From: Pirellulaceae bacterium | Lineage (GTDB): Bacteria; Planctomycetota; Planctomycetia; Pirellulales; Pirellulaceae | Direction: 5' to 3' | NCBI GenBank assembly: GCA_051010855.1 | Contig: JBPCVB010000751.1 | Location: 1 to 31,705, forward strand | Length of the DNA stretch: 31,705 nt | Shown: piece after piece, positions 1 through 31,705 of the stretch | Numbering within the stretch: the first letter of the stretch is position 1 | Layout: every line of letters starts with the position of its first letter | Program-made: the position numbers and the translations under genes | The notes under the pieces: generated by a model | Database searches by the model: none | What the model was told of the DNA's origin: nothing | What the model saw: the letters and a program-made list of their open reading frames with translations, nothing else

Positions 1-1
1 G

Positions 2-379
2 CTCCGAATTCAAAACGATGCTTCCAGGTTGCTCAATTTCGATCTCGGATATCAACGCTCCTACCTGGTCAAATGTTGAGATCCGGTTTCGCAACGGCTC
101 GGAAATAAAGAGTCGGTCGTTTTCTGCATCAATCACGACCTGGTTCTGCGTGGAAATTGACTGCACAAGCCCCAGATTGTTGATCGAGTTCAAGACATCG
201 CCTTGACCATTCAGCATGACAGCCTCGTCGCGAAAGGCCTCTTCGCCTTCGAAGGTGGCGGCCGTGTCACGCAAGACCACCACGGACGTTTTCAGGGTGT
301 CCTGCCCAAGGAGCGGATATCCAAATAGAAAGCCGGCAAGGACCCAAAGCGTGATACCGGCAACCAGCATTCGAGACAT
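2..379 (-). CDS. Secreted protein, possibly NHL/YncE-like beta-propeller; partial, runs off the left edge
   Basis: Not in the ORF track because it has no stop in the window. Manual translation from ATG at 379: MSRMLVAGITLWVLAGFLFGYPLLG-QDTLKTSVVVLRD...NQVVIDAENDRLFISEPLRNRISTFDQVGALISEIEIEQPGSIVLNSE, open for 126 codons. Signal-peptide-like N-terminus; IDAENDRLFISE..RNRISTFD resembles a propeller blade. Confidence 0.7.
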   Translation of the reverse strand, partial: MSRMLVAGITLWVLAGFLFGYPLLGQDTLKTSVVVLRDTAATFEGEEAFRDEAVMLNGQGDVLNSINNLGLVQSISTQNQVVIDAENDRLFISEPLRNRISTFDQVGALISEIEIEQPGSIVLNSE

Positions 380-485
380 ATCGGACCGCCATCGTTGGTT
401 AAGTGAAAAAAGGCCTGTCGACAATTCAGCATAGTAAAGCAGGTGTCTGATGCGAAATGGGGGCAATCCGGCAATCAAGTGCGTT

Positions 486-2303
486 TTATTGAGGGGGCTG
501 CACCAGTACCACTTCGGCCTGACCTTTTTCCAGATCAAGAAACCCCAGGATTGCGCCGTCAGTGCGACTGACGACCGACGCGCCGTCCAGCGCTGCATTG
601 AACGACATCGATGGCGAGACCAGCCAGCTGTCCGCGCGAGTTTCCACGATCTTCGTTGACGATAGTGGCAGAACCGTGGACTGGGGATCAGAAATGATCA
701 GGCAATCTTCTGCCTCCCCAGGAGACCGCAATTTGCTGACCGGCCAGGGTGTTTGCTCGGGCAATTGATCGGACAACTGACAAGTGGCCAGGCGGTCAGC
801 GGCCTGCAACTGGCTGGCATCAAAAGCAAATTCCACACCTGACATTTCGAAAACGGCAGTGCCCTCGATCGCCTCGGCCGGCGGTTCCAAATAACGCGAG
901 AGCCCCAGCAGTCTATTGTTGTCCAGCAGGATTAACCAACCTTGTAGTTGTATGTTTCGGGTAAAGCCCAGTCGTTTTTGCTGCCAACGCAGGGTTGATC
1001 GAATGGCCTCCGGGCGATTGCTGCCTTCGGGCAACAACTGATCACCGACGACAATTTGTGGCGACCATTCGCGCCATTCATCCTCGACAACCGGCGCGCA
1101 TTCAAAACGGTCTCCGGTTCGCGCACGGCGTCCCGGCACATCGGGCGTGGCAAATCCGATGCTGCCTACGGCCAGCGCCTGAAGTGAATCAGTTTTCAGC
1201 GAAAAGCCACCGACGCCAAAATCCGCGTCGATACCGATGTTGCTCCAGAATCGCGAATTGACGCGCACCAGCGCCTTGTAATCCGGCTGGATGTAAACAC
1301 GGGCTTCGACTGTCGCTGCATCGGATGCCAGACTGACCGAGACGACGTGCCCGACATTGACGCCGCGATAGTTGACCGGCACGCCAGGTTTCAACGCACC
1401 CTGACGCTGGCTGTACAACACGACCTCCAGTCCCTCGGCCAGTCGCGGTGCAGGCGGTGCGTGAACGAGTCCCTGAAACGCGGTAACAACTTGTCCATCG
1501 GCCGGTCCGGGCACGACATCGATGTAGGGTCCTGCGATCAGCGTTTCCAGTCCGCGAATCTCTGATAACCCAATCTCTGGACGTTCAATCCAGAACTGGC
1601 TACCCGCTCGTGCAACCGATTCTGCAAAATCGGCCAGTCGCACATGCACCGTTACGCCGTCCAGTGCGGGATCAAGTCCCACTGCCGTCACTTCTCCGAT
1701 GACAATGCCCAGGTGTTTGACCAGATCTCCTGTCGAAATCCCGAACCCATCCGAAAAATGAATCGTGATGCCAGTGGCGGTGCCATCCCGAATTACTGGC
1801 GGCGATTCCACGCCCTGAAAGTGATAAACCGTCGGGCCATCGGCTGGTCCGGGAATGACACCAATGTATTTTGCTCCGACAACTGTTTCCAAACCCGTGA
1901 TCCGCGACAAACCGAATTGCGGTCGTTCAATCCAGAAACGGCTGCCTTTTCGCGCCAGTTCGGACGCTTCGCTGTTCAGTCCCACATGAACCGTGACACC
2001 TTCCAAACTGGAATTGACAGCTACCTGTCTGACTTCGCCCACATCGATACCGCGGTAACGCAACGTATCGCCAGGCTTGATCCCGAATCCGTCCTCAAAG
2101 GCGATCGTGATGGTGCGGCCACCGCCTGACAAAGCCAGGCCAATCAGCACTGCAGCCACTATCAAACAAAACAGCGTGGCGATCCACATTCGAGTGCCGC
2201 CGAAGATCTTTTTCCATATCGATACGCGCGGCCGCACTTCCGCTACCGGAAATTCGTCCGGGGATTCGCTGCCCATGTCCTGTATGTCGCCGTCGCTAAT
2301 CAT
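486..2303 (-). CDS. PqiB/MlaD-family MCE protein with three MCE domains and an atypical C-terminal domain
   Basis: 605 aa; one N-terminal TM (MWIATLFCLIVAAVLIGLAL); three MCE repeats (GIKPGDTLRYRGIDVGEV, GISTGDLVKHLGIVIGEV, GALKPGVPVNYRGVNVGHV), each followed by S(R/Q)FW; start overlaps the pqiA-like stop by 8 nt. Confidence 0.9.
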   Translation of the reverse strand: MISDGDIQDMGSESPDEFPVAEVRPRVSIWKKIFGGTRMWIATLFCLIVAAVLIGLALSGGGRTITIAFEDGFGIKPGDTLRYRGIDVGEVRQVAVNSSLEGVTVHVGLNSEASELARKGSRFWIERPQFGLSRITGLETVVGAKYIGVIPGPADGPTVYHFQGVESPPVIRDGTATGITIHFSDGFGISTGDLVKHLGIVIGEVTAVGLDPALDGVTVHVRLADFAESVARAGSQFWIERPEIGLSEIRGLETLIAGPYIDVVPGPADGQVVTAFQGLVHAPPAPRLAEGLEVVLYSQRQGALKPGVPVNYRGVNVGHVVSVSLASDAATVEARVYIQPDYKALVRVNSRFWSNIGIDADFGVGGFSLKTDSLQALAVGSIGFATPDVPGRRARTGDRFECAPVVEDEWREWSPQIVVGDQLLPEGSNRPEAIRSTLRWQQKRLGFTRNIQLQGWLILLDNNRLLGLSRYLEPPAEAIEGTAVFEMSGVEFAFDASQLQAADRLATCQLSDQLPEQTPWPVSKLRSPGEAEDCLIISDPQSTVLPLSSTKIVETRADSWLVSPSMSFNAALDGASVVSRTDGAILGFLDLEKGQAEVVLVQPPQ

Positions 2304-2895
2304 CCTCTTCCCAGATTACATGAGGATCGAAACAAATTGAGGCAATCATGCTCATTGCCACGCACAGTACAAACGCCACAACCGCTGGTCCAAAATGAAA
2401 CTCAACGAGATTACCGAGTTTGACCAGCATCACCATAAACGCCAGCAGCATCACGTCCATCATGGACCATTTGCCCGCGTATTCCATCACTTGATAGGTC
2501 AGCGACTTGTGACGCCGATGGATAAGACTCAACCAGCTGAGCTCCAACAACAACACGATCTTGGTAATAGGAAACACGACGGAGAATAGCAGCACGACGA
2601 TGCCCACGAACCAGTCACCATGAGTGATCAGTTCAATCGTGCCGCCCAGGATACTGGACTCATGCCGATGACCAAGCTGGTCGATTCGCAAGATCGGCAA
2701 CAGCACCGCCGGAAAAAACAACACCAGCGCCCCCAGCGCTGCCGCTGCTGTCCGCAATGCAGACTGCCGCGCATCACGTTCAGTACCAATCGTCATCCCG
2801 CACCGAGTGCAAGCAGCGAACTGGTTCGCCGCCATCTCCGGCAAATGATGAATCAGTCCGCAACAATGACAGGCTTTCAAGGAAGGCATAAACAA
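2296..2895 (-). CDS. pqiA: Paraquat-inducible protein A (PqiA) family membrane protein, single domain
   Basis: 199 aa; N-terminal CHCC...CTRCG zinc-ribbon cysteines; SSILGGTIEL, LFSVVFPITK and GKWSMMDVMLLA motifs typical of PqiA; directly upstream of the MCE gene. Confidence 0.9.
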   Translation of the reverse strand: MFMPSLKACHCCGLIHHLPEMAANQFAACTRCGMTIGTERDARQSALRTAAAALGALVLFFPAVLLPILRIDQLGHRHESSILGGTIELITHGDWFVGIVVLLFSVVFPITKIVLLLELSWLSLIHRRHKSLTYQVMEYAGKWSMMDVMLLAFMVMLVKLGNLVEFHFGPAVVAFVLCVAMSMIASICFDPHVIWEEDD

Positions 2896-3149
2896 CAGAG
2901 GGTGTGAGTAGTGACACTCAATGCTGTGCTGATCATAACCTGTTGAGGCACAAATCGGGAAACCGGCCCATGAGAACGAAAAAGCGAACCACTTTTTTTA
3001 GGGTTCTGAACAATTTTTACTTCCAAAATCGGAACGCAAAGTCGTCTAGTTTTCTCGTTGGACATCCGATTTTCCCTCGTGCTTCCTGCGCAATCGAGGT
3101 TGTAATCGATGTCCAGGGCCACGGTTAGGGTTCTGATTTGGGACAAGCC

Positions 3150-5336
3150 ATGTGTTGCAGCCGTTTCGTTGGGTCGATCTGCACATTGGTATTGATTTTG
3201 GGCCTGTCAGGACTACCTGCAGCGGATGCGCAACCAGTGACATGGTTGGGCGGAAACGGAAACTGGAGTGCCGGAGGTAACTGGTCAAGCGGCAGCCCAC
3301 CGAACAGTAACACGATTATGGTCTTGCTGGATGACGGAAATCCGGTGAACAGCATTGCTGCATTGGATATCAATGCGGTCATCGAAAGCATCGTGATTGA
3401 TTCCGGAGACCAACTCAACATCCTTAGCGGCCGCACATTGACCTTGGATGGACCGTCTTCGACTAACAACGGCATTATCGAGTTCAATCCGGTGAATCTC
3501 GCAACACTGAATATTGACGGTGATCTGACACTGGGCGGCAGCGGCCGCATGGTGCTGGGGGCTACCGCCAGCAACGCCAGTTTCGTGCAGGGGCTGACCG
3601 CCACGGACCGGCTGACCAACGGCATGCATCACACGATCGAGGGCCGGGGCAACCTGGGTAACGACATGATGTCGCTGACCAACGAGGGTCTGGTGATTGG
3701 CAACAACTCGGCGGGACCACTGGTGGTTGATCCGGGAAGCGGCGATGTGATTAACAACCACTTCATGCAAGCCGCCGATGGCGGCACATTGCAGCTGAAT
3801 GCCGGTCTGTTCACCAACACCAATGGCACGATCAAGGCCCTGGCGGATTCCATCGTGAACTTCAACGGTGGCACGATCAGTGGCGGCATACTGAGCAGTA
3901 CGGGAACCGGCAAGTTCACCGTGGGCAGTGGTCAAACGGGGACCTTGACCGGGGGCTCGATTACCAACGATGCCACCATCGAGTTCAATCCGGTGAATCT
4001 CGCAACGCTGAATATTGACGGTGATCTGACGCTGAGTGGCAGCGGCCGCATGGTGCTGGGCGTGACCGCCAGCAACGCCAGTTTCGTGCAGGGGCTGACC
4101 GCCACGGACCGGCTGACCAACGGTGCCAACCACACCATCGAGGGCCGGGGCAACCTGGGTAACGACATGATGTCGCTGACCAACGAGGGTCTGGTGATTG
4201 GCAACAACGCGGCTGGAGCACTGGTGGTTGATCCGGGAAGCGGCGATGTAATTAACAATAAATTCATGCAAGCCGCCGATGGGGGCACATTGCAGCTGAA
4301 TGCCGGTCTGTTCACCAACACCAATGGCACGATCAAGGCCCTGGCGGGTTCCATCGTGAACTTCAACGGTGGCACGATCAGCGGCGGCATCCTGAGCAGT
4401 ACGGGAACCGGCAAGTTCACCGTGGGCAGTAACCAAACGGTGACCTTGACTGGCGGCTCGATCACCAACGATGCCACCATCGAATTCAATCCAGTGGGTC
4501 CCGCAACACTGAATATTGACGGTGATCTGACACTGGGCGGCAGCGGCCGCATGGTGCTGGGCGTTTCCGCCAGCAACGCCAGTTTCGTGCAGGGGCTGAC
4601 CGCCACGGACCGGCTGACCAACGGCATCAATCACACCATCGAGGGCCGCGGCAACCTGGGTAACGACATGATGTCACTGACCAACGAGGGTCTGATCATC
4701 GCCAACATCGGCATCTTGGCTATCTCGTTGACCGACAACTATCTGCAAACCGGTGGCATCACCAGACTGGATGGCGGCAACATCTCAACCAGTGTGTTGC
4801 TGGATATCCAGGGCGGAATTCTCGAAGGTGATGGATTCATCAATGGAAACGTACAAATCGGAAATACAGCGACCGTCGCACCGGGACTTTCGGCAGGCCA
4901 GCTGACGATTAACGGATCGATGGAATTGTTTGATGGAAGCTTGATGGATATCGAGTTGGGCGGATTGGTTCAGGGTGCCCAATATGATTTCTTCGACGTT
5001 AACGGGGACGTTGTTCTGGGCGGCGCCTTGCAATTGAGTTTGATCGATGGCTTCGGAGACCTGGTGTTGAATTCCGACAGCTTCACCATTTTGGAATCAA
5101 ACAATTTGGCTGGCGTCTTTGACAATGTTGCGAACGGGGATTTCCTGGTTACCAGTGATGGTTTGTTCAAATTCCAGGTGAATTACGGGGCGGGCAGTGC
5201 CTTTAATGAGAATTACGTGGTGCTGGGTAACGCCACTGCCATTCCAGAACCGTCAGTCTACCTGTTTATGGCGCTCGTAATCGTGCTGCTTCTTGTCCGA
5301 CGACGTCACCCTTGTTATCCATCGTTGCTGGATTGA
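3150..5336 (+). CDS. PEP-CTERM surface protein with Gly/Asn/Thr-rich beta-helix-like repeats
   Basis: Signal peptide (LILGLSGLPAADA-QP); TWLGGNGNWSAGGNWS start motif; C-terminal IPEPS + hydrophobic helix + RRR is the PEP-CTERM signature. ATG at 3150 preferred to the track's TTG at 3138. Confidence 0.9.
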   Translation: MCCSRFVGSICTLVLILGLSGLPAADAQPVTWLGGNGNWSAGGNWSSGSPPNSNTIMVLLDDGNPVNSIAALDINAVIESIVIDSGDQLNILSGRTLTLDGPSSTNNGIIEFNPVNLATLNIDGDLTLGGSGRMVLGATASNASFVQGLTATDRLTNGMHHTIEGRGNLGNDMMSLTNEGLVIGNNSAGPLVVDPGSGDVINNHFMQAADGGTLQLNAGLFTNTNGTIKALADSIVNFNGGTISGGILSSTGTGKFTVGSGQTGTLTGGSITNDATIEFNPVNLATLNIDGDLTLSGSGRMVLGVTASNASFVQGLTATDRLTNGANHTIEGRGNLGNDMMSLTNEGLVIGNNAAGALVVDPGSGDVINNKFMQAADGGTLQLNAGLFTNTNGTIKALAGSIVNFNGGTISGGILSSTGTGKFTVGSNQTVTLTGGSITNDATIEFNPVGPATLNIDGDLTLGGSGRMVLGVSASNASFVQGLTATDRLTNGINHTIEGRGNLGNDMMSLTNEGLIIANIGILAISLTDNYLQTGGITRLDGGNISTSVLLDIQGGILEGDGFINGNVQIGNTATVAPGLSAGQLTINGSMELFDGSLMDIELGGLVQGAQYDFFDVNGDVVLGGALQLSLIDGFGDLVLNSDSFTILESNNLAGVFDNVANGDFLVTSDGLFKFQVNYGAGSAFNENYVVLGNATAIPEPSVYLFMALVIVLLLVRRRHPCYPSLLD
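3477..4694 (+). repeat. Intragenic tandem repeat, 501-nt (167-aa) unit, about 2.4 copies
   Basis: ATCGA(G/A)TTCAATCC starts at 3477, 3978 and 4479, an exact 501-nt period; about 32 mismatches between copies 1 and 2 by manual count (about 94% identity); the third copy ends near 4694. Confidence 0.95.
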
Positions 5337-5398
5337 TTGCTATCACTGGCAAACGTTTCTGTCTCGGACGCGCTGACGGATGATTCTGCATCCACGGG

Positions 5399-5432
5399 CT
5401 CGTGAAAGTTTTCACGTGATTTTTTTCACGAG
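5399..5432. promoter_or_regulatory. Two overlapping CGTGA-N6-TCACG palindromes (CRP/FNR-family-like operator)
   Basis: CTCGTGAAAGTTTTCACGTGATTTTTTTCACGAG: sites at 5401-5416 and 5415-5430, intergenic, about 120 nt upstream of the CBS gene; spacing matches the CRP box TGTGA-N6-TCACA. Confidence 0.55.
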
Positions 5433-5550
5433 CGATGACAAACAAAATCCGTTTCAAACAGCAAAAACTTTATTGGTTCAATGGATGCTCTGTACCTAAA
5501 ATAAAGAATGACGAACCGCTCAACCGATTACCCAACAGCAAGGCACATCG

Positions 5551-6042
5551 ATGTCCACCAATTCCTTCCTTGAACATGCCGTTCACAATCCGCCCGCCCG
5601 CGACCTGATGAAAACGAAGCTGATTACGCTCAAGCCGGAAATGGATGTGTTCAAGGCGGTGGAAATCCTCGTGAAAAACAAAATCTCCGGCGCGCCTGTC
5701 GTTGACGCCGACAATCGGTTGCTGGGAACGTTCTCGGAAAAGTCGGTGATGCGGGTACTGGTCGTGGCGGCCTACGAACAGGTGCCCACCAATCGCATCG
5801 ATGCCTTTATGGAAAGGGAACCCTGCACGATCGACGAAAACACGCAACTGGTGACCATGGCCCAGCTATTTCTGAACAAGCATTGTCGACGGCTGCCGGT
5901 GCTGCGTGACGGCATCCTCGTAGGGCAGGTTAGCCGACGTGACGTGATCGCTGCAGCGCTAAAAATGGCGCAAAAGGACCACAAAAGCCACTTGCTGTAT
6001 CTGTCCGCGCTGCGTGACATGGCCGACGCGCCGAACGTGTGA
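5551..6042 (+). CDS. CBS domain-containing protein (stand-alone CBS pair)
   Basis: 163 aa; ARDLM, ISGAPVVD, LLGTFSEKSVM, RRLPVLRDGILVGQVSRRDV motifs. Confidence 0.92.
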   Translation: MSTNSFLEHAVHNPPARDLMKTKLITLKPEMDVFKAVEILVKNKISGAPVVDADNRLLGTFSEKSVMRVLVVAAYEQVPTNRIDAFMEREPCTIDENTQLVTMAQLFLNKHCRRLPVLRDGILVGQVSRRDVIAAALKMAQKDHKSHLLYLSALRDMADAPNV

Positions 6043-6059
6043 TCCGGCGTGACGAGTCG

Positions 6060-7445
6060 TTAGTGGCAGCCCGTGCAATTACGGGTCTTTAGCAAGGCCG
6101 GATCAAGCTTGCCTGACAACATCATGCGTGAATCGTTCCCGTAATCCGAATGGGGAATCTGGTCGACAACCATCTGATAGTAGCCCTTCGCTTTTTCCAT
6201 GTTGCCGCGACGGTGCCACGCATCTGCCAGGCCGAACAACAGCTCGCCTCTTGCGTGCTCGGAAAGGAACTGAAAATACCCCTGTTCCAATTGCAGCCGG
6301 TAGACCGTTTCGAAGTCATAGGTGCTGAGCGCCAGTAATGAATCACGTTCCGCCGGTGGCATCTCCGGATTCGTCGTCAGTCCCATCAGAATCGAGCCGC
6401 GAACCAGCAGTGGACCGACGCTGTCCGGCTCGAGCGTTGCCGCCATATTAATTTCCTGCATTCCTTTTTGTCGCAACTGATCGGCCTCTTCGTGCTTTTC
6501 CTCTTCTGTTTTCCACTGCGCCGCGATCAGCAATCCCCAACCGTGGAAGGACATGGCACCGGCATGTTGCGGGTTGGTCGCCAATCGTTCTTCACACACG
6601 TTCATGGCTTTTTGATAGCGCTCGCGGTCTCCGGCCATTCCGGCAAAAAAATCATCTCGTACGAGCAAGTCAAATCGCTCCTGATCTGTAGAACTGGAAC
6701 GCGGCAGTTTGCCAGGGGTGGTTGGTTGCGTCTGATCATTTGCCGAGTCGCCTGTTGTCGTTTCGGCGAGCTGACGGTACCGCGTCGCCGCCGCTTCGTC
6801 GCCGATTTCGGCAAAGGCAGCCGGCATTCCGGCAATCAGTTTGTGTTGTCGGGACTCGGATAATGATTTCCACAACGCCGGCGCACGGCTGTAAACGAAA
6901 TCGAGGTCACGCGCTGCATGGCCAGCCAGTCGTTTGCGGTTTTGCGGATCGTGTACCCAGACACCTATAAGTGCCTCGCCGCGATACAGTCTCACGCGAG
7001 GCGACTCGGGCGCAGCTGCCACGGCTCGGTCAAGCATCTCCAGACCGCTGGCCCACAATGGCATTCCTTCCTGAAAATTTCCGGCTTCAAACTTCTTCCC
7101 ACTCTGAAAAACAATTGCTACTCCCTTGATAACCATCGCCAGTGCGTGGTCGGGGCCGGCAGCCAATTCGGCTTCGCACTGTTCGATGATTCGCACCAGG
7201 GCCGCATCATCGCCGGCGATGCCGGCCTGAAGATCCGCCTGAACGCGGGCGTCGAACGCCTGCCAGGCATCGGAATCCGTGGCTTGTTGGTTTTCTTCCG
7301 CTTGTTGCGTCGTTGCCTCCTCCTGGATGACGTGTGGTAGTGCAACCGCCAGCCCGGCAACAACCGAGAGAACGCCCGTCAGGGCGACCAGTCGAAAGGG
7401 CGACAGGGCTCGCCACGAATGCATTGAATTAAGGTTCGTACGCAT
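6060..7445 (-). CDS. Exported TPR-like helical protein with duplicated domain and C-terminal CXXCH
   Basis: 461 aa; hydrophobic N-terminus; two homologous helical halves (FDARVQADLQAGIAGD..CEAELAAGPDHALAM vs FDLLVRDDFFAGMAGD..CEERLATNPQHAGAM); TPR-like LFGLADAWHRRGNMEKAKGYYQ; ends ...RNCTGCH-stop. Confidence 0.8.
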   Translation of the reverse strand: MRTNLNSMHSWRALSPFRLVALTGVLSVVAGLAVALPHVIQEEATTQQAEENQQATDSDAWQAFDARVQADLQAGIAGDDAALVRIIEQCEAELAAGPDHALAMVIKGVAIVFQSGKKFEAGNFQEGMPLWASGLEMLDRAVAAAPESPRVRLYRGEALIGVWVHDPQNRKRLAGHAARDLDFVYSRAPALWKSLSESRQHKLIAGMPAAFAEIGDEAAATRYRQLAETTTGDSANDQTQPTTPGKLPRSSSTDQERFDLLVRDDFFAGMAGDRERYQKAMNVCEERLATNPQHAGAMSFHGWGLLIAAQWKTEEEKHEEADQLRQKGMQEINMAATLEPDSVGPLLVRGSILMGLTTNPEMPPAERDSLLALSTYDFETVYRLQLEQGYFQFLSEHARGELLFGLADAWHRRGNMEKAKGYYQMVVDQIPHSDYGNDSRMMLSGKLDPALLKTRNCTGCH

Positions 7446-7447
7446 GG

Positions 7448-8371
7448 TTATTCCTTTATGTCAGGAGATCGATAATGTTGCAGCGATTCCACCGGTACGC
7501 ACAAGTCGAAGGTGGTGTCGTGACCCTGGATCGCGTTTAGACGCACAATCGGCGGATAGTTGCGCGGCTGGAATCCGCCAAACGGCATCCAGCGGGCATA
7601 CAAATCGCGGTAACAATTACCGATCGTCTGAATCGGTCCGCGATGTTCCATCACAGCGTAGGTGCCTCCGGCAAGAAACTGCATTCCGACACCCGACTCC
7701 GGCTCAAAGGATTCGGTCACTTCCACACAAGCGTCATAACGAAGTTTGTCGTGAGGAGTGATTTCCGGTTCGTCGTAGGCAATGGCCCATTTGGGGTCGA
7801 GAGGCAGCCCGCGTTGGCCCAGCCACTCGAGCAATTCCTGCCAGATCCTTCCGGCCTGCCAGTACGGTCCCACGTGGCGGATAAACGCGACTGGCGTGCG
7901 GGGCAGGGTCGTGATGGTCACCCGCGCGGACAAATCAACATCATCTGCCGACGCGTCAGTTAGCGGGCGGCCAGTGGATTTATCCGGTTCGGACTTTCGT
8001 AACATGAGTTGCTTTTTGAAGGTTGAACGATATTGCGTCGGTGCCACGCCGAATTGTTGCCGGAAAGCCCGGGCAAACGACTCAGCCGTTTCGTAACCGA
8101 CGCGAATAGCAATCCCTGCGATGGCAAGTTCGGTACAGCTCAACAATGCTGCACTGCGTTCCAGCCGCAATCGTTTCACGTAACCCATCAGCGGTTCCCC
8201 CGTGAGTCCGGCGAAAATCCGGTGGAAGTGGTACTCGGAGAAACAGGCAACGCGCGACAGGTTTTCCACTGTCAAATGCTCGCCAAGATGCTGCTCGATG
8301 TAGCGTTGTACGTCGAGTACTCGCTGGCGGTAGATGCGAATACTTTCTGCGACTTGCTGTTGACGGTTCAT
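7448..8371 (-). CDS. AraC-family transcriptional regulator with C-terminal GyrI-like binding domain
   Basis: 307 aa; N-terminal AraC HTH (LSRVACFSEYHFHRIF; IAIRVGYETAESFARAFRQQFGVAPTQYR); GyrI-like IAYDEPEITPHDKLRYDAC and GGTYAVMEHRGP. Confidence 0.93.
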   Translation of the reverse strand: MNRQQQVAESIRIYRQRVLDVQRYIEQHLGEHLTVENLSRVACFSEYHFHRIFAGLTGEPLMGYVKRLRLERSAALLSCTELAIAGIAIRVGYETAESFARAFRQQFGVAPTQYRSTFKKQLMLRKSEPDKSTGRPLTDASADDVDLSARVTITTLPRTPVAFIRHVGPYWQAGRIWQELLEWLGQRGLPLDPKWAIAYDEPEITPHDKLRYDACVEVTESFEPESGVGMQFLAGGTYAVMEHRGPIQTIGNCYRDLYARWMPFGGFQPRNYPPIVRLNAIQGHDTTFDLCVPVESLQHYRSPDIKE

Positions 8372-8448
8372 ACAAGATGATACCCGTCAAACGGCCTGTG
8401 GTTTCTGACCGATCTTGCGGACTTTCTACAACCGCCCCACGCGCTGGA

Positions 8449-9024
8449 TTACGGGCGTAAGTCTGCCAGTCGGACGCTCCAGCCCCACTGGACCGTGGAA
8501 GGATATCTGGCTTCCTCATTGGTGTCCGCAGTCAACAGTAGCCTGCACTGATCGCGGTTCAACGACCACCGGGCATTCGGCGATTCCAACTCCAGTCGTA
8601 ATCCGTTCACAGTGAAGAGAATCCTGTCGTCGGTTACATCAAAATCGCAATTCCGGCCAACTCGCCAAAGACAACCAATTGGCATCCACGATGCCATGCG
8701 GCAGGCGTAGTCGCCGCGAATACCGCCGTCATCGATGCATTGAAAAGCAACTGACCAATGACTGCGTCCCGACATGCCGACGCCGAGCAGCGTTTGGCAT
8801 CCGTCGTGAACTTCACGCACCAGCTCCTGAAGGGGGGGGCTTGGTGGTCCCTTGTCATGCGGGCCATCGATCGACTCCAGCAGAGTGAATGATTCGTTGC
8901 CCGTGCTTGCGGCCAGCCGGTGGGCAAACAAATCGCCAAAGGATTCGAACTGCAGTTGCAGTGCCGTTTTCTCGCTCAACGGGCAATGCAATTCAAATTC
9001 GGGCCTGGTGGTCGGTTCGTTCAT
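8449..9024 (-). CDS. Hypothetical protein
   Basis: 191 aa ORF filling the gap between prfB and the AraC gene in the same orientation; PPSPPLQEL and LGVGMSGRSHWS look like conserved motifs, but I recognise no family. Confidence 0.7.
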   Translation of the reverse strand: MNEPTTRPEFELHCPLSEKTALQLQFESFGDLFAHRLAASTGNESFTLLESIDGPHDKGPPSPPLQELVREVHDGCQTLLGVGMSGRSHWSVAFQCIDDGGIRGDYACRMASWMPIGCLWRVGRNCDFDVTDDRILFTVNGLRLELESPNARWSLNRDQCRLLLTADTNEEARYPSTVQWGWSVRLADLRP

Positions 9025-9125
9025 TCAACTTGTTACGATTGTCCAGTAAAGGCAAATCATCTATTTGGGTGAGCGGCTCGGACGGAGCCTCGCCTCCCGT
9101 TCAAGCCGGAGTCGCAGTTGTCGAT

Positions 9126-10230
9126 CTACGCTTCCGCCTTGACACGCCAGCGCAGGTAGGCGTCCAGAAACGGCTGGATTTCGCCGTCGAGGACCTTGCC
9201 AAAATCGCCGATCAGGTGACCGGTGCGCGCGTCCTTGACGCGTTGGTCCGGGTGCAGGAAATAGTTGCGAATTTGCGAACCGAATCCGACGCGGGGCCGG
9301 TTCTGGTATTTGGCCGCTTCTTCTTCCTCGCGTTTGGCTTCTTCCAGTCGTGCCAGCTGGGCTCGAAGCATCTTCCACGCAGTGGCCCGGTTCTTGTGCT
9401 GGCTGCGTTCGCTTTGACACTGCACAGCGATCCCGGAGGGGGCGTGGGTCAAACGGACGGCGCTGTCGGTCTTGTTCACATGCTGCCCACCAGCACCGCT
9501 GGCCCGGTAGGTATCTTCACGAACCTCCGATTTGTCGATCTCGATTTCCACGGCTTCAGAAATTTCCGGAGAGACATCAACGGCGGCAAAGCTGGTTTGG
9601 CGTTTGCCATCCGCGTTGAAAGGGCTGATCCGTACCAGTCGGTGCATACCATCCTCGCCCTTGAGATACCCAAACGCCATCGGTCCGCGAATCACGATGG
9701 TGACACTGTTGATACCAGCCTCATCGTTTTCGTTCTTGTCCATTAAGCCGACGCTGTAATCATTTTTCTGGGCCCACTGGGTGTACATCCGCAGCAGCAT
9801 GTCGGCCCAGTCGTTGGCGTCGGTCCCGCCGTCGCGGGCATTGATCGTCAGGATCGCTCCGCAATCGTCGTGCGGACCGTTCAGCAGCGACTTGAGTTCC
9901 AGGTCTTCCAGCGACGCTTCCAGTTGATTCAGTTCCGTTTCGACTTCCTGTTCGATTTCGGGATCTTCCTCGGCCATTTCCAGTAGCGCATCCAGGTCGT
10001 TGCTGGAATCAATGAGTGTCGAGAGCGGACCGACAATGGCTTTGAGCGACTTCAGTTGCGCAACGATTTCCTGGGCGGATTCCTGGTTGTCCCAGAAACC
10101 GGGAGCCGCCATTTTTTCATTCTCGATAACGCGAATTTGAGCTTCCTTGGCAGCATAGTCAAAGACTGTCCCGCAGCTGCGTAATGCGTTGCCGGATCGA
10201 GTTGGCGCGATCAAGGAATTCGGCGTTCAC
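9126..10230 (-). CDS. prfB: Peptide chain release factor 2, made via programmed +1 frameshift; join(10230..10162,10160..9126), 367 aa
   Basis: GGTDANDW, RLVRISPF (SPF tripeptide) and GAGGQHVNKTDSAVR (GGQ). Frame 0 from GTG at 10230 encodes MNAEFLDRANSIRQRITQLRDSL and meets CTT TGA C; the +1 frame continues DYAAKEAQ. Confidence 0.97.
10158..10164 (-). promoter_or_regulatory. prfB +1 ribosomal frameshift site CTTTGAC
   Basis: The + strand reads GTCAAAG at 10158-10164, i.e. CTT-TGA-C after codon 22 on the minus strand; this is the canonical RF2 autoregulatory site. Confidence 0.95.
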
Positions 10231-10681
10231 GGAAATCGGCTCCTGAAACAAAATGGGCCATGGCCCGGGGACAGTCGACTCGGAAACAATGAGTCCGTTG
10301 CGTAACAAGGATAGAAAAAAACGGCCTGGGGGAAAGGCCTGCACGCTTTGTGACGGTCGACTTCCTCGAATACCGGCCGGTCGATTCCCAAAAATTTGAC
10401 CGGCCTTTTGCCGGCGTTTACAGTGATATCCCACGATCGAGTTAAGTGGACTGCAGGTGGGCTGACAGCGTTTGTACCGGGTATCACGACCGCCAGCAGG
10501 AAACGACGGTGGATAGTGGGCCGGGGAAAGACGACGCCGCTGGCTTCGTATAATATAGATGCGACGGTGGCCCGGCGATTCTCGATGCAACGCCCGCTTG
10601 CCACGTCCGCGGTTGCCGGATTCTGCACGATCCAGCACCACCACGCGCGACAACTGACGTCAGACAGACGGAGAACGGAAA

Positions 10682-11881
10682 ATGGGATCACCCAAGAAAA
10701 AAGAGGATCCAGCCGCCGCCGCGGGAAAGGACGTTTCCACGACCGCCGAGGCGTTAAAGGCACGATTGCTCAAAGCGTCCTCCGACAACGAAGTTGACAA
10801 GTATTTCCGGGCGCTGGTCAAGCTGGAAGGCAGCGACTTGCACATGAAGGTCGGCCAGCCGCCGATTATCCGGATTCACGGTACGCTCAAGCCGCTGAAT
10901 CGCGAGTCGATCGGTGCGGAAGAAATGATCGACCTGTTGCTGCCCATGCTGGATGACCGGACACGGAAGATTTTTCATGAGACCGGCGGTGCCGACTTTG
11001 CCTATGTTGTCGATGTGGATGGCGAGAGTTGGCGTTTTCGTGTGAACATGCTGCAGCAGCTGGGCCGGCTCGGTCTGGTCGCGCGACGCGTCAACAACTT
11101 CATTCCCAACTTTGAAGGCCTGCACCTGCCGCCGGTGATCGAGACGCTGTGTCACCACGATCAGGGTATGGTGTTGCTGGCCGGAGTCACCGGTTCCGGC
11201 AAGAGTACCACGATCGCCTCGATGTTGAACTACATCAACCGGCACTACGTGAAACACATCCTGACGCTGGAAGATCCCATCGAGTTTGTATTTCGTGATG
11301 AAAAATGCCTGATTAACCAGCGGGAAGTCGGCATGGATGTGGTCGATTTCAGTATCGGCATGAAGCATGCGGTGCGTGAAGACCCGGATATTATTCTGGT
11401 CGGCGAGATGCGTGACGAAGAAACATTTATGACAGCTATTCACGCCGCCGAGACCGGTCACCTGGTGTTTGGCACGATTCACGCGTCAACTGGTCCGTCG
11501 ACAATCGGCCGGATTCTGGATTTGTTTCCCGAGGAAATGCACTCGGCGATTCGCAGCGCGATTGCCATGAATATGAAAGCGATCGTTGCCCAGAAATTGC
11601 TGCCGAGTATCAGGGAAGGCGTGGGCCGCGTGCCCACCGCCGAGATTATGACGTTCAATCCGACCGTGCGCAAGCTGGTGCTTGAAGAACAGGATCACAA
11701 ACTGGGCGATGCCATTCGCATCGGCGTGGAAGAAGGGATGCAGGATTCCACGATGAGCCTTAAACAGCTCGTCGATGACGAGTTGATTGACCGTCCCACC
11801 GCATTCCAGGTTGCCCCGAACCGGGATGCCCTGAAGATGGCCCTCAAGGGAATTAATGTTTCGCAGCCTGGAATTCTCTAG
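10682..11881 (+). CDS. pilT: PilT/PilU-family type IV pilus retraction-type ATPase
   Basis: 399 aa; Walker A GVTGSGKST, Asp box TLEDPIEF, Walker B REDPDIILVGEMRD, His box AAETGHLVFGTIH; GMQDST near the C-terminus; SD GGAG upstream. Confidence 0.93.
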   Translation: MGSPKKKEDPAAAAGKDVSTTAEALKARLLKASSDNEVDKYFRALVKLEGSDLHMKVGQPPIIRIHGTLKPLNRESIGAEEMIDLLLPMLDDRTRKIFHETGGADFAYVVDVDGESWRFRVNMLQQLGRLGLVARRVNNFIPNFEGLHLPPVIETLCHHDQGMVLLAGVTGSGKSTTIASMLNYINRHYVKHILTLEDPIEFVFRDEKCLINQREVGMDVVDFSIGMKHAVREDPDIILVGEMRDEETFMTAIHAAETGHLVFGTIHASTGPSTIGRILDLFPEEMHSAIRSAIAMNMKAIVAQKLLPSIREGVGRVPTAEIMTFNPTVRKLVLEEQDHKLGDAIRIGVEEGMQDSTMSLKQLVDDELIDRPTAFQVAPNRDALKMALKGINVSQPGIL

Positions 11882-11949
11882 GCTCTGCCCCGTAATTTGG
11901 GAGCCTCGACCTCCCGGAAAATGAATTAAAGTTCAGAGCCTTAAACAAT

Positions 11950-13728
11950 ATGACCTCACGCCTGGCCGCGCTTGCCACGTTCGTTGCCTGCTTTGTGTTT
12001 GTGGCGGGCCTTGCTGCTCCGCTGTTCGCGCAGTCGGATTGGCCACCCTATCCGTCGGCCGGTGGTGAACACGACATCGTGCGTGGCGCCGGAGGTTACT
12101 TTAGCTGGATCAAGCTGCTGCTGATCGTGGTGATCTTTCTTGCCTGGGTTAAGGCAGCCGACTGGATCAACCGCGACGCCGTTCGGTTTTCCGAACACAC
12201 TGGCATGTCGGCAGACGTCTTCAATCCCATTATTGTGTTCAGTTTTGTGGCTGGATTCCTCGCCGTGCTGTGCATACCGATTTTTATCGCCGGCTACGCG
12301 GTTTATCTGGCAGGAGCCCTGTTGCCTCCGGGGATCTATGCGTTGCAACGACGCGGCAGAATTCCCGAGGAAGCCAAAACCGGAAAGCTGTTTGCCGAGG
12401 ACGTCGGAGCCAGTACCGTGCCTGTCACCATCAAGGCGGCCGGGCGGACCGGTGACGAGTCACAATCCAATTTGATCCGCGCGCGGCAATCGCCCGTGTT
12501 CGACTTTACCAGCCAGATGTTGCTGGACGCAATCAACAGTCGCACCGATCAGATTTTGCTGGATTACACTCGCGACACGGTTGCAGTGCGCAATCAGGTC
12601 GACGGAATCTGGCACCAGATGCCTGTGCTGGATCGGGAGTCCGGTGACGGCGTACTGTGGGTGCTGAAAACCCTTTCAAATCTCAATCCCGCTGAACGCC
12701 GTCAACAACAGCGTGGCCAGATCGACACCAAGGCGGGTCGCGAGAAAGTCCAGTTTGACATCACAACCCAGGGTGTCCCGACAGGTGAGCGTGTGCTGAT
12801 CAAATTGCTGCGGGAAACCAAGCTGACGCTGGACCTGGAAAAACTTGGCATGGCTACCGAAATGCTGGAATCTCTCAAGTCAAAACTCGATAGCAGTGGT
12901 CTTGTGATCATTTCGGCGCCACCCGGACAGGGACTGTCGGCCTCCTGGGGCGCTGCGCTCAATGAAGCCGACCGCTTCACTCGGGACTTTGTCGGTGTTG
13001 TCGAGCTGGATGACCGCGAAACCGAACGCGAGAACATCCATGTGGAACGACTGGATATCCGTGGTGGCAACAGTCCTTCCAGCATCCTGAAGACAATGAT
13101 CCTCAAGCAACCCAACGCCTTCGTTATGCCCAATCTGGCCGACAAGGAAACGACCGACATGCTGACAAGCCAGGTAGTTGACGATCAAAGGACCCTGATT
13201 ACCCAGGTCCAGGCATCATCTGCGCCCGAAGCGATGTTGCGGGTTTTTGCCATGGCAGGCGATCGCGGGCAGTTGGCCAAAGCCGTCACGGCCGTTACCT
13301 GCCAGCGACTGGTACGGCGGTTGTGCGACAAGTGCAAACAGCCGGTGCAGGTGAATCCCCAGGCGATCCAGCAAATAGGAGGTGACCCCGAGGTGCACAC
13401 CGTGATTTATCGCGATTACCAGTTGCCGCCAATGGAACAGCGCGTGGACGAACAGGGCAAACCTGTGCACATGGAACCCTGCAAGGCCTGTGCAGGCATC
13501 GGATTTCGTGGTCGCACGGCCATTTATGAATTACTGTTGGTAGATGATCCCATTCGTCAGGCGCTGGTCAAATCACCTAAACTGGAGACGATTACTCAAG
13601 TGGCGCAACAAAGCGGCAACTTAACATTGATGCAACAAGGCTATCGCGCTGTGCTGGAAGGACGCACGTCGTTGGCTGAAGTTCAGCGCGTTCTCCAACC
13701 TCAACAACAAGGCCAGGCAAAAAGGTAA
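11950..13728 (+). CDS. GspE/PilB-like protein, membrane-anchored, degenerate ATPase motifs
   Basis: 592 aa; signal-peptide-like N-terminus plus about three TM segments; N2D-like VAVRNQVDG; CQRLVRRLCDKC...CKAC.G.GFRGRTAIYELL tetracysteine region; Walker A reads SAPPGQGLS (no Lys) and Walker B KQPNAFVMPNLAD. Confidence 0.85.
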   Translation: MTSRLAALATFVACFVFVAGLAAPLFAQSDWPPYPSAGGEHDIVRGAGGYFSWIKLLLIVVIFLAWVKAADWINRDAVRFSEHTGMSADVFNPIIVFSFVAGFLAVLCIPIFIAGYAVYLAGALLPPGIYALQRRGRIPEEAKTGKLFAEDVGASTVPVTIKAAGRTGDESQSNLIRARQSPVFDFTSQMLLDAINSRTDQILLDYTRDTVAVRNQVDGIWHQMPVLDRESGDGVLWVLKTLSNLNPAERRQQQRGQIDTKAGREKVQFDITTQGVPTGERVLIKLLRETKLTLDLEKLGMATEMLESLKSKLDSSGLVIISAPPGQGLSASWGAALNEADRFTRDFVGVVELDDRETERENIHVERLDIRGGNSPSSILKTMILKQPNAFVMPNLADKETTDMLTSQVVDDQRTLITQVQASSAPEAMLRVFAMAGDRGQLAKAVTAVTCQRLVRRLCDKCKQPVQVNPQAIQQIGGDPEVHTVIYRDYQLPPMEQRVDEQGKPVHMEPCKACAGIGFRGRTAIYELLLVDDPIRQALVKSPKLETITQVAQQSGNLTLMQQGYRAVLEGRTSLAEVQRVLQPQQQGQAKR

Positions 13729-13740
13729 ATCGGCACCGAA

Positions 13741-15075
13741 ATGTCAGAAGGCGAAGAACTCAATCCTGTTCCCATTGATCAACTGCCGCCGATCAAGTTC
13801 GCGGCCGCGGGCGACACGGCCGATTTGCGCGAGGCCAATCTGCAAGCCGTGCAGCCTTCGCCCGGTTACAGCTATCTCGTCGTCATGGTGGCCGACGCCA
13901 TTACCAAGCGGGCTGATCTGGTCCTGATGGACTTTACATCCAACGCCGTCGGCGTGCGTTATCAGGTGGACGGCTTGTGGCACAACATGCCCACGATGCC
14001 GAGAACCTCCGGTGACTACATGCTGGCTTCGCTGAAGCAACTCGCCGGGCTGGATTATCGCGAGCGACGGGCCCGTCAGATTGGCAAGTTTCAGGCCGAG
14101 TACCTGAAGAAGAAACACAAGTGCCGGGTGACCAGCCAGGGCGTCAGTTCCGGAGAACGTGTCGCGCTGGTCGTAGATCGTGAAAAGCCGCCGCTGGAAA
14201 ACGTGGAGGACATTGGCATGCGGCCCGGCATGCAATCCCAACTGGTCAAGCTGATGAATGAACCGGCCGGTCTGATCATGTTCAGCGGATTGCCTGGCGA
14301 CGGATTGTCCACGACCTGGCGCGCTGCCTTGCAGTCCACCGACCGATTCATGCGTGACTTTTTTGTTGTCGAGGAGCAATCCAGACAGGAACCCGAGATC
14401 ATCAACGTCACTCGCGAAACCTACGACTCATCGACAGGTGATACGGTCCACAGTGTGATGAGGTCATTGATGCTGCGTGAACCCAACGTCGTGGCCTTCA
14501 CCGAAATGGCAGACGGATCATCGCTGGATGAACTGAGCAAGTTATCCAACAAACACGAACTGACGACGTTTTGTCGCCTGCCGGCGCGTCACGCCGTGGA
14601 AGCCGTCATGCGGGGACTCATGCTAAAACCGAATGTTCCGGAATTCGCCAGGGCCCTGCGGGCCGTTACGGGACAACGATTGCTCCGCCTGTTGTGCCAG
14701 ACTTGCCGGCAAGCTTACCAGCCCAATCCCAACTTGATCGCCCAGCTGGGACTGCCTCCAGCACGAGTTCCCGTCCTGTATCGACATTTTCAGCCAGCGC
14801 CCGAGCAGGTGATGGACGCCCAGGGGCGGCCGATTGAAATTGAACCGTGCGAAAACTGTGGTGGCCCCGGCTATTTCGAGCGGACCGGAATCTTCGAGTT
14901 GTTGCTGGTCGATGATCGCTTCCGCGCAGCCATGCAGGATCCCGAGCCGAACGTGCAGAAACTGGCGGCCGCAGCGCAGCAATCCGGGCATATTACCTTG
15001 CGTGAGGAAGGCATCGTGCTGGTGGCTCGCGGTGACACGTCGCTGGAAGAGTTGCAACGAGTGCTCAAGAAATAA
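13741..15075 (+). CDS. GspE/PilB-like protein, soluble paralog, degenerate ATPase motifs
   Basis: 444 aa; aligns by eye with the cytoplasmic part of the upstream gene (VGVRYQVDGLWH); GQRLLRLLCQTC...CENC.G.GYFERTGIFELL; Walker A SGLPGDGLS, Walker B REPNVVAFTEMAD. Confidence 0.85.
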   Translation: MSEGEELNPVPIDQLPPIKFAAAGDTADLREANLQAVQPSPGYSYLVVMVADAITKRADLVLMDFTSNAVGVRYQVDGLWHNMPTMPRTSGDYMLASLKQLAGLDYRERRARQIGKFQAEYLKKKHKCRVTSQGVSSGERVALVVDREKPPLENVEDIGMRPGMQSQLVKLMNEPAGLIMFSGLPGDGLSTTWRAALQSTDRFMRDFFVVEEQSRQEPEIINVTRETYDSSTGDTVHSVMRSLMLREPNVVAFTEMADGSSLDELSKLSNKHELTTFCRLPARHAVEAVMRGLMLKPNVPEFARALRAVTGQRLLRLLCQTCRQAYQPNPNLIAQLGLPPARVPVLYRHFQPAPEQVMDAQGRPIEIEPCENCGGPGYFERTGIFELLLVDDRFRAAMQDPEPNVQKLAAAAQQSGHITLREEGIVLVARGDTSLEELQRVLKK

Positions 15076-15118
15076 AACGTAATCCCATACAACCGATTGT
15101 TAACGTGAACGACCTGGC

Positions 15119-15763
15119 ATGACCACTGCGCTGTGCATTCTGACCCTGATTGCGATACCCGCTGCCATGTGGTTTCTGGGTTTGTGGAACAATGTGATCA
15201 CGTTCGTAAATGTCGTGCTGGCCGCCATTATCGCGACCAATTTTTTTGAGCCCATGGCTGATCGACTGGACGGTGGCGCCAGCAGCTACACGTACCTGCT
15301 GGATTTTGTCTGTTTGTGGCTGCTGTTCTTCTTCTCGTTTGTGGTCTTGCGAACACTTACAGATTTTCTCAGTAAGTATCGCCTGCAATTCAACGTGTGG
15401 CTGGACATGGCCGGTCGGACCGTGTTTTCATTTGCCACCGCCTGGGTGTTCATCTGCTTTATGGTGTTTACGTTGCACACAGCTCCCTTGCCCGTGGATT
15501 CGTTCCAGGAATTCCCGGATTCCACCAATTTTGCGGGCAGTCCCGACCGGCTGTGGCTGGGATTTATGCAAAGTCGTTCGCGTGGCGGCATGGCAGCGGC
15601 CCTCAACAGTCCCTTGATGCCGGAATACAATACGGGCGAGCTGCATTCGGATGATCAGGATCTGGAATGCCGCGTGTTTGATTCCCGCAGCGACTATATC
15701 TACAAATACCACGAACGACGGGCCAGGCTTTCCGAACAGGAGTCATTGCGTGTTAACCGTTAA
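15119..15763 (+). CDS. CvpA-like membrane protein
   Basis: 214 aa; about four N-terminal TM helices with GLWNNVITFVNVVLAAIIATNFFEPMAD and FFFSFVVLR..D..AGRTVF, the CvpA-like pattern; polar C-terminal tail. Confidence 0.65.
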   Translation: MTTALCILTLIAIPAAMWFLGLWNNVITFVNVVLAAIIATNFFEPMADRLDGGASSYTYLLDFVCLWLLFFFSFVVLRTLTDFLSKYRLQFNVWLDMAGRTVFSFATAWVFICFMVFTLHTAPLPVDSFQEFPDSTNFAGSPDRLWLGFMQSRSRGGMAAALNSPLMPEYNTGELHSDDQDLECRVFDSRSDYIYKYHERRARLSEQESLRVNR

Positions 15764-15814
15764 CGAAGCGCTCGGCAGTCACGCCCGGTCTTCTTTCAGG
15801 ATTACAACAAGACC

Positions 15815-16642
15815 GTGAACAACGCTCTCGAAATAGAACTGCCTGACAGGGAAGAGATCGAATATCGGCCATTCAACCCACTGGCCATGCTCGCCCTGGT
15901 ACTGGCGCTGATCGGTGGTCTGACGGTTGCCACATTGTTTTTGTTGCCGATCAACATTTTGGCAGCCGTGCTGGCAATTCGGGTGATTCGCGGGTCTGGC
16001 AACGACGGTCGTTTCAGTGGTGGAGGCGTGGCGGTCCTGGCCCTCTTTTTGGCCATCGTTACAGGGGTCATGGCATTGACCTACAACTTTGGTCGCGACT
16101 GGTACATCAAGAGCACTGCCCGGCGATATTCGATGATTGTGATGCAGGAACTGGCCAACGGGCGTCCCGAATACGCGCTTTCCTATGGCGTGGATTACAA
16201 CCATCGCATGCTTCCGGGTTCCGATCTGAAAAAGTACTACGAGGGTGTGGACGCAAAGATGGGTGAGCCAATGGAGCCCTGGCGGCACCTGCAAACCTGG
16301 CTGGGCAAGAACCCGACCCGGCAACTTTACGGCGACGGGATGCGTGGCAAGCTGGAATTCCTGGGCTACGGCGAACACAAACGGGGTCCGGATTGGGAAC
16401 ACGTGAACGTGAGATACCGCTACACTCCGGATTCACCCGATTTTGAGCTGGTCGAGTTTCGGATTGAGATGCTGCGTCGCGATTGGGGCAGACCCTACGA
16501 TTGGCAATGGCGTTTTCGTGATTTCTGGGTGGAAAAGGGACCCAAACAGGGCGTAATTACCATTGGCCGACCACCGGGTGACAAGGGTACCCCCACTGGG
16601 CCACCTCGTGGCCCGCAAAAAAGGCCCGGCCCGCAAAAGTGA
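15815..16642 (+). CDS. Hypothetical membrane protein (DUF4190-like N-terminus)
   Basis: 275 aa; YRPFNPLAMLALVLAL...G.GVAVLALFLA hydrophobic hairpin pattern, then a soluble domain and a Pro/Gly/Lys tail; GTG start. Confidence 0.7.
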   Translation: MNNALEIELPDREEIEYRPFNPLAMLALVLALIGGLTVATLFLLPINILAAVLAIRVIRGSGNDGRFSGGGVAVLALFLAIVTGVMALTYNFGRDWYIKSTARRYSMIVMQELANGRPEYALSYGVDYNHRMLPGSDLKKYYEGVDAKMGEPMEPWRHLQTWLGKNPTRQLYGDGMRGKLEFLGYGEHKRGPDWEHVNVRYRYTPDSPDFELVEFRIEMLRRDWGRPYDWQWRFRDFWVEKGPKQGVITIGRPPGDKGTPTGPPRGPQKRPGPQK

Positions 16643-16679
16643 TTGGTGAATTGCCGGGATCCCTGTTCCTGCCGCGTGC

Positions 16680-16711
16680 AAAAAAAAGGCAGGCCAATGC
16701 GGCCCGCCTTT
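16680..16711 (-). terminator. Intrinsic terminator for the 16747..17472 gene, possibly bidirectional
   Basis: Minus strand AAAGGCGGGCC-GCATT-GGCCTGCC followed by eight T; stem with one G-U pair, 35 nt after the stop and between convergent genes. Confidence 0.8.
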
Positions 16712-16746
16712 CCGGTAAGTCGTAAACAGCGAAAGCAAAACAGGGT

Positions 16747-17472
16747 TTATTGATCGCCCTCGTCGTCGGCGTTTTGGTCGTCGTCGGATTTGTCGCCGTC
16801 GGATTTTTCGTCAGCTGCGTCTTCGTCCGATGTTTCACCGGTCGCGGGTTCTTGTTGCTCGCCGGTTTCCTCGGTCGACGATTCTTCTTCCGATGACTCC
16901 TTGTCGCCACCGGCTTCCTCGTCATCGTCCCCGTCGTTGTTTCGCGGAGGTGTGGGAGGTCGCGCCCCTGCGCCGCCACCGATGTTCAGATTCGGTGGAT
17001 TCATATTCATGACAATGGTTTCTTTTTCCTTGGGGAAGTTCTCTTCCACATCCAGCGGCATGTCGGCAGCTGCGGACAGGTAGAACAGTTTCCCTTTCAG
17101 GTCCGGCTTCTTCTCCACGAGTCCGGGTTTCAATTTGGTGAAGACAACGTGGATGTAGTGGCTTTTGAACAGCAATCCACTGGGCCAGCGATAGGTATGA
17201 ACCACGCATTCGTCGTGCAGTGTTTCGTCAATGGCCGCTGGTTCGCGGCCCATCAGCGACTGAATGTCCTCACTGGTCTTTTCACCCGATTTGGAACTGG
17301 CATCAACCGACTTGATCTTTTCCCAGGCCGACTGAAATTGTGGTCGCGCGTAGGCGAATTCAAAAATACAACCTGCTCCTACCACGATGAGGAACAGCAC
17401 CAGAATGATCAGTCGCGCCGACGAACCCTTGCGGGTTTGCTGCTGCTGTTGATCGGTTTGCTCATTTGTCAT
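16747..17472 (-). CDS. Single-pass membrane protein with long acidic disordered C-terminal tail
   Basis: 241 aa; TM RLIILVLFLIVVGAGCIF; last about 65 aa D/E-rich (DGDDDEEAGGDKESSEEESS...DDEGDQ). Confidence 0.75.
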   Translation of the reverse strand: MTNEQTDQQQQQTRKGSSARLIILVLFLIVVGAGCIFEFAYARPQFQSAWEKIKSVDASSKSGEKTSEDIQSLMGREPAAIDETLHDECVVHTYRWPSGLLFKSHYIHVVFTKLKPGLVEKKPDLKGKLFYLSAAADMPLDVEENFPKEKETIVMNMNPPNLNIGGGAGARPPTPPRNNDGDDDEEAGGDKESSEEESSTEETGEQQEPATGETSDEDAADEKSDGDKSDDDQNADDEGDQ

Positions 17473-17648
17473 TACGCGGGCCTCAAATGTCAGAATATCT
17501 GTGAATTATCGATTTTATCCGGGTTGCCGCCTATTCTAATGACGGATCGTGAATCGTGGAGACGGAAACCGTCGATTGCCTGGAATTTTGCCGGAGTTGC
17601 CGCAGCGGTTCGTACCGAGGTTTACCCACGCAGTCAGCCGATCGCGGA

Positions 17649-18473
17649 TCAAGTGCGGGCTGCCAGCAAATCCAGCAACCTGCCCGGTGAACCCATGGCG
17701 TTGTAGCCGCCATCAACGTGGAGAACTTCACCAGTGACTCCCAACGACATGTCGGATAACAGGAACATGCCTGTTCGGCCGACTTCGTCATGAGTTACAT
17801 TACGGCTCAGCGGTGCCATGTGTTCGTAAAGGTGCAGCATCTCACCGACCCCCGCCGCTGTGCCGGCCAGTGTCTTGAGAGGTCCTGCACTGAGTGCATT
17901 GACGCGGATGCCACGCGGACCCAGATCAAAAGCCAGATAACGCATAGTGGCTTCCAGGGCTGCCTTGCAAATGCCCATCACGTTGTACCCCGGTACGCAT
18001 TTCTCGCCACCAAAATAGGTCATGCAGGCCACCGCCGCCGAGTCATTCAGGATGTTGCGGGCGCCATGGCACACGGCAATCAGACTGTACACGCTGACGT
18101 CCATCGCCATTTTGAACCCATCGCGGCTGGTCTCGATCGTGTCCCGTTGCAAGTCCGCGCGGTCGGCAAAGGCAATACTGTGTAGCAAAAAGTCCAGTCC
18201 GCCCAGTTCCTGCTCGGCGGTTTGCATCACGCTGCGGATCTGGTCGTCATCCTCCACATTTAGCGGTACGAGGAATTTGGCGTTGGGGTGACCATCGATG
18301 CATTTTTCGACGCGTCGCCGGTTCTTTTTTCGTTCGTCGTCCGGGCGATCGGGCAGATGGGTAAATCCGCACTGGCCACCTTCAGCCATGATCTGTTCGG
18401 CAATCGCCCAGGCGATGGAGCGATCATTGGCCACACCCAGAATCAAACCTTTTTTGCCTTCAAATAACCCCAT
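17649..18473 (-). CDS. fabI: Enoyl-ACP reductase (NADH)
   Basis: GKKGLILGVANDRSIAW, LLHSIAFA, catalytic YNVMGICKAALE, RVNALSAGPLKT, TGEVLHVDGG; start moved to ATG 18473 (MGLFEG) behind SD GGAGAG; 274 aa. Confidence 0.95.
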   Translation of the reverse strand: MGLFEGKKGLILGVANDRSIAWAIAEQIMAEGGQCGFTHLPDRPDDERKKNRRRVEKCIDGHPNAKFLVPLNVEDDDQIRSVMQTAEQELGGLDFLLHSIAFADRADLQRDTIETSRDGFKMAMDVSVYSLIAVCHGARNILNDSAAVACMTYFGGEKCVPGYNVMGICKAALEATMRYLAFDLGPRGIRVNALSAGPLKTLAGTAAGVGEMLHLYEHMAPLSRNVTHDEVGRTGMFLLSDMSLGVTGEVLHVDGGYNAMGSPGRLLDLLAART

Positions 18474-18660
18474 ATCCCTCTCTCCGTGCCGCCGCCAACC
18501 ATTGTTCGGCGGACTCAAAATGACTACGATCCAGGCTCATCCAGACGACCCGCTTTGACGACAGATGCGTCCTGGTGACGACATGCCGTGGGCGGCTATT
18601 CTAACGATCATTTCCAATGGCGGCGAGTTGCATTGCCGGTTTCGAGCGTATTCCTGAGCC

Positions 18661-20592
18661 ATGCCAACGCTTTCCCACCAATTGACCAGCGACTCGATCG
18701 GGCTGCGATTGTTGCCCGGTTTGATCGACAAGGTCGTTGATTCCAGTAACTCCGGCGAATTCCTGAATCGGGCCCTGCAACAACTGGTCGATCACCAGGG
18801 AATTGACGGAGTCGCCATTTCGGGGGCCAGCGTGGTTCGCGGCATCAAGGGTACCTGGCGACGCCGCGCCGGTGCCGGTTCTGAAACAGACCTGCCCACC
18901 GAACTGCTGGCTGATGTGCTGGACCAGTACCAGCCATTGAGCAAGGATTCTGCCAGCGCCACGCCCTTGTTCGCCGAACGGGCCGCAGACTACGTGTTTG
19001 TCATCTACGCCAACAAGCCGGTTCCGTCCCCCGCCCTGACCAGCCTCGCGGCCGCCCTGGCTGCCGGATATGACATCACCCGCCAATTTGGTGAAACCCG
19101 ACAACGCGCCGAACGGTTGTCGGCCATGCTGGAAATGACTGTGCGCTGGAATCAGTCACACGAAACCGACGAACTGTTGCAGACGATGGTAGAAACGTCC
19201 ACCCAGCTGCTGGATGCCGAGCGAGCGACGATCTTCCTGCTGGATCCCAATTCGGGAATCCTGATTGGCCGTCCGGCCCTGGGGGTGGAGGGCGGTGAGT
19301 TACGAGTTGCTCAGGGAGCCGGCGTGGTAGGACAAGTGGTGCAAAGTGGAGAGCCGCAACGCATCGATGTCGACATCGAAAACGAACAGGCCCAGATTGA
19401 TCGTACGGTCGATGCGCAAACCGGTTTTGTTACCCGGTCGCTGGTTTGCGTGCCCATGTTTGACCAGCAGGGCGAAACGTTAGGCGCCTTCGAACTGCTG
19501 AACAAACGTGAAGGCAATTTCACGCAAGCCGATCAGGATGCGCTCGGCGAGCTGGCAGGCCACGCTGCGGTAGCCATCAACAATACACAGCACGTCGAGA
19601 ATCTGAGGACCATACAGTGTCACATGGCCGATCAGGCGGCCGAAAAGGTTCAGTTGATCGGAGACAGCGCTGTGATGCAAGCGCTCAAGGAGACCATCCA
19701 CCGCGTCGCTGACACGGAATTGGCCGTTCTGACGCTGGGTGAAAATGGGACGGGCAAGGAAGTCGTTGCCCAGATGATCCACTATCTAAGTCCGCGACGT
19801 GACAACGTGCTGGTGGCTGTCAACTGTGCCGCTATCACCGAGACATTGCTGGAAAGTGAATTGTTCGGTCACGAGAAAGGTGCGTTCACGGATGCACACG
19901 AAGCTCGACAGGGCAAGTTCGAGCTGGCTGATGGGGGTACGTTGTTCCTCGATGAAATTGGCGACATGAGCCCTGGCGGACAGGCCAAACTGTTAAGGGT
20001 GCTGGAAGAGAAAGTGGTCGTGCGAGTCGGCGGATCGCAGCCTATCCCGACCGATGCCCGCGTGATTGCTGCGACGAATCAGGATCTGGGGCAGCTGGTG
20101 CGAGAGAAAAAGTTCCGCGAGGACCTGTTCTTCCGGTTGAATGTAGTCACGTTGCAACTGCCGCCTCTGCGGGAACGCGGTGAAGACATCACCACGTTGG
20201 GCCAGCATTTCCTCAAGGACTTCTGTGCCCGGGCCCGGCGTCCGGTTCCCAAATTTACGGCCGCGGCCCGCAAGAAACTGATCGCCCACAACTGGCCGGG
20301 CAATGTGCGTGAATTGAGGAACATGATGGAGCGGCTGGCCTATCTGTTTAATGGCGAAAAGGTGGATGCCGGCGATCTGTCCTTTGTCATGGCACCGGGG
20401 CAGGATGAATCGGTGGTGCCTATGGACCTGCCACTGGCCGAAGCTACGCGGCAGTTCCAGGCTGACTATATCCAGCGACATATCAAGCGAGCCCAGGGCA
20501 ATATGACCGACGCGGCCGAGCGAATGGGCCTGCATCGATCCAACTTGTACCGCAAAATGAAACAGCTCGGCATGGACCAGGAAGAAGAGTAG
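18661..20592 (+). CDS. Sigma54-dependent Fis-family activator with GAF sensor domain(s)
   Basis: 643 aa; GAF region (AERATIFLLD...GVVGQVVQSGEP...RSLVCVPM...GAFELLNK); AAA+ GENGTGKE, ESELFGHEKGAFTDA, GTLFLDEIGDM, WPGNVRELRN; C-terminal HTH AAERMGLHRSNLYRKMK. Confidence 0.95.
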   Translation: MPTLSHQLTSDSIGLRLLPGLIDKVVDSSNSGEFLNRALQQLVDHQGIDGVAISGASVVRGIKGTWRRRAGAGSETDLPTELLADVLDQYQPLSKDSASATPLFAERAADYVFVIYANKPVPSPALTSLAAALAAGYDITRQFGETRQRAERLSAMLEMTVRWNQSHETDELLQTMVETSTQLLDAERATIFLLDPNSGILIGRPALGVEGGELRVAQGAGVVGQVVQSGEPQRIDVDIENEQAQIDRTVDAQTGFVTRSLVCVPMFDQQGETLGAFELLNKREGNFTQADQDALGELAGHAAVAINNTQHVENLRTIQCHMADQAAEKVQLIGDSAVMQALKETIHRVADTELAVLTLGENGTGKEVVAQMIHYLSPRRDNVLVAVNCAAITETLLESELFGHEKGAFTDAHEARQGKFELADGGTLFLDEIGDMSPGGQAKLLRVLEEKVVVRVGGSQPIPTDARVIAATNQDLGQLVREKKFREDLFFRLNVVTLQLPPLRERGEDITTLGQHFLKDFCARARRPVPKFTAAARKKLIAHNWPGNVRELRNMMERLAYLFNGEKVDAGDLSFVMAPGQDESVVPMDLPLAEATRQFQADYIQRHIKRAQGNMTDAAERMGLHRSNLYRKMKQLGMDQEEE

Positions 20593-20615
20593 GGGAGAGT
20601 CCTCCTGACCTGTTT

Positions 20616-20646
20616 TCTGCGGTCTGCAGTCTCCGGCCTACAGCCT
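20616..20646. repeat. Degenerate heptamer tandem repeat YCTRCRG, about 4.4 copies
   Basis: TCTGCGG TCTGCAG TCTCCGG CCTACAG CCT, intergenic just upstream of the putative rplU promoter. Confidence 0.5.
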
Positions 20647-20654
20647 TTTTAGCC

Positions 20655-20684
20655 CTCGACCACCTGCCGCTGGTCGGCTAAAAT
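20655..20684 (+). promoter_or_regulatory. Putative sigma70 promoter of rplU
   Basis: CTCGAC (20655-20660), 18-nt spacer, TAAAAT (20679-20684), 45 nt before the ATG. Confidence 0.4.
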
Positions 20685-20729
20685 CCCCGATTCGCCACGG
20701 CACTCTCATTCCTCAAACCAACCAAAACC

Positions 20730-21038
20730 ATGTACGCGATCATTGCTGACGGTGGACGTCAATACAAAGTAGAAGAAGGCCAAACGCTGGAAGTCGATTT
20801 GCGTGAAGCCAATCCTGGCGATGAGCTTACTTTCAATCGTGTACTCGCCGTTTCCGATGATGACGGTTTTCGCCTCGGGCAGCCGGAAGTCAGCGGCGCC
20901 ACGGTTTCGGCCAAAGTGCTGGACCAGACCAAGGGCAAAAAGATCTACGTGCAAAAGTTTCGTCGCCGCAAAAACAGCAAACGACGCACGGGACATCGCC
21001 AGAAGTATCTCCGCGTGCGGATCGAAAAGATCGCCTAG
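20730..21038 (+). CDS. rplU: 50S ribosomal protein L21
   Basis: 102 aa; MYAII..GGRQYKVEEG and KFRRRKNSKRRTGHRQ motifs. Confidence 0.97.
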   Translation: MYAIIADGGRQYKVEEGQTLEVDLREANPGDELTFNRVLAVSDDDGFRLGQPEVSGATVSAKVLDQTKGKKIYVQKFRRRKNSKRRTGHRQKYLRVRIEKIA

Positions 21039-21177
21039 CTCTGTTCGATTCATGTGATGCGGTTCGTCTGCTTTCAGGCCCGTCCCTCCCGGACGCGTTG
21101 CCAAACACGAATTTCTTGACCCGCGCTACGCGCAGTGCTCCAATAAGTTCACTAACGAACTTACCGGGAGCCAGCAA

Positions 21178-21636
21178 ATGTCAACCGATCAACCGGCGAA
21201 AACGCCAAGTCCCCGTGCCGGATACGAATTCGATGCGCAACAAAACCAGACCATAGGCGAGCTGGCTGGGGCCATGAAATGGGTGGCGGTGCCGCTAATC
21301 CTGGTTGGAGCGATGTATGCGGTGTTGGCGGTAATCCAGCTGATCACCGCATTTCAGAATTGGGAGTTGCTGTTTCCCGCGTTGATGATCGCCTTGGCCG
21401 CAGTTCTGTATCTGGTACTGGGGTTCTGGACCAAACAGTCTTCGGAGGCTTTCAGCGCCGTCGTTGCAACCAGCGGCAATGACATCGGGCACCTGATGAC
21501 GGCACTGGACAACCTGCGAAAAAAATATTCCTTGCTGAGCTTGATCGTAAAGATCTATGTCGTGCTGCTGATCATTGGCCTGATCGTCGGTATTGTGATG
21601 CTGGTTGCCAGCTATACGGGGCCACCGGCCGGGTAG
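21178..21636 (+). CDS. Hypothetical membrane protein (three hydrophobic segments)
   Basis: 152 aa; YEFDAQQNQTIGELAGAMKWV, two TMs, amphipathic GNDIGHLMTALDNLRKKY, third TM; SD-like GGGAG upstream. Confidence 0.75.
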   Translation: MSTDQPAKTPSPRAGYEFDAQQNQTIGELAGAMKWVAVPLILVGAMYAVLAVIQLITAFQNWELLFPALMIALAAVLYLVLGFWTKQSSEAFSAVVATSGNDIGHLMTALDNLRKKYSLLSLIVKIYVVLLIIGLIVGIVMLVASYTGPPAG

Positions 21637-21654
21637 TCCGGTTTGCACCGGCCG

Positions 21655-22674
21655 TCACCCTTCGGTATCCGATCGCCGCATGCCCAGATCCGACAGCAGT
21701 TTCGGAAGATATCCAATCATCAGACCAACCACCAGGCCCATTCCGTGCGCCCAGTTGGCGACGTTCATACCGGTCATCTCGGTAAAGTCCGGCGCCATGC
21801 AAATCAACATCCAGATCAACAAGACGGCGATCGTGATCGGTGAGACAAACATCCCCGATTTGGGATCAAACACCATCTTCATCCACACATAGCCAAACAG
21901 GCCGTAGATAACTCCAGACATGCCACCCATGATAATGGACCAGTGATTGCCGAGATTTTCGATGGGGATCCCGTCGAGGTGTTCCGGTACCAGCGCGCCA
22001 CTGATGTTGGAGGGAATGGCAATTAGCGCCACCAGGATGGCCATCCACAATGCACCGTAGCGCGATTCGACCTGGCGGCCAAAAACCACCAGCCAGTACA
22101 TATTGAACAGCAGGTGGAACACGCCGAAATGAATGAACGCCGGTGTGATGGCCCGCCAAACCTCTCCGCCAGTCAGACTACCCATTCGCAAACGGGTGTT
22201 GAATCGGTCGAGTCCTTCGGTGCCAACCAGGTCGACCGCTTGCTGCTGGGTCAATGACGCCAGGGAAAGGGCCTGAAAAGTGTCACCGCTAATTGAGTCA
22301 CCAAAGTTGGTAATCAGAGACACGATAACGCAAATCACGATCATCGCGATCGTCAAAGGGGCGGCCTTGGTGATCGGAGCATTCCACCGTTCATTCATCT
22401 GCATCTGGTTGGCCCGTACCTCCTGCAGCTTCTTTTCCTGCTGACGAGCAATGCGGTGAGCTTCATCCACCGCCGCTCGATATTCGGCCGCGTCCGGGCT
22501 ATTGCGGAACTCTTCCAGATGTTTGGTAGCCTTGTCGATCTGGTCCTCGTCGCGAATCCACAGCTCCCACCGACCGTCTTCCTGTTCGCAATGCGACGAT
22601 ATTCCGTGCGTCATCAGGAACGCAGAGAAACGCTCGGCGTGGGTCTTGGAATCGAGATGACCAATCAGTCGCAT
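21655..22674 (-). CDS. GlpG-like rhomboid intramembrane serine protease with N-terminal cytoplasmic domain
   Basis: EVWRAITPAFIHFGVFHLLFNMYWL, catalytic GMSG and NWAHGMG; N-terminal MRLIGHL...RFSAFL domain typical of GlpG; start moved to ATG 22674. Confidence 0.92.
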   Translation of the reverse strand: MRLIGHLDSKTHAERFSAFLMTHGISSHCEQEDGRWELWIRDEDQIDKATKHLEEFRNSPDAAEYRAAVDEAHRIARQQEKKLQEVRANQMQMNERWNAPITKAAPLTIAMIVICVIVSLITNFGDSISGDTFQALSLASLTQQQAVDLVGTEGLDRFNTRLRMGSLTGGEVWRAITPAFIHFGVFHLLFNMYWLVVFGRQVESRYGALWMAILVALIAIPSNISGALVPEHLDGIPIENLGNHWSIIMGGMSGVIYGLFGYVWMKMVFDPKSGMFVSPITIAVLLIWMLICMAPDFTEMTGMNVANWAHGMGLVVGLMIGYLPKLLSDLGMRRSDTEG

Positions 22675-22920
22675 GGGTTTGCTCGCAGGGGACAGCAAAC
22701 GGACTGATAAGTCACGCTAGCTGGGATTCAGAAGAGCCGGGCTCACGGAAAGCACTAATTTATCCAATCCACCCGTTTCTACCAACCGTTGTTGGGTTGT
22801 GGTTTCAACTTCGAACTTGCCAGAAACCACGGATTCCGCCACAGTCCCCGCGCGATGCTGCGCCTGCTCCCTGATGTCCACCCGTGATTTCCTTGTAGTC
22901 AATGTGTTAACAGGCAAGCC

Positions 22921-25050
22921 ATGTCAACCGATTCCCACTCATCATCGACCAGCCAGCCGGGGACGCCTCACGGTCGGCTTTTCTCCGTTGGTCCCTCGCC
23001 ATCCGATCAAGAATCATCACCGCCTATTGACCGCAAGCTGATCCAGGAAACACGCGATCAGATCCGGGCCATGGTGGACGAGATAACCACGCTGGCCCAA
23101 TCCGACTGCCCGCCCGAAGAGTTTCACCGCGGATTTCTGACGCGAACGGTCGGCGCACTGGCCTCGGTGGGAGGTGCGATCTGGAGCTGCAATGAAAATG
23201 GATTGTCACTGGAGTACCAGATCAATCTGTCGCAAAGCGGGCTGGCCGACGATCCCTCCGCGCAACAGGCCCATGGGAAATTGTTGCATCAATTGATTGA
23301 AGCCGGGGAGCCAGCTTTGGTTCAACCCAACAGTGGCTTGTCAGAAGAAGATCAGGCCAGCAACCCTACCGAACTTTTACTGGTCACCGGTCCGCTGATG
23401 GTGGAACAACAAGTTGTCGGGCTGGTGGAAATCTTTCAACGCCCCGGTGCCGGGCCCACCACGCAACGGGGTTACTTGCGCTTCCTGGTGCAGATGTGCA
23501 AGGTAGCCAGCGATTACCTGACGCACGATCGCCTGCAACACTACTCCGACCAGCAAACGATGTGGCATCGCATGCAATCGTTTGTCCGTTCGATTCACGG
23601 CAGTCTGCGTACACGCGACACGGTCTACGCAATTGCAAACGAAGGTCGACGCCTGATCGAATGCGATCGTGTCAGTGTGGCCATCCAGCAAGGGCCACGA
23701 ATGCATGTGCAGACGATCAGCGGGCTGGACACCATCGAGAGGCGCGCCGAGCAGGTCAAGAAACTCTCCCGACTCGCCACCACTGTGGCGCGCGGAGGCG
23801 AAGCGATGTGGTACTCCGGAGACGACACCCATCTGCCGCCGCAAATCGAAAAGCAGCTGCACCAGTATCTCGATGTTTCCCATTCCAAATTGGTGGCCAT
23901 CGAACCGTTGCGGGAGATCATCCCGCCACGCAATGATGAGGAAAACGATGGCGAGGCCGAACCGCGAACCGGAAAGATCATCGGGGCGCTTATTGCCGAA
24001 CAGCTCAGCGACGATCGGGAAACCCCTCATCTGCGCAACCGCGTGCAAACTGTCGTGGCGCACAGCAACGATGCACTGACCAATTCACTGGCTCACAGCA
24101 ACATGTTCCTGGCACCGCTCTGGACGTGGCTGGGCAAGTCGGCGGCCCTCACCAGCGCTCGCAATCTGCCCAAAACGCTACTGGCACTGGCCGTGGTCAC
24201 ACTGGCGATTGCTGCATTGTGGCTGGTGCCGTATCCGTTCACTCTGGGTGCCAATGGACAACTGACGCCGGAAAACCGCAGCGAAGTCTATGCCGAGATG
24301 GATGGCGTCCTGCAGCAACTGTTGATCCCTGAGGACCCGGACACGATTGTCAACGTCGGTGAAGTGCTGGCTGTCATGACCAACAACGAACTCATGGTCA
24401 AGATCCGCAACTTGCAGGGCCAGTTCGATACCGCGCAGGAAGAAGTCAACAAACTCAAACGCGCCCAGCACCTGCAAATGACGCCCGTCGAACAACGCAT
24501 GATCGAAGGTGACTTGGCCAAGGCTCTGGAAACCCGGGATAGCCTGCAGCGACAACTGGAACTTGTCATGGGTCAGGCAGAGATGTTGCACGTGCGAGCT
24601 CCGGCCGCCGGCCGCATTTTTAACTGGCAACTGCGGGAGAATCTTTTGCGACGTCCCGTGCTCAAGGGCCAGAACCTGATGACCATCGTGCATCCGGATA
24701 CCGCCTGGCAAATCGAACTGGAGTTCCCCGAGAAACGTGTCGCTCACCTGATGCGAGCACAAAACGATTCAGGGGAACCCCTCAAGGTGACATTCACGCT
24801 TGCTTCCCATCCCGGAAGCGAGTTCACGGGCCATGTTGCCGGCATCGACAACAAGCTGGACGTGCGCAGTGACGATGGCAATTCGGTGCTGGTGCGTATT
24901 GCTTTCGATGGCCAGCAACTGCCTGATGACTTGTTGCGCAGTGGCACCCGCGTCACCGCTCAGGTGCATGCCGGACAACGTTCGCTGGGCTACGTCTGGT
25001 TCCACGAACTGATCGAAACAGCCCATTCGACCTGGCTGCTGTGGTTTTGA
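22921..25050 (+). CDS. GAF-domain / HlyD-family membrane fusion protein
   Basis: 709 aa; two GAF-like regions (VVGLVEIFQRPG; IANEGRRLIECDRVSV), TM (TLLALAVVTLAIAALWLVP), biotinyl-hybrid (VYAEMDGVL; VRAPAAGRI), coiled coil and beta-barrel (GTRVTAQVHAGQRSLGY). Confidence 0.85.
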   Translation: MSTDSHSSSTSQPGTPHGRLFSVGPSPSDQESSPPIDRKLIQETRDQIRAMVDEITTLAQSDCPPEEFHRGFLTRTVGALASVGGAIWSCNENGLSLEYQINLSQSGLADDPSAQQAHGKLLHQLIEAGEPALVQPNSGLSEEDQASNPTELLLVTGPLMVEQQVVGLVEIFQRPGAGPTTQRGYLRFLVQMCKVASDYLTHDRLQHYSDQQTMWHRMQSFVRSIHGSLRTRDTVYAIANEGRRLIECDRVSVAIQQGPRMHVQTISGLDTIERRAEQVKKLSRLATTVARGGEAMWYSGDDTHLPPQIEKQLHQYLDVSHSKLVAIEPLREIIPPRNDEENDGEAEPRTGKIIGALIAEQLSDDRETPHLRNRVQTVVAHSNDALTNSLAHSNMFLAPLWTWLGKSAALTSARNLPKTLLALAVVTLAIAALWLVPYPFTLGANGQLTPENRSEVYAEMDGVLQQLLIPEDPDTIVNVGEVLAVMTNNELMVKIRNLQGQFDTAQEEVNKLKRAQHLQMTPVEQRMIEGDLAKALETRDSLQRQLELVMGQAEMLHVRAPAAGRIFNWQLRENLLRRPVLKGQNLMTIVHPDTAWQIELEFPEKRVAHLMRAQNDSGEPLKVTFTLASHPGSEFTGHVAGIDNKLDVRSDDGNSVLVRIAFDGQQLPDDLLRSGTRVTAQVHAGQRSLGYVWFHELIETAHSTWLLWF

Positions 25051-25157
25051 TCCGCGAGCTGCTAGCGGGTTTTGGCACCTCGACTCACAAGGACGCCAAC
25101 AAACAACCGATAACTGATCTGTAGATTCAAAGACATTAAGCCTGTCGCAGGAATCCC

Positions 25158-26147
25158 ATGAAACAACTCAAAGTCAGCATGCTGTTCATCGTGGCTTTTT
25201 CGCTGGTTTCCGGTTCGCTCACTGCACAAACCACGCAAGAGCAACCCGAGATGCATTCCCCCGTCAACCATGTCGGAGAAGGGCATGTCGACCTGGAGTT
25301 TTGCCGCGTCATGTTTATTTCCGAGATCAATGTGCCGGCGCAGGAAAGCGGCCCTTTGCTGGACATGCCGGTTCGTCTGGGACAGGCCATTGAGCCCGGC
25401 CAGGAGCTGGCGAGAATCGACGACCGGCTGGCCCAGCTCCGACTGGATACGGCGCAGACCAAACTGGCGGCAGCATCAGAGAAAGCCAATAACGACGTCG
25501 ATGTGCGAGCGGCCAATAACGCTCTGGACCTGGCGGAGACCGAACGCAAACGCAACTATCAGCTGCTGATCAAACGCACCATGCCGCAAGCCGAGTACGA
25601 CCGGTCGGCGCTGCAGGCCAAACAGGCGGCTCTGCAAGTCGAGCAGGCCCAGCGTGATATGCAAACCGCGGTGAAAGAAGCCCAAATTGAATCGCACAAC
25701 GTGCGAGCAGCAACCGACAGTATCGATCGTCACGTGATCAAGTCACCGCAGCAGGGGGTCGTGATGGAGCGATTCAAGGAACCCGGAGAATGGGTCAATG
25801 CCGGTGACGATGTAATGCGCATAGCCCGCATGGACACCTTGTTTGTGCAAGGCCTGCTCGATTCCAGCCTGTTCAATCCGCATGAAGTAGACGGCCAAAA
25901 CGTTACCATTTCGGTCGAAGTGGCCCGTGGTGAGCGGCTGGAGTTCCAGGGGCGGATCGTGTTTGTGTCGCTTGAGAAACAAAACGCGCGATCCTACATC
26001 GTGCGGGCCGAAGTAGAAAACCGTCAGCAAAACGGTCGCTGGCTGCTGCTGGCCAATGAAGAAGCCATTATGCGTATCCACCTCGGACCGCAATCGGTAA
26101 CCCAGGCCCCTCCGCCCAACTTCGGCGCCGGGCCGGTATATCGATAA
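25158..26147 (+). CDS. HlyD-family periplasmic adaptor with cleavable signal peptide
   Basis: 329 aa; signal MKQLKVSMLFIVAFSLVSGSLTA-QT; VPAQESGPL..GQELARIDD, coiled coil, IKSPQQGVV..FKEPGEWVNAGD; SD AGGA. Confidence 0.88.
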   Translation: MKQLKVSMLFIVAFSLVSGSLTAQTTQEQPEMHSPVNHVGEGHVDLEFCRVMFISEINVPAQESGPLLDMPVRLGQAIEPGQELARIDDRLAQLRLDTAQTKLAAASEKANNDVDVRAANNALDLAETERKRNYQLLIKRTMPQAEYDRSALQAKQAALQVEQAQRDMQTAVKEAQIESHNVRAATDSIDRHVIKSPQQGVVMERFKEPGEWVNAGDDVMRIARMDTLFVQGLLDSSLFNPHEVDGQNVTISVEVARGERLEFQGRIVFVSLEKQNARSYIVRAEVENRQQNGRWLLLANEEAIMRIHLGPQSVTQAPPPNFGAGPVYR

Positions 26148-26169
26148 AACCGGGTTGCGGAATCCACAA

Positions 26170-26213
26170 CCCTTCTCCCTCGGGGAGAAGGTGGCCGAAG
26201 GCCGGATGAGGGC
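26170..26213. repeat. GC-rich double-hairpin extragenic element
   Basis: CCTTCTCCC-TCG-GGGAGAAGG (9-bp perfect stem, 26171-26191), then GGCC-GAA-GGCC and GATGAGGG; 22 nt after the HlyD stop. Confidence 0.7.
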
Positions 26214-26223
26214 TGTTACAGTT

Positions 26224-26262
26224 CTTCTGCCTTCGACATGCCTTGTTCAACATTCTGCGGTT
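26224..26262 (-). repeat. 39-nt dispersed block, copy 1 (inverted)
   Basis: Minus strand AACCGCAGAATGTTGAACAAGGCATGTCGAAGGCAGAAG; 33/39 identical to the 31543-31581 copy by manual alignment. Confidence 0.85.
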
Positions 26263-26280
26263 CAGTCACGCGCGCTGGAA

Positions 26281-26353
26281 AATTTACAATTTGCAATCAC
26301 TCGGCGACCGTCACCCCCGAAGCATGCCCACGACCAGCGTGGGCATGGCACCC
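26281..26353. repeat. Composite element A: ATTTGCA tract plus REP-like hairpin
   Basis: AATTTACAATTTGCAAT...ACCGTCAC-CC-CCGAAG-CATGCCCACG-ACCAG-CGTGGGCATG-GCACCC; perfect 10-bp stem at 26323-26347. Confidence 0.85.
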
Positions 26354-26402
26354 TGGCGGATCATGACGTCCAGCCCGTGACCAAAGGGCTATTAACCCAC
26401 GA

Positions 26403-26421
26403 TCATTTTTCAATTTGCAAT
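26403..26421. repeat. ATTT(G/T)CA heptamer tract
   Basis: TCATTTTTCAATTTGCAAT, 77 nt beyond the cyclase-gene stop. Confidence 0.65.
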
Positions 26422-26498
26422 GGGAACGGGACGAAGCGGGCTCTCTGTCGCTCGGGTGCCACTGGCTCTGCAAGTGCCCAAACCTGTCGTCGTCCAGC

Positions 26499-27299
26499 TT
26501 ACTCTTCCACCATCGCAATAATCCGCAACGGTGCCCCGCTTCCGCCGCCAATTTTCATGGGTAAGGCGATAACTTTAAAACCCTTACCTGGCAACTGGTC
26601 CAGATTGGCCACGTTTTCAAATGCCGGGATATTGTGTTCAAACAACTTGACGTGGCTCTCAAACAGCCGTGACTGGCCATAGTCAATACTTGGCGTGTCG
26701 ATACCAATCGCCTTGATTGCGCGATGTTCAACCAACCAGGTGGCAGCCTGCGGATCGAGTCCTGGAAAATGTAAATCCGGAACAGCCTCCGGTCCGGTTT
26801 GATCAGTACCGAGGTACCGCTGGCGATTACCCCAATGGGCGGAATAGCCGGTTCGCAACAGCACTATCACGTCCACCAATTGCCGGCCGTTGGAGGTTTC
26901 CCAATTCCGCAGGTCGTCGACGCCAATCAGATAGTCGGGATCGTTTGCGCAAGCCTCTGACACATCAACCACAACTCCCTCTCCAATCAGGCGTTCCAGC
27001 GGGATCTCATCTACCGTCATGCGATCCTCGAAAAAGTGGATTGGTGCATCGATGTGAGTGCCACCATGTTCGGCGGCAACGAAACGATTTGCCGCATAGT
27101 AGTACCCGCGGTCGGTGTAGCCGGCTGATCCCTCGATCAGCTTGAAACCGTCTTCGGTTGGCCAGTAGATGGTCTGATCGTCAAAGGGATGCGACAAATC
27201 GATGACTTGCGGCGAGGATTCCTGTGCCGTCACATTGGTGGCCTGCAGCAGACCCGCTATCGCAAAAAGGCTCAGCAGAGTTATCAATTTCATCTTCAT
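26499..27299 (-). CDS. Cyclase-family (kynurenine formamidase-like) metal-dependent amidohydrolase, secreted
   Basis: HGGTHIDAPIHF metal motif, IGIDTPSID, HNIPAFENV, ALPMKIGGGSGAPLR; signal peptide MKMKLITLLSLFAIAGLLQA; start moved to ATG 27299 behind GGGGG, 10 nt after the GGT-like stop; 266 aa. Confidence 0.92.
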   Translation of the reverse strand: MKMKLITLLSLFAIAGLLQATNVTAQESSPQVIDLSHPFDDQTIYWPTEDGFKLIEGSAGYTDRGYYYAANRFVAAEHGGTHIDAPIHFFEDRMTVDEIPLERLIGEGVVVDVSEACANDPDYLIGVDDLRNWETSNGRQLVDVIVLLRTGYSAHWGNRQRYLGTDQTGPEAVPDLHFPGLDPQAATWLVEHRAIKAIGIDTPSIDYGQSRLFESHVKLFEHNIPAFENVANLDQLPGKGFKVIALPMKIGGGSGAPLRIIAMVEE

Positions 27300-27309
27300 T
27301 TCCCCCAAG

Positions 27310-28983
27310 CTAAAAGCCTTTCGCCGTCCCCTCGCCGCGTGGATCAGCAGCTCCGGCATAGTACCACCCGTTACCGTCCGCATCCCGGATCAATCGCAGT
27401 CCCTGAGCGTTGCCCAGGCCGCCAACCATTTGAATCTCGTGGCCACGTCGCTTTAGTTCTTCGACAACTGAATCTGCAATCGTGTTTTCTACCAGTAAAC
27501 GATTGGGATCCATAAAACTCACCCGCGGCGCGGCAATCGCATCCTCAATCGTCATGTCAAAGTCGACCAGATTCATGACCATTTGCGGAACGGTTTGCCC
27601 GATCGTGTGACCGCCGGGTGTTCCCAGCGCGGCCCATGGTTTGCTGTCGCGAAAGATGATGGTGGGGCAATCGCCAGACAGCTTGCGCTGCCCCGGTTTG
27701 GCGTCCATCGGATTGCCTGCCGGTTCAAACGTGCAATAAGCCAGTGAATTGTTGAACCAGATGCCGGTTCCCGGCGGCATAATGCGACTGCCAAACAGGT
27801 TACCCAGCGTCTGGGTAGCCGAAACGATGTTGCCATGACGGTCAGCAACCACGAAGTGCGTTGTGTTGTCGCTGGTCGGTGCTGCTAATCCGGGCGGCTC
27901 AAATACCGTCGCCTGGTCGGCATCGATCTTGTCGACCTCCGTCTGCCAGTACTCTTTTGAAAACAGCAGATCCAGCGGCGGCGGCTGGATTTCCGGATCA
28001 CCCGCGTACTTGAGTCGGCACCAGAACGCGTGTTTCGTGATTTCAGCAAAGTAATGCAGATAGTCCACGCCGTTGTGTCCAAAGTCCCTGCCTTCGATGG
28101 AACGATCAACACAACTCATCATGCCCAGACGAATCAACGACGGGAAAGCGGTTGCGGGTGGTGACGCCGTGTAAACCTGCACCCCGTGATAATCGATCTC
28201 GGCTGGTTCCCACCACTCGGCACGATCGGCACGAAGATCCTCAATGGACAAAAAGCTTCCGCGCACCTGCATCTCTTCATGAATTTGCTCAGCCAGTTCT
28301 CCATCGTAGAAAACACGCGCACCCTGATCGGCCACCAGCCGCAATGAACCGGCCAGATCAGCCTGCACCAGCAAGTCGCCTTCGCGAATTCGCTTGCCGT
28401 CAACCGAGTAAATCGCTTTGGCATGGTCGGGAAAACTGCGGTACGAATAGGCGACCATCTGTTCCAGACGTTCGGTTACGGTGAATCCGTTCTCGGCAAC
28501 TTCGATCGCGGGTTGAAACAGTTCGGCCCATTCAAGTTCACCGTATTCCTGAGACATGGCCTGCCACGCATTCACATTGCCCGGCGTGGAGACCGATTTG
28601 GGGCCAGTGCGGTTGTCTTCGTAGCCAGGCGTCGGCTCGCGAAACACATCCGAGTCCACAGCCATCGGGATCTTGCCGCTGGAATCCAGAAACTGGACCT
28701 GCTTCGATTTGGCGTCGTAAATCAGGATCGTGCCGTAGCCACCCATCCCCGAATTCATCGGCTCGACGACGTTCAGAGTCGCTGCGATGGCAACCGCCGC
28801 ATCAAAAGCGTTTCCGCCATCCTGTAAAACCTTGACCCCCGCCTCGGTCGCCAGCGGATGCGCCGAGCTGACCATGTTCAGCGGTCGCGGCGTCGCGACA
28901 TCGTCCTGGGCACCAACGTCAGAGCCCAGCCACGAACCGATCAACACAGTGATCAAGCAAACTCTCAGGCAACGACAGCGCAT
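27310..28983 (-). CDS. Gamma-glutamyltransferase-family Ntn hydrolase, secreted
   Basis: MVSSAHPLATEAG..GGNAFDAAVA, VVEPMNSGMGG, nucleophile site DN/TTHFVVAD, GTPGG, GAADPRGEG; signal peptide; start moved to ATG 28983 behind SD GGAGA. Confidence 0.93.
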   Translation of the reverse strand: MRCRCLRVCLITVLIGSWLGSDVGAQDDVATPRPLNMVSSAHPLATEAGVKVLQDGGNAFDAAVAIAATLNVVEPMNSGMGGYGTILIYDAKSKQVQFLDSSGKIPMAVDSDVFREPTPGYEDNRTGPKSVSTPGNVNAWQAMSQEYGELEWAELFQPAIEVAENGFTVTERLEQMVAYSYRSFPDHAKAIYSVDGKRIREGDLLVQADLAGSLRLVADQGARVFYDGELAEQIHEEMQVRGSFLSIEDLRADRAEWWEPAEIDYHGVQVYTASPPATAFPSLIRLGMMSCVDRSIEGRDFGHNGVDYLHYFAEITKHAFWCRLKYAGDPEIQPPPLDLLFSKEYWQTEVDKIDADQATVFEPPGLAAPTSDNTTHFVVADRHGNIVSATQTLGNLFGSRIMPPGTGIWFNNSLAYCTFEPAGNPMDAKPGQRKLSGDCPTIIFRDSKPWAALGTPGGHTIGQTVPQMVMNLVDFDMTIEDAIAAPRVSFMDPNRLLVENTIADSVVEELKRRGHEIQMVGGLGNAQGLRLIRDADGNGWYYAGAADPRGEGTAKGF

Positions 28984-29111
28984 ATTCAGTTCTCCAGTCA
29001 AATTCGTGGGTCGACATCATTGTGACGTCCAGACTGGTCAATGGGAAATCGCACCACAGATTTGGCGGTTGACAACACCCAGCCTGTTTCACGAGGGCTA
29101 TTACGCCGCGA

Positions 29112-29202
29112 CAATTTTTTAATTTGCAATTTTCATTTTTCAATTTGCATTATGATGGCCACCGTCACACCGAAACATGCCCGCGATCAGCGCGGACAAG
29201 GC
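29112..29202. repeat. Composite element B: ATTTGCA tract plus REP-like hairpin
   Basis: CAATTTTTTAATTTGCAATTTTCATTTTTCAATTTGCATT...ACCGTCAC-A-CCGAAA-CATGCCCGCG-ATCAG-CGCGGACAAG-GC. Confidence 0.8.
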
Positions 29203-29268
29203 GGCCGGCCTCCAGCCTGGGACAAGAAGTCTATTGCGCCCCCACCCACAACAAGCTGTGGCACGGCT

Positions 29269-29360
29269 CAATTCGCAATTTGCAATTTTCATTTTCAATT
29301 TGCAATAGACACGGACCCTCACGCCGAAGCAAGCTCACGACCAGCGTCGGCATGGCGCCC
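29269..29360. repeat. Composite element C: ATTTGCA tract plus REP-like hairpin
   Basis: CAATTCGCAATTTGCAATTTTCATTTTCAATTTGCAAT...ACCCTCAC-G-CCGAAG-CAAGCTCACG-ACCAG-CGTCGGCATG-GCGCCC; hairpin starts 154 nt after that of copy B. Confidence 0.8.
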
Positions 29361-29377
29361 ACCGTTTCGAGATTTCC

Positions 29378-30316
29378 CTAGTACAGTACGCCATCCACTG
29401 GTTTAAGCGATTCCGGCAGTTCCGTTTCGCCCAGCATTTGTTTGATATTGATTTCGATCGTGCGTGACAGGGTCAGCATCGGCGTGTCCGAGGGATGGCC
29501 GTCAAACGGGTCTTGCAGGAACAGCGCAACCCGGTCGATTAACAGGAAGGCAAACGACAGGGAAATGGAAGTGGCAATGAGTGCTCCGGCCGGGACATTG
29601 ACCAGACCAAATGGAATCAGGATGACGAACAAATAGATCAGTATGTTAACCATTCGGCTGTAGGAAGTGGGAAAAACCGTGTTCTTGATACGCTCGCAGC
29701 CTCCCATCGAATCAGTCAGGCGTTTTAGCGTGCGCTCGAGCTCGACATACGAAAACAGTTCGAGCCGCTCGCTTGAGTACAAGTCTCTCAATTCCCGGCC
29801 TTGCCGCAACAAGATTGCATTGGGGACGTTTTGGCTTTCCCCGTAGGCCTCGATCTCGGACGCGTCTAGCAATCCCGCAAGGTCTTGAGTCGGGTCCTGG
29901 CCCCGCAAGCTCCGACTTAATGCGTAGCACCAGGCGATCTGCCGCTTGGCCATGCCGCGCAATTCGGTTCCAGGTTCCGCCGGTGGATTGGTTTTTCCGG
30001 GATCGTGGAACTCGAGCAGTTGTCGAACCCACGTGCGCGAATCGTTAACGATCGCGCCCCAAATCGTGCGGGCTTCCCACCAGCGGTCATAACTGCAGTT
30101 GGTACGAAACGCCAACAACAAACCGATCACCGTTGCGGTCGCGATCACAATGGAGACGGGAAAGTTATAGATTTCCAGATGGTATTGAATATCGAGCCAG
30201 GAAATGACACTTGCATAAATGGCAATCACCAGCAGGTGAAAACGCAATCCGCGCATTATTCCCAACAGCGGCTTGAAGGATCCGGTAACCATGTTCCTCA
30301 ACGGTTTGATGAACAA
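29378..30316 (-). CDS. Bestrophin-family (YneE-like) ion channel
   Basis: GLLLAFRTNCSYDRWWEARTIWGAIVNDSR, GGCERIKNTVFP, LQDPF motifs. TTG start at 30316; ATG at 30292 is an alternative. Confidence 0.92.
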   Translation of the reverse strand: MFIKPLRNMVTGSFKPLLGIMRGLRFHLLVIAIYASVISWLDIQYHLEIYNFPVSIVIATATVIGLLLAFRTNCSYDRWWEARTIWGAIVNDSRTWVRQLLEFHDPGKTNPPAEPGTELRGMAKRQIAWCYALSRSLRGQDPTQDLAGLLDASEIEAYGESQNVPNAILLRQGRELRDLYSSERLELFSYVELERTLKRLTDSMGGCERIKNTVFPTSYSRMVNILIYLFVILIPFGLVNVPAGALIATSISLSFAFLLIDRVALFLQDPFDGHPSDTPMLTLSRTIEINIKQMLGETELPESLKPVDGVLY

Positions 30317-30403
30317 GAATTGAGAGTTACGTGCTGCGGGCTATTGTTATTGCACCAATGTCTAACATCAACTGACCAAAATCCGGGTCAGCTGGAGGTG
30401 GCG

Positions 30404-30442
30404 AACGGCAGAGTATCGAACAAGGAATGTCCAGGGCAGAGG
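30404..30442 (+). repeat. 39-nt dispersed block, copy 2
   Basis: AACGGCAGAGTATCGAACAAGGAATGTCCAGGGCAGAGG; 31/39 identical to 31543-31581 by manual alignment. Confidence 0.8.
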
Positions 30443-30509
30443 TGGCGTGCCGCCTCCGCGCAGGACTGGGAGGCCGAATCGGGGGGACAAACGGGGCGGT
30501 TAGGGTTGC

Positions 30510-30534
30510 CAATTCTCATTTTGCAATATGCATT
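30510..30534. repeat. ATTT(G/T)CA heptamer tract, degenerate
   Basis: CAATTCTCATTTTGCAATATGCATT, 65 nt beyond the aquaporin stop. Confidence 0.65.
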
Positions 30535-30599
30535 ACAGCAGCGTGCAGATTCCGTCGCCGGATGCCACTGGCGTAACCTGCTCGACCAGTGCCATGCTG

Positions 30600-31301
30600 T
30601 TACGCCTGGTCCTTTTCCGTCGTAATCGTCGCCTCCTGCAGCTTGAATACAGCCACGGCAAGCAGACCTCCGACAAACGGTCCGATGGTGTGCAAAATGA
30701 TGTTTTGCAGGGCTTCAGGAGTTCCGCCAAGTGTGCCCTTGATCAAGTTGGGACCGATGCCCACGGCCGGGTTGAAGGCACCGCCCGAAATATGCCCGCC
30801 GGCAAAAGCGCCCACCACGACAGTGAATCCGATTGCCAGGCCAAAATAGGAATTGCCTTCTGTGCCTTCCGAAGTCGCGGTGTTCAACACCACCAGACAC
30901 AACGCGAAAGTGAACAGAATCTCGATGATCCACACGCCGGGACTGGACAATTGAAAACCCTCGCCCGGCGCCGGACCAAAGTACTGGGGAATCTCATTGC
31001 CGTCGACCACCAGCCCGGCCGGGATGATGAAGCTGACCACTAGCGCCGCAACGATCGCCCCGGCAACCTGTGCTACCCAGTAAGGGACCAGTTCCGTCAC
31101 CTTCAGGGCGCCGCGCAGCATGGCTGACAGGGAAACCGCCGGATTGTAGTGGCCGCCAGAGATGTGACCGCCCATATAAACCATGATCATCAACGAGCAA
31201 CCGATCGCCAGGGGGGCCAGAGCTACGTTATAGGTGACACATAACCCGATGGTGAGAACCAGAAAAAACGTGCCGATGAATTCAGTGAGATACCTGGACA
31301 T
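30600..31301 (-). CDS. Aquaporin / MIP-family channel with NPA-V second motif
   Basis: 233 aa; YLTEFIGTFFLV, GGHISGGHYNPAV, EILFTFALCLVV, GGAFNPAVGIGP; SD GGAG. Confidence 0.95.
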   Translation of the reverse strand: MSRYLTEFIGTFFLVLTIGLCVTYNVALAPLAIGCSLMIMVYMGGHISGGHYNPAVSLSAMLRGALKVTELVPYWVAQVAGAIVAALVVSFIIPAGLVVDGNEIPQYFGPAPGEGFQLSSPGVWIIEILFTFALCLVVLNTATSEGTEGNSYFGLAIGFTVVVGAFAGGHISGGAFNPAVGIGPNLIKGTLGGTPEALQNIILHTIGPFVGGLLAVAVFKLQEATITTEKDQA

Positions 31302-31440
31302 GATTGCTCCGTTAGGTCGGTGGAGGGCTGATGAGAGGAGACGACGGGGCAGTTATACCGGTATCCGTCCGTCGTTGCCACAATCAGTTCGTCGGGAGGA
31401 TCCACATGCGGGACATGAAACTGTCCGGGCCAGGGGGGAA

Positions 31441-31503
31441 TAGGTAGTAGGTAGTAGGTGATAGGTAGTAGGTGATAGGTAGCAGGTGATAGGTAGCAGG
31501 TGG
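31441..31503. repeat. Heptamer tandem repeat YAGGTRR x9
   Basis: TAGGTAG TAGGTAG TAGGTGA TAGGTAG TAGGTGA TAGGTAG CAGGTGA TAGGTAG CAGGTGG. Confidence 0.92.
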
Positions 31504-31506
31504 CAC

Positions 31507-31540
31507 TCCCCCCTTTTTCAAAGGGGGGGTTGAGGGGGTT
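31507..31540. repeat. GC-rich hairpin element
   Basis: C-run + TTTTTCAAA + G-run + TTGAGGGGGTT; C and G runs are complementary; same overall layout (stem-loop then G-rich tail) as 26170-26213. Confidence 0.6.
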
Positions 31541-31542
31541 CA

Positions 31543-31581
31543 AACCGCAGAATATCGAACACAGAATTTCGAAGGCAGAAG
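31543..31581 (+). repeat. 39-nt dispersed block, copy 3
   Basis: AACCGCAGAATATCGAACACAGAATTTCGAAGGCAGAAG; internal 7-nt periodicity GCAGAAT ATCGAAC ACAGAAT TTCGAAG GCAGAAG. Confidence 0.85.
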
Positions 31582-31650
31582 TTTGTACAGGTTGTGGGTT
31601 ATAGAAGGCAGGTTGCAGGCAGTCGACGGTTGACAACAATTTCGCGAAGC

Positions 31651-31689
31651 CAATTTGCAATTTGCACTTTTCATTCTGCAATTTGCATT
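31651..31689. repeat. ATTT(G/T)CA heptamer tract
   Basis: CAATTTGCAATTTGCACTTTTCATTCTGCAATTTGCATT near the right edge. Confidence 0.8.
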
Positions 31690-31705
31690 ACCTCAGCGCA
31701 TGCCG

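Follow-up and report, generated by a model that had tools for sequence, protein, structure and literature searches.

The window, i.e., the whole stretch of DNA analyzed here (31,705 nt), contains five ORFs on the plus strand between positions 10682 and 16642, which are separated by gaps of 68, 12, 43, and 51 nt. These coordinates agree exactly with the five co-oriented genes described in the initial annotation. Gene 1 (10682-11881, 399 aa) encodes a PilT protein, named PilT2 in the following, gene 2 (11950-13728, 592 aa) a PilB/GspE-like protein with a predicted membrane anchor, gene 3 (13741-15075, 444 aa) a soluble paralog of gene 2, gene 4 (15119-15763, 214 aa) a CvpA-like protein, and gene 5 (15815-16642, 275 aa, GTG start) a protein with a two-TM hairpin. 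The products of genes 2 and 3 are called dead because of their degenerate catalytic boxes (see below). All features mentioned below are located on the plus strand.

Profile searches of the window's contig gave zero matches to PilC (PF00482), the prepilin N_methyl motif, and secretin, and no prepilin peptidase was present among its larger ORFs, in line with the previously noted absence of these components and of GspF. Many copies of PilB, PilC, pilin, and secretin genes are found on the other contigs of the genome. An Rfam scan of positions 9900-17600 revealed no riboswitch or leader and a single sRNA match at chance level, and scans for promoters and terminators gave counts not above those of shuffled sequence. 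PADLOC assigned the cassette to no defense system; PilT gave a mere P-loop-level match. The sequencing runs containing the window consisted of cave-metagenome DNA only. For G023, a cultured-type relative, comparison of its cassette with RNA-library contigs gave a few short fragments that matched the PilT gene and the dead gene. As none of these spanned a gene junction, they demonstrate neither transcription nor an operon. Judged from the gene arrangement, the cassette genes may be co-transcribed.

PilT2 and two PilB/GspE-like proteins with degenerate catalytic boxes

With a TIGR01420 score of 386 bits (cut-off 319.1), PilT2 belongs to the PilT/PilU family of hexameric ATPases, and it matched solved PilT structures with 261 bits. 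According to motif positions computed from the translation, all four catalytic boxes are intact, i.e., Walker A (GVTGSGKST, 11183-11209), the Asp box (EDPIEF, 11270-11287), Walker B (DPDIILVGEMRD, 11381-11416), and the His box (TGHLVFGTIHA, 11453-11485). The motif AIRNLIRE is characteristic of retraction-competent PilT; in PilT2 this region (aa 328-335) reads TVRKLVLE, with R, L, and E retained and the other positions conservatively replaced or changed. The genome also has a canonical PilT, encoded in a pilB-pilT-pilB cluster on contig C823, with which PilT2 shares only 40% identity, compared with 66-94% for the cassette PilTs of relatives. PilT2 thus represents a separate, second paralog, whose conservation across the order equals that of the canonical PilT and whose dN/dS is 0.02-0.04.

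Genes 2 and 3 both encode proteins of the T2SSE family (PF00437, cut-off 24.9 bits). Gene 2 reached 165.8 bits over residues 180-580 (profile positions 5-370) and gene 3 136.6 bits (profile positions 12-370). With respect to the equivalog profiles, gene 2 scored 169 and gene 3 137 bits for GspE (TIGR02533, cut-off 630), and 158 and 125 bits, respectively, for PilB (TIGR02538, cut-off 676). Both proteins align to structures of PilF, PilB, and GspE with E values of 1e-30 to 1e-37.

In gene 2, an N2 domain, a C-terminal domain with ATPase fold, and a zinc module are preceded by an anchor domain (aa 1-170, 11950-12459), which was examined by a hydropathy scan and in alignments A2 and A3. The hydropathy scan, on which the topology is exclusively based, predicts three TM helices together with a signal-peptide-like start and a short peptide located outside. 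Invariant residues of the domain are W66, D76, P110, and Y130, and nearly invariant ones Y50, W91, N92, P126, and R134. A profile of this domain built from A3 was positive in 38 of 251 sampled genomes of the phylum, with one copy each, and the matches always lay within a reading frame of about 550-680 aa, one of them cut at a contig end. The window's anchor domain scored 186.5 bits against this profile, of which its own sequence is a row.

The Walker A motif of gene 2 is degenerate (APPGQGLS, 12916-12939), the Lys being replaced by Leu (GQGLS instead of GSGKT), and is followed on its 3′ side by a family-specific DRFxRDF motif (12970-12990). The tetracysteine zinc module (CDKC ... CKAC, 13324-13491), which carries an insertion relative to PilB, has four Cys residues that are each at least 90% conserved in alignment A2. 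Besides the Walker A Lys, the Asp box, the Walker B Glu, and the His box are missing. Gene 3 begins where the anchor and linker of gene 2 end and is 39-40% identical to gene 2. The gene 3 proteins form a clade of their own (99-100% support), and gene 3 is the product of an old tandem duplication of the anchored gene. It contains a degenerate Walker A motif (GLPGDGLS, 14287-14310; GDGLS instead of GSGKT) and zinc Cys pairs (CQTC, 14695-14706, and CENC, 14848-14859), and it lacks the Asp box and the His box, whereas a Glu is kept at the Walker B position.

The catalytic boxes of genes 2 and 3 were compared in an alignment with the genome's own PilB proteins, in which the other boxes were unrecognizable. 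None of the aligned members of the order possesses the Walker A Lys, the Asp box, or the His box, and the Walker B Glu is absent from nearly all of them. Their zinc Cys residues have been preserved, as have the motifs of the N2 and C-terminal domains. As the anchored protein of basal relatives (families f18, f23, f74, f82) is catalytically intact, with the motifs GPTGxGK[ST] and GE[IV]RD, the dead state is derived. The degenerate motifs of the dead proteins suggest a loss of nucleotide binding, and their retained motifs are consistent with the formation of rings; PilT2 would be the only ATP-hydrolyzing motor of the cassette. The initial annotation had likewise recognized a retraction-type protein as the sole complete ATPase, which holds true for the intact gene 1 next to the degenerate genes 2 and 3.

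Small membrane proteins encoded by genes 4 and 5

Gene 4 encodes a divergent CvpA-like protein with four TM helices that marginally passes the cut-off of the Colicin_V/CvpA profile PF02674 (32.8 versus 29.3 bits). Its last helix is followed by a conserved PDRxWLxFxQ motif (15542-15571). The housekeeping CvpA, with 83-91 bits in relatives, is a different paralog. Of 20 loci in the order, 17 have a gene of the gene 4 type adjoining the anchored gene (17 of the 18 with an anchored PilB-like gene), and also in other families of the phylum a CvpA-like gene is found next to the anchored gene.

The fast-evolving gene 5 protein consists of a two-TM hairpin, a long helix, and a C-terminal alpha/beta domain. 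Positional orthologs are present in at least 12 of 20 loci, with Y17, G69, and R131 being invariant. Its earlier designation as DUF4190-like is based on the two-TM hairpin, on an Atlas neighbor cluster of which about 21% carries DUF4190, and on a match of the G012 ortholog that remains below the threshold (23.6 bits, cut-off 35); the gene 5 protein itself has no Pfam match, including to DUF4190 (PF13828). In the AF2 model (pLDDT 82.6), the C-terminal domain gave weak Foldseek matches (E values of 0.01-0.1, target-normalized TM scores of at most 0.57) to ketosteroid-isomerase-like (NTF2/SnoaL) and PBP2a N-terminal domains, and the Atlas comparison yielded TM scores of 0.42/0.56 to DUF4440. According to these models, the domain is possibly NTF2-like.

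Conservation and variants of the cassette

The succession of genes for PilT, the anchored PilB-like protein, and the CvpA-like protein is conserved in 38 of 40 relatives within the order (37 at E < 1e-50 and a further one with a divergent copy in synteny), and the trio was found in 13 further loci (families f18, f19, f23, f57, f74, f80, f82, f83, f100, and one more f1 genome). Thus, the gene order, the conservation of which had been proposed as a test, is kept throughout the order as well as in further families of the phylum. The flanking genes are conserved just within the genus and one neighboring genus. In 14 of 17 loci, the PilT stop codon overlaps with the next ATG (TGATG or TAATG), and on this sequence basis the cassette genes of the relatives appear to be translationally coupled. 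The dN/dS values of 0.07-0.14 for gene 2 and 0.06-0.13 for gene 3 reveal purifying selection on both pseudo-ATPases and contradict relaxed selection with a dN/dS near 1, which had been considered at the outset. The five genes are therefore a conserved unit under purifying selection and not a chance cluster.

The locus is a five-gene variant of a cassette retained in several planctomycete lineages. The cassette comprises PilT2, the anchored PilB-like protein, the CvpA-like protein, and, in this order, the DUF4190-type two-TM protein; in the lineage of the window, duplication of the anchored gene also provided the soluble copy. This cassette is an operational group defined here and not a published family; the window shows its gene order and its conserved anchor-domain residues. 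A full-text literature search did not turn up any account of PilT and CvpA together with a PilB-like protein that is anchored or dead.

Several variants of the cassette were observed. In all five soluble-only cassettes (G012, G020, and three metagenome contigs) the CvpA-like gene is absent, and the genomes G012 and G020, each 99% complete, have no anchor domain anywhere. In G020, the genes for PilT2 and the soluble dead protein are unlinked, and G029 has an anchored cassette without an adjoining CvpA-like gene. The joint loss of anchor and CvpA fits the idea that the two work together in the membrane; on the tree, only two of these losses are independent, which is not statistically significant. 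No pilus genes were found beside the cassette in about 45 loci, and within the cassette itself neither PilC nor pilin was detected at any of the loci studied. PilC-type genes were counted in five module-bearing genomes of other families; each has 4-9 of them elsewhere in the genome, and none of the five lacked PilC.

Possible roles of the cassette and comparison with known systems

We consider it about an even chance (probability roughly 0.5) that the dead PilB-like proteins serve as non-catalytic docks or regulators of PilT2 that are coupled via the anchor to CvpA. They probably still assemble PilB-type rings, which would hold PilT2 in place or gate it at the inner membrane, and the anchored copy would act together with the CvpA-like protein through its conserved TM domain. 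The target might be one of the pilus or T2SS platforms of the genome or another envelope process. Prediction of a complex of PilT2 and the cytoplasmic part of gene 2 (aa 170-592) gave a score of 0.00 and hence no answer, which is uninformative either way. A mixed hetero-ring with PilT, as suggested initially, is pure conjecture.

A tentative alternative, to which we give about half that weight, is that the dead proteins sit in trans on the PilC/GspF platforms of canonical pili or T2SS, where they would block PilB or recruit PilT2 for retraction, so that the cassette would be a regulator rather than a machine of its own. This would be in agreement with the retention of the signatures in the N2 and C-terminal domains by means of which PilB forms rings, with the numerous pilus and secretin genes on the other contigs and the PilC-type genes in all five genomes of other families, and with soluble-only cassettes that do without anchor or CvpA. 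A simple competitor, however, needs neither a strongly conserved anchor nor a dedicated CvpA-like partner, the cassette was never located beside pilus genes, and the anchor domain is absent from many sampled families of the phylum, counted without regard to the presence of pili there.

Less probable still, and in our opinion rather unlikely, is an autonomous machine in which PilT2 turns over ATP on a dead PilB-like stator of anchored and soluble rings and, via the anchor, drives the CvpA-like protein, and perhaps the two-TM protein, so that a solute or substrate is moved or the envelope remodeled with neither pilin nor PilC. The compact, self-contained cassette with its own membrane proteins would suit such a machine, as would the joint loss of anchor domain and CvpA-like gene, the lack of detectable PilC or pilin genes in the cassette at all loci examined, and the link of CvpA to envelope stress and bile resistance indicated in a preprint (bioRxiv 10.1101/2020.09.25.314492). 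The missing PilC and pilin genes in the window say little, however, as T4P genes lie dispersed over these genomes, and the PilC-type genes present in every module-bearing genome checked leave the "filament-independent" nature proposed in the initial annotation without support. No PilT-family motor is known to work without a PilC-type platform. Furthermore, lineages without anchor and CvpA retain PilT2 and the soluble dead protein, which argues against the membrane pair being an indispensable core. If the autonomous machine did exist, a PilT-family motor with a non-filament output would be on record for the first time, and CvpA would gain a mechanistic role.

That the two PilB-like genes are functionless leftovers of a pilus locus, with PilT2 and the membrane genes as unrelated neighbors, is extremely improbable: the lost catalytic boxes and the about two-fold faster evolution of the dead proteins across the order (33-37% identity versus 71-72% for PilT2) would fit decay, but the frames are intact across the order and beyond, the dead members form more than 140 representative clusters, the DRFxRDF motif and the anchor residues are conserved, the apparent translational coupling points in the same direction, and dN/dS (0.06-0.14) together with synteny contradicts pseudogenes or decay.

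The lineage contrasts represent natural experiments, namely active versus dead anchored proteins, anchored-plus-soluble versus soluble-only cassettes, and the co-loss of anchor and CvpA, which make the question testable in cultured strains. Solving the cassette could show how dead motor paralogs regulate or dock active ones, assign a role to CvpA, and account for some of what is unusual in the envelope biology of Planctomycetota.

According to textbooks, PilT and PilB motors are soluble hexamers acting on a PilC platform, PilB and GspE being tethered through PilM or GspL. Genes 2 and 3 resemble PilB and GspE over the N2 domain, the C-terminal ATPase domain, and the tetracysteine zinc module. 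They differ in lacking the N1/MshEN domain and the catalytic boxes (except for the Walker B Glu of gene 3), in scoring at about a quarter of the equivalog cut-offs, in the insertion within the zinc module, and in their location apart from PilC and pilin genes; in addition, gene 2, unlike the soluble PilB and GspE, has a predicted signal peptide and three predicted TM helices. The gene 4 protein shares with CvpA the four TM helices and a score above the Pfam cut-off, but this score is marginal, and the protein is a non-housekeeping paralog having a C-terminal extension with a conserved motif of its own. To our knowledge, the function of CvpA itself has long remained unknown.

Gene 1 is a full member of the PilT family, within which a silent member acting as adaptor has a precedent: PilU needs PilT, not the ATPase activity of PilT, and PilT with a dead ATPase still permits PilU-driven pilus retraction (PMC6821130). 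In the cassette, by contrast, the silent partner comes from the PilB/GspE clade rather than the PilT clade and is predicted to be membrane-embedded, and PilT2 is a second paralog that differs from canonical PilT in the AIRNLIRE region. As for the design, an active PilT/VirB11-type ATPase stacked on or beside a non-catalytic or membrane-associated ring is found in the archaellum (FlaI-FlaH-FlaJ) and in Dot/Icm (DotB-DotO); the partner proteins there are not known to be homologous to those of the cassette, so that the similarity would be one of analogy only. The cassette departs from the soluble-hexamer pattern in that a PilB-clade protein is predicted to reside in the membrane and appears to have lost catalysis while selection is maintained, and in that this dead protein appears in relatives to be translationally coupled to a dedicated second PilT and is tied to a CvpA-type protein.

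Conservation and layout of the cassette

The order-level search covered 40 relatives from 17 families. A clear orthologue of gene 2, the anchored PilB-like gene, was present in 37 of them (E<1e-50), and one more relative carried a divergent syntenic copy. In a survey of 20 loci from different genomes and 19 genera, a PilT gene was located directly 5' of the PilB-like gene in 18 loci and a CvpA-like gene directly 3' in 17, i.e., in 17 of the 18 loci with an anchored PilB-like gene, followed by a gene-5-like protein in at least 12 of the 20. In 14 of 17 loci, the following ATG overlapped the PilT stop codon (TGATG or TAATG). The flanking genes were common only to the genus of the window and one neighbouring genus. 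The five-gene block is a conserved cassette. A profile of the anchor domain (residues 1-170 of gene 2), searched against 251 sampled genomes of the phylum, gave 38 positives with a single copy each. These comprised every sampled genome of some families (f18, 13/13; f19, 3/3), and no anchor domain was found by this search in the sampled genomes of families f28 (0/14) and f41 (0/9). Thirteen more loci, spread over nine other families and one additional genome of family f1, repeated the order PilT, anchored PilB-like, CvpA-like.

In the window, all five genes were on the plus strand in the ORF listing: gene 1 (PilT2) at 10682-11881, gene 2 at 11950-13728, gene 3 (the soluble dead paralogue) at 13741-15075, gene 4 (CvpA-like) at 15119-15763 and gene 5 (two-TM protein) at 15815-16642, with successive gaps of 68, 12, 43, and 51 nt. 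A release-factor gene (9126-10214, minus strand) precedes the block, and an ORF at 16747-17472 (minus strand) and fabI follow it. Judged from this arrangement alone, the five genes could form a single transcription unit; scans for promoters and terminators gave no useful signal. The 68-nt spacer between PilT2 and the anchored gene (11882-11949) is unlike the 1-nt stop/start overlap (TGATG or TAATG) of the congeners and most of the order.

In several unrelated lineages (loci L042:2572-3345, L049:2933-3700, L053:624-1391, and L055:2430-3224), the gene immediately before the cassette PilT was of the hisF type (His_biosynth); the window has no such gene at this position. This hisF-type gene may be a remnant of the ancestral gene order. 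The same bin also contained the entire cassette a second time, on contig C538 (L013:1-4608). This copy was 62-72% identical to that of the window and paired on the tree with a congeneric species (G006), not with the window's copy. Because the bin consists of 870 contigs with 5% contamination, it probably represents two mixed congeneric populations rather than two paralogous loci. The window also contains a 732-aa ORF at 3138-5336 (plus strand), which is overlapped by long opposite-strand ORFs and for which no Pfam match was found.

PilT2 and the dead PilB-like proteins

Gene 1 encodes an ATPase of the PilT/PilU family (TIGR01420, 386 bits versus a cut-off of 319; 261 bits against solved PilT structures) in which the Walker A, Asp, Walker B, and His boxes are all intact. 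Five genomes of the order, four of them assembled in one or two contigs, were checked for a canonical PilT, and all five contained one within a pilB-pilT-pilB cluster alongside the cassette PilT. The two proteins shared about 40% identity with each other. Each was 71-81% identical across the order, so the two are equally constrained. These sequence comparisons indicate that PilT2 is a motor separate from canonical PilT. In G007, a two-contig assembly from the same genus, the cassette PilT was broken into two overlapping frames (L015:6752-8003), which points to a frameshift or else to an indel error of long-read sequencing; a third PilT-family gene was present in this genome (L045).

The products of genes 2 and 3 both matched the T2SSE domain end to end and could be aligned to PilF, PilB, and GspE structures, with scores reaching just a quarter of the equivalog cut-offs. 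In an alignment with the PilB proteins of the same genome, both had the Walker A lysine replaced by leucine and lacked the Asp and His boxes, gene 2 also lacked the Walker B glutamate, and the four zinc cysteines were retained in both. According to a hydropathy scan, a signal-peptide-like segment and three hydrophobic helices make up the N-terminal part of the gene 2 product (P0002), and the start of the gene 3 product (P0003) corresponds to the end of this anchor. Across the order, the Walker A lysine, the Asp box, and the His box were gone in every aligned member and the Walker B glutamate in nearly all. Anchored orthologues in families f18, f23, f74, and f82 retain GPTGxGK[ST] and GE[IV]RD, and on the tree the active anchored forms were basal to a dead clade that had 100% support. 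The dead state of the anchored protein is therefore derived. Among about 265 family members and representatives, 194 were dead and anchored and 50 dead and soluble.

The Nei-Gojobori dN/dS ratios of PilT2, gene 2, and gene 3 were 0.022, 0.074, and 0.060, respectively, against an 82%-identical metagenome contig and 0.04, 0.14, and 0.13 against a congener, where the CvpA-like gene gave 0.17 and gene 5 gave 0.47; dS was near saturation, so that these ratios are inflated, if anything. The dead PilB-like proteins are maintained by selection.

Two further groups of proteins were noted. In genomes of family f18 whose anchored PilB-like protein was still catalytically intact, a soluble dead paralogue was also encoded, not linked to the cassette but surrounded by housekeeping genes (L035:4950-6257, L039:4986-6551, L040:4815-6158). 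On the tree, this paralogue clustered with the dead proteins of the order to which the window belongs, which may be due to long-branch attraction. Some distant matches (P0232, P0242, P0250, P0253, P0255, P0268) were proteins of roughly 1000 aa in which two stretches matched T2SSE; all ATPase boxes were present in the aligned stretch, and these proteins are not part of the cassette family.

The anchor domain and the CvpA-like protein

On the tree, genes 2 and 3 fell into sister clades (support 99-100%), and both clades include the window's genus and genome G017. The tandem pair was present in all ten congeners and G017, and the five-gene order was identical on two metagenome contigs. The soluble clade also took in proteins of cassettes retaining just the soluble copy. 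The CvpA-like gene was missing in all five of these soluble-only cases (genomes G012 and G020 and the contigs with proteins P0133, P0134, and P0146), and a gene-5-like protein was encoded directly 3' except in G020, where the genes were unlinked. Both G012 and G020 (each 99% complete) retained a housekeeping CvpA, and no anchor domain was found anywhere in these two genomes. This co-loss would link the anchor to the CvpA-like protein; it is not significant, because only two independent events were present on the tree. One genome, G029, had an anchored cassette without an adjoining CvpA-like gene. Residues W66, D76, P110, and Y130 of the anchor domain were invariant, a degree of conservation beyond what a passive tether would require.

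Gene 4 passed the Pfam Colicin_V threshold marginally (32.8 versus 29.3 bits). Several lineages with small genomes had the CvpA-like part as the N-terminus of a protein of 380-730 aa; at L058:6689-8602, L059:2851-4671, L060:2910-4655, L062:2766-4871, and L064:6818-8539, it appeared to begin a much longer protein of 570-700 aa. For gene 5 no Pfam match was found; in its AF2 model (pLDDT 82.6), a TM hairpin and a long helix accompany a four-stranded alpha/beta domain, for which there were only weak NTF2/SnoaL-like matches.

Possible function and relation to filaments

The window's contig gave no match for PilC, prepilin, or secretin, and the initial annotation had considered the cassette a possible filament-independent or regulatory derivative of the T4P motor. 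Elsewhere in the genome there were at least 13 T2SSE, 12 T2SSF-domain, 20 N_methyl, and 9 secretin matches. Between 4 and 9 PilC-type genes were present in each of five module-bearing genomes of other families, which leaves filament independence unsupported. A full-text literature search found no description of the cassette. In the best-supported reading, PilT2 would be the sole active motor of the cassette, and the dead PilB-like proteins, which would keep the fold and probably also the ring, would serve as non-catalytic docks or regulators beside it, and the anchor domain would couple to the CvpA-like protein. That a silent member of the family can support an active one has a precedent: PilU is still enabled by ATPase-dead PilT (PMC6821130).
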